Assembly (NCBI GenBank): GCA_965197525.1
Contig: OZ240211.1
Location: 448,001-512,000 of the forward strand
DNA: 64,000 bases
Direction: 5' to 3'
Source: Nitrosopumilus sp.
GTDB taxonomy: Archaea > Thermoproteota > Nitrososphaeria > Nitrososphaerales > Nitrosopumilaceae
The translations under genes and the position numbers were made by a program. This document shows positions 1 to 64,000 of the stretch, in pieces. The notes below the pieces were generated by a model. It had not been told where the DNA came from, ran no database searches, and saw only the letters and a list, made by a program, of their open reading frames with translations. Within the stretch, counting starts at the first letter, position 1. The number at the start of each line of letters is the position of its first letter.

Positions 1-3000
1 TCAGTTAGAGGATTATCTGCAGAATCCTCGATGCCGTGGTTTTGTACAAGATCAAGGTTGTATGTCCCGTCACTTGATGCAGAGACCGTCACAAAGTACT
101 GGCTGCCAGAACCGGATATGGAGGTTACAGGACTGGGAACATCGGTGGTATCACCATAATTAATTGTGAGTGTCCAGCTGTTCAGAACGCCGTCATCTGC
201 AGATGGAAAATTGTCGTTGATCTTCAGCGTCCATGTTCCCGATATTGAGGTGCCGTTAAAATTTGGTGTGTATGTAGCAACTATGTCGTCTGAACTACCA
301 CCTGAACTGTTGTGTAACGTTTTGGTTGTACCGTCGGGGGCAACCAAATCTACCTTTAGATCACCAATGTATGTATGAGTAATGTTTAGGTTAACTGAAA
401 CTGATGTAACATTTCCAGAATTAGACACTGCTATAGTATCAATAATGTCTTGATTACCTGCTATGATAGTTGATGGTGATTCGGTCTGAGTGAACTGGCC
501 AGTACCAGTACCCGGGTCAGAGCCACCCGTGCTATCAGAAGACAGGACAAAGTCAGACTGGGTTACACCGGTCACTGCCTCACTAAAGGTTACCTCGTAG
601 ACTAGTGTCTGGCTGTCAGTAGTTGCAGCAGCAGCAGGATTGTATCTCTCAATTGATGTGAGTGTTGGTGCTGTGGTATCAGCAGGTACCGTGTTGACCG
701 TGTAGGTGTGGTCTACTCCAGTGGTGGCAGTATCAGTTAGAGGATTATCTGCAGAATCCTCGATGCCGTGGTTTTGTACAAGATCAAGGTTGTATGTCCC
801 GTCACTTGATGCAGAGACCGTCACAAAGTACTGGCTGCCAGAACCGGATATGGAGGTTACAGGATTAGCAGCACCCGTGCTATCAGAAGACAGGACAAAG
901 TCAGACTGGGTTACACCGGTCACTGCCTCACTAAAGGTTACCTCGTAGACTAGTGTCTGGCTGTCAGTAGTTGCAGCAACAGGATTGTATCTCTCAATTG
1001 ATGTGAGTGTTGGTGCTGTGGTATCAGCAGGTACCGTGTTGACCGTGTAGGTGTGGTCTACTCCAGTGGTGGCAGTATCAGTTAGAGGATTATCTGCAGA
1101 ATCCTCGATGCCGTGGTTTTGTACAAGATCAAGGTTGTATGTCCCGTCACTTGATGCAGAGACTGTCACAAAGTACTGGCTGCCAGAACCGGATATGGAG
1201 GTTATAGGATTGTGGATGTCAGTGGGATCACCATGATTAATTGTGAGTGTCCAGCTGTTCAGAACGCCGTCATCTGCAGACGGATAGTCGTCGTTGATCT
1301 TCAGCGTCCATGTTCCCGATATTGAGGTGCCATTAAAGCTTGGTGTGTATGTAGCTACTATGTCGTCTGAACTACCACCTGAACGGTTGTGTAACGTTTT
1401 GGTTGTACCGTCGGGGGCAACCAAATCTACCTTTAGATCACTAATGTATGTATGAGTAATGTTTAGGTTAACTGAAACTGATGTAACATTTCCAGAATTA
1501 GACACTGCTATAGTATCAGTAACATCTTGAGCACCTGTTATGGCAGTTGATGGTGAGTTGGTCTGAGTGAACTGGCCAGTATCTGTGTCAGGACCGCCCG
1601 TGCTATCAGAAGACAGGACAAAGTCAGACTGGGTTACACCGGTCACTGCCTCACTAAAGGTTACCTCGTAGACTAGTGTCTGGCTGTCAGTAGTTGCAGC
1701 AGCAGCAGGATTGTATCTCTCAATTGATGTGAGTGTTGGTGCTGTGGTATCAGCAGGTACCGTGTTGACAGTATATGTCTGGTCTACTCCAGTGGTGGCA
1801 GTATCAGTTAGAGGATTATCTGCAGAATCCTCGATGCCGTGGTTTTGTACAAGATCAAGGTTGTATGTCCCGTCACTTGATGCAGAGACCGTCACAAAGT
1901 ACTGGCTGCCAGAACCGGATATGGAGGTTACAGGACTGGGAACATCGGTGGTATCACCATAATTAATTGTGAGTGTCCAGCTGTTCAGAACGCCGTCATC
2001 TGCAGATGGAAAATTGTCGTTGATCTTCAGCGTCCATGTTCCCGATATTGAGGTGCCGTTAAAATTTGGTGTGTATGTAGCAACTATGTCGTCTGAACTA
2101 CCACCTGAACTGTTGTGTAACGTTTTGGTTGTACCGTCGGGGGCAACCAAATCTACCTTTAGATCACCAATGTATGTATGAGTAATGTTTAGGTTAACTG
2201 AAACTGATGTAACATTTCCAGAATTAGACACTGCTATAGTATCAATAATGTCTTGATTACCTGCTATGATAGTTGATGGTGATTCGGTCTGAGTGAACTG
2301 GCCAGTACCAGTACCCGGGTCAGAGCCACCCGTGCTATCAGAAGACAGGACAAAGTCAGACTGGGTTACACCGGTCACTGCCTCACTAAAGGTTACCTCG
2401 TAGACTAGTGTCTGGCTGTCAGTAGTTGCAGCAGCAGCAGGATTGTATCTCTCAATTGATGTGAGTGTTGGTGCTGTGGTATCAGCAGGTACCGTGTTGA
2501 CCGTGTAGGTGTGGTCTACTCCAGTGGTGGCAGTATCAGTTAGAGGATTATCTGCAGAATCCTCGATGCCGTGGTTTTGTACAAGATCAAGGTTGTATGT
2601 CCCGTCACTTGATGCAGAGACCGTCACAAAGTACTGGCTGCCAGAACCGGATATGGAGGTTACAGGATTAGCAGCACCCGTGCTATCAGAAGACAGGACA
2701 AAGTCAGACTGGGTTACACCGGTCACTGCCTCACTAAAGGTTACCTCGTAGACTAGTGTCTGGCTGTCAGTAGTTGCAGCAACAGGATTGTATCTCTCAA
2801 TTGATGTGAGTGTTGGTGCTGTGGTATCAGCAGGTACCGTGTTGACAGTATATGTCTGGTCTACTCCAGTGGTGGCAGTATCAGTTAGAGGATTATCTGC
2901 AGAATCCTCGATGCCGTGGTTTTGTACAAGATCAAGGTTGTATGTCCCGTCACTTGATGCAGAGACTGTCACAAAGTACTGGCTGCCAGAACCGGATATG

Positions 3001-3810
3001 GAGGTTACAGGATTAGCAGCACCCGTGCTATCAGAAGACAGGACAAAGTCAGACTGGGTTACACCGGTCACTGCCTCACTAAAGGTTACCTCGTAGACTA
3101 GTGTCTGGCTGTCAGTAGTTGCAGCAGCAGCAGGATTGTATCTCTCAATTGATGTGAGTGTTGGTGCTGTGTTGTCTAACGCGGTATTTACAATGTATGT
3201 TTGATCTGTCCCTGTTGGGATGATGTTGGTTAACAGATGGTTTCCGGTATCTTTGATGCCACTGTTAGACACTAGATCCAAATTATATGTGCCATCACCT
3301 GATGCAGAGACCGTCACAAAGTACTGGCTGCCAGAACCGGATATGGATGTAATAGAGTTGTTGTCGCTGTTAGCATTATTAGAATATATTGTAAGCGTCC
3401 AGTTATGTAGAACGCCGCCGTTGTATGAATTTCCATCGTGGTCACGGATATTTAGTGTCCAATTTCCTGAAATGTCGGTGCCTCTAAAGTTTGGGGTGTA
3501 TGTTTGATAGATCTCTCCTGCAGAGTTGCCTGAACGGCTATGTAATGTTCTGGTCGTGCCGTCAGGAGCAATCAGATCTACAGCTAGTTGACCAACATAC
3601 GGATGGGTAATATCCACTGCAACTGAAACTGACGAGACAGTTTTAGGGCTAAACATTGAGATCGTGTCCGTGATTGGAAGATACGATGGTATCTCAATCA
3701 GGTCTGAATTGGTCTGTGTAAATGGCCCAACACCACCAGTACTGCTAGAAGACAGAGTAAAATCAGACAGGTTCACATTTGTCACTGCCTTATTGAATTT
3801 CACCTTGTAG
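1..3810. repeat. Intragenic tandem modules: short (345-348 bp) Ig-like and long (714-732 bp) Ig+P-domain units, including a near-exact 1803-bp duplication
   Basis: Anchor gtagactagtgt at 597, 945, 1668, 2400, 2748, 3093 and 3807. Sequence at 1 recurs at 1804; shadow ORFs 166/1969 and 706/2509 are identical and offset by 1803. Confidence 0.95.
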
Positions 3811-5351
3811 ACTAGTGTTTGGCTATCGGTAATTTCTGTTGTGGGATTGTGTCTTGTAATAGAGGTAATAGTAGGTGCTTCGGCAGTTGATTTGACACTA
3901 ACGTAAATGGAACGAGAGGGATCTACATTAAGAGAAAGAGAACCCACACTTGTGGTGTTGGCAGTTATTGTTATGGAATATCCTGATTTGGAGGAATAAT
4001 TAGAGGTGGATGTGAGGAAGAGTTGTCCATGTCTTATTGTAAAAGCGTCAGCGTCTGTACCTGTAATAGAGTAGTTGTCAATATCAGCATCAAATCCAAC
4101 TGATGTGTATATGTCGGTGACAAGTGTTTCGCCATTACCAATGGATGTATCATTCAAGTTAATAAACCAAGATCTCTGATTATGGTTAAAGGAAGAAGCG
4201 TTACCAAACATGTCATTCATGTAAGTTACAGAGGAGACATTCCAAGTGGATAGATTGCTGTTAAAAGAGGTTGCATAACTAAACATTCTACTCATGTCAG
4301 TCACAGAGGAGACATTCCAGGTGGATAGATTGCTGTTAAAAGAGGTTGCATCAATGAACATTCCATACATGTTAGTCACATTGGAGACGTCCCATCTAGA
4401 GATGTCACTGTTAAAGACCTGAGCCGACTGAAACATCTGGGTCATACGTTTCACATTGGAGACATCCCATCTAGAGATGTCACTGTTAAAGTTGTCTGCA
4501 CTAGAAAACATATACGTCATGTCAGTTACAGAGGAGACATTCCAGTTGGATAGATTGCCGGTAAATGATGGTGTCTTGTAGAACATGTAACGTAGATTAG
4601 TCATCAAGGAGACATCCCAATTGGATAGATCTCCATTAAAGGCGTTGGCTTCATAGAACATACTGTGTACAGATTTTGGTGGGTAGGTGAGATCAGGTAC
4701 ATCGGTTGCCCGGTACTGCATATTGACTGCGCCTTTGAACATATCTCGCATGTTAGTCCATTTAGTATCTCCCCATTGATCTATCGATAAGAGTAATTGC
4801 GGAGAACCATCGACAGTAAAAACACCAACATAATCAAAATAGAAGCGCTCTAAATCGCCAGAGATGATAATAGTGGCACTTTTATCTGTAGTAGGATCGG
4901 AGTTTCGGTAAAAGTGAGATACTCGTCCAGATTCGTCATAGATGCTTGTAGAACCACGATCATCACCCCAATCTATTGTTACCTGACCACCGGCTGCCAC
5001 GTCAATATTAAATGCAACATTAGCGTAATTGTTATTATTACTGACAGGTTCTCCAGTAACATCCCATGTGGTAACAAAGACAGTAGAGTTGTATGTTTGC
5101 GCATACACATGCGGTAACAATATTGAATATGGTACTTGATCTACCAGATCAGCCCAAACATGATCAGTTAGAATGTAGGTCAAAGGATACAAGTTGTTTG
5201 CACCTACCTCCCAGACTTCATCATAAAATGCCACACATAGTCCAAACACCAGCATCGCGTTCAGCAGGATGATGATGCTTATAGTAATCGGACTACGTGA
5301 TTTGAATTTGCCACCAACATCACAATGTGCGTAGCAAGAAAAAACAGGCAA
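1..5351 (-). CDS. Giant secreted surface protein, 3'-truncated by window edge (>1780 aa): hydrophobic N-terminus, PKD-like domain, ~6 BspA/DUF285-type 25-aa repeats, then tandem Ig-like modules, several carrying proprotein-convertase P-domains
   Basis: Spot-translated by hand on the minus strand; same frame at both ends. In-frame TAA at 5355-5357, then TTG at 5351: LPVFSCYAH...IIILLNAMLVFGLCVAF...VYAQTYNSTVFVTTWDV...IDWGD...SIDQWGDTKWTNM...FNSDISRWDVSNV...; at 1-30 EDSADNPLTD. Missing from the ORF track because no stop lies in the window; the start codon is uncertain. Confidence 0.88.
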   Translation of the reverse strand, partial: MPVFSCYAHCDVGGKFKSRSPITISIIILLNAMLVFGLCVAFYDEVWEVGANNLYPLTYILTDHVWADLVDQVPYSILLPHVYAQTYNSTVFVTTWDVTGEPVSNNNNYANVAFNIDVAAGGQVTIDWGDDRGSTSIYDESGRVSHFYRNSDPTTDKSATIIISGDLERFYFDYVGVFTVDGSPQLLLSIDQWGDTKWTNMRDMFKGAVNMQYRATDVPDLTYPPKSVHSMFYEANAFNGDLSNWDVSLMTNLRYMFYKTPSFTGNLSNWNVSSVTDMTYMFSSADNFNSDISRWDVSNVKRMTQMFQSAQVFNSDISRWDVSNVTNMYGMFIDATSFNSNLSTWNVSSVTDMSRMFSYATSFNSNLSTWNVSSVTYMNDMFGNASSFNHNQRSWFINLNDTSIGNGETLVTDIYTSVGFDADIDNYSITGTDADAFTIRHGQLFLTSTSNYSSKSGYSITITANTTSVGSLSLNVDPSRSIYVSVKSTAEAPTITSITRHNPTTEITDSQTLVYKVKFNKAVTNVNLSDFTLSSSSTGGVGPFTQTNSDLIEIPSYLPITDTISMFSPKTVSSVSVAVDITHPYVGQLAVDLIAPDGTTRTLHSRSGNSAGEIYQTYTPNFRGTDISGNWTLNIRDHDGNSYNGGVLHNWTLTIYSNNANSDNNSITSISGSGSQYFVTVSASGDGTYNLDLVSNSGIKDTGNHLLTNIIPTGTDQTYIVNTALDNTAPTLTSIERYNPAAAATTDSQTLVYEVTFSEAVTGVTQSDFVLSSDSTGAANPVTSISGSGSQYFVTVSASSDGTYNLDLVQNHGIEDSADNPLTDTATTGVDQTYTVNTVPADTTAPTLTSIERYNPVAATTDSQTLVYEVTFSEAVTGVTQSDFVLSSDSTGAANPVTSISGSGSQYFVTVSASSDGTYNLDLVQNHGIEDSADNPLTDTATTGVDHTYTVNTVPADTTAPTLTSIERYNPAAAATTDSQTLVYEVTFSEAVTGVTQSDFVLSSDSTGGSDPGTGTGQFTQTESPSTIIAGNQDIIDTIAVSNSGNVTSVSVNLNITHTYIGDLKVDLVAPDGTTKTLHNSSGGSSDDIVATYTPNFNGTSISGTWTLKINDNFPSADDGVLNSWTLTINYGDTTDVPSPVTSISGSGSQYFVTVSASSDGTYNLDLVQNHGIEDSADNPLTDTATTGVDQTYTVNTVPADTTAPTLTSIERYNPAAAATTDSQTLVYEVTFSEAVTGVTQSDFVLSSDSTGGPDTDTGQFTQTNSPSTAITGAQDVTDTIAVSNSGNVTSVSVNLNITHTYISDLKVDLVAPDGTTKTLHNRSGGSSDDIVATYTPSFNGTSISGTWTLKINDDYPSADDGVLNSWTLTINHGDPTDIHNPITSISGSGSQYFVTVSASSDGTYNLDLVQNHGIEDSADNPLTDTATTGVDHTYTVNTVPADTTAPTLTSIERYNPVAATTDSQTLVYEVTFSEAVTGVTQSDFVLSSDSTGAANPVTSISGSGSQYFVTVSASSDGTYNLDLVQNHGIEDSADNPLTDTATTGVDHTYTVNTVPADTTAPTLTSIERYNPAAAATTDSQTLVYEVTFSEAVTGVTQSDFVLSSDSTGGSDPGTGTGQFTQTESPSTIIAGNQDIIDTIAVSNSGNVTSVSVNLNITHTYIGDLKVDLVAPDGTTKTLHNSSGGSSDDIVATYTPNFNGTSISGTWTLKINDNFPSADDGVLNSWTLTINYGDTTDVPSPVTSISGSGSQYFVTVSASSDGTYNLDLVQNHGIEDSADNPLT

Positions 5352-5618
5352 TAATTAACCGTTTATTGATGACTATATAGTCAATGTAATGAATAATATC
5401 GATCTACTTTATTAAAATTAGTCTACTAGAGATAGATCTAGACTAAAATAAATAGTACTATAAAAAGATACTAGGCTACAACTGCATGATTATTCAATCA
5501 TTAAAGACATCCAGTGATAGATACAAAAGATATGTGCCAAGTGTGTACTAAACGAATCTCTGATCTAAGTTAGGTAGACCCTAGAACAATCAAAGGCCAT
5601 ATGATAAATATATTCCAG

Positions 5619-5664
5619 AATTCTGTGAAGTTATCGAAGGATCTAACATATTAACTCAAAAATC
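5619..5664 (+). mobile_element. Degenerate copy of the GGTTCTGT-type transposon end
   Basis: aattctgtgaagttatcgaagg matches the TIR at 31387 over 17 contiguous nt (ttctgtgaagttatcga). The following atctaacatattaactcaaaaat matches the subterminal sequence at 55845-55867. Confidence 0.8.
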
Positions 5665-5685
5665 AATTTCTTTTTTTATATAAAG

Positions 5686-6402
5686 TTAACAAGTCAAGCC
5701 TCGACTAGTTAACATTGACATATCAACTATCCAGATTACCGGTCTGTAGGGTTCCGACATTGCTAACTCAAAAGTGTTAGTCTGCGCTTCACTTATGCCA
5801 CCTCTGCTATTCCTAAACCTAGGGGACAGCTTGCATGATATATTTATGGGAGCTACAACATCTCTATCCATCATAAATAATCCGCAATTATTGCACGACA
5901 TTTTACGTCTGTGTTGCATGTCCTCTTGGAGTTTCTTTCCGCATTGCAGACATTGTGTGCTCGTGTTTTTTGGGTCTACATATCTTACCGGCGGGAACCC
6001 GGCCCATTGGGCTTTGTATTCTATTTGGCGTTGTAACTCAAAGAATTGCCATCCGTTCATTCTACGTCTGTATTTGTTGCCTTGACCATTTTCTTTTTTG
6101 TAGAGTTTTCTTATTCCTTTTAGGTTTTCTAAAACGATGACAGTTTTTTCTTCGACGGTAGTATCCACAATATCATCTGTTATTTTGTGCAGATATTGTT
6201 TTGTTCTATTATTCATTCTTCTCTGTTTTTCTTTATAGAACTCACCTTTCTTTCTACGGTTATTTCTAGGGAATCCAGCTCTAGCATGTATTGTGTTCTC
6301 TGATAGATAACATCTTGTTTGTCTTGTAAAATGTCATTTTTATTTCATTTCCACAAGTTACATTTCTAAGGTTTCTGTCTATCCCTACTACATTGGTACA
6401 CT
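5686..6402 (-). pseudogene. tnpB: 5'-truncated, frameshifted tnpB (RNA-guided endonuclease) paralogous to 31409-32602
   Basis: ORF 5686-6216 has IVLENLKGIR, CLQCG...CNNCG and DRDVVAPINI. DNA homology to the intact copy extends to ~6402 (VGIDRNL region), with an indel near 6300; the N-terminal half is absent. Confidence 0.9.
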
Positions 6403-6419
6403 ACCGTATACAAAATATC

Positions 6420-6720
6420 AGATGGAAACAGATTGACGTTACAACAACCAAATAGTAGGAAACGTCGTAAATGGATCTACTACAAACATATTTTATTGAA
6501 TTCGAGGTTACATACTACTGTAAACACCGATGATGACAACTAATTGCTGGTTATATGGATGATGATTTTGAAGATAAGACATTCGTGTAAGTGTAAATAA
6601 TCTACAAACAAATGATAAGCTAGAAAGACTCCATGAAACAGTTCGAAGAAAGACGAAACTTTGAGGATGCAAATGAATTTGGTTTATTAACGGAACCGTA
6701 TCAAATCTCATATATTACTT
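6420..6720 (+). pseudogene. Probable heavily decayed DDE transposase (IS6/IS1-like) C-terminal relic
   Basis: 6578-6661 translates DIRVSVNNLQTNDKLERLHETVRRKTKL, then *GCK. This resembles from memory the N-x2-ERL-x2-T-x-R-x-R-x-K-x2-RG motif around the third catalytic Glu of archaeal IS6-like transposases. Many stops; not verified by search. Confidence 0.45.
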
Positions 6721-6977
6721 GAATAATTTAGAGAATTTGTCAATACACTAATAAAAAATATCCCTAAATCAAGAACGGTAGTTATTGACAATCAAACAAG
6801 AGAATAATATCATGTATAGTGAAAGGGTACGTGCTCAGGTCCAATACAAATCTAAGCACGAACTTGCAAGAATTATGTCTTTGTTTATAAGGAACCTGAG
6901 CACATACGTGAAAGGTAAATGAATATTAAAATACCATGCACGGGCAGATTGTACACGAGATCGACAAGTGATAAGAT

Positions 6978-8543
6978 TTGACACACAATTCCTCACACCC
7001 TACAAATCCAAAATTATTCTTTGACAAAGGTACAATTTGTATTAGAGATGCAAAATTAGTAAGAATTCCAAACACAAAATATGATGATAAAAACCATGTA
7101 CTTCGATCATATGCTTTGAACTATCAGGATATTGTAGATTATTTAGAAAAAAGTGATCTTGATTTTATCGACAAGGTACAGGATTTGATTCCATCACATA
7201 CGCTACAAATAAGAGATTTAAAACTACGAGACTATCAAAGACAAGCAGTAAAAAACTGGGAAGAAGCATCAATGAGGGGTTGTGTTGTACTGCCCACAGG
7301 CGCAGGAAAGACTGCCATAGGAATAAAAGCAATTCAAGTAGTGAATTCTTCAACACTAGTTATAGTACCAACCATTGATTTGATGGAGCAGTGGATTGAA
7401 AACATCTCCAAGTACTTGTTTGTGGATAATATTGACAATGGTAATGGTAATGGCGGTAATAACAAAAACGACAACGGCATGGACGGCAATACGGTACAAA
7501 AACTAACCATCGGCAGATTAGGCGGAGGAGAGGAAGACATCCAAGCAATCACAGTAACAACTTATGATTCTGCATATCTAAAAGCATCAAATATTGGAAA
7601 TAAATTTAAATTTATAATATTTGATGAGGTCCATCATCTTCCAGCACAAGGATATCGCACTATTGCAGAACAGTTTACATCACCGTACAGATTGGGATTG
7701 ACTGCAACGATACAAAGAGAAGATCAGCTACACGAGTTGATACCCCAGCTTGTTGGAGGTGTTGTGTTTGAGACAGATTCAAAACAGCTGTCATCACAAA
7801 GTTATCTAGCAGAACATACCATCAATAGAATACAAATAAATCTAACACCAGACGAACAAAAAGAGTACGATACCAATTATACAAAATTTCTAACAAATCT
7901 AAAACAGCTTGGATTCAAAGGCGGGCCGTCATTTTATAATCTCAAACAGCTAATCATGATCTCAAACAAAAACAAGATGGCAAGACAAGCAATACTTGCT
8001 AAAAATAAAGCAAACGAGATAGCATTAAATAGTCAGGCAAAGATAGAGAGGCTCAAATCCATATTAGAAGAGAATGCACATACAAAGACAATAATTTTTA
8101 CACAGAATAACAAAATGGTTTACAAGATATCTGACAGATTTTTAATTCCATTTATCACATACAAGACAGTAAAAGATGAGAGAAGGGATGTGCTAAAAGG
8201 ATTCAAATCCAACAGGTATAACGCAATTGTAACATCCAAGGTTTTAGATGAAGGAGTGGACGTTCCAGACGTAGAATTAGGAATAATAATTAGTGGAACA
8301 GGCAGTAAGAGAGAGATAATACAGAGGCTAGGAAGACTGCTAAGACCAAAACGAGATGGCAGAAAAGCAAAACTTGTTGAACTAGTCTCAAGCCACACGC
8401 ATGAAACAAGAACTAGTGCAAAGAGAATGTCAGCACTAAAAGAAAAGAACAGGAGTGCCCCCTCCTCTGTTACGACTGTCGTTACTACGACAGATATAAG
8501 AGATAAAACGAGCACAAAAACGTCAAATAAGGAGGAGGGGTAA
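6978..8543 (+). CDS. xpb: XPB/Rad25-like SF2 helicase
   Basis: Motifs LRDYQ, LPTGAGKT, IFDEVHH, GLTAT, VLDEGVDVP, QRLGRLLR; directly upstream of a DUF790 gene; TTG start. Confidence 0.85.
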   Translation: MTHNSSHPTNPKLFFDKGTICIRDAKLVRIPNTKYDDKNHVLRSYALNYQDIVDYLEKSDLDFIDKVQDLIPSHTLQIRDLKLRDYQRQAVKNWEEASMRGCVVLPTGAGKTAIGIKAIQVVNSSTLVIVPTIDLMEQWIENISKYLFVDNIDNGNGNGGNNKNDNGMDGNTVQKLTIGRLGGGEEDIQAITVTTYDSAYLKASNIGNKFKFIIFDEVHHLPAQGYRTIAEQFTSPYRLGLTATIQREDQLHELIPQLVGGVVFETDSKQLSSQSYLAEHTINRIQINLTPDEQKEYDTNYTKFLTNLKQLGFKGGPSFYNLKQLIMISNKNKMARQAILAKNKANEIALNSQAKIERLKSILEENAHTKTIIFTQNNKMVYKISDRFLIPFITYKTVKDERRDVLKGFKSNRYNAIVTSKVLDEGVDVPDVELGIIISGTGSKREIIQRLGRLLRPKRDGRKAKLVELVSSHTHETRTSAKRMSALKEKNRSAPSSVTTVVTTTDIRDKTSTKTSNKEEG

Positions 8544-8551
8544 TAGTAGTA

Positions 8552-10246
8552 GTGCTCTCATCAGATCTGCTGCGAACGAGGATTAGTCGTGGACGTATTG
8601 CCCCAATATTCTGCAGTACAAATTTTGGCAAGGGGACAGACTATGAACTTGCCAACAAAATTATCACATCTTTTGTAGATGCCAAAAAAAATAATCAGAC
8701 AAAGGGTCAGATGATAGAGAACATGACCGCAATCGAATTACAATATGATCATAAACTAGTTAGAGGACTATTTGCATTACTTGAGAGGCGTTCTACATTT
8801 CAGAGAGTTCAACTCTCTGGCAGTACGTCAACTCCTCAAACTATTAGACAGATATTGTTTGAAGAGTCATCAAAACGAGGTTTAGCATTATCGGTATCAC
8901 AGAGACAAGACATAATAAAACAGGTTGCGCAACAGATGCATCTGCATCCAGAAGAGATAGAGACTGCAATGTGGAGTGATAAAGAAGAGAACCTAGTACT
9001 AGTACAATTTGATACCATTAGCCCAAAAGATTTAATTTTGTGGTACAATCTGTCACTAGCCCAAACACTCCTATTCAAGTGTACAGGACTAGAATTTTAT
9101 GTAAAGGGAGGAATGCATTGGAAACGCGTACTAAGAGATGTAAAGAAATACGGATTGATGTACAGTTTAGAGCATGAAAAGTATAACGACGGAAAAGGCA
9201 ACAAAGACTCTTCTATAAAATGCGTTTTGGATGGACCTCTTAGTCTGTTTAAAATGACTGATAAATACGGAACATCCATGGCAAAATTGTTACCATCAAT
9301 AGTAGGCACACCAACATGGAGAATAAACGGTTCAATAGTCAGAAAAAACGAGAATGGGCAAAAGATCTACGAGTTTGAGCTATCAGATGAGAACACAAAA
9401 GATGTAATCCGAGAGGTAGCCGATGCAGCATACCAAGATAATGATTATGATGACCGAATATACGATAGCTCAGGTGAGGCAGCATTTGCAAAAAAATTCT
9501 CTCAATACTTTGATCAGCAAGACAAACTCGGATGGAGAATTTCACGTGAACCGGATCCATTGATTGCCAACGGAAAAGCCATGATACCTGATTTTCTCTT
9601 TGAGAGATTCGGACGAAGAGTATATCTAGAGATTGTAGGATTTTGGACAAGAGAATACCTTGACAGAAAGGCAGCCAAGCTCAAGGCATTGTTTGATAAT
9701 AACGACAATACAGACCAGAAAAGCAATGACAAAGTTGATCTCTTGGTGGCAGTAAACTCAGAATTGGCATGCTCACAGATAAAGAGCATCTCATATGATA
9801 GAATTTTCACCTTTCAAAAAGATGTCCCAATAAAACCTATTTTAGAACATTTAAAAAAAATTGACGCTCAAATTCTCAAAGAGAAGATTAGTAACACCGT
9901 AATCAATCTTGAAGAAAGCAATTCAGATATAATTTCTATAAAAGACGTTGCAGACAGATACCATATCCCAAAACAGGCAGCAGTGCAGATTATCTCTAAA
10001 AGATATCCTAATAGTTATGTCGTACTAGAGTCGCATCTAATATCAAAAGACAAGGCAGACATCATAAACAATATGATATCAGAAATTTCAGAGTTTGTCC
10101 AAGCATGCAAGATATTGACATTGCAGAAAATTCCCGATTCATGTCATGCCGAACTGATATCAAAGTTAGGTTATGATGTAATTTGGAGTGATCTAAACCC
10201 AAATAACGCAAAGATTGTAAAGATAGCAACAAGTAATTCTATATAA
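8552..10246 (+). CDS. bax1: DUF790/Bax1-like PD-(D/E)xK endonuclease, partner of XPB
   Basis: MLSSDLLRTR N-terminus, YNLSLAQTLLF, GPLSLFKMTDKYG and PDFLF...YLEIVGFWT motifs; 8-bp gap after xpb. Confidence 0.8.
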   Translation: MLSSDLLRTRISRGRIAPIFCSTNFGKGTDYELANKIITSFVDAKKNNQTKGQMIENMTAIELQYDHKLVRGLFALLERRSTFQRVQLSGSTSTPQTIRQILFEESSKRGLALSVSQRQDIIKQVAQQMHLHPEEIETAMWSDKEENLVLVQFDTISPKDLILWYNLSLAQTLLFKCTGLEFYVKGGMHWKRVLRDVKKYGLMYSLEHEKYNDGKGNKDSSIKCVLDGPLSLFKMTDKYGTSMAKLLPSIVGTPTWRINGSIVRKNENGQKIYEFELSDENTKDVIREVADAAYQDNDYDDRIYDSSGEAAFAKKFSQYFDQQDKLGWRISREPDPLIANGKAMIPDFLFERFGRRVYLEIVGFWTREYLDRKAAKLKALFDNNDNTDQKSNDKVDLLVAVNSELACSQIKSISYDRIFTFQKDVPIKPILEHLKKIDAQILKEKISNTVINLEESNSDIISIKDVADRYHIPKQAAVQIISKRYPNSYVVLESHLISKDKADIINNMISEISEFVQACKILTLQKIPDSCHAELISKLGYDVIWSDLNPNNAKIVKIATSNSI

Positions 10247-10317
10247 TTGGTATGACATTGTTGAGGGTATTTACTGCCATTCGATGAACAATACGATCAT
10301 CATCAAAATACTTTGAT

Positions 10318-10656
10318 CTAGTTTAGATCAGATGCGTCAACTTTTCCGACAAATACCTTGTTATCCATTATTACTATAGGACGCAGAATCAACCCAGGGT
10401 ATTGTACCATTAGCTTGATTATCTGGGTATCTGATTTGACAGATTCATCCAAACCAAGTTCTTTGTACATTTTATCTCGTTTTCTTAAAAGTTCTGAGGG
10501 GGTTTTGCCTGTCATCTGAATTATCTTTCCAAGCTCTTGCTCTGAGAACGGATCCTTGAAGAAATCTCTTGTTTGGATGTCCAGATTCATTCGTTGAATT
10601 TCTGTTATCGCTTTTTTACATGTGATACATTGAGTCTTGTGGAATATTTTTTTCAA
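10318..10656 (-). CDS. ArsC/Spx-family (glutaredoxin-like) protein
   Basis: N-terminal CITCKKA; C-terminal YPGLILRPIV. Confidence 0.85.
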   Translation of the reverse strand: MKKIFHKTQCITCKKAITEIQRMNLDIQTRDFFKDPFSEQELGKIIQMTGKTPSELLRKRDKMYKELGLDESVKSDTQIIKLMVQYPGLILRPIVIMDNKVFVGKVDASDLN

Positions 10657-10891
10657 TGCGATTCATTGATACAATCTGAATAGACACTAAAAATTGTTTA
10701 TATGGCAGACATGTAAACGCAGGTTCTGCTGAAATTCTCCTTAGTGCTCCAAGACAGACAGGTAGCTGAACTGCCAGACAGAAGACGTGCTTGCCAGAAC
10801 GCAATCCGTTAAGAAAACCCAGACTACAAGGCACAAACATCATATAAATATAGAAAAAATTCAAATTCTACTTTGGTATACTAGTAACAGG

Positions 10892-11026
10892 ATGATTTGT
10901 GCTGCATGTGAGACAAGAAAGCATTTTGAATGTATAGATTGTATGAATAATCACAGTACTCATTTATGCAGCTGTGATTGTCATGATGAGAACACCAAAC
11001 CCCATACAGTAAAAAGAGAGCATTAG
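10892..11026 (+). CDS. Small Cys/His-rich protein (44 aa), putative metal-binding
   Basis: MICAACETRKHFECIDCMNNHSTHLCSCDCHDENTKPHTVKREH, with 7 Cys. ATG 10892 is preferred over the track's TTG at 10787. Confidence 0.6.
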   Translation: MICAACETRKHFECIDCMNNHSTHLCSCDCHDENTKPHTVKREH

Positions 11027-11030
11027 ACAG

Positions 11031-11705
11031 TCAGTTCTTGAACTTTCTTTCAATCTCAGAGGCCATTAGTTCTAGACGGCTAGTATCACCCAATTTTCGA
11101 TAGGTTAATTTTTCAAGAGTCTTGATAATGCTAATAGCCGATCGGTATTGCGGGATTCCGGGATCATTTAACTCGCCATACATGCCAATTCCTTGAATAT
11201 CATTCTTTTTGGCAAAGCCTAGAATCAATCCATTAAATCCTGTAATTACTGATTTAGGAGTCATCTCTACATCCAAATTTTTTATTTGATCAGTTAACTG
11301 CATGGATGTTGTAGTAATGAATGTCTTGGGTTTATTGCCAAATATTCGATTCGTGTGAAGCCCTCCCAACGTATAGATAAATTTTACAGAGTGTTTTTTT
11401 GCAACATCAATGACATCTTGGCACAAGTCATACAAATCTGTTATTTGTGGCTGACCTTTACCGCCTCCAAATACTATCAAATCATCTGTGTATTTGTATT
11501 CCCAACACTCATCAGGGAGATCAATGTATCCGCCCCTATCCAAAACATATGTAGGAGATAATGTTCGTGCAGTTCTAAATGTATGGGTTCCAAGAGAGCT
11601 ATTGATAAAATTAATTACAATGTTTCCAACATTGCCCATATCCTGCATAGCAGCAATTAGTATGGGTTTCTGTACGTCAGGCTCTACATTTTGGGCAAAC
11701 TCCAT
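11031..11705 (-). CDS. PAC2-family proteasome assembly chaperone-like protein
   Basis: PILIAAMQDMGNVG, IYTLGG, ITGFNGLILG and GIGMYGE motifs typical of archaeal PAC2. Confidence 0.85.
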   Translation of the reverse strand: MEFAQNVEPDVQKPILIAAMQDMGNVGNIVINFINSSLGTHTFRTARTLSPTYVLDRGGYIDLPDECWEYKYTDDLIVFGGGKGQPQITDLYDLCQDVIDVAKKHSVKFIYTLGGLHTNRIFGNKPKTFITTTSMQLTDQIKNLDVEMTPKSVITGFNGLILGFAKKNDIQGIGMYGELNDPGIPQYRSAISIIKTLEKLTYRKLGDTSRLELMASEIERKFKN

Positions 11706-12122
11706 ATGACATAATAGAATTTAACAAAGTTTAAACTTACTGCAAGATATAGTAGTGTTTTTTATTATGTGATACTTGTTGTGTTAACGTTATTCAGTTG
11801 GCATAGATGACTGCTGTTATTTATCACTATTTTATGAAATTTGATAATCAAATAATTTCTTATAGAAGAAGAAAAGGATGCACTATTTGAGAGTTTTTTT
11901 AGTTGATTTGTCTAATAGTGTTGATAATAGCTACAGTACCGGCACTAGCCGCTACCGAATATGCACCTCACATACAGTGATATAATATAACTATCAAAAA
12001 ATTATTCCTTAAAACTTGACAACTACTCTTATTTTAACTCTTGTGGCAACCCGATTTGCGTTTTAATGTAAATCTGCAAATATCAAGATTCATAAGGCAA
12101 AAAAAATTTCTAATGACAAATT

Positions 12123-13846
12123 ATGGAGATCAACGCAGAAAATATTGGCACACTGGAGTATGTGCTGGACAAATACTCAAAGATCTGGTGCTGGAAGATT
12201 ACAGGTGAGCGTGCAGTGAGCATGATATCAAGACTTGTTCCCGAAGCTTGGTATGGTGAGAGTATCAACGAAGTGATAATTCCAGATACGGTTGAGAGTG
12301 TCAAGCAGTTAAAACTCATAATGGAGCGATATCCGCTAACGATTTTGTCAAAGTCAGCATGGCAACGAAAGATTGTAAAGACATATGACCCAAAGCCTGC
12401 AATGCCGCTTGTCAAGTTAAGCTGAAACGTGCAAAAGCAGGTGAACAGTTCAGAGGAAAGTTATTGAACTTTCAAAAAGAGGGACTAGACTTTCTAATAA
12501 AATCATCAGGTAATGCACTGTTAGCAGATGAGATGGGACTTGGAAAGACCGTACAGACATTGGCTTATGCTGCAACAGAAAAGCAGACGTTTCCCATACT
12601 AGTCGTAGCTCCGCTAGTCACATTAAACAATTGGGAGCGAGAGATTGAAAAATTTCTAAAGAAAAAGAGCAGGAATGGAAGAATCGTAGATGCGGAATCC
12701 CCTAGTGTGACAATTATACGAACAGGAAAGTCGCAAGAACTGCCAAAGACTGACATCTACATTATCAACTATGAATTGCTCTTCAAGAGGAAAGATGACC
12801 TGTCAAAACTTGGAATAAAAACAATAGTATGTGACGAGGTACACAATCTACGATCAAAGACTACACAGAAATACAAGGCAGTAAAGAAACTAGCGGCGTT
12901 GCCTGCAATTAGGTACAGAATCGGTCTTTCAGGTACCCCAATTTACAATCGTGGTTCAGAGATATGGCCAATAATTGACATAATAAAACCAGGTCTGTTA
13001 GGAAATTTTAAAGAATTTTGTGAGTACTTTTGTTATGTCAATGATAAGGGCAAGGCAATAGTACTAGAGAATAAACGAGCATCACTTAGAAACGAGCTAC
13101 AAAAGCATGTAATGCTGCGAAGAAAAAAGTCAGATGTTCTAAAAGAGCTTAAAGACAAAGTCAGATACAAAGAGATCATAGCAGCTGACACGGACTACTA
13201 TCTAGAAGAGTTAGATAAGATATGGAAAAAGGTAGAGACGGAACAAAAAGATGCGGATAGCGAGTTCTCAAAATCGGCATCATACTATAGAGCAATACAA
13301 AGTGAGAGACAGATTGCAGGTATTGCAAAACTACCGCATGTAATCAATTTCGTTAAAAACATCATGGAGATTGAAGAGAGTGTAGTGGTGTTCTGCCACC
13401 ACAAAGTGATTCACAAGTTACTCCATGAAAGTCTGCAAGAATTCTCACCTGTATCAATTATTGGAGGGCAGTCAGATCCACAAAGACAGGAGAACATTGA
13501 CAAATTCCAAAAAGGCGAATCAAAACTAATGATCGCAGGAATTCGTGCAGGTAATGTTGGAATCAATCTCACAAAGGCCAAATACGTCATATTTTCAGAA
13601 CTTGATTGGAGTCCGGCCATTCACAGACAGGCAGAAGACAGGCTGCATAGAATAGGTCAAAAGAATACAGTATTTGCATATTATTTGATCGGAAGCGGTA
13701 CGCTAGATGACCATGTGGCAGACATACTAGTGGACAAGAGTTATGAGATTGATGAGATTATGGATGAAACAGTAGACAGTTATGAGAACAAAGACAAGGC
13801 AGAACTTATCTTGGCACAAATACAAGACAAGGTTCGTTCAAAATAG
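12123..13846 (+). pseudogene. SNF2-family helicase split by a 1-bp frameshift near 12415-12420 (574 aa if repaired)
   Basis: ORF 12123-12425 ends; another frame reads KLKRAKAGEQFRGKLLNFQKEG directly into ORF 12464 (LADEMGLGKT, CDEVH, ELDWSP, QAEDRLHRIGQ). Span 1724 nt, +1 = 575 codons. May be a sequencing error. Confidence 0.8.
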
Positions 13847-13896
13847 TACTATGGACAACAACGAATATCTACACAAGCGTTCATAATTCAAAACAA

Positions 13897-14514
13897 TTAG
13901 ATTTTCAACTGGTCCTTTAGTTGGTACAACTTTGCAAGGATTGAATCTTTCTCTAGTTGATTAAACTCCATATCCCGAATCTCCTGTACTATCTCGTCTA
14001 TCTTAGATAGGATCTCTACTTGGGGTTTTATCGCATCAGTTGCAATATTGGCAAAACCGTCTACATCCGTTTTGTCTATACGTTGCACGCCTTTGGGTAA
14101 GATTTCAAAAACTTTTACCAGTCTTTCCTCTTGTCTTTGCGGCGACATTAACACAAACTGGTTCTTTCGCAACTCTTCGATATGTAGTACAATGTCATCG
14201 TGAGGAATCTTTAGAATATTAACAATTTGTTGTATAGTACATGACTTTATCTGTAATAGCCTCAGTATCTTTGCCCAAACAGGAATGTTCTTACTCCATA
14301 GAATCTCGCGAGCAGTATCAGTAATGGAAAATGAGCCGTCAGAGCTGTTTAATGTTAACATCTGTCTATCTTTGAGTGTAGCAAGACAGTCCAAAAGTTT
14401 GCCAACACCTAGTCTTTTCAACTCAGAGTGTTCTAAATGATTTTCATTGAATGCGCCATTTTGATTAATTGCCAGATGCAAGATCTCAAGATCTATTGTG
14501 CCCAATCTCCGCAT
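13897..14514 (-). CDS. Hypothetical protein, possible winged-helix domains
   Basis: 205-aa ORF with host-like composition; no diagnostic motif. Confidence 0.7.
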   Translation of the reverse strand: MRRLGTIDLEILHLAINQNGAFNENHLEHSELKRLGVGKLLDCLATLKDRQMLTLNSSDGSFSITDTAREILWSKNIPVWAKILRLLQIKSCTIQQIVNILKIPHDDIVLHIEELRKNQFVLMSPQRQEERLVKVFEILPKGVQRIDKTDVDGFANIATDAIKPQVEILSKIDEIVQEIRDMEFNQLEKDSILAKLYQLKDQLKI

Positions 14515-14789
14515 ACCGTTATGGCAGTATCAATATTTATCACTCTTTCTACCAGGCAATCTTTGCAAATAAAGATAAACGCGGTACCCGAATATGTCAT
14601 TGGAATTCATAAAAAAGAACGCCTCTTACATCCTAACAGATTTACAAAAAGATGATACTATTATGATGATGATAATTATGATGCATCTCTCCTCTGATTA
14701 TTATATCAAACATAAACATCACTGTAGCCGTCATAAATGCATCTAAAGACCGTACTATCATAGTAACAACACAAGTCCTTGAAGAATAT

Positions 14790-15437
14790 ATGAGGACCGG
14801 AATAATCTTGCTTGTGGTACAATATGAACTCCCAAGACTGCATTTTGGATATGAAGAGTTAGAGCCATTCATAGATAAAGAGACGATGCGGATTCATCAT
14901 CAAAAGCACCATCAGGAGTATGTTGACGGATTAAACAACACGCTTGAGGATATAAAAGGCACAGCGCACCCTCAATACATCTCATCAATTCTGAGTAATT
15001 TAGATACAATACCTGAATCAGGACGGGGGGCGATTAACTTTTTTGGAGGAGGGTTTGAGAATCACAGACTATTCTGGGAAACTATTACGCCTGATGGCAA
15101 AAAGCGGCCAAAAGGAGTGTTAGAGGATGCAATGGACATTTATTATAATTCTTTTGAGAATTTTAAAGAGATTTTTTCTAAAAAAGCGTTAGATATTCAA
15201 GGAAGTGGATGGTGCTGGCTGGTCTTCAATGAGACATATCATAAGATTGAGATCGTCACAACAAGAGACCATGACAGCCCATGGACCATCCAAAAATATC
15301 CTTTACTAGGATTGGATGTTTGGGAGCATGCATACTATTTACAATACCAGAACAGAAGATATGACTATATCAAAGCATGGTGGAATGTCATCAACTGGGA
15401 TTATGTGGAGAATAGATTTTCAGAATTTGCAAAATAA
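14790..15437 (+). CDS. sod: Fe/Mn superoxide dismutase
   Basis: YELPRL, HHQKHH, NHRLFW, GSGWCWL and DVWEHAYY signature; true start may be slightly downstream (GTG ~14815). Confidence 0.95.
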   Translation: MRTGIILLVVQYELPRLHFGYEELEPFIDKETMRIHHQKHHQEYVDGLNNTLEDIKGTAHPQYISSILSNLDTIPESGRGAINFFGGGFENHRLFWETITPDGKKRPKGVLEDAMDIYYNSFENFKEIFSKKALDIQGSGWCWLVFNETYHKIEIVTTRDHDSPWTIQKYPLLGLDVWEHAYYLQYQNRRYDYIKAWWNVINWDYVENRFSEFAK

Positions 15438-15679
15438 TAAAACAAAATATAGCACGATTTTGAAAGCCAACATAAATCTTCATAAATGATGATAAGTGAC
15501 GTCCAAATTATATCAGAATAATCAACAATCGTATCAGAATGCCATAGGTAGTATAGATGTCAGATGGCTGTTGTATGAATAATTCTAATTGATCTATAGT
15601 TTGTGTATTAACTAATAGCGCAATTATTAAAATGACGTATTGAAATCGTTTATAAAAATAGATATACGCTTAATGGTAA

Positions 15680-15994
15680 ATGAATAGGAAAATTGTATTG
15701 GGTATATTACTAGTGATAGCAGTACTATTCATTGCATCGAATTTACTTGATAGTATAACTGAGAATAATGATGATAATGACGGATCCAACATGTTTGTTA
15801 ATCGCATCGATTCAGAACAACCAGGAGATGATTGCCGTGAGTTAATATTTAGCGAAGATGAAAACAGTTGGATAGAATCAACAAATTCATTTGATGTTAC
15901 TATTAACGAGTGTGATGAAAAATTCCAAGAGTGTTATGCAAAGACAGGTAATGTTTACGTAGAACTTGTACAATGCTATAACGACATTCCATGA
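15680..15994 (+). CDS. Hypothetical membrane-anchored or secreted protein
   Basis: N-terminal hydrophobic helix, acidic body with 3 Cys. Confidence 0.65.
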   Translation: MNRKIVLGILLVIAVLFIASNLLDSITENNDDNDGSNMFVNRIDSEQPGDDCRELIFSEDENSWIESTNSFDVTINECDEKFQECYAKTGNVYVELVQCYNDIP

Positions 15995-16146
15995 TGATAG
16001 CATGTGAATTATGTATCAGAGGGTATCCATTGCGTAGAAGTATTGTAAAATTATAAACAAAAGGTCATGGTACATAGCATCAAGAGATCTTAAACAGCAA
16101 AGATGTCAGATATATGATTATCATAAGCGATTAATGATTTGAGAGC

Positions 16147-16305
16147 ATGCAAAGAATGGAGAAGAGAGAAGGAAAGAGGAAACTATCGAACCAACGCATC
16201 TGCAAGACAAAGAAGTGTTATTGTAATTGCCCATTTGTTGATCTATTCAGGTAAAATCAAATTTTTTGTTGTCATTGTGAACACTTTACATTTGTTAAAT
16301 TATAA
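16147..16305 (+). pseudogene. Small Cys-rich protein (52 codons) with an internal TAA
   Basis: MQRMEKREGKRKLSNQRICKTKKCYCNCPFVDLFR*NQIFCCHCEHFTFVKL; stop at 16252-16254 splits two Cys clusters. Confidence 0.5.
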
Positions 16306-16374
16306 GACAAAATTATTATAAATATTAAGAGAATGAGCTGTATGATTTATCTTTGATCACGAATATGTTATAAC

Positions 16375-16749
16375 ATGAGCGTTACAGGTATGTATATTCT
16401 AAACTCAAAAGAGTACGATACAGAAAAAATTCACCAAGCCATTGAGATGTTATTTGTTGATAGAAAAAACGAGTTTCATGAACTAGCTGGTGTACTGTTG
16501 AATGAAAGAGTATATCAAAGCATACCAAATTGGAGAGAGTTTGTATTAAACTTTAGTCTAGATGTAGAGGAATCCTTCAAGACATGGTCAGGGCAAACTC
16601 CACTAGAAATAAAATCTCCACAAAAGGCACTAACACTGTTAAGACAGTTAGGACACGATATGACATCTATGAATCAACTTGCACATCTATTAAATTTATC
16701 ATACAACATTTCACTTGAATTCAAAGAGATCTATAGACGTCTAAAATAA
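16375..16749 (+). CDS. Hypothetical protein
   Basis: 124-aa ORF with AT-rich upstream region and normal composition. Confidence 0.75.
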   Translation: MSVTGMYILNSKEYDTEKIHQAIEMLFVDRKNEFHELAGVLLNERVYQSIPNWREFVLNFSLDVEESFKTWSGQTPLEIKSPQKALTLLRQLGHDMTSMNQLAHLLNLSYNISLEFKEIYRRLK

Positions 16750-17375
16750 TAGAAAAAATATTTTTCTTTCGTGTGTTATCAACTGCATTATAAAAAGCTG
16801 AATATGTCTGTTTGAAATACTCGCATACTGATGATGGAAGAATTAGATCTGAGCGCAAAAACAGATATTTGATTGATTGATGATGAATATACAACCTCGA
16901 AATCAAAAACATGTACAAACGCATTATTCATTTCATTATTACAGCGAGTTATCAAAAGATTTTTTCAAGCTAATGGTCGTTCCAAATTAAAACAAACAGA
17001 TTTAGTTACAATACATTTAAAACAGTTAAAAGATTTCACAGATCTACATCTTGATTATTATACTATTATACACATTTATCGATATTGATGCTTTAGTTTC
17101 ATTTGACAATACCACTATCTGTTTTTTATTTAAATAGATTTATTACAAATTGAATGTGTGATGATTTGGAATTTGTAATAATAACACATACTAGTGATTT
17201 GCTTTGATATGATATGACAGATTAGAGAGATTACAATAGATGTAAATCCATGCTATCGTGCAATAACAGAGAGCAATCAATATAAGAGCAAAGCCAATAC
17301 AAAGTTCAACGGAGGCATAAATAAACGTAGAACAGATGCTTTCAGGCAATACAGCATACGAAATCTAACAAAATA

Positions 17376-17660
17376 ATGGTTTTTATTTACAACATAATTA
17401 TCTCTTACATGGACTTTATGCTTGAAGAAGAATTGTTGGATTTGATGACATTTTGTCTTCAGAATCCGGATTCTACAGAGATGCAAACTAAATACAAAAG
17501 AATTACAGAGATAGGTCACGAGCTATACAACGACGGCGGCATTGATGCGTTAGAGAACTTTTTTTTCGTAGTTAAAAATCGAATTACAGAAGAAATAAAA
17601 AAAGATCCGTCCCCAATGCGTTACCTGTGGAACGGCATCACTGAAGAATGGAAGTACTAG
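17376..17660 (+). CDS. Hypothetical protein (likely start ATG 17409 or 17418)
   Basis: Globular-looking sequence from MDFMLEEELLD; stop overlaps that of the convergent gene. Confidence 0.7.
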   Translation: MVFIYNIIISYMDFMLEEELLDLMTFCLQNPDSTEMQTKYKRITEIGHELYNDGGIDALENFFFVVKNRITEEIKKDPSPMRYLWNGITEEWKY

Positions 17661-17821
17661 GCGTTTACTGTAACGTCTATTCCTTTACCAATTCTAAAAA
17701 TAGCAGTATTGCATGTAGGGCATGTGCCTTTGATTGCAGGTTTGCCATTTTTCATGGTGTATGGTGAAGTGCCACTCATCTCTCGCTTATCTCGACACTT
17801 TACACAATATCCTATGGTCAT
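17657..17821 (-). CDS. DUF5679-like zinc-ribbon micro-protein (54 aa)
   Basis: MTIGYCVKCRDKREMSGTSPYTMKNGKPAIKGTCPTCNTAIFRIGKGIDVTVNA: CxxC...KNG...KGxCPxC; below the track's size cut-off. Confidence 0.85.
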   Translation of the reverse strand: MTIGYCVKCRDKREMSGTSPYTMKNGKPAIKGTCPTCNTAIFRIGKGIDVTVNA

Positions 17822-18034
17822 ACCTATTATAGGTTAAAGCCATATTAGCGAGAATAAGTTGAATTTTGTTCACTATTAGATAAATATCTGAAACGATTTA
17901 TCATGATATAATATAGTGTTTATGTTGTTATTGACATAAATAATGAATGATAAATAGACAAAGACGACAAAATATAAAAGATTTTCAGAAAAAAGACAAA
18001 TTTTTGGTATTTGTAAGGAAAACAAAACGCAGTA

Positions 18035-18583
18035 TTAACTGACATTGATTTGAAGAGTGACCTTTTCAGATAATGCATTATGATTTGCCAAATCTTCCCA
18101 GACAAATATGTCAATAGTATATTGGCCTAGCTTGTCAGGTGTCCATGACAGTGACGAAGTAAATGTTTTGGCAGGTGCAGATTCACCACCTATCCAAGAT
18201 AGCGATACAACCACTCCCTGTTCATCTTTTATTTGAACAATATATACAAATCCTTGAGTTATGTCTTGATTGTTTGTCATAGTTGAGGATATATTCACTT
18301 GTTGATTCACATTTACATTATCAACAACAGATGCTCCCAACGCATTGACCAAATTTGTGTCGTCTATGGTTACTCGCTGTAGATCAGTTAATGCAAATGC
18401 AAGAGGAGCTACATCAATGACGCCGGTAACAGATGACATCAGCGATGGTAAAGAGAGAGATAAAGACAAGGGAGAGGTAGAGGTAGAAGATATAGAAGAG
18501 GTAGAAGGCGATAGTAATAACAATGAGGATAGAAGTACTAGTCCTGCAATTGATGCCAGTAATGGCACATTTCGAATTGGCAT
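18035..18583 (-). CDS. Secreted protein with a single Ig-like domain
   Basis: Signal-like N-terminus with Ser/Leu-rich spacer; beta-rich body ending GQYTIDIFVWE...LSEKVTLQINV. Confidence 0.75.
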   Translation of the reverse strand: MPIRNVPLLASIAGLVLLSSLLLLSPSTSSISSTSTSPLSLSLSLPSLMSSVTGVIDVAPLAFALTDLQRVTIDDTNLVNALGASVVDNVNVNQQVNISSTMTNNQDITQGFVYIVQIKDEQGVVVSLSWIGGESAPAKTFTSSLSWTPDKLGQYTIDIFVWEDLANHNALSEKVTLQINVS

Positions 18584-18824
18584 ATTTTTTAAGATATTTT
18601 TTAGTTACTAAAGCGTTTCTGCGATAACAGAATAATTGATGGCACGTAGACGATGATTCAAAATTATACATAAATATTTCAGATAAAACAGAAACAGAGG
18701 CATTGTGTTTGGGAACAAGTACAACAGTACTTGGATTTTAGTGATCGAATCAAAATAAAAACAAGATGACAGAATTAACAACTTGGAAATTGGAGAGTAG
18801 AGTTAAATTGCAAGCATAGAAAAT

Positions 18825-20141
18825 TCAGAGTTTGACTCGATAATAATCCCATCGTTCAGGATCAAACAATGTAACAAATTCGGCCTCTTCTTTATCGACT
18901 CGTGCCCGTATAACATCACGTAATGCAAAACTTGTCAGATACTTGTACTTTAAAGAATGCGATTGGAGAACGAACATATGGCGCATCTCACTGCCGCCTT
19001 TTAATCCCCAATATCCCATCTTTAGGGCCAAGGGTTCTAAAAAGATTGTATTCTTTAGACCATGATTTTCATCATGTATCTCATCGCGTAGATTATAATT
19101 TTCTAGTGGCCCGCCTTTAGCAAATCCTACAATCTCACCATCCTTATCATTCAATCTTAATGTATTAAGAACAACACATGGATCTTTGACAGATTTGGCA
19201 AAATTTTCTCTCTCAAACTGCAGTGGTGTTGGTAGTTCCAAAAATATATCATATAGAGTCTTGATGAAATCTGGATCGTTTCGCGTAGAGGCAGATTCGA
19301 TTGTGGGGATCAGTTTAAGATCATTATACAGATAATTAGATTGAATTGTAATCTCTTGTTGTCGAATTTTCATAAACGATAACACAGTATCAAAAAAAAT
19401 TTTTTTCATATTACTTGGGAAGGAATTAAGAATTTTGAGGGTCATACTCGATTCTTTGCTTAACAACTCTTCAAAATACGCAACTGCACTTCTAACAATT
19501 AAAGAAGGTTTCCAAGCAAGTGCATGGGCGTTCATCTTTGCCATCTCCATAGATTTAGAAAAATCACCGAGAGCATAACCGCCAATTCTGTCAACTACAG
19601 ACAGATACCAACCTATATCCATAATATGCTGTTGGTATTGGAGATCATTCCGTGTCAGATCGGAATGGTTAAAAGATTTTTGAATGTGTGTCTCTGCCTC
19701 ATCTCTTACAGTACCACTCCAAGGATACGTTGTTCTTAAAATCAATACAGACAGAATATCAAGATCTATATCTGCCATATCAAGCAGACAGGATAGTTTT
19801 TTATCCATGTAGATAAATTTTAAAACACTTTCTTCGTGAGGTTTGTCCACATGTTTTTGGGGATCAAAGTCGTGAAACAACGCTGCAGCATACAAATGCT
19901 TGATGTCATTATCAGTGAATTGCATTGTGTCTGGAGTAGCAGCTAAAAGTGATACATATGTTACCTCAAGTTCATGGTTAATATTGTGATATCCATAATA
20001 CTCTGTACCAAGACCATTAGTCTCAAACAAGTCAATAGTATAGTCTAACATCTGAACATAACAGTCATTGTTTAGCTTTCTTTGTACCATTAAATTGAGA
20101 ATTTTATCTCGCATCAAATGAGTATTTACAAGTCTTTGCAC
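18825..20141 (-). CDS. HD-domain protein
   Basis: YHNINH...ALFHDFD...VVDRIGGY, the HD phosphohydrolase pattern. Confidence 0.8.
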   Translation of the reverse strand: MQRLVNTHLMRDKILNLMVQRKLNNDCYVQMLDYTIDLFETNGLGTEYYGYHNINHELEVTYVSLLAATPDTMQFTDNDIKHLYAAALFHDFDPQKHVDKPHEESVLKFIYMDKKLSCLLDMADIDLDILSVLILRTTYPWSGTVRDEAETHIQKSFNHSDLTRNDLQYQQHIMDIGWYLSVVDRIGGYALGDFSKSMEMAKMNAHALAWKPSLIVRSAVAYFEELLSKESSMTLKILNSFPSNMKKIFFDTVLSFMKIRQQEITIQSNYLYNDLKLIPTIESASTRNDPDFIKTLYDIFLELPTPLQFERENFAKSVKDPCVVLNTLRLNDKDGEIVGFAKGGPLENYNLRDEIHDENHGLKNTIFLEPLALKMGYWGLKGGSEMRHMFVLQSHSLKYKYLTSFALRDVIRARVDKEEAEFVTLFDPERWDYYRVKL

Positions 20142-20246
20142 TACAATTTAGTTAAAATTAATGTTTTTAAATATGATCACTGCAAATTTCATAAAAATCC
20201 ATACCTGCTGGAAAGATTCAAAAGAATTGTAATGAAGTGATTTTTA

Positions 20247-20666
20247 ATGTCCTTTGACGCGGATTTGTTAGAACGACTAATAGAGCATAACAGAGAAGAT
20301 TCTTCTAATTATCAGATATACATCAACGACAGCAGATATATGATAAATGATGTTAATATTGTAAATTCTCAGATACCAGTGAACAAACCCACCACTCGTG
20401 GAGGCGTATATTTTTCAGATAAATTTGCGTACAAGATGAATGGTAAGATAAGTGATCTATCAGTGGTGCCATTGTTAACAGAGCATATGTTAGGTCCCAA
20501 TACAGAGTTTGGTAAACTAAAGATTACAGTACAGATACCATTGTCGCCGTCATCGTCGCAAAAATCCACAACACTTGAGATATCAACTAATCTTATAAAC
20601 AGTGTTCAGACTAGTGATTTTATTGAACTATACATGATTATTGTAAACATAGAGTCAATTAGTTGA
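20247..20666 (+). CDS. Hypothetical protein
   Basis: 139-aa ORF converging on and overlapping the J-domain gene. Confidence 0.7.
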   Translation: MSFDADLLERLIEHNREDSSNYQIYINDSRYMINDVNIVNSQIPVNKPTTRGGVYFSDKFAYKMNGKISDLSVVPLLTEHMLGPNTEFGKLKITVQIPLSPSSSQKSTTLEISTNLINSVQTSDFIELYMIIVNIESIS

Positions 20667-21215
20667 TTTGTAGTATTTATCATATCTTGCTCTACGCTCT
20701 TTATCTGAGAGTACCTCGTATGCCTTGTTTAATTCTGCCATATCATCCTCAGAATCTTCTTTTGTTTTATCTGGATGTGTCTTCATTGCACGTTCTCGGA
20801 ATTTTTTCTTTATCTCATCATGTGTAGCGTCAAAAGATACGCCAATTATACCATAATAGTCAGGTAGTTCTTGATTAGTTGCAGCATTACGAAATTCTTT
20901 ATCCTCTACTGTATTCTTTCTTTGACCTAATTCTTCATAGTCATCACCCCAATCTGAATGGTATTTTTCAAAGGTTCTATCTTTCTTTGATTCTAGATTA
21001 TCACCTTTATCATACGAGGTCTTTCGTCTAAATATTATGTCTCGTGCCAAAAACAGAAAGATGATTACAACTGACACTGCAAAACTTGTAAAGATGATTA
21101 CATGCTGCTCATCAGTGACTGCAAGTTCTCTATCTGGAATGTCATTTTGTGCATGAACCACAGGCAATCCCACAAACACCATTGCATAGAGCAGAAAAAT
21201 ACAGAATCGTTTCAT
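20655..21215 (-). CDS. Membrane-anchored J-domain (DnaJ-like) protein
   Basis: Two N-terminal hydrophobic segments; DYYGIIGV...THPDK...LNKAYEVLSD...RARYD. Confidence 0.88.
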   Translation of the reverse strand: MKRFCIFLLYAMVFVGLPVVHAQNDIPDRELAVTDEQHVIIFTSFAVSVVIIFLFLARDIIFRRKTSYDKGDNLESKKDRTFEKYHSDWGDDYEELGQRKNTVEDKEFRNAATNQELPDYYGIIGVSFDATHDEIKKKFRERAMKTHPDKTKEDSEDDMAELNKAYEVLSDKERRARYDKYYKSTN

Positions 21216-21225
21216 CTCTTTGTAC

Positions 21226-21669
21226 CTATGATAACCTAAAGTCTTCCTTTGTGGTATTTAAAACCACATGTGTTATTGTCTTCTCCACGTTGGAGATAGA
21301 TGCCAACCCCTTTACAAATGTGCTTAGTTCATTACGACCTTTGAATTTGGCTATAATGATTGTGTCAGTGGAACCAGTAACATCGTATACGCCACAGACA
21401 TTTTCGAATTTTGATATCTCATCTTCCATCTCTATAATTGTATCATTTTTAGCTACAATCTCAATAATTGCAGTAAGAAAGTAGCCGAGTTTTTCATGAT
21501 CAACTATAGCAGCGTATCTGTGAATTATTCCCTCTTTTTCTAATTTTTTAATTCTAGACAGTATCGTAACAGTTGAGAGGCCTAGTTTTAATGCAAGTTG
21601 TCTTGCAGACTGTCTGGCATCAACTAACAGATGTTTAAGGATCTTTTGATCGATTTTATCAAGATTCAT
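21226..21669 (-). CDS. Lrp/AsnC-family transcriptional regulator
   Basis: LDKIDQKIL...DARQS...LGLS..T...RIKKLEKEGII HTH, plus RAM domain with YDVTGSTD. Confidence 0.92.
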   Translation of the reverse strand: MNLDKIDQKILKHLLVDARQSARQLALKLGLSTVTILSRIKKLEKEGIIHRYAAIVDHEKLGYFLTAIIEIVAKNDTIIEMEDEISKFENVCGVYDVTGSTDTIIIAKFKGRNELSTFVKGLASISNVEKTITHVVLNTTKEDFRLS

Positions 21670-21774
21670 ATCATATAATGGTAAAAAATTTATTTAAATT
21701 TTCAGGGAATTGTTGTAAAAATGTCCAAGTTTACAGGATAGCAGATTTAAAAGGTATATCATAGTAGCGATATT

Positions 21775-22002
21775 GTGACCCAAGCAGGCAAACTAGTTAA
21801 AAAAGGACATGTGCTGATGAAAGAGAACAAGTACAAAGATGCACTTGCCTGTTTTGAACAAGCGCTTCTTTTGGATCAGAGTTCAGCTGACATCTGGAAC
21901 TACAAAGGAGTTGCATTACGCAGTTTAGGCAGATACGAAGAGTCAGTAGAATGCTTTAACAGATCACTTGAAATCGACCCAAGAGACAGAGATTCATCAT
22001 GA
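21775..22002 (+). CDS. Small TPR protein
   Basis: Two TPR motifs (ALACFEQALLLD; IWNYKGVALRSLGRYEESVECFNRSLEIDP); GTG start. Confidence 0.85.
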   Translation: MTQAGKLVKKGHVLMKENKYKDALACFEQALLLDQSSADIWNYKGVALRSLGRYEESVECFNRSLEIDPRDRDSS

Positions 22003-22044
22003 GGATCAATGGCGTATTAGCAGTAATTCTAAAAGAGACTGTAG

Positions 22045-22218
22045 CTAAAATAGCGTAACATCGCCTGGGGCAGGTCCCTGATTGGATTGCTTTTTACTCT
22101 CCTGTGTAAAATCAGCATGCATTAAACGCTGATGTTCTCGTAGCTTTTCAATATTGTCAAATCCTTTGTGGCACAGATAGCATTTTGGCTTGTGCTCATC
22201 AACTAGAGGCAACACCAT
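22045..22218 (-). CDS. C2H2 zinc-finger micro-protein (57 aa)
   Basis: MVLPLVDEHKPKCYLCHKGFDNIEKLREHQRLMHADF...GPAPGDVTLF: C-x2-C-x12-H-x4-H; not in track. Confidence 0.8.
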   Translation of the reverse strand: MVLPLVDEHKPKCYLCHKGFDNIEKLREHQRLMHADFTQESKKQSNQGPAPGDVTLF

Positions 22219-22292
22219 ACAAATATGAACATATACTGGCTACTTAACTCTTGAGACTAAGAAATATATCATAGCGCAAAAAAAAATTACAT

Positions 22293-23390
22293 ATGTTAAA
22301 AGATCTAATAATAGACTCCCAGTCTTTAGATCGCGCAATTTCGGGAGAAGAACTATCATACAAAGACGGTTTAGAATTAATGAATTATGATAATACACAT
22401 CTATTAGGAGCGGTGGCAGATAACGCAAGAAAAAAGCTAGTAGGTGATACCGTTACGTTTGCTGCATCATACTATATGAATTACACTAACGTGTGTGCTG
22501 CGAGCTGTCAAATGTGTGCATTTTATAGAAAAGAGGGGGCCCAAGACGCTTATACATTGACACCTCAAGAGATTGTGACCAGAGTAGAGATTGCAAAACA
22601 GATGGGTGCAACAGAGGTTCATATCGTAGGAGGATTTCATCCAAAACTGCCATTAGAATATTATGAGGAGATGATGAAAGCGATTAAAAAGAGCAATTCA
22701 CAACTCAACATAAAAGCATTAACTGCAGCTGAGATATACTATTTATCAAAATTAACAAAAAATTCTACAAAAGAAATTTTATCACGCCTTAAAGATGCAG
22801 GATTAGATTCAATGCCTGGAGGAGGAGCAGAGCTGTTCCATCCAGAGATCAGAGGAAAAATAGTAAGAGGAAAATGCACAGGACAGCAATGGCTTGATGT
22901 GATTGAAGAAGCTCATAGCATGAACATAAAGAGTAATGTTACAATGCTTTATGGGCATATAGAAGAACCAAAACACATAGTCGATCACCTCATAAAAATA
23001 CGTGAACTGCAAAAAAAGACAAATGGTTTTTTAACTTTAATTCCATTGAAGTTTAGTTTAGATAATACAGAATTGGAACAAAAGGATTTGGTTAATAATG
23101 AATGTTCATCAGTATATGATTTGAAGATTATAGCGTTATCAAGATTAATGCTTGCAAATACACTAAACAATATCTCAGTATACTGGGTAGCATATGGAAA
23201 AAAGCTTGCACAGATTGCATTATCAAATGGCGGTAGCGATCTAGTTGGAACCGCATTCTCTGAGGAAATTTACCGTGCAGCAGGCAAAGCAACGTCATCG
23301 TCAATAGAGGAGCTGACAACATTAGCAAAAGAGATCAGAAGAACACCTGCTCAGCGAAGTACGCACTTTAAAATACTAAAAAAATTTTAG
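22293..23390 (+). CDS. mqnE: Radical SAM protein of the CofH/MqnC/MqnE family, most likely aminofutalosine synthase
   Basis: CAASCQMC, DSMPGGGAE and NVTMLYGHIE; the last favours MqnE over MqnC. mqnD is also in the window. Confidence 0.7.
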   Translation: MLKDLIIDSQSLDRAISGEELSYKDGLELMNYDNTHLLGAVADNARKKLVGDTVTFAASYYMNYTNVCAASCQMCAFYRKEGAQDAYTLTPQEIVTRVEIAKQMGATEVHIVGGFHPKLPLEYYEEMMKAIKKSNSQLNIKALTAAEIYYLSKLTKNSTKEILSRLKDAGLDSMPGGGAELFHPEIRGKIVRGKCTGQQWLDVIEEAHSMNIKSNVTMLYGHIEEPKHIVDHLIKIRELQKKTNGFLTLIPLKFSLDNTELEQKDLVNNECSSVYDLKIIALSRLMLANTLNNISVYWVAYGKKLAQIALSNGGSDLVGTAFSEEIYRAAGKATSSSIEELTTLAKEIRRTPAQRSTHFKILKKF

Positions 23391-23721
23391 TGCGTGTAAG
23401 AGTTGTCCAAGTCATAATTTTTGAGGTCTATTTGATGTCATTTTACTTACAGCTCATGACTTTATTTGATTGGCATAATAAAATTTTGTTGCAACAAGGT
23501 AGACTGAATACGTTATCACCAAAATTATGCATAGATGATAACAGGAAGCATATAGCGCACATATTTTGCACCATTCCACTATGATAACAAAGTACAACAT
23601 GCATGTGAGAAGATATGATACTTGGGCAATTAGCTGGATACGTATAACAGCAGTAAACTTGAATGATTAGTACTGACTATACCAAAGAAATCATGCTTTG
23701 CGTCTCTCATCATCTAGATAA

Positions 23722-26634
23722 CTATAAAGCATCAAGCACGAATACTAGTGCAGTTTTAAACTCATCTACTGTGAGATCACCACTGACTACAAGAACAGCT
23801 AGTTCAACCATCATCCAATTTGGAATATCAGCATCCGGATAGTCAAGGTTTAGAGACTCTAACAGTTCAGAGTCAGATATAGATTGTGAGTCAAATCCAG
23901 CCCACATTTTGATACTATGAAGGATATCATCATCATCAGGTACAGATTCTGCATTTGACACAGATGTTGTCAGAGCTGTCGCAGTTGTTGTTGTTGTTGT
24001 TGTTGTTGCTACTGTTTCTTCTACCAACTCTGACTGCTCTGTTATCGATACTACGTTAAGCGCATCTATGATCTGTATAACAGTAGCCCTAGAATTATCA
24101 TTCCATATTCGTGCAACCAGATTGGTCAATCCCATCTCCCCATCAAACTCTATTACTGTAAGTATAGTATATTGGAAAGATTGTTCATCGTCTTGTTCTA
24201 TAGTGACTGTGGCATCAGCAATGTAGTTATGTGGATCAGTTACAGTAACACGACCATTCAAATATGTAACATACGTATCACTCAAAGTATAAGAAGTGTT
24301 GTCACCGTCTAAATTCAAAAACATTACAAAATGATCAACGCCACTAGATGAGTATGCTGTAAATGTAAGGTTAGTCTGCTGATTCAATCCAACTTGATGT
24401 GGTTGAATGGTATTTACTTTTCCGCCTAGTGCATAGCATGCACCATCTGTTACAAATGAAAAACTGAATATGATTTTACATTCCATAACTGGTTCAATTG
24501 GAGAAGATTGATCATATGATTCAAGAATATCTAGAACACTTTCTGGTATGTCGACATCAAATGAGGAAGCCTTTAATGCAGTTAGATCTACTATGGGGGG
24601 TGGTACAGAGCTACCAGATTTCTTTTTGACTGCTATAATAATACGCTTATCAGTAATTTCATCAGTAACTGCGTTAGGGGAATTTGCAGTATCAGATATG
24701 GTATTGGCTGCAATGAAGAGATGAGGACTAGAGATTGTCTGGAATGTCTCTTTTTGCTCGTCAGTTAGTGTGACGGTTATAGCACGATTTTGTGTAGTTG
24801 GCGTGGCATCAGTAAGAGTTAGACCGCCAGACGTTTCACCTTGTGATCGGATGGTAAAAGCAGAAGAACTTGTAGTAGAGGCAAGATCCTCATTGAATGT
24901 AATGATTAGTATGCCAGTCTTTGGTGTGTATTTAGCTGATAAAAATTCTGGAGGCTGGGTATCAGTAACAGAAACGCTCACTTCAACAGGCTCTGCAGAT
25001 AGTCTAGTAGTAGGACTGGTACAAGTAAAGGTTACAAGATAAGTACCTTCAACCTGAGTGTTGAGGCCTCGGTGTGTAACTTGAATGTCACGGTTAAAAT
25101 CATCACTACACGCTACAACATCTGATGGAGTAAAACTAGTGGTTCGTTCTACAACAGGATTAGAATCTATTGGGGTTATGGTAGGTGGTCTGTTACCTAC
25201 TATGACTGTCAGGGTTTTAGCACCTGGCCCATTAATGTCAGTACAAGTATAGGTTATTGCATAGGATCCTGGTTCAGATGTATCAACTGCACCATCAGAG
25301 GTAATGCTGCTGGGGTCAATGGCAACATCTTGATGATCAACACATGTAACATCAGGTTCTGTATAATCACCACTATATGGCACATGTAGAGGGTTGTTAC
25401 CTGCTATAGTGACAGTGGGTGCATTTTCAGGTTGGTTGACACGGACTATCAGAACGGCAGTACCGGCTTGACCTTTACTATCAGTACAGGTAAAAGTGAC
25501 ATGAGTATCGCCAGGGGTGCTAGTGACAATAGAACTAGTACTAGGGACTGGATCAATAGAGTCAGCATCATTATCAGTACATGTGACAGCAGGTGCAGCA
25601 TAAACACCACTGTAGGCTATTGTAAGAGGGTTAGGACCAGGGATGTTGACAATGGGTGCAGGATCATCGAGTACTGTAATGCTGACAGTGGTACTATTAC
25701 GATATGTACTGTCATTAGCTTCAAGTGTTATAGTATAGGATGTACGACTATCAACTGCAGGGGCAGTAAACACAGAGTTTTGAGTACTAGTACTAGAAAG
25801 TACACCCGTGGTATCAGGGTTAGAAGACCAGCTGTACGTCAATGAAGTTCCATCACCACCTGTATGAGAGCTAGTTAGCGTTATTGTACCGCCTTCAAAT
25901 ACAGACATGCTAGAGAGTGTTATGGAGAGAGATAATGGAGCAGGAGGAAGAGGGTTTCCAACGTTAACTAGTAGTGTTTTAGTAACAGCAGGCCAGTTGG
26001 TATACGTATGACAAGTATATGTTATTATATGGCTTGATACAGTTGAGGTATCAATTGTAGTAGGTCTAGGAGTTGTACGTAGGTCTGTAGGAGCTGAAGA
26101 ACTTGGAGAATATATACAAGCAATTTCAGGGGCTATAAAAGAATCGCCAACAGATATGTTGTGAGGATTATTAGCACTAGTGATATTAATTATAGGTTTA
26201 GAATCCACCGAAAACCTAAAGGATTGTATAGAAGAACTCTCATCATCAAATGCATATAAATCATAATGTATATCATAATAATCATCAGATACACTTGTTA
26301 AGTGCAAAGTGCTAGTAGAATTTACACCAAGCGCATCTATATCCCCAGTATAAGTAGTAGATACCCAAGTATAATTGAGATTACTGCCAGTAATATTAGA
26401 TGTAACAACAGGGGTGATTATAATTTCTCCGATATCATGGTATATGTAAAAGCGAAAATCACCACCAGAAGGGCCATGTAAGGAATGAAAATCAGGATCA
26501 GTGGCAATTGTTGGAACTGCAAATGCATGATAGAGAACCAGTCCGTTTTCATCCTCCTCGCCTACTCCGTCTAATCCTCCTAAAGCTAGCGTTACTATCA
26601 ATAATAAACTAAGAACTAGATATCTTGAGAACAT
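23722..26634 (-). CDS. Cell-surface Ig-repeat protein (970 aa): PKD-like and DUF5011-like domains, Thr-rich linker, C-terminal IPxW-type domain
   Basis: Start re-called to ATG 26634 (MFSRYLVLSLLLIVTLALGG), which aligns with the paralogue start at 30903; the track's extension to 26916 runs through an IS relic. Confidence 0.85.
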   Translation of the reverse strand: MFSRYLVLSLLLIVTLALGGLDGVGEEDENGLVLYHAFAVPTIATDPDFHSLHGPSGGDFRFYIYHDIGEIIITPVVTSNITGSNLNYTWVSTTYTGDIDALGVNSTSTLHLTSVSDDYYDIHYDLYAFDDESSSIQSFRFSVDSKPIINITSANNPHNISVGDSFIAPEIACIYSPSSSAPTDLRTTPRPTTIDTSTVSSHIITYTCHTYTNWPAVTKTLLVNVGNPLPPAPLSLSITLSSMSVFEGGTITLTSSHTGGDGTSLTYSWSSNPDTTGVLSSTSTQNSVFTAPAVDSRTSYTITLEANDSTYRNSTTVSITVLDDPAPIVNIPGPNPLTIAYSGVYAAPAVTCTDNDADSIDPVPSTSSIVTSTPGDTHVTFTCTDSKGQAGTAVLIVRVNQPENAPTVTIAGNNPLHVPYSGDYTEPDVTCVDHQDVAIDPSSITSDGAVDTSEPGSYAITYTCTDINGPGAKTLTVIVGNRPPTITPIDSNPVVERTTSFTPSDVVACSDDFNRDIQVTHRGLNTQVEGTYLVTFTCTSPTTRLSAEPVEVSVSVTDTQPPEFLSAKYTPKTGILIITFNEDLASTTSSSAFTIRSQGETSGGLTLTDATPTTQNRAITVTLTDEQKETFQTISSPHLFIAANTISDTANSPNAVTDEITDKRIIIAVKKKSGSSVPPPIVDLTALKASSFDVDIPESVLDILESYDQSSPIEPVMECKIIFSFSFVTDGACYALGGKVNTIQPHQVGLNQQTNLTFTAYSSSGVDHFVMFLNLDGDNTSYTLSDTYVTYLNGRVTVTDPHNYIADATVTIEQDDEQSFQYTILTVIEFDGEMGLTNLVARIWNDNSRATVIQIIDALNVVSITEQSELVEETVATTTTTTTTATALTTSVSNAESVPDDDDILHSIKMWAGFDSQSISDSELLESLNLDYPDADIPNWMMVELAVLVVSGDLTVDEFKTALVFVLDAL

Positions 26635-26699
26635 CTTATAAACATAGAACTTACTTGTATTAAAATCATCCGAAGTGAATAAAATTAACAAACGCGTTA

Positions 26700-26984
26700 A
26701 AAACTCTGCATGCATGTAAAAACATCCTCGTCGTAGTCTAGATGATGGATCGAGTCTTTTTTGCGGACAAGGGCAAGCAACAAGGCGTGCCTGAGGCGCA
26801 GCCTGCATCTGTTTCCGGGATCTGATGCCCTGGGTGTATCGTCGTGGAATAGAGGCATCTCGCCTGAGGCAGTCACATACGCCTGTTCGGAATGCAGGAG
26901 ACGATGATTTACACAAGGATGGGATGGTAAAGGGACGACGATGACCAGAAATTGGCTGTACAGAAACTTATGCGCATTGCTATA
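26700..26984 (-). mobile_element. 5' fragment of an IS630-like element (family B) with terminal repeat
   Basis: End tgtacagaaacttatgcgcattgctata (26957-26984) matches 34431-34458 and, inverted, 32917-32944. 26883-26987 aligns with 34358-34461. Mixed-frame minus-strand translation KQMQAA.PQARLVAC/LVRKKDSI resembles an IS630 N-terminus. Confidence 0.6.
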
Positions 26985-26991
26985 TGTTCGT

Positions 26992-29900
26992 CTAACCAAC
27001 TATAGTATCAAGCACGAATACTAGTGCAATTTTAAATGTATCTATTGTAAGATCACCGCCGATTACAAGGACAGCCAAGTCAGTCATCACCCAATCCGGA
27101 ATATCAGCGCCTGGGTAGTCAAGGCCTATGGACTCTAGCAGTTCAGAGTCAGATATAGATTGCGGGTCAAATCCAGCCCACATTTTGATACTAAGGAGAA
27201 CGTCAGCATTATTATTATTATTATTATTAATATCAGATGTAGATTCCACATCTGGCGTTGCTGTTGTGATAAGTTCTGTCGTTGTTGTTGTTGTTGTTTC
27301 TTCTGCCAACTCTGACTGTTCTGGTGTCGATACTATGTTAAGAGCATCTAGTATCCGTATGTTAGTAGACCTAGAATTATCATTCCATATTCGTGCAACC
27401 AGATTGGTCAATCCCATCTCCCCATCAAACTCTATTACTGTAAGTATAGTATATTGGAAAGATTGTTCATCGTCTTGTTCTATAGTGACTGTGGCATCAG
27501 CAATGTAGTTATGTGGATCAACTACAGTAACACGACCATTCAAGTATGTAATGTACGTATCGCTTGAAGTATAAGAGGTATCATCACCATCCAAATTCAA
27601 AAACATGACAAAGTGGTCAATACCACTAGATGAATATGCTGTAAACGCAATGTTTGTAGACTGGTTCAAACCAATTTGGTATGGATGAATGGTGTTTATC
27701 TTTCCACCTAGTGCATAACAGGCGCCATCAGTCACAAATGGGAAACTAAATATAATTTCACCTTCCATAACTGATTCAATTGGTGTGGATGAATCATAGG
27801 ATTCAAGAATATCAAGAACGCTTTCTGGTATGTCGACATTAAACTGTGAATCCTGCAATGCATTTAGATCTACTATGGGGGGTGGTGTAGAACTACTAGA
27901 TTTCTTTTTGGCCACCGTGATGAATTTATCAGTAATTTCAGTGGTAATTCGGTTAGGTGTATCTGCAGTATCAGATATGGTGTTGGCTGCAATGAAGAGG
28001 CGAGGGTTGGATAATGTCTTGAATGTCTCTTTTTGCTCGTCAGTCAATGTGAGGGTTATAACTTGATTTTGTATGGTTAGTGTCGCATCGGTAAGAGTTA
28101 GACCGCCTGATGTTTCACCGTTTGATCTGATGGTAAAATCAAGTGGGTTTGCAATAGCATCATCAAGATCTTCATTAAATGTAATGACTAACGCACCGGT
28201 TTTAGGTGTGTATTTAGCTGATAGGAACTCTGGAAGCTGGGTATCAGTAACAGTGACATTCACGTCAAGTTCGGCATATAATCCAGTAGTAGGGCCAGTA
28301 CAAATAAAGGTTACCAGATAAGTACCTTCAGCTTGAATGTTGAAACCTTTGTGCGTAACTCGAATGTCAGTATCAAAGTCGTCACTGCATTCTACAACAT
28401 CTGATGGGGTAAAAATACCAGTTCGTTCCACAACAGGACTAGTGTCTATTACGGTTATGGCGGGTGGTTTTTCACCGACTATGACTGTCAGGGTTTGAGC
28501 GCCTGGGCCGTTATCGTCACGACAAGTAAAGGTTATTGTTTGTTGTGGTGTTTGAGATGCTGGAATGTTAACATCAATCATACCAACAGTACCGATGGGG
28601 GAGGTTAGAGTAGCACCACTATAGTCAACACATGTAACATCAGGCGGTGTAAAACGACCGGTGGAATCATATGGTACATGCAAAGGGTTGTCACCTGTTA
28701 TAATGACAGTGGGTGCATTTTCAGGCTGGTTGACACGTACTAGCAGAGTGTCAGTACCTGCTTGGCGTTTACTATCAGTACAGGTAAAAGTGACGTAAGT
28801 GTCACCAGGAGTACTAGTGTCAATAGAAATAGTGTCAGAGGTTGGAGTAATAGTGTCAGCATCATTATCACGACATGTAACAGCAGGTGCTGTATAACTA
28901 CCATTATAATCTACGAAAAGTGGGTTAGGACCAGGGATGTGTACATCAGGTGCAGGATCATCGAGTACTGTAATTACAGCAGTGCTGCTACCACTATGTG
29001 TACTGTTACTAACTTGAAGTGTTAACGTATAGCGGGTATTCTTATCAACTGCAGGGGCAATAAATGTAGGATTTTGAATACGGGCATCAGAGAAGACGTT
29101 TGCAGTATCAGGGTTAGAAGACCAGCTGTATGTCAAGGAACTATTATCACCGCCGCCGCTACTAGAACCAGTTAGTTCTATACTATCAAGTTCATACACA
29201 GAGTCATCAGAGGATATAGTGACAGTTAATGGAGGAGGGGGCAGAACACTGACTGTCAGAGTAGATGTACCTGTTTGGGGTTTACTATCAGTACAGGTAA
29301 AAGTGATACGAGTGTCACCAGGAGTACGAGTGTTAATAGAATCAGTGCTAGGGATTGGAATAATAGAGGCATTATCATTATCACTACAGGTAACAACAGG
29401 TGGTGTATAAACATCGCCATATTCTATGACAAGTGGATTAGGACCAGGGATATGTACAACAGGTGCAGGATCATCGAGTACTTGAATTCTGACAGTGGCA
29501 CTACCATGATGCGTATCGTCACCAATTTCAACTGTTAGCGTATAGTAGGTATCCCTATCAACTTCAGGAGCAGTAAATGTAGGATTTGGAATAGAGTTAT
29601 CAATGAAGGCACTTGTGGTATCAGGGCTAGAAGACCATCTGTATGTCAGAGAACTGCCATCACCGCCAGTATGAGAACTAGTTAGTGGTATAGTATCACC
29701 TTCAGTCACAGAGCTCTGAGAGGATGATGCAGTGACGGATAATGGAGCAGGAGCTAGAACACGGACTATCAGAGTAGCAGCACCTGCTTGGTTTTTACTA
29801 TCAGTACAGGTAAAAGTGACGCGAGTGTCACCAGGAGTACGAGTGTTAATAGAATCAATGTCAGGGATTGGACGAATAGGGCCATCATCATTATCACGAC

Positions 29901-30903
29901 ATGTAACAGCAGGTACTGTATAAACACCACCATATTCTATTTCAAGTGGATTAGGACTAGGGATAGTTACAACAGGTATAGGATCGCTGTGTACGGTAAT
30001 TGGGACAGTGACGCTATCCCTAAACGTCCCGTCATTGACTACAAGTGTTATGCTATAGGTGGTATCCCTATCAACTGGAGGAGCGGTAAACACGGTATGT
30101 TTAGTATTGTTAAAAGAAAAGACATCTGCAGTATCAGGGCGAGAAGACCAGCTGTATGTCAGAGAACTGCCATCACCGCCAGTATAAGAACTAGTTAGTG
30201 TTATAGTATCACCTTCAATCACAGTTCTGTTAGAGGGGGTTACAGAAATATCTAATGGAGAAGGAGGCGGAGGATTTCCAACGTTAACTGTTAGTGTTTT
30301 AGTGACATCAGGCCAAGGAGAATTCAAGCAAGTGTATGTGATTGTCTGTCTTGATACAGTTGTGGTATCAATTGTTGAAGTAGGTGCAATAAGAATAGGA
30401 TCAATAAAACCTACAGGTTTACATTCAGCAGAAGGTGCTTCAAACGTATCACCAGCAGATATGTTGCGAGGACTGTCACCTCCATCAATAGTAATGATAG
30501 GAGCAGGGGTCATATAAAAATAAAAGAAAGCATCATCATAGCCTGCATCATCAAATGCATACAAGGTATAAATTATATCATCAACAGAACCGGGAGGAAC
30601 TGTAAATCGCAAAGTACTCGTATCACTTGTGCCACTATCAGGGAGACTATGCACACCGCGAACCCAGGTGTAAGTAATATCACTACCAGTAATATTAGAT
30701 GTAACTACAGGAGAAATTACAACTTCTCCAACATCAGGATAGAAGAAAAAGGCATTAGATATATCATTAATCGATGGAATTGCAAATGCATGATTGATTA
30801 ACAATCCATCTCCATCTTCTCCCTCGGATCCTACATCCCATCCTCCTAAAGCTAGCGTTACTATCAATAACAAACTTAGAACTAGATATTTTGAGGAAGT
30901 CAT
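26992..30903 (-). CDS. Cell-surface Ig-repeat protein (1303 aa), tandem paralogue with three 171-aa PKD+DUF5011-like units
   Basis: Start re-called to ATG 30903 (MTSSKYLVLSLLL...). 513-bp periodicity (shadow ORFs at 28762, 29275, 29788). C-terminus IKMWAGFD...IPDWVMTDLAVLV is shared with the neighbour. Confidence 0.87.
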   Translation of the reverse strand: MTSSKYLVLSLLLIVTLALGGWDVGSEGEDGDGLLINHAFAIPSINDISNAFFFYPDVGEVVISPVVTSNITGSDITYTWVRGVHSLPDSGTSDTSTLRFTVPPGSVDDIIYTLYAFDDAGYDDAFFYFYMTPAPIITIDGGDSPRNISAGDTFEAPSAECKPVGFIDPILIAPTSTIDTTTVSRQTITYTCLNSPWPDVTKTLTVNVGNPPPPSPLDISVTPSNRTVIEGDTITLTSSYTGGDGSSLTYSWSSRPDTADVFSFNNTKHTVFTAPPVDRDTTYSITLVVNDGTFRDSVTVPITVHSDPIPVVTIPSPNPLEIEYGGVYTVPAVTCRDNDDGPIRPIPDIDSINTRTPGDTRVTFTCTDSKNQAGAATLIVRVLAPAPLSVTASSSQSSVTEGDTIPLTSSHTGGDGSSLTYRWSSSPDTTSAFIDNSIPNPTFTAPEVDRDTYYTLTVEIGDDTHHGSATVRIQVLDDPAPVVHIPGPNPLVIEYGDVYTPPVVTCSDNDNASIIPIPSTDSINTRTPGDTRITFTCTDSKPQTGTSTLTVSVLPPPPLTVTISSDDSVYELDSIELTGSSSGGGDNSSLTYSWSSNPDTANVFSDARIQNPTFIAPAVDKNTRYTLTLQVSNSTHSGSSTAVITVLDDPAPDVHIPGPNPLFVDYNGSYTAPAVTCRDNDADTITPTSDTISIDTSTPGDTYVTFTCTDSKRQAGTDTLLVRVNQPENAPTVIITGDNPLHVPYDSTGRFTPPDVTCVDYSGATLTSPIGTVGMIDVNIPASQTPQQTITFTCRDDNGPGAQTLTVIVGEKPPAITVIDTSPVVERTGIFTPSDVVECSDDFDTDIRVTHKGFNIQAEGTYLVTFICTGPTTGLYAELDVNVTVTDTQLPEFLSAKYTPKTGALVITFNEDLDDAIANPLDFTIRSNGETSGGLTLTDATLTIQNQVITLTLTDEQKETFKTLSNPRLFIAANTISDTADTPNRITTEITDKFITVAKKKSSSSTPPPIVDLNALQDSQFNVDIPESVLDILESYDSSTPIESVMEGEIIFSFPFVTDGACYALGGKINTIHPYQIGLNQSTNIAFTAYSSSGIDHFVMFLNLDGDDTSYTSSDTYITYLNGRVTVVDPHNYIADATVTIEQDDEQSFQYTILTVIEFDGEMGLTNLVARIWNDNSRSTNIRILDALNIVSTPEQSELAEETTTTTTTELITTATPDVESTSDINNNNNNNADVLLSIKMWAGFDPQSISDSELLESIGLDYPGADIPDWVMTDLAVLVIGGDLTIDTFKIALVFVLDTIVG

Positions 30904-31408
30904 ATTGATTATATGATATCCAATAGATATTGTGTAATAACGATCGGAATTGAATAAGATTGACAAATGTATCAAAAATAAAATAGGTTTACACACATAC
31001 ATATAAAATAAAAGGACAGTGATACCAGTATTACACACTTATTCTTGGTCTAAGATTTATCTAGTAAGCTTTTATAATTTATACGTTAGATCATATCAGC
31101 CCAACAGTATCTCCAAAGACTGATCTTACATACATCCTCCACATAAATACAAACATAGTATATGGCGAAACATCTGAACCATGTTCTCTGATCACATTTG
31201 ATCTGTGCACTTGTCGTATAGAACACCAAGACGTATAGAAGCGTTTATTCTGGTACATCATTAATCGGATCACACTAGTATATTCTAAGAATGTAAACAA
31301 GTTGAAAATATACTATTCCAAACATAGCAAAAGCTTATGCAAGCATCATCTAGTATGTACCCGTATCGTTCAAACGTTGTTGATAGGGTTCTGTGAAGTT
31401 ATCGAGGG

Positions 31409-32602
31409 TTAACCCCTATAACTCGACTTTGACATATCGACTATTCGGATTACCAATGGTGTGCCGGGTTCCGTCATCGCCTGCTCAAGAGTGCCGGACT
31501 GCGCTTCATATATGTCATCTCTACTACCCCTAAACCTAGGGGGCAGCTTGCGTGATATGTTCATGGCAGCGATAATATCCCTGTCCATAAACAAACCGCA
31601 ATTATTACACGACATTTTACGATGTTGTTGCATGTCCTCTTGGAGTCTCTTTCCGCATTGCAGACACTGCGTGCTCGTGTTTCTTGGGTCTACTGTCTCG
31701 ACTGGAGGCAGCCCTACCCATTGGGCTTTGTATTCTATTTGGCGTTGTAACTCGTAGAATTGCCACCCGTTCAATCTACGCCTGTACTTGTTACCTTGAC
31801 TGTTTCCTTTTCGGTACAATTTTCTTATTCCTTTCAGGTTTTCCATGACGATTGCAGTCTTGTTTTTGACTGCGTTGTCTACTATATCCTTTGAGATTCT
31901 GTGGATGTACTGCTTTGTTCTATTGCTCATTCGTCTCTGTCTTTGTTTCCAGAATTGACCTTTCTTTCTGCGATCATTTCTGTGGAATCCTGCCCTAGCG
32001 TGTATTGTGTTCTCCTTTATGGATAACAGTTTGTTTGTCTTGTAGACTGTCACCTCTTTCTCGTTCCCACACGTCACATTTCTTAGGTTTCTGTCTATTC
32101 CCACTTGATTGGTGCACTCTATCTCTTGTACTGTTTTTGAAACACAAAGACTGATGTTCAGAGCAGTCAATGAAAACGAGCGCACCGTCAAGGCGGGATC
32201 AGATAGGATTTTTTGGGTGTGATCGTTGAGTAAAATGTTGATTGGGTTATGTTTCTTGTATGAGATTGTTAATAGTGCACCGCTGTGTTGTATACCGTAA
32301 CAGTTTGTCATAAAGGGATTTTTGAGTATTGGGTCTCTTATTCTGACACCTCGTTTGATTGATTGTTTTCTGTTTGATAACATGCCTGCAGCTCGTGATA
32401 TTGCATTTAGTTTGTATGAAGACAGGATGTCATAATTACGTAATTCATGATAACATAACATGGACAACCTCTTCATATTGTGAGTGTCTTCTTTCAATCC
32501 TGTCTTGATGCAATGATTGACCATCTTTGTGAATATAGCCATCATATCCATTAGATCAGAGTTTGGCGTATATTTCTGTGATATTGACTTTATCGCTTTC
32601 AA
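31409..32602 (-). CDS. tnpB: TnpB RNA-guided endonuclease (397 aa), catalytic motifs intact
   Basis: RuvC-I VGIDRN, RuvC-II IVMENL, Zn finger CLQC...CNNC, RuvC-III DRDIIAAMNI; TTG start; stop lies inside the inner end of the TIR. Confidence 0.95.
   Translation of the reverse strand: MKAIKSISQKYTPNSDLMDMMAIFTKMVNHCIKTGLKEDTHNMKRLSMLCYHELRNYDILSSYKLNAISRAAGMLSNRKQSIKRGVRIRDPILKNPFMTNCYGIQHSGALLTISYKKHNPINILLNDHTQKILSDPALTVRSFSLTALNISLCVSKTVQEIECTNQVGIDRNLRNVTCGNEKEVTVYKTNKLLSIKENTIHARAGFHRNDRRKKGQFWKQRQRRMSNRTKQYIHRISKDIVDNAVKNKTAIVMENLKGIRKLYRKGNSQGNKYRRRLNGWQFYELQRQIEYKAQWVGLPPVETVDPRNTSTQCLQCGKRLQEDMQQHRKMSCNNCGLFMDRDIIAAMNISRKLPPRFRGSRDDIYEAQSGTLEQAMTEPGTPLVIRIVDMSKSSYRG
31412..31560 (-). 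ncRNA. Candidate omegaRNA/reRNA: scaffold ending ...GATATGTCAA (31429), then a 17-nt putative guide
   Basis: TnpB guide RNAs are known to overlap the 3' end of tnpB. Blocks cccctaggtttagg, tgaagcgcag, TTGA, cggaaccc and atagtYgatatgtcaa are conserved with the copy at 5715-5830, and similarity decays after TCAA. Boundaries are inferred. Confidence 0.5.
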
Positions 32603-32624
32603 CGAATATCTTACGGTTTAGAGG

Positions 32625-32636
32625 TTTATACAATTT
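32625..32636 (-). promoter_or_regulatory. Putative TATA box of tnpB (leaderless transcript)
   Basis: Minus-strand aaattgTATAAA, 23-28 nt upstream of the TTG start, the usual archaeal spacing. Confidence 0.5.
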
Positions 32637-32916
32637 AGGGATTAACAGATAACCCTCGATAACTTCACAGAACCGTTGATAGCAATACTCTAATGCGTGT
32701 CACAGCACTGCAGAATAATCGGATTCGACTAACTGTTTGACCTCTAAATCTCATTTTCGGTTCCTATCCAACAATGCAGTCATATAGATAATCATATTCT
32801 TTGGTGAGACATACGTAACATGCATACTTTGTATGCCCAATATGCTTGGACTATTTCTCCTAGAATCTATCTTCAGATAGAATAGTAATTAAACACTACA
32901 CATCGCCATATTTGTC

Positions 32917-34458
32917 TATAGCAACGTGCATAAGTTTCTGTACATGATGTTTTAGGACCATCAATAGGCATAATGCCTCATGTCTGTGGAATATGCCAAA
33001 AGCACAATGCAAAATGCAGGGAAAATTAAAATTCGAATTCATGTATGGCTATACATATCACATTGGAACAAAATGCAGGCGCCAAATGATACATACAGAA
33101 GATCAAACTACGTACAATCATTGCTTTTGTGCAGGTTTAGACGATACCTGGTGTGATACAATGTCGGGATTTGGCAGGCGGCGGCGATCCATCTTTATGA
33201 ATGGCCGCATGATTCCTTTGGGCGGTTTTCTTTTCCAGAACTTTTTAAAATTATAATCAAATTTGTGTATCCGTATAAACTCGTATACTGCTGCCAGATG
33301 TGAATTCTTATCTGCATAACGTATGGAATGATTCATTGCACGTTTGAGTACGCTCCATACTTCCTCTACGGGATTCAGATATGGATGTCCTACAGGATAC
33401 CACAGGACAATAATGTCGCGTTTTGCAAAGAATTCTTCTGCATCATGGGATGTATGCCACGGTGCCTTGTCTAGTATCAGGACCATCTTGCCCACCTCCC
33501 TGTACACCTTTTCCATATGTTCTAGAAAGGAGACGGTGTTGACAGTCTGACAGTGATTAAAAAACTGTCTGCCGTCGTGTGTCATGCTGCATATCATTGA
33601 GAATCTATGAAATCCTCCACTCCATAACATGAATATGCGTAGGCATGTTTTTGCCCAATATTTTGCAGACATTACAGCATCCTTGAAGTGTGATTCATCC
33701 TGGGTTACAATTGTATATCCCATCTTTGTGTACCTTGCAATCTTTTGATACAGGCTGTTCCTCCATTTGTTCACCTCTTCTATTGGTGCTCTATTAACCA
33801 TGACTGGCTGTGTCTTTTTTCTAGAGTATCCCCATTGTATGGTATATCGCCTTATCTGCGACATGTCAAGGCTTTGTCCGGACATCTCTTCTAGTTTGTC
33901 GTGCAGTTCTACTAGTGTAAATGCGCGTCCCTTGCACCAACGCCTTGCTTTCTCTAGAATTTTTCTGTCTATTTTTGGTGGACGTCCTGACCGTGGTTTG
34001 TCTGAGAGGGCCTGTCGTATTCCATGGAATGATTTTGTAGCACATGCAAACCTGCAATACCACAGGGCAACAGTACGACGATCACAATAAGATATTTTGG
34101 CAGTATTGGCAAATGTTTTGATTACCATAAATGCCAACAGCATGAATAACCGACGTGATATACGGCCTACATGTTCTACTTTTTACACTTGTTTTAGCAT
34201 TTTACGTTCGTGCATATGTACATTTAAAGAAACGCGTTTTTGACTTTTCCTATTGAGCTAGTAACCGTACGGTTAAATTTACGTTCGTGTGTAATGCTGA
34301 GCTAGTCCAAGTCTACAAATTTGTGTAAAAAAAAAATATGTTGTAGGTATACAGATGCTGTTCGGAATGCAGGAGGCGGTGATTTACACATGATGTGATG
34401 GTCAATGGACGACGATGTCCAGAAATTAGCTGTACAGAAACTTATGCATATTGCTATA
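32917..34458 (-). mobile_element. IS630-like family B shell (28-bp TIRs ending in TA), internally deleted, enclosing another IS630 transposase
   Basis: tatagcaacgtgcataagtttctgtaca (32917-32944) versus the reverse complement of 34431-34458: 26/28 identical. The minus strand ends NIMYRNLCTLL* inside the lower TIR. Confidence 0.7.
33118..34143 (-). CDS. IS630-family transposase
   Basis: HTH...DKPRSGRPPK, TQDESHF, LILDKAPWH, YLNPVEEVWSVLKR. An upstream in-frame ATG (34200) is followed by TAA (34183-34185), so the N-terminus may be broken. Confidence 0.9.
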   Translation of the reverse strand: MLLAFMVIKTFANTAKISYCDRRTVALWYCRFACATKSFHGIRQALSDKPRSGRPPKIDRKILEKARRWCKGRAFTLVELHDKLEEMSGQSLDMSQIRRYTIQWGYSRKKTQPVMVNRAPIEEVNKWRNSLYQKIARYTKMGYTIVTQDESHFKDAVMSAKYWAKTCLRIFMLWSGGFHRFSMICSMTHDGRQFFNHCQTVNTVSFLEHMEKVYREVGKMVLILDKAPWHTSHDAEEFFAKRDIIVLWYPVGHPYLNPVEEVWSVLKRAMNHSIRYADKNSHLAAVYEFIRIHKFDYNFKKFWKRKPPKGIMRPFIKMDRRRLPNPDIVSHQVSSKPAQKQ

Positions 34459-34462
34459 TGTG

Positions 34463-34825
34463 CAAGCTGCTTTGGGAAAATACTGTTTTTGATATCTACA
34501 AAAAATTCTGTAATCTTATGATTTACTATTTTTGTCGGGCGTCCGGATCTTGATTTTTCATACAATCCCGCAACTCCAAATTCTTTAAATCGCATAACCC
34601 AATTTTTAACTGTGTTGTAAGATTTGTAAAACATATGTGTGATTGTTGAAATCGTTTCACCTTCCTCTACGACATTTAACACTGCAAGCATCCGTTCTTT
34701 TGCTTTTGAGTTTAATTCCTTCTTGTATACATATATTAATTCCATATTCTGGTTTTCCACGATAGGCGATAAATGTTTCAAGCTATAAATGTTTCTAGTG
34801 TTTTTGAAAATTGCAAAGACTTTTT
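34463..34825 (-). mobile_element. 5' fragment of IS630 family A (left TIR plus HTH region)
   Basis: Homologous to 51292-51680 in inverted orientation; TIR aattgcaaagactt at 34809-34822; truncated at a TA against the family B end. Confidence 0.85.
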
Positions 34826-34850
34826 GACATCACTCTATTATGGTACGTCC

Positions 34851-37800
34851 TCAATTCGTGGTGCGGACGGTGTAAGTATGATCAGCATCAGTAGGTGCAG
34901 TGTTTGTAAGAGGATTATTTGCTGCGTCTACAATACCGTGCCCTGACGATATCAGATCAAGGTTGTATGTGCCGTCTTGAGTTGCAGAGACTGTCACGTA
35001 ATACGTATTGCCAGAACCTGAGATCGATGTTACAGGGTTTGACGTATCGCTGCTGCTGCTGCTGCTACCAGGATTGATCGTAAGCGTCCAGCTGTTCAGG
35101 GTACCGTCATCGGCAGCTGCAAAGTTGTCGTTTATCTGTAGCGTCCAGGTACCTGCAATGGAGACACCTGCAAAGTTTGGTGTGTATGTCTGGTCTATGT
35201 CATTGGCGCTGCCTCCAGAGCGGTTGTGGAGGGTCCTAGTTGCACCATCAGGTGCAACAAGATCTATCTTGAGGTCGCCTATGTACGTGTGGGAGACGTC
35301 TATTGCAACTGAGACTGACGTAACAGTACCAGAGTCTGGGACTGTGATGGTATCTGTTATGGTGTTGGCGGCAGTTATGGCAATGGCAGGAGAACGTGTC
35401 TGTGTGAACTGACCGGAATCTGCGCCAGAACCGGTTCCGCCCGTGCTGTCAGAAGACAGGGTAAAGTCAGTCTTGTTCACTCCGGTTACATCCTCACTAA
35501 AGGTCACCTCGTAGACTAGTGTCTGGCTGTCAGTAGGTGCAGCAGCAGGATTGGATCTCTCAATTGATGTGAGTGTTGGTGCTGTGGTATCAGCAGGTAC
35601 TGTGTTGACCGTGTAGGTGTGGTCTGCTCCGGTGGTGGCAGTATCAGTTAGAGGATTGTCTGCCAAATCCTTGATGCCGTGGTTTTGTACAAGATCAAGG
35701 TTGTATGTGCCGTCCTGTGTGACAGAGACTGCCACGTAATACGTATTGCCAGAACCTGAGACCGATGTTACAGGGGTTGATGTACCACTACTACTACCAG
35801 GATTGATCGTAAGCGTCCAGCTGTTCAGGGTACCGTCATCTTCAGCTGCAAAGTTGTCGTTTATCTGTAGCGTCCAGATACCTGCAATTGGAATACCTGC
35901 AAAGTCTGGTGTGTATGTCTGGTCTATGTCATCGGCGCTGCCTCCAGAGCGGTTGTGGACGGTCTTGATTGTTCCATCAGGTGCAATAAGATCGACCTTG
36001 AGGTCGCCTTTGTACGTGTGAGAGACGTCCACGGCGACAGAGACTGACGTAACAGTACCAGAGCCGGTAACTGTGATGGTATCTGTTATGGTGTTAGCTG
36101 CAGTTATGGCAATGGCAGGAGAACGTGTCTGTGTGAACTGGGCAGAGCTTGATCCGCCCGTGCTATCAGAAGACAGGGCAAAGTCAGTCTTGTCCACTCC
36201 GGTTACATCCTCGCTAAAGGTCACCTTGTAGGTCAGCGTCTGGCTGTCGGTGCTTTCTGCAACGGGACTGTACCGCTCAATTGATGATAGTGTTGGCGCA
36301 GTGGTGTCATCAGGTACGGTATTGACGGTATACGTCTCGTCAGTACCTGTAGTTGGAGTCACGTCTGTTAGTGGATTGCTTGATTTATCAGTTATATCGT
36401 GCCCTGACGATATCAGATCAAGGTTGTATGTGCCGTCCTGTGTGGCCAAAACCGTCACTTGGTACGTGTCGCCAGAACCTGAGATCGATGTTACAGGGTT
36501 TGATGTATCACTGCTGCTACTACCAAGATTGATCGTAAGCGTCCAGCTGTTTAGGGTACCGTCGTCTGCGGTGGCATAGTTGTCGTTTATCCTTAAAGTC
36601 CAGATACCTGCAATTGGAATACCTGCAAAGTCTGGTGTGTATGTCTGGTCTATGTCATCGGCGCTGCCTCCAGAGCGGTTGTGGACGGTCTTGATTGTTC
36701 CATCAGGTGCAATAAGATCGACCTTGAGGTCGCCTTTGTACGTGTGAGAGACATCCACGGCGACAGAGACTGACGTAACAGTACCAGAGCCGGTAACTGT
36801 GATGGTATCTGTTATGGTGTTGGCTGCAGTTATGGCAATGGCAGGAGAACGTGTCTGTGTGAACTGGGCAGAGCTTGATCCGCCCGTGCTATCAGAAGAC
36901 AGGGCAAAGTCAGTCTTGTCCACTCCGGTTACATCCTCGCTAAAGGTCACCTTGTAGGTCAGCGTCTGGCTGTCGGTGCTTTCTGCAACGGGACTGTACC
37001 GCTCAATTGATGATAGTGTTGGCGCAGTGGTGTCATCAGGTACGGTATTGACGGTATACGTCTCGTCAGTACCTGTAGTTGGAGTCACGTCTGTTAGTGG
37101 ATTGCTTGATTTATCAGTTATATCGTGCCCTGACGATATCAGATCAAGGTTGTATGTGCCGTCCTGTGTGGCCAAAACCGTCACTTGGTACGTGTCGCCA
37201 GAACCTGAGATCGATGTTACAGGGTTTGATGTATCACTGCTGCTACTACCAAGATTGATCGTAAGCGTCCAGCTGTTCAGGGTACCGTCGTCTGCGGTGG
37301 CATAGTTGTCGTTTATCCTTAAAGTCCAGATACCTGCAATTGGAATACCTGCAAAGTCTGGTGTGTATGTCTGGTCTATGTCATCGGCGCTGCCTCCAGA
37401 GCGGTTGTGGACGGTCTTGATTGTTCCATCAGGTGCAATAAGATCGACCTTGAGGTCGCCTTTGTACGTGTGAGAGACATCCACGGCGACAGAGACTGAC
37501 GTAACAGTACCAGAGCCGGTAACTGTGATGGTATCTGTTATGGTGTTGGCTGCAGTTATGGCAATGGCAGGAGAACGTGTCTGTGTGAACTGGGCAGAGC
37601 TTGATCCGCCCGTGCTATCAGAAGACAGGGCAAAGTCAGTCTTGTCCACTCCGGTTACATCCTCGCTAAAGGTCACCTCGTAGACTAGTGTCTGGCTGTC
37701 AGTAGTTGCAGCAACAGGATTGTATCTCTCAATTGATGTGAGTGTTGGTGCAGTGGTGTCATCAGGTACGGTATTGACGGTATACGTCTCGTCAGTACCT

Positions 37801-40800
37801 GTAGTTGGAGTCACGTCTGTTAGTGGATTGCTTGATTTATCAGTTATATCGTGCCCTGACGATATCAGATCAAGGTTGTATGTGCCGTCCTGTGTGGCCA
37901 AAACCGTCACTTGGTACGTGTCGCCAGAACCTGAGATCGATGTTACAGGGTTTGATGTATCACTGCTGCTGCTACCAGGATTGATCGTAAGCGTCCAGCT
38001 GTTCAGGGTACCGTCGTCTGCGGTGGCATAGTTGTCGTTTATCCTTAAAGTCCAGATACCTGCAATTGGAATACCTGCAAAGTCTGGTGTGTATGTCTGG
38101 TCTATGTCATCGGCGCTGCCCCCAGAGCGGTTGTGGACGGTCTTGATTGTTCCATCAGGTGCAATAAGATCAACCTTGAGGTCGCCTTTGTACGTGTGAG
38201 AGACATCCACGGCGACAGAGACTGACGTAACAGTACCAGAGCCGGTAACTGTGATGGTATCTGTTATGGTGTTGGCTGCAGTTATGGCAATGGCAGGAGA
38301 ACGTGTCTGTGTGAACTGGGCAGAGCTTGATCCGCCCGTGCTATCAGAAGACAGGGCAAAGTCAGTCTTGTCCACTCCGGTTACATCCTCGCTAAAGGTC
38401 ACCTCGTAGACTAGTGTCTGGCTGTCAGTAGTTGCAGCAACAGGATTGTATCTCTCAATTGATGTGAGTGTTGGTGCAGTGGTGTCATCAGGTACGGTAT
38501 TGACGGTATACGTCTCGTCAGTACCTGTAGTTGGAGTCACGTCTGTTAGTGGATTGCTTGATTTATCAGTTATATCGTGCCCTGACGATATCAGATCAAG
38601 GTTGTATGTGCCGTCCTGTGTGGCCAAAACCGTCACTTGGTACGTGTCGCCAGAACCTGAGATCGATGTTACAGGGTTTGATGTATCACTGCTGCTGCTA
38701 CCAGGATTGATCGTAAGCGTCCAGCTGTTCAGGGTACCGTCGTCTGCGGTGGCATAGTTGTCGTTTATCCTTAAAGTCCAGATACCTGCAATTGGAATAC
38801 CTGCAAAGTCTGGTGTGTATGTCTGGTCTATGTCATCGGCGCTGCCTCCAGAGCGGTTGTGGACGGTCTTGATTGTTCCATCAGGTGCAATAAGATCAAC
38901 CTTGAGGTCGCCTTTGTACGTGTGAGAGACGTCCACGGCGACAGAGACTGACGTAACAGTACCAGAGCCGGTAACTGTGATGGTATCTGTTATGGTGTTG
39001 GCTGCAGTTATGGCAATGGCAGGAGAACGTGTCTGTGTGAACTGGGCAGAGCTTGATCCGCCCGTGCTATCAGAAGACAGGGCAAAGTCAGTCTTGTCCA
39101 CTCCGGTTACATCCTCGCTAAAGGTCACCTCGTAGACTAGTGTCTGGCTGTCAGTAGTTGCAGCAACAGGATTGTATCTCTCAATTGATGTGAGTGTTGG
39201 TGCTGTGGTATCAGCAGGTACTGTGTTGACCGTGTAGGTGTGGTCTACTCCGGTGGTGGCAGTATCAGTTAGAGGATTGTCTGCCGAATCCTCGATGCCG
39301 TGGTTTTGTACAAGATCAAGGTTGTATGTGCCGTCACTTGATGCAGAGACTGTCACAAAGTACTGGCTGCCAGAACCGGATATGGAGGTTACAGGATTGG
39401 GGACATCGGGGGTATCACCATAATTAATTGTGAGTGTCCAGCTGTTCAGAACGCCGTCATCTGCAGATGGATAGTCGTCGTTGATCTGTAGCGTCCATGT
39501 TCCTGATATTGAGGCGCCGTTAAAGTTCGGTGTGTATGTAGCTATGATATCGTCTGAACTACCGCCTGAACGATTGTGTAACGTTTTGGTTGTACCGTCG
39601 GGGGCAACCAAATCTACCTTTAGATCACTAATGTATGTATGAGTAATGTTTAGGTCAACTGAAACTGATGCAGCATTTCCAGAATTAGACACTGATATGG
39701 TATCAACAACGTCTTGATCACCTGCTATGGCAGTTGATGGTGAGTTGGTCTGAGTGAACTGGCCAGTACCAGTACCTGGGTCGGGACCGCCCGTGCTATC
39801 AGAAGACAGAACAAAGTCAGACTGTGTCACGCCGGTCACTGCTTCGCTAAAGGTTACCTCGTAGACTAGTGTCTGGCTGTCAGTAGTTGCAGCAACAGGA
39901 TTGTATCTCTCAATTGATGTGAGTGTTGGTGCTGTGGTATCAGCAGGTACTGTGTTGACCGTGTAGGTGTGGTCTACTCCGGTGGTGGCAGTATCAGTTA
40001 GAGGATTGTCTGCCGAATCCTCGATGCCGTGGTTTTGTACAAGATCAAGGTTGTATGTGCCGTCACTTGATGCAGAGACTGTCACAAAGTACTGGCTGCC
40101 AGAACCGGATATGGAGGTTACAGGATTGGGGACATCGGGGGTATCACCATAATTAATTGTGAGTGTCCAGCTGTTCAGAACGCCGTCATCTGCAGATGGA
40201 TAGTCGTCGTTGATCTGTAGCGTCCATGTTCCTGATATTGAGGCGCCGTTAAAGTTCGGTGTGTATGTAGCTATGATATCGTCTGAACTACCGCCTGAAC
40301 GATTGTGTAACGTTTTGGTTGTACCGTCGGGGGCAACCAAATCTACCTTTAGATCACTAATGTATGTATGAGTAATGTTTAGGTCAACTGAAACTGATGC
40401 AGCATTTCCAGAATTAGACACTGATATGGTATCAACAACGTCTTGATCACCTGCTATGGCAGTTGATGGTGAGTTGGTCTGAGTGAACTGGCCAGTACCA
40501 GTACCTGGGTCGGGACCGCCCGTGCTATCAGAAGACAGAACAAAGTCAGACTGTGTCACGCCGGTCACTGCTTCGCTAAAGGTTACCTCGTAGACTAGTG
40601 TCTGGCTGTCAGTAGTTGCAGCAACAGGATTGTATCTCTCAATTGATGTGAGTGTTGGTGCTGTGGTATCAGCAGGTACTGTGTTGACCGTGTAGGTGTG
40701 GTCTACTCCGGTGGTGGCAGTATCAGTTAGAGGATTGTCTGCCGAATCCTCGATGCCGTGGTTTTGTACAAGATCAAGGTTGTATGTGCCGTCACTTGAT

Positions 40801-43800
40801 GCAGAGACTGTCACAAAGTACTGGCTGCCAGAACCGGATATGGAGGTTACAGGATTGGGGACATCGGGGGTATCACCATAATTAATTGTGAGTGTCCAGC
40901 TGTTCAGAACGCCGTCATCTGCAGATGGATAGTCGTCGTTGATCTGTAGCGTCCATGTTCCTGATATTGAGGCGCCGTTAAAGTTCGGTGTGTATGTAGC
41001 TATGATATCGTCTGAACTACCGCCTGAACGATTGTGTAACGTTTTGGTTGTACCGTCGGGGGCAACCAAATCTACCTTTAGATCACTAATGTATGTATGA
41101 GTAATGTTTAGGTCAACTGAAACTGATGCAGCATTTCCAGAATTAGACACTGATATGGTATCAACAACGTCTTGATCACCTGCTATGGCAGTTGATGGTG
41201 AGTTGGTCTGAGTGAACTGGCCAGTACCAGTACCTGGGTCGGGACCGCCCGTGCTATCAGAAGACAGAACAAAGTCAGACTGTGTCACACCGGTCACTGC
41301 TTCGCTAAAGGTTACCTCGTAGACTAGTGTCTGGCTGTCAGTAGTTGCAGCAACAGGATTGTATCTCTCAATTGATGTGAGTGTTGGTGCTGTGGTATCA
41401 GCAGGTACTGTGTTGACCGTGTAGGTGTGGTCTACTCCGGTGGTGGCAGTATCAGTTAGAGGATTGTCTGCCGAATCCTCGATGCCGTGGTTTTGTACAA
41501 GATCAAGGTTGTATGTGCCGTCACTTGATGCAGAGACTGTTACAAAGTACTGGCTGCCAGAACCGGATATGGAAGTTATAGCATTAGCGGCAGTACCCGT
41601 ACTAGCGGAAGACAGAACAAAGTCAGACTGTGTCACGCCGGTTACATCTTCGCTAAAGGTTACCTCGTAGACTAGTGTCTGGGCGTCAGTAGTTGCGGCA
41701 GCAGGATTGTATCTCTCAATTGATGTGAGTGTTGGTGCAGTGGTATCAGCAGGTACCGTGTTGACCGTGTAGGTGTGGTCTACTCCGGTGGTGGCAGTAT
41801 CAGTTAGAGGGTTATCTGCCAAATCCTCGATGCCGTGGTTTTGTACAAGATCAAGGTTGTATGTGCCGTCCTGTGTGGCCAAAACCGTCACTTGGTACGT
41901 GTCGCCAGAACCTGAGATCGATGTTACAGGGTTTGATGTACCACTACTACTACTACTGCCACTATCAGGATTGATCGTAAGCGTCCAGCTGTTCAGGGTA
42001 CCGTCGTCGGCGGTGGCATAGTTGTCGTTTATCTGTAGCGTCCAGATACCTGCAATTGAAACACCGGCAAAGTCGGGTGTGTATGTCTGGTCTATGTCAT
42101 CGGCGCTGCCTCCAGAGCGGTTGTGGACGGTCTTGATGGTTCCATCAGGTGCAATAAGATCTATCTTGAGGTCGCCTTTGTACGTGTGAGAGACGTCCAC
42201 GGCGACAGAGACTGACGTAACAGTACCGGAATCGGTAACTGTGATGGTATCTGTTATGGTGTTGGCTGCAGTTATGGCAATGGCAGGAGAACGTGTCTGT
42301 GTGAACTGGGCAGAGCTTGATCCGCCCGTGCTATCAGAAGACAGGGCAAAGTCAGTCTTGTCCACTCCGGTTACATCCTCGCTGAAGATCACCTTGTAGG
42401 TCAGCGTCTGGCTGTCGGTGTTTTCTGTAGCTGGATTGTACCGCTCAATTGATGATAGTGTTGGTGCAGTGGTGTCAGCAGGTACCGTGTTGACAGTATA
42501 TGTCTGGTCTACTCCGGTGGTGGCAGTATCAGTTAGAGGGTTATCTGCCAAATCCTCGATGCCGTGGTTTTGTACAAGATCAAGGTTGTATGTGCCGTCA
42601 CTTGACGCAGAGACCGTTACAAAGTACTGGCTGCCAGAACCGGATATGGAGGTTACAGAATTAGCGGCAGTACCCGTGCTATCAGAAGACAGAACAAAGT
42701 CAGACTGTGTCACACCGGTTACATCCTCGCTAAAGGTTACCTTGTAGATTAGCGTCTGGTTGTCGGTGTTCTGGTCTGTGGGACTGTATCTTTCAATTGA
42801 CGTGACCGTCGGGGCAATCGTGTCAACAGTGTAGGTGTGGTCGGTTCCAGTTGTTGGGGCGGTGTCAACCAGAGGGTTGCTTGATTCGTCTGTGATGCCG
42901 TGCCCCGATGACACCAGATCAAGGTTGTAGGTGCCGTCCTGCGTCGCAGAGACTGTCACGTTGTATATATAGCCGGAGCCTGTCAGACCTGTTATGCTGC
43001 CTGCCCCTGTACTTCCAGGGGACAGGGCAAAGTCGGCTGAATGCACGCCAGTCACATTCTCGCTGAAAGTCACTCGGTAGATTAGCGTCTGACTAGAAGT
43101 TGTTGTACCTGACGGGCTGAACCGCTCTATCGACGAGATCGTGGGGGCGGTGGTGTCTGCAGGAATGGTGCTGACCGTGTAGGTGTGGTCGACCCCGGTG
43201 GAGGTGGTGTCAACCAGAGGGTTGCTTGATTCGTCTGTGATGCCGTGCCCCGATGACACCAGATCAAGGTTGTAGGTGCCGTCCTGCGTCGCAGAGACTG
43301 TCACGTTGTATATATAGCCGGAGCCTGTCAGACCTGTTATGCTGCCTGCCCCGGTACTTCCAGGGGACAGGGCAAAGTCGGCTGAATGCACGCCAGTCAC
43401 ATTCTCGCTGAAAGTCACTCGGTAGATTAGCGTCTGACTAGAAGTTGTTGTACCTGACGGGCTGAACCGCTCTATCGACGAGATCGTGGGGGCGGTGGTG
43501 TCTGCAGGAATGGTGCTGACCGTGTAGGTGTGGTCGACCCCGGTGGAGGTGGTGTCAACCAGAGGGTTGCTTGATTCGTCTGTGATGCCGTGCCCCGATG
43601 ACACCAGATCAAGGTTGTAGGTGCCGTCCTGCGTCGCAGAGACTGTCACGTTGTATATATAGCCGGAGCCTGTCAGACCTGTTATGCTGCCTGCCCCGGT
43701 ACTTCCAGGGGACAGGGCAAAGTCGGCTGAATGCACGCCAGTCACATTCTCGCTGAAAGTCACTCGGTAGATTAGCGTCTGACTAGAAGTTGTTGTACCT

Positions 43801-46800
43801 GACGGGCTGAACCGCTCTATCGACGAGATCGTGGGGGCGGTGGTGTCTGCAGGAATGGTGCTGACCGTGTAGGTGTGGTCGACCCCGGTGGAGGTGGTGT
43901 CAACCAGAGGGTTGCTTGATTCGCTGTGATGCCGTGCCCCGATGACACCAGATCAAGGTTGTAGGTGCCGTCCTGCGTCGCAGAGACTGTCACGTTGTAT
44001 ATATAGCCGGAGCCTGTCAGACCTGTTATGCTGCCTGCCCCGGTACTTCCAGGGGACAGGGCAAAGTCGGCTGAATGCACGCCAGTCACATTCTCGCTGA
44101 AAGTCACTCGGTAGATTAGCGTCTGACTAGAAGTTGTTGTACCTGACGGGCTGAACCGCTCTATCGACGAGATCGTGGGGGCGGTGGTGTCTGCAGGAAT
44201 GGTGCTGACCGTGTAGGTGTGGTCGACCCCGGTGGAGGTGGTGTCAACCAGAGGGTTGCTTGATTCGTCTGTGATGCCGTGCCCCGATGACACCAGATCA
44301 AGGTTGTAGGTGCCGTCCTGCGTCGCAGAGACTGTCACGTTGTATATATAGCCGGAGCCTGTCAGACCTGTTATGCTGCCTGCCCCGGTACTTCCAGGGG
44401 ACAGGGCAAAGTCGGCTGAATGCACGCCAGTCACATTCTCGCTGAAAGTCACTCGGTAGATTAGCGTCTGGCTGTCGGTGTTTTCTGATGTCGGATCGTG
44501 TCGTTCTATTGACGTGACTGTCGGGGAGGTGGTGTCAATACCTGTCACAGTCACGTTGTAGATGCGGTAATTGGAGGTACCAAAGTCTCCAGTAGAGGTT
44601 ATGTTGACCGTGTAACCGGGCTTGTCTGGTGATACTATCATGTTCAGGACGGAGCTGTCTGTGATATTAAACGAGTCAAAATCTTCTCCGTCTCCTATGT
44701 TGTATTTGGGGTTCTGCCTACCAAGCACCAAATTCTGCGCCGACATGTGCCCTACTACGCCGGGTGTGTTGTCGACATGTATCGTGGTGTTGTTCAGCAC
44801 AATGTACCAGTTGCCCAGATTTTGCCTGAATGCTGAGGCGCCATTGAACATGGAGCCCATGGATTTCACCGAGGAGACGTCCCAATCGGAAAGGTCGGAG
44901 TTGAAGGAGGAGGCGCCTTCGAACATTCTATACATGTTCTTCACATTGGAGACGTCCCAAGAGGAGATGTTGCCGTTGAAAGAGGAGGCGAGCATGAACA
45001 TGCCGCCCATGGATTTCACCGAGGAGACGTCCCAATCGGAAAGGTCGGAGTTGAAGGAGGAGGCTCCTAAAAACATATTAGACATTGCTCCTACGTTGGA
45101 GACGTCCCAAGAGGAGATGTTGCCGTTGAAAGAGGAGGCTTTAAACATGGCGCCCATGTGCCTCGCCGAGGAGACGTTCCAGGAGGAGATGTTGCCGTTG
45201 AAAGAGGAGGCGCCGTCGAACATTGCAGCCATGTTGACTACGTTTGAGACGTCCCAATCGGAAAGGTCGGAGTTGAAGGAGGAGGCATCATGGAACATGG
45301 CAATCATGGTGTCCACATTGGAGACGTCCCAGGAGGAGAGGTCGGAGTTGAAGGAGGAGGCGCCGCTGAACATGTCGATCATGGTGTCCACATTGGAGAC
45401 GTCCCAGGAGGAGAGGTCGGAGTTGAAGGAGGAGGCATCATGGAACATGTCACTCATGTTATCCACATTGGAGACGTCCCAGGAGGAGATGTTGCCGTTG
45501 AAAGAGGAGGCACCGCGGAACATGTCACTCATGTTATCCACATTGGAGACGTCCCAGGAGGAGATGTTGCCGTTGAAAGAGGAGGCACCGCGGAACATGT
45601 CACTCATGTTATCCACATTGGAGACGTCCCAGGAGGAGAGGTCGGAGTTGAAGGAGGAGGCACCGCGGAACATGTCACTCATGTTATCCACATTGGAGAC
45701 ATCCCAGGAGGAGAGGTCGGAGTTGAAGGAGGAGGCATCATGGAACATCCGATCCATGTTGGTTACATACGATACGTCCCAGTCGGAGAGGTCTGCATCA
45801 AAGGAGGAGGCGCCGCGGAACATTTGGTGCATGCGGCCCACATTGGAGACGTTCCAGGAGGAGAGGTCGGAGTTGAAGGAGGAGGCATCATGGAACATGA
45901 CATTCATGCCATACACATTGGAGACGTCCCAGGAGGAGAGGTCGGAGTTGAAGGAGGAGGCATCTAAGAACATGCCACCCATGAATCTCACAGAGGAGAC
46001 GTCCCAGGAGGAGAGGTCGCCATCAAAGGAGGAGGCACCATGGAACATACCATTCATGTATTCCACGCTGGAGACGTCCCAGGAGGAGAGGTCGGAGTTG
46101 AAGGAGGAGGCATCCTTGAATATTCCGTGCATGTTAGTCACAGACGAGACGTTCCAGTCAGAGAGGTCGGAGTTGAAGGAGGAGGCACCATGGAACATCC
46201 AGAGCATGTTATCCACATGGGAGACATTCCAGTCAGAGAGGTCGGAGTTGAAGGAGGAGGCACCATAAAACATGCGGTCGATGGTGTCCACATTGGAGAC
46301 GTTCCAGGAGGAGAGGTCGGAGTTGAAGGAGGAGGCGGCGAAGAACATCATGCTCATGTCGGTTACGCTGGAGACATCCCAGGAGGAGAGGTCGGAGTTG
46401 AAGGGAGTGACGGCTAACATATGGGACATGTTAGTCACGCTGGAGACATCCCAGGAGGAGAGGTCGGAGTTGAAGGAGGAGGCGTACATGAACATGTACG
46501 ACATGTCGGTGACAGATGCAAGGTCTGGCGTGTCGCTTGCATTGGAGACCATGTTCGCCGCGTTGCTAAACGCTCTAGACATTGACTCCCACTTTATATC
46601 CCCCCACTGCTCTATTGACTGTAGCTTCTCCGCGTTGTTCCTGTCTTGATACAGATTGATTCGCGTAAAGTTGCCAGATATCGAAACGGTGTAGGTTCCG
46701 GCATCGTCATAGATGTGCATCTGGTCACCGGTGACGTTGGCAGACACGGTTCCATCGCCCCAGTCGACCGTGTAGGCACCCGAGGCGCCGCCTCCAACCG

Positions 46801-49800
46801 GGATAGTTATGACCTCGTTTGCACTAGTAGTCTGCCATGTGGTGACAAAGGGCGCGTTACCTGTGTCCAGTATTGTGACCTCCACGGTATCGTCAGAAGA
46901 CGTGACACCGTCGTGCACAGTCAGGGTCAAGGTGACAGTCGTGTCAGAATGGACGCCGGGTGCCTCAAACCAAGTGGAAGGCGACGACGGGTCGTCAAGC
47001 GTTATGGCCACGGAACCGTCATGCGACCACTCGTACGTCAGCGAGTCCCCTTGGTCGGCATCTGATGCCGTGCCGGAGAGGCTAACAATCAAGCCCTCTG
47101 TTATGTCTTGGTTTACGCCGGCATCAACTATCGGGGGGTTGTTTATGACGACCTCGACCGTTCTGGAGTTGTTTGCGCCAAAGCCGCCAGTCGAGGTGAT
47201 GTTTACTGCATATGTGCGGCTTTCTGGCAGGCCACTGCCTGCATTTAGCACCAGTGTGGAGCCGTCTGTCTCAAAATAGCCCGAGTCTCCGCCGATTCCC
47301 ATGCCGTATGACGGGTTCTGGCCGTCGAGGTACGCGTTCTGCGCAGCAATACTGCCCACCGCTATGGTCGCATTACCTGCTCTGGCCGGCGTGTCATCTA
47401 GCACTATGTACCACGTCCCCAGATTCTGTGCAAACGAGTCGGCACCGTCGAACATGCCTGACATGTCAGTCACAGACGAGACGTTCCAGTCAGATAGGTC
47501 GGAGTTGAAGGAGGAGGCGCCTGAGAACATGCCTGACATGTCAGTCACAGACGAGACGTTCCAGTCAGATAGGTCGGAGTTGAAGGAGGAGGCGCCTGAG
47601 AACATGCCTGACATGTCAGTCACAGACGAGACGTTCCAGTCAGATAGGTCGGAGTTGAAGGAGGAGGCGCCTGAGAACATCGAGATCATGTAGGTAACGC
47701 CGGAAAGATCAGGCGAATCCGTTGCACTGTATGTCATGTTTGAGGCACCATTGAACGCAGACTCCATGGACTGCCACCGGGTGTCCCCCCACTGCACTAT
47801 TGAGTGCAATTTGGCCGCGTTGTTTGCATCGTCGCCCAGATTGATTCTCGTAAAGTCGCCGGATATCGAAACAGCGTGGGTTCCGGCACTGTCATAGGCG
47901 TGCGTCTGGTCACCGGCGACGTTGGCAGACACGGTTCCGTCGCCCCATTCCACCGAGTATGTGTCTGCCGCCCCGCCAGCAGGTATGATTATGGACTCGT
48001 TCTGCGCGATGGTGTTCCACACCATGACAAAAGTGTCATCACGGGAGGAAAACGGCAGTGTGCTGGCCAGGGCGTAGTTTTGTTCGGAGCGTCGAGGCGT
48101 GTCGATGTCTGTTCCCGTCACCGCTACCGTGCACGTGCCTGCCTCTGCAGGCACAAATACCGCAAACTCGTTGGACTGGTATGCCGACTGTGCAGATATC
48201 GTGTTCATTCCCGGGCAGTCGACGGTAAAGCCTAGGTCGGCAAAGTAATAGTCCCCGCCGGAGGAGCGGTAGCCATCATAGAACGGGTCGGCAGTCCACG
48301 ACAGTATCACCTTTACCGGGTTTTCGGTGTCGTGCACCTCAAACTGGTAGGCGTCCGCGTCAGAATTAGAGTGCAGGCTACCCTCTACAAGATGTCTGCC
48401 AGAGGCGCCGGTAACGTAATCAAGCGTCCTGCCCGCGTCAAGTATTCCAAAACCTACGTTATTTATTATTCCAAGTGAGTCAGCGTTGTTTGCCGTGTTC
48501 CAGTCTGTCGGTTGTCTTGCGTGGGAGCAGTTGTCTGTGGGGTGGTTCTCTTCATACTGCACCGATGTGCACGGCACAGGTCCCGTCCAGTTGGCCCCGA
48601 GAAGTACTGCCGCCTTGACGGTAGCCGGTTCCATGTCCCTTTCCTGCAGTGCCAGGGCAACGACTGCTGTTACTGCAGGGGCTGAAAAACTTGTCCCAGA
48701 GTTGGGTGCAGTGGTGCTGTTTGCCACAAACGAGGGTATATCTAACTTGTATGCAGGGGCCACCACCTCGGGCTTGAGTATCGGGTGGATGGTGCCACCT
48801 ACATTGTGGCTGGCAGGCCCCCTGCTTGATAGTATGTACATGCCGACATCATCCGGGTTGCGGTCGTCTATCCCGCCAACCGTGATGACGTTGTGTGCGC
48901 ATGCCAGCTCGCTGACGGACTTGTAGACAGGTACCACGGCATGACCGTTATGGATGGCGCCGTCGTTTCCGGCAGATATGACAACAGGCATTCCCAAATC
49001 CACTGCCTCTCCTGTGAGCAGTTGGGGTGTGGTGTCAAAGTTAACCTCGTGGCACCTTCCAGCACTGTAGCTCAGGTTTGACACATCCGCACCCATCTCA
49101 AGGAGCCATTCAAATGCATGCGAGCCGCTAGCAACGTTCGGAGAAGTACCACCACCGTGCCGCTTGATTCCGGCATCCAGAATGTCAACCCCGGGGGCGA
49201 TCCCGTTGTTGTCTGCAAGTCCGGATCCGGCAATGACCATTGCCACGCGCGTTCCATGCGAAGTCTGCAGGTTCCCTATGTCAGGTGCAGTTACGCCACT
49301 AGCCTGCGCGGGACTGCACCTGTGATCGGTGCACAGGACGCGGCCGATTACGCTGTCGTTTATCCAGTTAGGATGGTTTATGCCAGAATCCACCACGCCT
49401 ACTGTCACGCCAGAGCCTTCCACTGTTGTCCCGTCCGGCCTGCGCAAGTCGTCTGGAGTAGCCCCTATGGTCAGGCGCATCTCGTCTATGGTTGGGGTCA
49501 TCTGCGCCTGACCGTCGCCCATGCGGTACACCTGGCCGTGCCCGGATACCTCTAGGATGCGGTTTACCGGAACCGACGCGGTGACAAAGGAGAGAAGATC
49601 GGCGGCCTTGATGTCCCTAGCTCCAATATCCTTCAGTATCTTGACTACCGCGTCTTTGTTTGTCTCTGAGAAGTCGGTGCCGTCACGATCGTACTTGTTG
49701 ACGGTTATTATCACGTCATGGTGTGTCGTCGGGCTTTGCAGGTTTTCGTCTTGCGTCTGCTTCGTCAGTTTTTGCGCCTTACGTTCCGACTGAGGGGCAA

Positions 49801-50047
49801 AGGTGCTTTCAAGAAGGTTTTCGTCTTGCACCTGCTCCATCAGTTTTTGCACCAGAGCGTAAAAACCGGGGTCGAGTTTGTCAGGATCCCCAATACCATC
49901 CTGCGCGAAACCGGCAGACTTGTAGATACCCGGAACAGTACTGACTTTTGTCTGCTCTGTCTGGCTATGTGTCTCAAGAGGCGCCAGCGAAACGACTAGG
50001 ACAATGAAAACCAGCATGGCCACGGCGACGTGCGTGTTTTTGTCCAT
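34851..50047 (-). CDS. Giant secreted subtilisin-like (S8) protease/adhesin, ~5,065 aa if repaired: signal peptide, propeptide, S8, PKD-like + BspA block (3 repeats), cadherin/PKD-like, PKD-like + BspA block (22 repeats), Ig-like array with 10 P-domains; split by a 1-bp deletion at 43923/43924
   Basis: Track ORFs 43817-50047 and 34851-43763 meet inside a 345-bp repeat where one copy reads gattcgctgtg and the others gattcgtctgtg. Catalytic motifs VGVVDSG, SHGT, SAGNDG, GTSFSAP. Confidence 0.88.
35000..44480. repeat. Near-identical tandem modules: ~5x345 bp, 3x729 bp, 5x726 bp
   Basis: Shadow ORFs at 39238/39967/40696 (729 apart), 36250/36976 and 37720/38446 (726 apart); 345-bp units at 42840-44480. 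Confidence 0.93.
44820..46560. repeat. Array of 22 ~75-bp BspA/DUF285-type repeats plus cap
   Basis: Consensus SSFNSDLSSWDVSNVxxMxxMFxxA, counted in the translation. Confidence 0.93.
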
Positions 50048-50239
50048 TGTCAGTCACCACAAAGTTGCTTGATTACCAAGAAATAAACCCGGTTAGACGA
50101 TGTCTGCAAGTTCGACGGTGGCTGGGAGGGGTTCATTGGACTCACACTCACAGAACCGTCAGGTTCAGGACCGACTCTTGATGCTTGCTGCTGCTGTAGC
50201 GGCGTTGGAAGACAGATGTGTCCAAAAAAGCATTCATGG

Positions 50240-50548
50240 GTGATTCTGCCGAATCTGGTGTCTCTTGCCTCCAACTTTTCAATGAACGTCCCGGATTGCC
50301 AAGTCGATAAACTAAGATAAGTTGGTGGTGCTTGGGTCGACTTGCCTGTTGATTGCATCCTTGATCCTGTCTGCCAGACTGCCTCCCCCCCCCCCCACAA
50401 CAACATTCTTCAGACTAGCTAAAACTATAGTCAATATTGCAGTCAGAGAGGAGTTTAAGAATGGGATATTGTATGTATAGAGTCTGTTTTTACTATTCTT
50501 GGCAGTATCATTGTCAGTATTGTTATTATTAACATAGTTTGCAGTCAT
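50240..50548 (-). pseudogene. Decayed ribbon-helix-helix (CopG-like) regulator containing a G12 tract
   Basis: KNVVV-G12-SLADRIKDAINRQVDPSTTNLS*FIDLAIR, then in another frame FIEKLEARD: a strand-helix-helix pattern. C12 on the + strand at 50385-50396. Confidence 0.45.
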
Positions 50549-50899
50549 GACTGTTCACCATATCTTTTGTAAACAACGATACGGTAATTGACTGAAGGTT
50601 TTTTTTATCGTATTTTTGACAACTTGAAGCTTTACCAAGTACTTTGTCTTGATTGGGATCAGTAACAACACTACTTGAAAGAATTATAAAAGTCACATTC
50701 AGTATTAAAAACAGTCATCATATAACAAAGAGGTCATTTAAACTAGTCTTAGACTAGTAAGTACACATTAGAGATTATTGGTAGTATTGGACAAAAAGCT
50801 GTTCATTTTTCAATCAAAATGACATTATGCAATAAGCACTACTAGATCTTTAATCTGAACAGGTTTTTATCTTGTGTAAAAAACTTGAAATCAAAAGTT

Positions 50900-51140
50900 C
50901 ATCAAGATCGGGGATTTCCTGCCAACATATCTCATCGCACTAAGCTTTGGTTCCTATGTCCTGATGCCTTAAAATAACACGTGACGCATATTTTCAAACG
51001 TAGTATAATATTCTGACACCAGTGTCATGTTTTGCCTGATGCCAATATTTCTCAATGGCGCCAAGCTCTGGCAGTTGGTAGGTATAACATCCTCACATCC
51101 TTGTTTTGGGATACAAAATCAACAAGTTCACGTCCCCTCT
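50900..51140 (-). pseudogene. IS630 transposase C-terminal relic (fourth lineage)
   Basis: Mixed frames give VRMLYLPT / PELGAIEKYWHQAKHD / LVSEYYTTFENMRH. Confidence 0.7.
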
Positions 51141-51294
51141 TGATTTGTGTCTATGGGAAGATCTATGTGGATTGCAGTTAGGCACGGATTAAGGGATGAC
51201 ATGAACACCAGAGATTATGGATAATCGATTATAATATATGTGTATTACACTTTTTAATAACATATGTGTAAACAATAAAACAATTTATGAGAAA

Positions 51295-52367
51295 AAGTCT
51301 TTGCAATTTTCAAAAACACTAGAAACACTTATAGCTTGAAACACTTATAGCTTGAAATATTTATCACCCATAGTGGAAAACCAGAATGTGGCATTAATGT
51401 ATGTATATAAGAGGGAATTAAACCCAAAAGCAAAAGAACGAATGCTTTGCAGTGTTAAATGTCGTAGAGGAAGGTGAAACGATTTCAACAATCGCACAAC
51501 TGTTTTACAAATCCTACAACACAATTAAAAATTAGGTTATGCGATTTAAAGAATTTGGAGTTGCAGGATTGTATGAGAAACCAAGATCCGGACGTCCGCC
51601 AAAAATAGCAAATCATAAGATTACAGAATTTTTTACAAATGTTAAAAACGGCATTTTTCCAAAGCAGTTTGTACATAAAATAAAAAAAGATATAGGAGTA
51701 AAATACACCGAATCTGGAATACGTGACATATTGTGTCGTCATAACTTTACTCCAAAGGTACCCGGATTCCACACACAAAAACAAGGCATCTACTGAACAG
51801 ATAGAAGAGTGGCAAAAATCCCTGAAATGGTGGATTTCATGCGTAAAACGGGACGGTTTTGAGCTGTATGTACAGGATGAGTCAATATTGATGCACGACT
51901 ATGTCACAAAGCGCGGTCCATGGTAGCCGGTGGGTCAAAAAATACTCCGAGTTTATTTTGGAGACATCGGAGACGTGTAATTTATGGTGCAATATCAGAC
52001 TCGTATCAATATTTTTTACAGAAAAAAAAAATCAACGGTCCGACGTTTCTCAAATTTGTCAAAAAACTATTGGAACTATGACAAGGTAGCCATTGTAATG
52101 GATGCAGCACCCAGCATAAAACAAAGAAGTTTAAAAAATTTGTAAAAGCAAACAGTTCTAGACTGCGAATAATGTACTTGCCTACAGGATGTCCTGAATT
52201 TAATGCAATTGAAGAATGTTGGCATCAGTTAAAGATTCAACCTTTCATGTATGAACACCATGAACATGTTAGTGACCGTGCACGAGCCGCAATGATATAT
52301 CTAAGAACCGCTACATTCAATCAGAATATTGAACAGTATATGTTCAGAAAAGCAATTGCAAAGACTT
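51295..52367 (+). mobile_element. Full-length but degenerate IS630 family A element (1,073 bp, 14-bp TIRs)
   Basis: aagtctttgcaatt (51295-51308) and aattgcaaagactt (52354-52367). Fragmented ORFs give YEKPRSGRPPK, YVQDES and YLPTGCPEFNAIEECW. 16-bp tandem duplication near 51326-51357. Confidence 0.9.
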
Positions 52368-52379
52368 AATGACGCCACT

Positions 52380-52703
52380 CTATCTCTCTTTTACAGTGTC
52401 TGGCATGTGCTCTTTTATGGAATCTAATTTTTCTTCCATCTTTTGGTGCTTGTCTCTGCGTGAATCTATCTTGATTACTATCTCAACTCTAGCAATACCC
52501 AGATTATGAACCGTTTCAATCATTGCAGATGTTGCAGAATGTATTACGTCGATATTGTCAGATTCTAATGTGGTACCCATCGAATTAATGACATATCTCA
52601 GGTTGGGAACATCGTGAATTGACTCGATTGCTTTGGCAATGTAAAAACTAGCACTAGGAGTCGGAGTAGCCATCGGATAGATACTAATTTCAGCATGAAT
52701 CAA
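52380..52703 (-). CDS. Thiamine-binding protein family (MTH1187/YkoF-like)
   Basis: AEISIYP...MGTTLE...RVEIVIKIDSRRDK...EEKLDSI pattern. Confidence 0.85.
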   Translation of the reverse strand: MIHAEISIYPMATPTPSASFYIAKAIESIHDVPNLRYVINSMGTTLESDNIDVIHSATSAMIETVHNLGIARVEIVIKIDSRRDKHQKMEEKLDSIKEHMPDTVKER

Positions 52704-52852
52704 CTAGATAGAGATTATTTTACATAAATAATAATGTGCACTAGTGTTTTAGAATCACACCACTAGCAAGCATACAAAATAAAACATATTACAAGAGGCA
52801 CAAAAGAATAACAAAATGCCTAATATATGGCAAAGTACTTGAAATAATATAG

Positions 52853-53137
52853 ATGATTCTTGTCGATAAAAGAATTCTGCTAGGAGGTCTTGCAATGCTT
52901 ATTGTAGGAATAGGACTAACAATAATAATCAACGATACAGTCCCTGCAGGACAAACAGGAATGACAGAAGAAGAGATATTTGACTTGCTGCTAGCAGAAC
53001 AGGAGAATCGAGACTATAACACTCTAGCAGGAATTCTAATAGGATTGGGATTTTTGTTGATATTGATTAGTTTTGGTACAAGAAGAAGACGAGATAATGT
53101 AAAAAAACAAGAGAAAAAACCTGCTAAAAAACAGTGA
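52853..53137 (+). CDS. Two-TM membrane protein
   Basis: Two hydrophobic helices and a basic C-terminal tail. Confidence 0.75.
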   Translation: MILVDKRILLGGLAMLIVGIGLTIIINDTVPAGQTGMTEEEIFDLLLAEQENRDYNTLAGILIGLGFLLILISFGTRRRRDNVKKQEKKPAKKQ

Positions 53138-53142
53138 TTTAT

Positions 53143-53253
53143 TTATTTACGATACAACTCGAACTTTTTTTTGCACGTACCGCAAAAGCGCTGTTTGGTT
53201 TTTCTACTCTCAGTGCCTAACGGGGCACCGCATCTGTCACACTTTGCTTTCAT
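53143..53253 (-). CDS. Zinc-finger micro-protein (36 aa)
   Basis: MKAKCDRCGAPLGTESRKTKQRFCGTCKKKFELYRK: CxxC...CxxC; not in track. Confidence 0.65.
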   Translation of the reverse strand: MKAKCDRCGAPLGTESRKTKQRFCGTCKKKFELYRK

Positions 53254-53469
53254 GAGTTATTGAATCTCCATGATCATGCCATCATTATGCCATTGAATAA
53301 TATTGAATCTTTCAAGGTTGTTTTGTAGATTGTTTGACAACTTTTTAAACGTATGCTATTAACATGGTTTGCAGATAGTTTTAGGAGATGTATGGTACGC
53401 TCTAATTAAAAAATCACAGATGTGGTCTAGATTCAATATTTATACATCTACAAACACGTTTTTGTCAGA

Positions 53470-53760
53470 CTAGAATCCTTCAGGCGGTTTCTGAACAAAG
53501 ACGTTACATACCAAGGCGTCAGTCTTGCCATCTCTATATTGTACATTACAAGAGACAAACTTTCCTTTCAGAGCTCGTTCTAGATCCTCTTTTGTGGTTT
53601 CTCCATATTGAGGTTCGTCAGGATCATCGATCTTTCCAATAGTTACCTTTTCAACCCTGCCATAATCATCCTGATTGTCTTTTCTTGTGTGACTAACTAG
53701 CAGTTCAAAAGTATTGTTTGTAAGCACACCGATCACTGCACCGCCGATACCGTCACCCAT
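53470..53760 (-). CDS. Hypothetical protein, possible thermonuclease-like OB fold
   Basis: 96 aa; weak resemblance only (V.I..ID.P...QYG...K..LE..L.GK.V). Confidence 0.6.
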   Translation of the reverse strand: MGDGIGGAVIGVLTNNTFELLVSHTRKDNQDDYGRVEKVTIGKIDDPDEPQYGETTKEDLERALKGKFVSCNVQYRDGKTDALVCNVFVQKPPEGF

Positions 53761-53790
53761 GATAATAGCATGTTTGTTCCATAATAATAA

Positions 53791-54618
53791 TCACTTGGCG
53801 GCAATACTAATCTTAAAGTCAGGAACCAGGCATTGATTTTGTGCCATTTTGAATAACGTTCTAATGGATTCCTCGCCTGCATCGCCCATGTTAACGGTGA
53901 CAGGGTTGACGTACATCTTTACAAACTTTGCAATGAGATCGCGCGGTTTGCTTCTAGAGTACTGCATTGCATAATCTAGCGCATCATCAAAATTTGCCAG
54001 TCCAAACTCAATTGATGATTGAAGATATCTGTCAAACTGTACAATTGTATCCATGCCAATATCAGTTCGCATTACATTAATTCCCAGCGGAACAGGCAGA
54101 CCATTAGTTAACTTGTGCCACCACTCTCCAACATCTAAGATTTTGAGATTGCCCTCTTGTTCATATGAGAGCTGTGTCTCATGAATTACAAGACCGGCGT
54201 CAACTTTACCGGATCTGACGGCGTTTGGAATATCACTGAAATTCATCTCAACATAGTCAAACTTGCCAATCATTAGCTGCAGCAATAAAAATGCAGATGT
54301 CATCTTGCCTGGAATTGCAATCTTGCACTCTCGAAGTTTATCGACACTCATATGCTCTCGGGCAGTGACGATGGGACCGTAGTTAATCCCAAAACTCCCA
54401 CCGCTCCTCAATATAGTATATTCAGGAATGTATGCACATGCGTGAACTGAAACTGCAGTAACATCTAGTTTTACCAGTGTGGCCGTATTGTTTAATCTCT
54501 CAATGTCTTCGATGACGTGTTTTACTGTGAACTCCGGAGATGGCACCTTGCCTGTAAACATTCCGTAAAACATGAATGCATCATCAGAATCAGGGGTATG
54601 TCCCACAGAAATTTCCAT
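53791..54618 (-). CDS. mqnD: 1,4-dihydroxy-6-naphthoate synthase (futalosine pathway)
   Basis: Start re-called to MEISVGHTPDSDDAFMFY; IAIPGKMTSA, AGLVIHE, PVPLG motifs. Confidence 0.88.
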   Translation of the reverse strand: MEISVGHTPDSDDAFMFYGMFTGKVPSPEFTVKHVIEDIERLNNTATLVKLDVTAVSVHACAYIPEYTILRSGGSFGINYGPIVTAREHMSVDKLRECKIAIPGKMTSAFLLLQLMIGKFDYVEMNFSDIPNAVRSGKVDAGLVIHETQLSYEQEGNLKILDVGEWWHKLTNGLPVPLGINVMRTDIGMDTIVQFDRYLQSSIEFGLANFDDALDYAMQYSRSKPRDLIAKFVKMYVNPVTVNMGDAGEESIRTLFKMAQNQCLVPDFKISIAAK

Positions 54619-54849
54619 ATCTCTTGGTAATAGTGACGTTATAAATATCAAAATTAGGAAAGGGTGCAAAATATTTGAAAGACGGTGTAATTCTTTGATT
54701 AAAAACTCATCATACATTCGTAGGTTGAGCTCTATGATACCATGGATTGAATTGTACTTTATTGTTACAAATCTATTCTAGAGAAAGAGGTATTTTTTAA
54801 TCTAATTTATTTCGTCAAATGATTTGTTCTTGGGATGGTTTGCGTATCT

Positions 54850-55764
54850 TTATTTTTGGCTCTTTGTACGTCTTTTATGCCATCTGTAAAGCCCAAACAG
54901 ACCTAGTGGCAGTCCAATAAAAGTACCCAAGCTGATAGTTGGTGTAAAATAAAAATTACCTAACCAAAAACCACCTTCCGATCCAAACTCAAAAAATGCT
55001 TTTGGTCTGAGAAGAATCGAGACAGTCTCAGAAGTAGAACGTACAGTGTCAGTATCATCAGTATAATCTACAGTAATTTGAAATGGGATGTAATGCTCAT
55101 AGTCAACTTCTTCCTCAGTTGAGGCAGTGACTAGTTCTGAACGCAGAGATATGGGGGTATCTCTGTCAATAGAGGAAAACGTATGTTGGGTTTGTCCCCT
55201 AAATGTAACAATCTCTGGAGGAATTATTTTTATGGTAACGTCATGTAGAGTGGAACCCTGACTTTCAATGGTTACGATAAATGGAAATTCTGCATTAGAG
55301 TAAATGGAATCTTGTACACTTGTGCTTATTACAAGTTTCGGTTCTCCACGAATGGTTATCGGTAAGGCCACACTAGAAAAGCGTTCGTTATCCCCATCCA
55401 TGTGAGATAAATCCACATTAATGAAATGGTCCCCAAGAGTAGAATTTGGAAAACTGTATACAGTGATTGTTTTGCCGTATGAACTTTTACCAGCTATCCG
55501 CTCATAAAACCATGCTAGCTCATCATTAGAGCTAAAAATTTTTTCAGGAAACGTTATCTTTACGGTAGCATTGAGTCTATCAACTGAGTGTGGGTTTTCA
55601 GTTAGTAGAGATATATTGAAGTCTGATCCTCTTACCACACCTTCAGGATGTATTATAGAAGTCTTAATGGAACCATCATCCACTAGTTTTGTTGCAGAGT
55701 ATGCATTTGGGAGAAAGAACAGCGAAAAACCCAATACGACGAGGATAAAAAGTTCTAGTTTCAT
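54850..55764 (-). CDS. Secreted, C-terminally anchored Ig-like (COG1361/S-layer-like) protein
   Basis: Signal ending AYSA; beta-rich domains; C-terminal TM plus KRRTK. Confidence 0.75.
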   Translation of the reverse strand: MKLELFILVVLGFSLFFLPNAYSATKLVDDGSIKTSIIHPEGVVRGSDFNISLLTENPHSVDRLNATVKITFPEKIFSSNDELAWFYERIAGKSSYGKTITVYSFPNSTLGDHFINVDLSHMDGDNERFSSVALPITIRGEPKLVISTSVQDSIYSNAEFPFIVTIESQGSTLHDVTIKIIPPEIVTFRGQTQHTFSSIDRDTPISLRSELVTASTEEEVDYEHYIPFQITVDYTDDTDTVRSTSETVSILLRPKAFFEFGSEGGFWLGNFYFTPTISLGTFIGLPLGLFGLYRWHKRRTKSQK

Positions 55765-55824
55765 ACCGTTTAAGTGGTTTTGATAATATTAAAAGATCGT
55801 ATTAGCAGCCATAAGAGTATAAAC

Positions 55825-55867
55825 GGTTCTGTCAGGTTATCGAGATCTAATGTATTAACTCAAAAAT
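55825..55867 (+). mobile_element. Solo copy of the GGTTCTGT-type transposon end
   Basis: ggttctgtcaggttatcgag is 18/20 identical to the TIR at 31387; the subterminal atctaatgtattaactcaaaaat matches 5641-5663. Confidence 0.8.
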
Positions 55868-56077
55868 TGGTAACCGTGTAGTTTTTTGAAATCCATGACT
55901 ACAATAAGGAAATTTGCGCTCAAACTTACATCTCTCATAAAACAAATAGTAATGATTGGTTGATATATTGTGTGTAGATCCTAGTTTACTTCAAAAAACT
56001 ATATAGTTACGAATATTCTTTGCAGTGTGTGTAATAAGAGTACATTTTCAACTTCTAACATAGATAACCTCTTACTT

Positions 56078-56560
56078 TTATTTGTCGATGGAACCGAGCG
56101 TAGAATTTGATGTGAGATTAGACATGCCTTCAGAAAGAGTTTTTTTATTAATTATGCTAACCGAATTTTTCATAACGTATCTTAGGATAGGATTATCGTC
56201 TTGATTTTTCTTATCTGTAATGAATATTTTTTCGATTATTGGTACCAGAATAATCAAAGATTTTTCTGTTTCATATAGGTTGATTATTTGATTGGTCATG
56301 TTAAATTCTAACTCTTTTACCTGGTTTTTTGCAGTTACATCTTCTGGTCTAGCCATCTCCAAGTTTGAAGTATCAATAGGAGTTGAGCTAAAAACACGAG
56401 AAATCTCATTGAAACTTATCGCACTATTTTCTTTGTCATCATCCTGAATCTTAATGATCTCTACAACTGATAGCTTTACGCGTAAAGTTTGCCCATTTTC
56501 ACATTCAAAAGTACTGAAATCCTCACGAATTGTTACAAAAGGAATCTGGGACTTGTTCAT
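56078..56560 (-). CDS. Hypothetical protein with internal two-domain duplication, coupled to the PIN gene
   Basis: ATG overlaps the repaired PIN stop (ATGA); the two halves look similar (F..IREDFSTFECENG..LRVK / F...NQIINLYETEK..IILV). Confidence 0.7.
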   Translation of the reverse strand: MNKSQIPFVTIREDFSTFECENGQTLRVKLSVVEIIKIQDDDKENSAISFNEISRVFSSTPIDTSNLEMARPEDVTAKNQVKELEFNMTNQIINLYETEKSLIILVPIIEKIFITDKKNQDDNPILRYVMKNSVSIINKKTLSEGMSNLTSNSTLGSIDK

Positions 56561-57122
56561 ATTCTGTAAACCTCTTTTATCGCCAATTGCTGAACTTCTG
56601 AATTTACTTCTGCAAAATCACTATCAAAACTTGCAATTTTACAACATTTGAAAATCTTTGCTAATTCTACATGCAATGAATCTACAGTGGAAATCCCTTT
56701 ATGTTTATTTTTCTTTTTGTTTCATCAAATTTTACTGTGCCCGGATATTTTTCCATTAAAGCATATGCTTTATTCGAAATTGTTCCAAACATCAGATCTT
56801 TTTCATTACATGTTGAATCAGTAATATTGCCAGAAACAATTTCAATTTGTTTGTCATTCAACGCAAAAATTTTCCTCAGTGCCTCCTCTCTTTTTCTTTT
56901 CCATTGTGCAGGTTCTGTTTTTCCTTGATCTGCCATCATATTGCTAATAATTTTTAACAATTCATTTAATGTCAGATATGATATGATTCCCACATATCTT
57001 CCATTTAAAACATCCTTTATGAATTCAGTAGCGGGTTTTGCACTAGTTGCAGTAGATCCAAACAACCAATTAAACAACACATTTGTATCGATGTAGATTC
57101 TATTGTTCCTTGATTCGGACAT
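56557..57122 (-). pseudogene. PIN-domain (VapC-like) nuclease, frameshifted in an A5 run (188 aa if repaired)
   Basis: IYIDTNV...SYLTLNEL in the track ORF. The missing C-terminus KGISTVDSLHVELAK...IASFDSDF...VYRI* lies in another frame from ~56710 to 56557. Confidence 0.85.
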
Positions 57123-57134
57123 TTCTAAAATGAA

Positions 57135-57407
57135 TTAATCCTCGTCAGCTTTATCAACTGCTGCCTGAATGTCAGCAGGTGTTATATCTAGATCTTGGCT
57201 CAAAGATCCTGCAAACAGTTCAGCTGCATTAGGTACAGTAGCAGGTAATGGCTCTAACCCAAAAATATTTTGCCAGAAATGCTTTCTGCTTTCACTAGGG
57301 TCATAACGTGTAGCTGGAATATTGTCTTCTGGTGAAAAAATTGCTTTGACGATGTCGATTGTTATATACTCCGAATCTCTAACTATAATTTTCTCAGATC
57401 GTTCCAT
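57135..57407 (-). CDS. Small acidic protein upstream of PIN, candidate antitoxin (90 aa)
   Basis: Start re-called to MERSEK; 12-bp gap to the PIN gene; acidic C-terminus. Confidence 0.55.
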   Translation of the reverse strand: MERSEKIIVRDSEYITIDIVKAIFSPEDNIPATRYDPSESRKHFWQNIFGLEPLPATVPNAAELFAGSLSQDLDITPADIQAAVDKADED

Positions 57408-57599
57408 TTTTTGGAAGATTTTAATTGGTTGTGGTTCTTGATTTAGTAATAATACGGTTTGCAAGATATTGTGTAATCTGCATTGTTTCCTTTTAAATCT
57501 GCCTATCGTATAGGTGTAAACACTCAGGTCCAAGATTCATCTAGGCACGGATCGTCTAATCCGGCATATATTTTGTGCCTAAAAACACGAGGATCTGAG

Positions 57600-57900
57600 T
57601 CCATACGTCTAGGTGCTGTCCAAATCCTAGTTTTTCAGGCCTGCAGGAATTCTTCATACTGTTTGTCGGGGAACATACAAGCCCGTCTCTGCGTATGCCA
57701 TAACTTTTGCAATCGCCGTACCATTATAGTGACATACACTGATGTGAACTGCACATCACGTGTACATGATTTGCAGCTGTCATTTTGAAATATTGCCTCA
57801 AATATTACACTCATTCCACATGACATACGTATCCTTTCCAGGGTTGTCGCATATATGTCTGCACGACCAAGACTAACATGCGTTTGCAACATCATGATGT
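57600..57900 (-). pseudogene. Possible transposase relic (IS66-like, uncertain)
   Basis: Stop-ridden frame with CRHICD...AIAKVMAYAETGLYVPRQTV; weak resemblance only. Confidence 0.2.
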
Positions 57901-58057
57901 TGTTGGTGAAGTCACTACTTTACATCATCATCGTCGCCATCATTGTCATCATCATCAAGTTGGCCTAATTTGGTAACATAATCGACTAAATTTTAGGCAC
58001 ATTTCCACCTACTGCACGAAGGCTAAGATTTAATACCTGAAAATAGGGTCTGCGAAT

Positions 58058-60250
58058 ATGGCAAAATTCAAGTCAACAGGCGACGTTTTGAAGATAATAA
58101 AAAACAAGGATCAGATTAGAAATTTTGGAGTCATAGCACATGTTGACCATGGAAAGACTACCATGAGTGACAGCCTTTTGGCATACTCTGGAATTATTGC
58201 ACCATCAACTGCAGGAAAAGCATTAGCAATGGATTTTGACAAGGAAGAGCAAGAGAGAGGAATTACAATTTATCAGGCAAATGTAACATTACACTTTACT
58301 AGCAAAGATAAAGAGTACGTCATCAATATGATAGATACCCCAGGACATGTAGATTTCAGCGGAAGGGTGATTCGCAGCCTTCGAGCAATTGATGGGGCAG
58401 TTGTAGTATGCGATGCAGTGGAAGGCATCATGACACAGACTGAGACGGTAACTAGAATGGCACTAGAAGAACGCGTAAAACCGGTATTATTCATCAACAA
58501 AGTTGACAGGCTCATAAAAGAACTGAGATTGACACCAGAAAAGATGCAGGCACAACTAGTAGAGGTAGTATCAAACTTTAATCAATTAATTGACACGTAT
58601 GCAGAACCGCAATACAGGGAAGCATGGAAAGTATCAATCCAAGATGCAAGTGTGACATTTGGTTCTGCAAAGGACAGATGGGCAATCAACATCGATCTGA
58701 TGAAAGAACGAGGTATCACATTCAAGGATGTAATTGACTCGTATAACAATGAGACAGTATCAGACCTAGTTGAAAAAGCACCACTGGCAGACGCAGTACT
58801 AGGAATGGTGGTAAAACACCATCCAGCACCACATGAGGCAGTAAAGTATAGAATTCCGCAGATATGGAAAGGGGATCTAGAATCAGATGTTGGAAAGGCA
58901 CTACTGGCGTGCGATGATAATGGTCCTACAATAATGATGGTAGTAAACATGGTACTGGATCCGGCAGCAGGCCCTGTAGCAATCGGACGACTGTTCTCTG
59001 GAACCATCAAAGATGGACAGACAATTAACATCATAGACGAAAAACGGGAAGGTCGTGTCCAATCAGTCAACTTTTTCATGGGAAATCAACGTGAGCAAGT
59101 AAAAGAGTTAGGAGCAGGAAATATTCCAGCATTACTAGGATTAAGTGAATGTAGGGCAGGAAATACCCTATCATCAGTTAAAGGAATTCCAATGTTTGAA
59201 GGAGTAAAGTATGTCTCAGAGCCAGTAGTTCAGATAGCAATAGAACCAAAGCATCCCAAAGATCTTCCAAAACTAGTAGATATTCTAAAACAGCTGACAA
59301 TAGAGGACCCAAACCTGATTGTAAAGATTGATGAGGAGAGCGGTGAGACAATAGTTGCAGGAATGGGTGTATTGCACTTGGACGTTGCAACACACAGAAT
59401 ACAAGACGCAAAATGTGAGATTGTAACATCAGAACCATTAATCAACTACAGAGAGACAGTAAAGGGAACCTGTGAGCCAGTCATGGCAAAGTCACCTAAC
59501 CGACACAATAAGATATTCATGACAGTCGAGCCATTAGAACCCCAGATTGCACATATGCTAAGAACAGGGGAGATAAGCGACATGAAAGACAAGAAATTTA
59601 TCTCAGATGTACTCAAAAAAATGGGATGGGATACTGATACCATCAAACGCGTCTTAAAATTCGATTCACGCGGCAATGTGTTGATTAACGGAACCAAAGG
59701 TGTACAATTTGTCCAAGAGTCAACTGACTCTATAAACTCTGGATTCGAAGAGGTCATGAAAGAAGGACCCCTATGCAAAGAGCAGATGAGAAACTGTAAA
59801 TTTATCTTTACACATTTTGTACCACACGAGGATACTGCACACAGGGGCCTATCACAGTTAGGACCAGCATCACGCCGTGCCTGCATGGGCGCACTGTTGA
59901 CAGCTGGAACTGCAGTTTTAGAGCCAACGCTAGCAATAGAGGTTCGTGTTCCAACTGACCTAGTAGGAAACGTTGCAACCATTATCTCAGGCAAACGCGG
60001 CAAAGTACTTGACATGTCACAAAAGGGCGCATCAAGTATTGTTATCGGCGAGATTCCAGCATCAGAGACCTTTAACCTATCAGAGGCTATGAGAGGTCAG
60101 ACTGCAGGACGTGCAACTTGGAATACATCATTTAAAGAGTGGACCGAAGTCCCAAAATCGATGTTAGATACTGCAGTAGCTGAAATACGAAAGAGAAAAG
60201 GTCTGGCACCAAATCCGCCAACTGCTAATGAATTCATAGACAAGGAATAA
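58058..60250 (+). CDS. fusA: Archaeal elongation factor 2
   Basis: AHVDHGKTT, DTPGHVDF, NKVD and HEDTAHRG diphthamide loop; 730 aa. Confidence 0.98.
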   Translation: MAKFKSTGDVLKIIKNKDQIRNFGVIAHVDHGKTTMSDSLLAYSGIIAPSTAGKALAMDFDKEEQERGITIYQANVTLHFTSKDKEYVINMIDTPGHVDFSGRVIRSLRAIDGAVVVCDAVEGIMTQTETVTRMALEERVKPVLFINKVDRLIKELRLTPEKMQAQLVEVVSNFNQLIDTYAEPQYREAWKVSIQDASVTFGSAKDRWAINIDLMKERGITFKDVIDSYNNETVSDLVEKAPLADAVLGMVVKHHPAPHEAVKYRIPQIWKGDLESDVGKALLACDDNGPTIMMVVNMVLDPAAGPVAIGRLFSGTIKDGQTINIIDEKREGRVQSVNFFMGNQREQVKELGAGNIPALLGLSECRAGNTLSSVKGIPMFEGVKYVSEPVVQIAIEPKHPKDLPKLVDILKQLTIEDPNLIVKIDEESGETIVAGMGVLHLDVATHRIQDAKCEIVTSEPLINYRETVKGTCEPVMAKSPNRHNKIFMTVEPLEPQIAHMLRTGEISDMKDKKFISDVLKKMGWDTDTIKRVLKFDSRGNVLINGTKGVQFVQESTDSINSGFEEVMKEGPLCKEQMRNCKFIFTHFVPHEDTAHRGLSQLGPASRRACMGALLTAGTAVLEPTLAIEVRVPTDLVGNVATIISGKRGKVLDMSQKGASSIVIGEIPASETFNLSEAMRGQTAGRATWNTSFKEWTEVPKSMLDTAVAEIRKRKGLAPNPPTANEFIDKE

Positions 60251-60328
60251 CACACACAAAGATTTGTGTCTTATGGGCGGGTTCATAAATTATTCACTGT
60301 GTGTTTTGTTTATTACAAGATATACAAA

Positions 60329-61993
60329 TCAAGACGATGTATCGGTTTTTTGTGTCACTAGTTTTGTTGCCAATGCAATCATTTTATCAAACTCTGTTTT
60401 ATCTACTGGGGATTTGGCAAATTCAACCAAGCTAGAACGCTTGAAGCATTCTGCTATCTGCTCAACAGGATTTGTTGCACCATCAAGGTGTGATAAGATA
60501 TCTTCGTTTGTAATCTCTTTTTTAAGACCCAACTCGTAACTCAGATACAGTCTAATTGATTGAGCAATCTTACTGTAAGCGTCTTTGTACTGTTGGTTAT
60601 CAAAATCTATCTTTGCTTGTGTTATGAGGTTACTTGATGCTGTGATATAATCAAACTCTTTGTGGTCTTTGTAGGATACCGCATCTGGTGGTGATGATGT
60701 TGTTGTTGTTGTTTTATTTGTATAAAATCGCCTATACAGCATATAACCTACAACACCACACAGTATCACAGCAAAGACAACAAACAGACTCAGATAGTCA
60801 AACGGTCTCTCTAATTCTATACCTACAAGGTTGTCACCCTCATCAAATATTGCAGTAATTGTAGCGTCGTCTTGATTTTTGTTATTATACTGTAGAGACA
60901 GAGTGGTTGTACCATCACCATCATTCGGATAGCTAAATTCTACTCCCTCTCTTACAAAACCGTCCAGAGTCAGACTTTCCTCATACTCTTGAAAACGCTT
61001 GTCAGATTCAAGTCTTTCTAGTAATAGGTCATTTTGTAGTTGAGAGGTCTGTTTTATATCAGTCAGAGTTCCATTGACCATGCTGCCCTGAAATTTAGTC
61101 CATTGTTGTTGCTGTTGATCTTGATAATTGACCTCAAAAGTGCCAGTATGTTCTGATGTCGGGTTTAAAGTGGCGTTTGTAACACCGTTCCCTTGGGCCA
61201 AAATACTGTTATGTATCTCTTGAAAATCTTCGTTTGATACTAGCGCTCCTTCGAACTGTTCGCGTAAGTGATTTTCTTCTTGCACATGTTGTTGTAACTC
61301 TTGTTTTAACGCACTGGTATCCTGAGGCAGTTGACTGTTTTGAAGTCGTTGCTGAGTATCAGAAGGATTGTTTGCTTCTTCTTGATTGATTTGGTTCTGC
61401 TGCATCTGTTGTTGAGCGGATTGTTGGGATGATTGACTGCCGGCTTGATTGTTATTAGACTGAGATGATGAGCTCTGCGTCGGGTTTTGTGTGTTGTTTT
61501 GCTCAGATTCGTCTGAAACAAAATTAACGACGATTGAATCCAAGGATACGTGTATGTCATCAGTGGTATATCCTAAATCCAACACAAAAGATGACGGAGT
61601 ATCGCTAGTACCAAAATCCAGAGATATCGTTTGTGTTCCATTGACAAGTGTCAATGAAGATGACTGTGTACGAGTAGTTGAAAATTGCCCAATTGTTTGA
61701 GTAACGGTAGATTGTAAGAGCCCATTTACAGAATATCCGTAACTGTTTTCAATATCTAATGAGATTATTGCGTTTTGGTCCACTAGAAAATAATATTCAG
61801 ATTGTGGAACAATCATCACTATGTTGTCTTCATTGTCTTCTGCTGCATCTGTTTGATTATCGTCATGACTGGTAGCATAAGCATCCTCATTACCAACAAC
61901 AACAACAACAAGAACATCAACAACAGTAACAACCCCAACAGACATAGACACGCATAGAATAAACAGCAAACCCAAAGATGTCAATCCATTCAT
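60329..61993 (-). CDS. Membrane-anchored Gln-rich protein of the MoxR/VWA operon
   Basis: Signal-like N-terminus, Q/S-rich linker, TM, C-terminal cytoplasmic domain (SSLVEFAK); overlaps the VWA gene stop. Confidence 0.75.
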   Translation of the reverse strand: MNGLTSLGLLFILCVSMSVGVVTVVDVLVVVVVGNEDAYATSHDDNQTDAAEDNEDNIVMIVPQSEYYFLVDQNAIISLDIENSYGYSVNGLLQSTVTQTIGQFSTTRTQSSSLTLVNGTQTISLDFGTSDTPSSFVLDLGYTTDDIHVSLDSIVVNFVSDESEQNNTQNPTQSSSSQSNNNQAGSQSSQQSAQQQMQQNQINQEEANNPSDTQQRLQNSQLPQDTSALKQELQQHVQEENHLREQFEGALVSNEDFQEIHNSILAQGNGVTNATLNPTSEHTGTFEVNYQDQQQQQWTKFQGSMVNGTLTDIKQTSQLQNDLLLERLESDKRFQEYEESLTLDGFVREGVEFSYPNDGDGTTTLSLQYNNKNQDDATITAIFDEGDNLVGIELERPFDYLSLFVVFAVILCGVVGYMLYRRFYTNKTTTTTSSPPDAVSYKDHKEFDYITASSNLITQAKIDFDNQQYKDAYSKIAQSIRLYLSYELGLKKEITNEDILSHLDGATNPVEQIAECFKRSSLVEFAKSPVDKTEFDKMIALATKLVTQKTDTSS

Positions 61994-62940
61994 TGAATAA
62001 CTCTTCCCCGTCCATATCTTGCGTAAATTTGTACAAACAACAATCCTAGAGCAGCAACAAAGAACCAGTCTTTTATATAAGTCTCCTCTTGTTCGCGTTG
62101 GATATCCTGACTAATATTTTCATAGATACCGTCAAGCGTCTGAGAATCTACGGATTTAAAGTACTTGCCGCCGGTATTCTCTGCAATTGCCTGTAATGTG
62201 GCCTCGTCTAACTCTGCATATTGAGGCCTGCCAAAAACATCATATCCGAACACAACTCGTTCTGCTGAACCAAGACCAATTGTATAAACCTGGATGTCAT
62301 TTGATTGGGCAAATGCAACTGCCTCTCTGGGCGTTATCACCCCTGCATTATTAACCCCATCACTGAGGAGTATGACTACTTTTTGTTTATTTGGAACTGA
62401 GACTGCCATATCAATTCCGAGACTGAGCCCGTCACCTATTGCGGTTCTTCCATCTCGCGGCAAGATATCGTATAGTTTCTCTATAACCCGGTCTTTGTAT
62501 GGACTAAGATACGCAGCAGTAGTGGCGCCTGTCTCAAATACCACAATACCTGCATTGTCTTTTGGTTGCAACGAGTTTAGCAATATCTCAGCAGAATTTT
62601 TAGCAGATTCCAGCCTATTTGGAGGATAATCCTGCGCTTGCATACTGCCAGAAATATCAATTACCAGTACAACGTTGACTCCTTCTTTGGTCTGCTCTAA
62701 CGGAATGTGTGGATCTGCAAATCCTATAATCATTAATGCGATAACACTAATTGAGAGATAAAACAAGAGCGAGTCACGCCTGGTCTTTTTCTTACCCCCT
62801 ATGGCAGATTTGACATAAGACAAATTGCTAAATCGTATTGCAGCTTTTTTCTTTCTTTTTAGAATTTTATTATACACATAAAATAAAATAGGTATTACAA
62901 GCAAAAAGAGTAGATAAAGTTCGTTATCAAATCCCGCCAT
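61990..62940 (-). CDS. VWA-domain protein (BatA-like)
   Basis: N-terminal TMs, MIDAS DISGSM, TAIGDGL, LLSDG, YTIGLG. Confidence 0.92.
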   Translation of the reverse strand: MAGFDNELYLLFLLVIPILFYVYNKILKRKKKAAIRFSNLSYVKSAIGGKKKTRRDSLLFYLSISVIALMIIGFADPHIPLEQTKEGVNVVLVIDISGSMQAQDYPPNRLESAKNSAEILLNSLQPKDNAGIVVFETGATTAAYLSPYKDRVIEKLYDILPRDGRTAIGDGLSLGIDMAVSVPNKQKVVILLSDGVNNAGVITPREAVAFAQSNDIQVYTIGLGSAERVVFGYDVFGRPQYAELDEATLQAIAENTGGKYFKSVDSQTLDGIYENISQDIQREQEETYIKDWFFVAALGLLFVQIYARYGRGRVIQ

Positions 62941-62943
62941 CTC

Positions 62944-63819
62944 TTATCTCCTCTTAAACAGGTGTTTTAGTGGCAGGATGTAATCCTGATCAGTTAACAA
63001 TGTTACAGCATCAATCTTGCTATTCATCATACTAGTCTTGAATTGAGAGTTGTTTTTATTGACCAGTTCAGAGTATGCGTCTCTGAATATCTCATCAGAT
63101 GTATCCACAAGAATCTGTTCCCCTGTCTCCTCATCTTCTAGCTCTATAAGACCCACATCAGGAATTTCAATCTCCCTTTTATCGACTATACGTAACGCAA
63201 TGACATCATGATACTGTCCGAGTATCTTCAGAGACATGGTAAATTGAGTGTCATCCAAAAAATCGGATATAACAAAAACAAGACTCTTTCTTTTGATGAT
63301 TTTAAATATGTGTTTGAGGGATCGCTGCAGATCAGTATTGACAGAATTTGGTGTAAATGCAGAGATAATACTCAGAGATTGGAGTATGTGCCGTTTACCT
63401 TTTCTTAAGGGAATAAACTTTTCAATGTCATCAGATACCAAAAATACCCCAACTCCGTTATTATCCCTGAGTGCGGCAAACATGAGGGTTGCAATTATCT
63501 CAAGGGAACGGTCCCTCTTTGAGATGTTTGAGCCAAAACTGTTAGAGCCAGACACGTCAATTACAAAGTAGATTTGTAAATCTCGCTCCTCGATAAACTC
63601 CTTTATGTAAGGACGGTTAAACCTAGCAGTAACATTCCAGTCTATTGCTCGCACGTCATCGCCTGGTCCATACTCCCTAAGATCTGAGAATTCTAACCCC
63701 TGTCCCTTGAATACGGAATGATGCTTGCCGACTACTAAACCCTCAACTAGATGTTTTGTTGTAATATCCACTCTATGCAACTTTTTTAAGATTTGAGTTA
63801 TTGGAGACATAATGCACAC
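62944..63819 (-). CDS. DUF58-family protein
   Basis: GQGLEFSDLREYGPGDDVRAIDWNVTAR, DVSGS, VISDF; start may be ATG 63810. Confidence 0.92.
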   Translation of the reverse strand: MCIMSPITQILKKLHRVDITTKHLVEGLVVGKHHSVFKGQGLEFSDLREYGPGDDVRAIDWNVTARFNRPYIKEFIEERDLQIYFVIDVSGSNSFGSNISKRDRSLEIIATLMFAALRDNNGVGVFLVSDDIEKFIPLRKGKRHILQSLSIISAFTPNSVNTDLQRSLKHIFKIIKRKSLVFVISDFLDDTQFTMSLKILGQYHDVIALRIVDKREIEIPDVGLIELEDEETGEQILVDTSDEIFRDAYSELVNKNNSQFKTSMMNSKIDAVTLLTDQDYILPLKHLFKRR

Positions 63820-63843
63820 ATATTAAATATTTGAAATATGCCA

Positions 63844-64000
63844 CTATGGCACTTTGATCTTCTCTAAGATTTTTTGTATAATGTCGTCAGGTGTGATCCG
63901 TTCTGCTTCGGCTTCATATGTTAGAATGATTCGATGACGAAGGACATCGTAGGCTATATTTTGTACATCTTGCGGAGTTACGTATCCTCTTCCTTGCAGT
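63844..64000 (-). CDS. moxR: MoxR-family AAA+ ATPase, C-terminal fragment (runs off window)
   Basis: LQGRGYVTPQDVQNIAYDVLRHRIILTYEAEAERITPDDIIQKILEKIKVP*. Confidence 0.9.
   Translation of the reverse strand, partial: LQGRGYVTPQDVQNIAYDVLRHRIILTYEAEAERITPDDIIQKILEKIKVP

Follow-up and report, generated by a model that had tools for sequence, protein, structure and literature searches.

A transposase-less IS6-like transposon of Nitrosopumilus with a TnpB module as its sole cargo, probably mobilised in trans

The window, a 64,000-nucleotide stretch of a Nitrosopumilus genome (contig OZ240211.1, positions 448,001 to 512,000), contains a 1,288-bp unit that is probably a transposase-less member of an IS6-like DDE transposon family. 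Its sole cargo is an OMEGA module. In the reading preferred here the unit is moved in trans, and the trinucleotide TTR, situated outside its left end, is the TAM of its nuclease, TnpB. Both Cas12 and the eukaryotic Fanzors descend from TnpB. The family bears on how TnpB nucleases coexist with DDE transposons, in which the target-site duplications (TSDs) are variable and excision is perhaps lacking.

The unit is bounded by 25-bp terminal inverted repeats (TIRs; 31387-31411 and 32650-32674) that are 100% complementary, and the 8-bp GTTGATAG is duplicated exactly on either side (31379-31386 and 32675-32682). The single long open reading frame has a TTG start, encodes 397 amino acids and occupies positions 31409..32602 of the minus strand. 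Its TAA stop codon (31409-31411) forms the innermost three nucleotides of one TIR and lies 22 nt inside the element's end. Between the start codon and the far TIR there are 47 nt (32603-32649). When the coordinates were re-derived, the length of the unit, its perfect repeats, the exact duplication, the stop codon within the TIR and the 47-nt gap were all as described in the first-pass annotation. A TATA-like TATAAA on the minus strand (32625-32630), which precedes the start codon by about 23 nt, is a putative promoter element. Apart from its pair, the TIR 25-mer is unique in the window; 100 shuffles yielded no match. The features are as follows.

31379..31386, no strand: TSD copy at the right end (RE, in the tnpB orientation), identical to 32675-32682
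31387..31411, minus strand: right-end TIR, 25 bp, holding the tnpB stop codon
31409..32602, minus strand: tnpB, 397 aa, with the RuvC D-E-D triad intact and a zinc finger
31410..31564, minus strand: putative omega-RNA scaffold, conserved core with four helices, overlapping the tnpB 3' end
32603..32649, minus strand: left-end untranslated region, 47 nt, read from the sequence
32650..32674, minus strand: left-end TIR, 25 bp
32675..32682, no strand: TSD copy at the left end
32683..32685, minus strand: candidate TAM, TTG (plus-strand CAA), adjoining the left-end TSD on its 5' side

By its sequence the open reading frame is a TnpB, a member of the OMEGA family of RNA-guided nucleases, and is predicted to be capable of cleavage. 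It matches NCBIfam guided_TnpB with 122.7 bits (cut-off 100) and Pfam Cas12f1-like_TNB with E=7e-20 and a score of 71.4 (cut-off 26.3), and its matches in the PDB are TnpB and Cas12f. The motifs GIDRN, MENL, CxxC...CxxC and DRDIIAAMN are present. Residues D170, E254, C313/C316...C332/C335 and D340/D342 are invariant across the alignment (A2), E254 being situated 59 residues ahead of the zinc-finger C313. The profile matches and the motif residues thus agree with the earlier assignment as a tnpB with RuvC motifs and a Zn finger. The tnpB reading frames are open in nearly all copies, and pN/pS estimates indicate that the gene evolves under purifying selection (0.38 among the copies of family A, the family of the window unit).

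The 2.2-Mb Nitrosopumilus genome contains 16 near-identical family-A copies with the same 1,288-bp boundaries, and perfect, mutually different 8-bp TSDs flank 12 of these. The TIRs and the TSD are therefore not the product of chance. A further 18 or so tnpB copies fall into seven other subfamilies, giving about 34 full-length copies in total, and all eight subfamilies end in GGTTCTGT. Throughout the genome, 24 of the 40 delimited units have a perfect 8-bp TSD, all of them different. In about ten short derivatives nothing remains but the TIRs and the guide-RNA region at the 3' end. The short MITEs include the tnpB 3' end and are therefore deletion derivatives of the tnpB element rather than empty host MITEs. 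The family has multiplied recently in this genome, giving the full-length copies and the guide-RNA-only miniatures.

The first-pass annotation had considered that the absence of any other TIR-bounded tnpB, together with MITEs lacking tnpB, would mean that an IS1341-type tnpB had been inserted once into an existing MITE. Instead there are many copies with distinct TSDs. Such a one-off insertion has a negligible probability, given the identical boundaries of the 16 copies, the seven additional subfamilies of the same design, the position of the stop codon within the TIR and the derivation of the MITEs from the tnpB element. It is refuted by copy number, TSD diversity and MITE content, and nothing was found to speak for it.

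Copies without a TSD can be explained as recombinants on the evidence of two loci in another MAG, L079 and L082, whose TSD halves are swapped. Among the 16 units of the Nitrosopumilus genome without a perfect TSD, no reciprocal TSD halves were found. The contigs covering 30900-33150, taken from one RNA and three DNA runs, contain no joint of 31386 to 32683 such as an empty allele would have; the only joint near the ends, 31406 to 32655, has 20 nt on one side and lies inside the TIRs.

Intact IS6-like DDE transposases, in which Pfam DDE_Tnp_IS240 is accompanied by a SWIM zinc finger, are encoded by partner units elsewhere in the genome and by no tnpB unit. The window unit is therefore a non-autonomous derivative and not an IS6 element proper. 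The partner units share the type of ends and TSDs with the tnpB units, are at least 1.97 kb long and encode transposases of 378-383 aa; one of them, IS6a, spans 1,970 bp and has a TIR of 25 bp, also perfect, and an 8-bp TSD. PF13610 is above the cut-off in seven of the eight genome matches and in all three proteins tested. NCBIfam ranks IS6 first for the partner transposase (E=2e-29). The match covers profile positions 1-199 of 202 and scores 102.8 bits against an IS6 equivalog cut-off of 125, and for this reason the term "IS6-like" is used. The outer TIR bases of tnpB subfamilies F and H are identical to those of IS6a/T7 at 19 of 20 positions. As in the IS6 family, the TSDs of the tnpB units are 8 bp long (perfect in the 24 of 40 units given above), and G is found at TIR positions 1, 2 and 7 (GGTTCTG... 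in all tnpB subfamilies).

No transposase was found inside a tnpB unit among the approximately 120 tnpB loci examined, the sole trace of a joint unit being a 47-aa transposase fragment 2 kb from the tnpB of locus L091. In a sample of 301 genomes of the order, 123 encode intact IS6-like transposases with the SWIM zinc finger, in units whose ends and TSDs are of this type. Most likely, a borrowed transposase moves the window unit. The copies, their TSDs and the partner units support the original proposal that this archaeal TnpB transposon is non-autonomous, has IS6-like ends and is mobilised by a DDE enzyme. As a counterpoint, the window family's own mobiliser lacks an exact TIR match: no transposase-bearing element with the exact family-A TIR was found, the best match being 16 of 20.

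Besides IS6, the list of possible mobilisers had included IS1, IS1595 and ISL3, which also have GG ends and TSDs of about 8 bp. Of these, IS6 alone is supported, by PF13610 and by the NCBIfam ranking; the partner transposases have no IS1, IS1595 or ISL3 Pfam domain. Were one of these families nevertheless the mobiliser, the likeness to IS6 would be coincidental; the weaker NCBIfam matches of the partner transposase to IS1 (1.4e-16) and to an IS1/IS1595-type zinc-binding profile point in that direction. This is very improbable, because every transposase-bearing unit with GGTTCTGT ends carries PF13610 and because the TIRs of subfamilies F and H are so nearly those of the partners.

The flanks of the tnpB units carry a one-sided motif. 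When the three nucleotides immediately outside the upstream (left-end) TSD are scored in the tnpB orientation, TTR is found in 27 of the 40 genome units against a background of 4.4% (p=1e-27), and on the mirror side in six of 40. T occupies position -10 in 38 of these units and R position -9 in 39. The motif is present in eight of 11 units of other Nitrosopumilus MAGs. It was found also in 10 of 12 TSD-validated metagenome units, whose TIR ends were located by a mismatch-tolerant search and whose TnpB identity is only 40-64%; across the order, T-10/R-9 was seen in all eight units. Transposase-only IS6-like units (n=8, perfect TSDs) have TTR on one of 16 flanks. In the pooled comparison TTR accompanies 33 of 42 tnpB units and one of nine transposase-only units (Fisher p=2.8e-4), the latter being a small control of 8-9 units, two of them orthologous, from other TIR subfamilies.

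It is likely that TTR is the TAM and that the TSD with the adjoining flank is the guide. Within the same architecture, TTR might instead be a target-site preference of the mobilising transposase, or be needed for expression driven from the flank. Target preferences are common among DDE transposases, the upstream flank is A/T-rich at -20 to -15 as well, and IS6 elements form hybrid promoters with flanking DNA (PMC7986276); the size and origin of the transposase-only control also leave room for such an explanation. It is nonetheless unlikely. Despite perfectly inverted TIRs the motif is strictly one-sided, and it is missing from 15 of the 16 transposase-only flanks. Moreover, it is kept across TnpBs of 40% identity and across differing TIR subfamilies, and it is situated exactly where a 5' TAM would be required if the guide starts at the element's end.

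The 3' 155 nt of the window unit can be folded into a four-helix RNA with compensatory changes. The alignment (A1) has 35 pairs, of which eight show compensatory changes, and 98.3% of its cells are paired; none of 500 shuffles reached this level, and slid controls were 25-41% paired. No Rfam family matches the region. A structured omega-RNA, putative as to its expression and ends, thus appears to be encoded at the tnpB 3' end, and its region is retained by the MITE derivatives. The cover of sponge metatranscriptome contigs is concentrated at 31384-31740 and absent from 32116-32571, more sharply than in the DNA runs. This skew is a weak hint of omega-RNA expression, the contigs having neither strand nor ends and possibly including DNA carry-over.

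The conserved omega-RNA core is found 0-90 nt from the right TIR, and its invariant part stops between 38 nt (family A) and about 110 nt short of the element's end. The linker in between varies in length and sequence and has nothing in common between subfamilies. By eye in the alignment, it seems to pair with the inner half of its own TIR, forming a terminal stem. Of 35 metagenome copies whose left end is no longer recognisable, 29 retain the right end (...ACAGAACC). The variability of the linker and the early stop of the core would suit a scaffold that ends at the core (...GUCAAAGUC), with a guide formed by the internal linker or the TIR, or with no flank-derived guide at all; TnpB would then be fixed-target or non-homing. 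Such an arrangement is improbable to a high degree. Since the subfamilies have no linker sequence in common, there is no coherent fixed target, and the apparent pairing of each linker with its own TIR is a further argument against it. Copies with a decayed left end still retain the right terminus, as expected of a scaffold that reaches the end, and a fixed internal guide would leave the motif outside the TSD unexplained. With a flank-derived guide, as preferred here, the TSD at 31379..31386 would template guide nucleotides 1-8, and the template would extend into about 31367-31378.

In the proposed mechanism, IS6-like transposases would bind the TIRs in trans and move the unit, making 8-bp staggered cuts in the target. 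Transcription would start at the left end, cross tnpB and leave the element at its right end, and the omega-RNA would end with a guide copied from the right-hand TSD and the flanking DNA. TnpB would recognise 5'-TTR as its TAM. In an unoccupied allele TTR would adjoin the 5' end of the 8-bp target, and the flank that supplies the guide would come after this target. Empty alleles of this kind, in sister chromosomes, recombinants or precise-excision products, would be cut by TnpB, and repair from an occupied copy would reinstate the element. Only insertions landing with TTR on the left-end side would be retained or driven, and this selection would produce the one-sided motif.

That the TTR TAM in this way couples the nuclease functionally to the DDE transposase is a tentative proposal, possible rather than probable, and it can take two forms. 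The nuclease might act as a homing filter, a gene drive imposed on a probably copy-in element, with the variable 8-bp TSD as the guide seed. Alternatively, TAM-bound TnpB might direct the transpososome, steering the left end to a position 8 bp from the TAM. Bacterial IS6 elements form copy-in cointegrates and do not excise (PMC7986276), and the usual rationale for restorative homing (PMC13565253) therefore falls away. Archaeal "IS6" elements are regarded as just distant relatives of IS26 (PMC6807381).

The first-pass annotation had taken TIR-borne nucleases to be mainly eukaryotic Fanzors. That view has been superseded since 2023, when Altae-Tran et al. (PMC10691335, main text) described six DDE-associated prokaryotic TnpB branches, DDE-1 to DDE-6, with inverted terminal repeats, and solo TnpBs whose ends match transposase-bearing elements, implying mobilisation in trans. 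These branches resemble the window unit in having TnpB between TIRs and the tnpB 3' end near one end; the window unit, too, has TIRs and a tnpB 3' end less than 250 bp from the end, as given for the branches in that text. The partners named are IS630 (PMC10691335, main text) and ISL2, IS630 and IS1031 (PMC13565253), not IS6. One of DDE-1 to DDE-6 may be the window clade, the partners having been compared at the level of the main texts.

IS6/IS26 elements, with their archaeal and zinc-finger-extended clades, share with the window unit 8-bp TSDs (PMC7986276) and short perfect TIRs with G1, G2 and G7 (PMC6807381). An N-terminal zinc finger occurs in some IS6 members (PMC7986276, PMC6807381), and the partner transposases carry the SWIM zinc finger. 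However, IS6/IS26 elements encode a transposase, in place of which the window unit carries tnpB. In the IS6 reviews (PMC7986276, PMC6807381), one passenger gene and two MITEs are recorded across the whole family. Harmer and Hall 2019 (PMC6807381) nowhere mention TnpB or OrfB, and under passenger genes the 2021 review (PMC7986276) has a hypothetical protein only.

IS1341-type elements are similar in having tnpB as the sole gene, in being non-autonomous and in having the omega-RNA over the tnpB 3' end, and their TnpB shares the "typical" DRDxN RuvC-III motif with that of the window. IS200/IS605 elements lack TIRs as well as TSDs and use subterminal hairpins and a Y1 TnpA (PMC13565253), whereas the window unit has both TIRs and TSDs; the perfect 25-bp TIRs and 8-bp TSDs rule out membership of the IS200/IS605 group (IS1341 group). 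Fanzors are also TnpB-type nucleases within a TIR/TSD transposon, with a scaffold that overlaps the TIR (PMC10530073). In Fanzors the TAM takes in the 5' TSD, and the scaffold the 3' TSD (PMC13565253), whereas in the window unit the TSD is variable and would form guide nucleotides 1-8, with the motif immediately beyond it. The rearranged RuvC-II Glu of Fanzors is about 6 residues before the zinc finger (PMC13565253), compared with about 59 for the canonical E254 of the window TnpB. Fanzor identity is ruled out by this canonical position and by the archaeal host, the hosts of Fanzors being eukaryotes or giant viruses (PMC13565253). Like mobile insertion cassettes and MITEs, the window unit is transposase-less, bounded by IS ends and probably moved in trans, and it differs from them in having an RNA-guided nuclease module as cargo and IS6-like ends. 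The miniatures resemble PATE-like omega-RNA derivatives, in which only the ends and the RNA region are retained.

TnpB in DDE/TIR elements has thus been known since 2023. No description of an IS6-like partner for TnpB, or of a TAM situated outside the TSD, was found in the literature; none of the titles and abstracts on TnpB and IS6 describes such a pairing, and no paper combining TnpB and Nitrosopumilus was found. According to a 2026 review, prokaryotic DDE-OMEGA elements are rare because TAM recognition is inflexible (PMC13565253). The present family offers a testable layout, in which the TAM would be outside the TSD, the TSD would open the guide and the TIR would double as the 3' part of the scaffold. 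It also offers dozens of natural insertion sites, for which the relatives with a transposase only and the miniatures with the guide RNA only serve as built-in controls. If TTR is the TAM, an RNA-guided nuclease and a DDE transposase might be functionally coupled in prokaryotes. The IS6-like lineage is extended to ammonia-oxidising archaea, with a type of cargo unrecorded for that family, and the elements are a source of archaeal TnpBs that are compact (397 aa) and for which a short TAM is predicted. They also shape the Nitrosopumilus genomes: about 47 loci of the family were counted in the 2.2-Mb genome, and a related MAG shows an inversion between element copies.

The features of the tnpB unit in the window are as follows.

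31387-31411 and 32650-32674: arms of the terminal inverted repeat (TIR), a perfect 25-bp inverted repeat
31379-31386 and 32675-32682: target-site duplication (TSD) GTTGATAG, one copy outside each TIR
31409..32602, minus strand: tnpB, 397 aa, the sole long ORF within the element

One TIR has the tnpB stop codon as its innermost triplet; between the other TIR and the TTG start there are 47 nt. The ends and this compact arrangement thus match the first-pass annotation. No second match to the 25-mer was found elsewhere in the window, and none was produced by 100 shuffles (0/100). The product is a TnpB, with a Pfam match to Cas12f1-like_TNB (E=7e-20), an NCBIfam guided_TnpB match exceeding the cut-off, and PDB matches to TnpB and Cas12f across the RuvC and zinc-finger portion. 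Relatives show no variation in the RuvC residues (GIDRN, MENL and DRDIIAAMN) or in the CxxC...CxxC finger. The catalytic Glu is situated 59 residues ahead of the finger, the canonical arrangement of prokaryotic TnpB, which differs from that of Fanzor. A truncated tnpB remnant of a related subfamily (window 5698-6402, minus strand; residues ~163-397, 73% identity) has no recognisable TIRs.

The host genome is a single contig of 2.21 Mb, in which the 1,288-bp unit has 16 copies with identical boundaries and 94-100% identity. Twelve of the 16 have a perfect 8-bp TSD, and all of these TSDs differ. The genome contains 47 tnpB-related loci by tblastn, about 34 of them full length. The latter belong to eight or more subfamilies; in every one the TIRs start with GGTTCTGT and diverge further inward. 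About ten miniatures of 358-655 bp retain both TIRs and only the final 90-130 codons of tnpB. Those of one deletion type occupy different sites, each with its own TSD, showing that they transposed as miniatures. Perfect TSDs were found in 24/40 units with defined ends. Almost all of the full-length frames are open, pN/pS among copies of the window element's own subfamily (family A) is 0.38, and contigs from three public DNA runs stop exactly at the element ends before running into many different flanks. The copy number, the distinct TSDs and the mobile miniatures rule out a single insertion of an IS1341-type element into a MITE, the null hypothesis set against the transposon in the first-pass annotation.

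Recombination between copies accounts for those that lack a TSD. Two inverted copies about 126 kb apart in a related Nitrosopumilus MAG (OZ245003.1), L079 and L082, have reciprocally swapped TSD halves (TAGAAACT and TTATGTTA), the signature of a chromosomal inversion via such recombination. One locus of the host genome, L017 (G000:C1:1780232-1781416), has a full-length open tnpB 86% identical to that of the window; ends of the GGTTCTG type were found on neither side of it. Two units absent from the tnpB-related loci (G000:C1:883991-884841, 851 bp, and 1385894-1386101, 208 bp) have GGTTCTGT TIRs, and each is flanked by a perfect 8-bp TSD; these may be MITEs of IS6-like type, lacking the region of the omega-RNA, the guide RNA partner of TnpB.

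There is no transposase inside the tnpB units. The Pfam domain of the IS6 family, DDE_Tnp_IS240, has eight matches in the genome, four of them within units bounded by GGTTCTGT TIRs:

1,970 bp: perfect 25-bp TIRs, TSD CTATTGTG, single 378-aa ORF
4,126 bp: TSD present
G000:C1:699962-703151 (L033), 3,190 bp: perfect 25-bp TIRs, no TSD
5,146 bp: GGTTCTGT TIRs

A SWIM zinc finger lies at the N terminus of the partner transposases. IS6 is the top NCBIfam match (E=2e-29) and its profile is nearly fully covered; the score lies under the equivalog cut-off, and they are therefore called IS6-like. Both hallmarks of IS6 given in the available text of two reviews (PMC7986276, PMC6807381), 8-bp repeats and G at TIR positions 1, 2 and 7, are found here. 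In the outer TIR, 19/20 bases are identical between two other tnpB subfamilies, F and H, and intact transposase elements; family A matches at only 16/20. Of 301 genomes sampled from the order, 123 have the IS6-like transposase type and 57, across eight families, have the TnpB clade. The matching TIRs, the TSDs and the IS240-domain transposases support the earlier reading of a non-autonomous, DDE-mobilised TnpB transposon with IS6-like ends. IS1, IS1595 and ISL3, which had been named as alternative mobilisers, are not supported, the partner transposases having no domain of any of the three.

Two further ORFs accompany the 383-aa transposase in L033, one of 333 aa that resembles a DNA methyltransferase and one of 142 aa. 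This makes L033 an IS6-like element that carries passenger genes, a kind the IS6 reviews call very rare: their available text lists one passenger gene and two MITEs (PMC7986276, PMC6807381). In the window, 440 bp separate the tnpB unit from an IS630-like transposase of 341 aa (33118-34143, minus strand; DDE_3 with HTH_32/HTH_33). Beside it is a fragment of a similar gene, 159 aa with the HTH part only (34302-34781, minus strand). The IS630-like enzyme is from another DDE family, and nothing was seen to connect it with the tnpB unit.

The last 155-240 nt of the element have an invariant core with compensatory substitutions, common to all subfamilies and miniatures. Four helices with 35 pairs were predicted by RNAalifold from 20 non-identical sequences. 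In the predicted fold 98.3% of alignment cells are paired, and eight pairs (34 cells) are changed on both sides. None of 500 shuffles (0/500) matched these pairing and covariation values, and pairing falls to 25-41% in a control with slid partners. No Rfam family matches the region. A linker of 0-90 nt joins the core to the right TIR (the 3' end in tnpB orientation) and, as judged by eye, pairs with the inner half of its own subfamily's TIR; the TIR thus apparently also forms the 3' part of the scaffold. Consistent with this, of 35 metagenome copies in which no left end can be recognised, 29 retain the ...ACAGAACC right terminus. Many diverged copies from the metagenome and order-wide sets (L102-L180, L212-L240) have this end 3-116 nt past tnpB and no recognisable left TIR. 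The terminus on the guide-RNA side seems to outlast mobility, and loci with a right end only may be those in which TnpB has been immobilised or domesticated.

All 40 units were oriented by tnpB, so that the three bases directly 5' of the upstream TSD take positions -11 to -9, counted from the left end. T was found at -11 in 29/40, T at -10 in 38/40, and A or G at -9 in 39/40. The motif TTR (TTG or TTA) occurs in 27/40 units, compared with a genome background of 4.4% (binomial p=1e-27), and at the mirror position past the downstream TSD in 6/40. In the window it lies at 32683-32685, CAA as written. Three independent data sets replicate the signal. Among 11 units from other MAGs (Nitrosopumilus or Thaumarchaeota), TTR is found in 8/11 and T at -10 with a purine at -9 in 11/11; the corresponding values are 10/12 and 12/12 for TSD-validated metagenome units, whose TnpBs are only 40-64% identical, and the two-base motif is found in 8/8 order-wide units.

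Transposase-bearing IS6-like units delimited across the order served as a control, a small set of eight with perfect TSDs, two of them orthologous. TTR is found on 1/16 of their flanks and at none of the host genome's four transposase units. Pooled, TTR occurs in 33/42 tnpB units and 1/9 transposase-only units (Fisher p=2.8e-4, with a small control in which two units are orthologous). The motif, near-absent from transposase-only units, therefore tracks the TnpB/omega-RNA cargo and not IS6-like transposition as such. A target preference of the transposase, or a requirement for expression from the flank, is a less likely origin of TTR given this control, the strict asymmetry of the motif and its exact position. 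A captive guide, lying inside the element, would leave the external motif unexplained; it also has no coherent target, and the linkers differ among subfamilies.

We infer that TTR is the TAM and that the nuclease takes part in homing. IS6-like transposases would move the tnpB unit in trans. Transcription of the omega-RNA would pass the right TIR into the flank, the guide then being the 8-bp TSD plus downstream DNA. An unoccupied allele, 5'-TTR followed by the 8-bp target and flank, would be TAM and protospacer for that copy's guide; TnpB could thus cut empty alleles, and homologous repair would copy the element in. Random insertion beside TTR has a chance of about 4% per orientation. The enrichment then implies one of two things: insertions next to a TAM are strongly retained or driven, or TnpB influences where the unit lands. 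For bacterial IS6 elements, the available text of PMC7986276 gives a copy-in mode of transposition with no excision, so that the usual rationale, in which the element is restored after excision, fails for IS6-type movement. Transposition of archaeal IS6 members has never been tested (PMC6807381).

TnpB in DDE/TIR elements is already known as a general kind. The main text of Altae-Tran et al. 2023 describes six branches of TnpB that are associated with DDE transposases and bounded by inverted terminal repeats, together with solo TnpBs whose ends are the same, naming IS630 as partner (PMC10691335). The interpretation in the first-pass annotation is supported, and is less novel than claimed there. 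ISL2, IS630 and IS1031 are named as partners in the available text of a 2026 review (PMC13565253). By the same text, Fanzors have the 5' TSD within the TAM and the 3' TSD in the scaffold, from which the layout proposed here differs. Harmer and Hall 2019 nowhere mention TnpB or OrfB (PMC6807381), and the archaeal clades in the available text of both IS6 reviews include no Thaumarchaeota (PMC7986276, PMC6807381). An IS6-like partner for TnpB, an exclusively non-autonomous mode of life, guide-RNA-only miniatures in the present lineage and a TAM outside the TSD were not found in the literature, which for the 2023 paper means its main text. Cooperation between a DDE transposon and an OMEGA nuclease becomes a directly testable question.

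The transposon cluster is flanked by two giant ORFs of 1,348 and 2,970 aa (window 26992-31038 and 34851-43763, both minus strand). Both are internally repetitive, with many near-identical tandem domain repeats, and look like surface or adhesin-type proteins.
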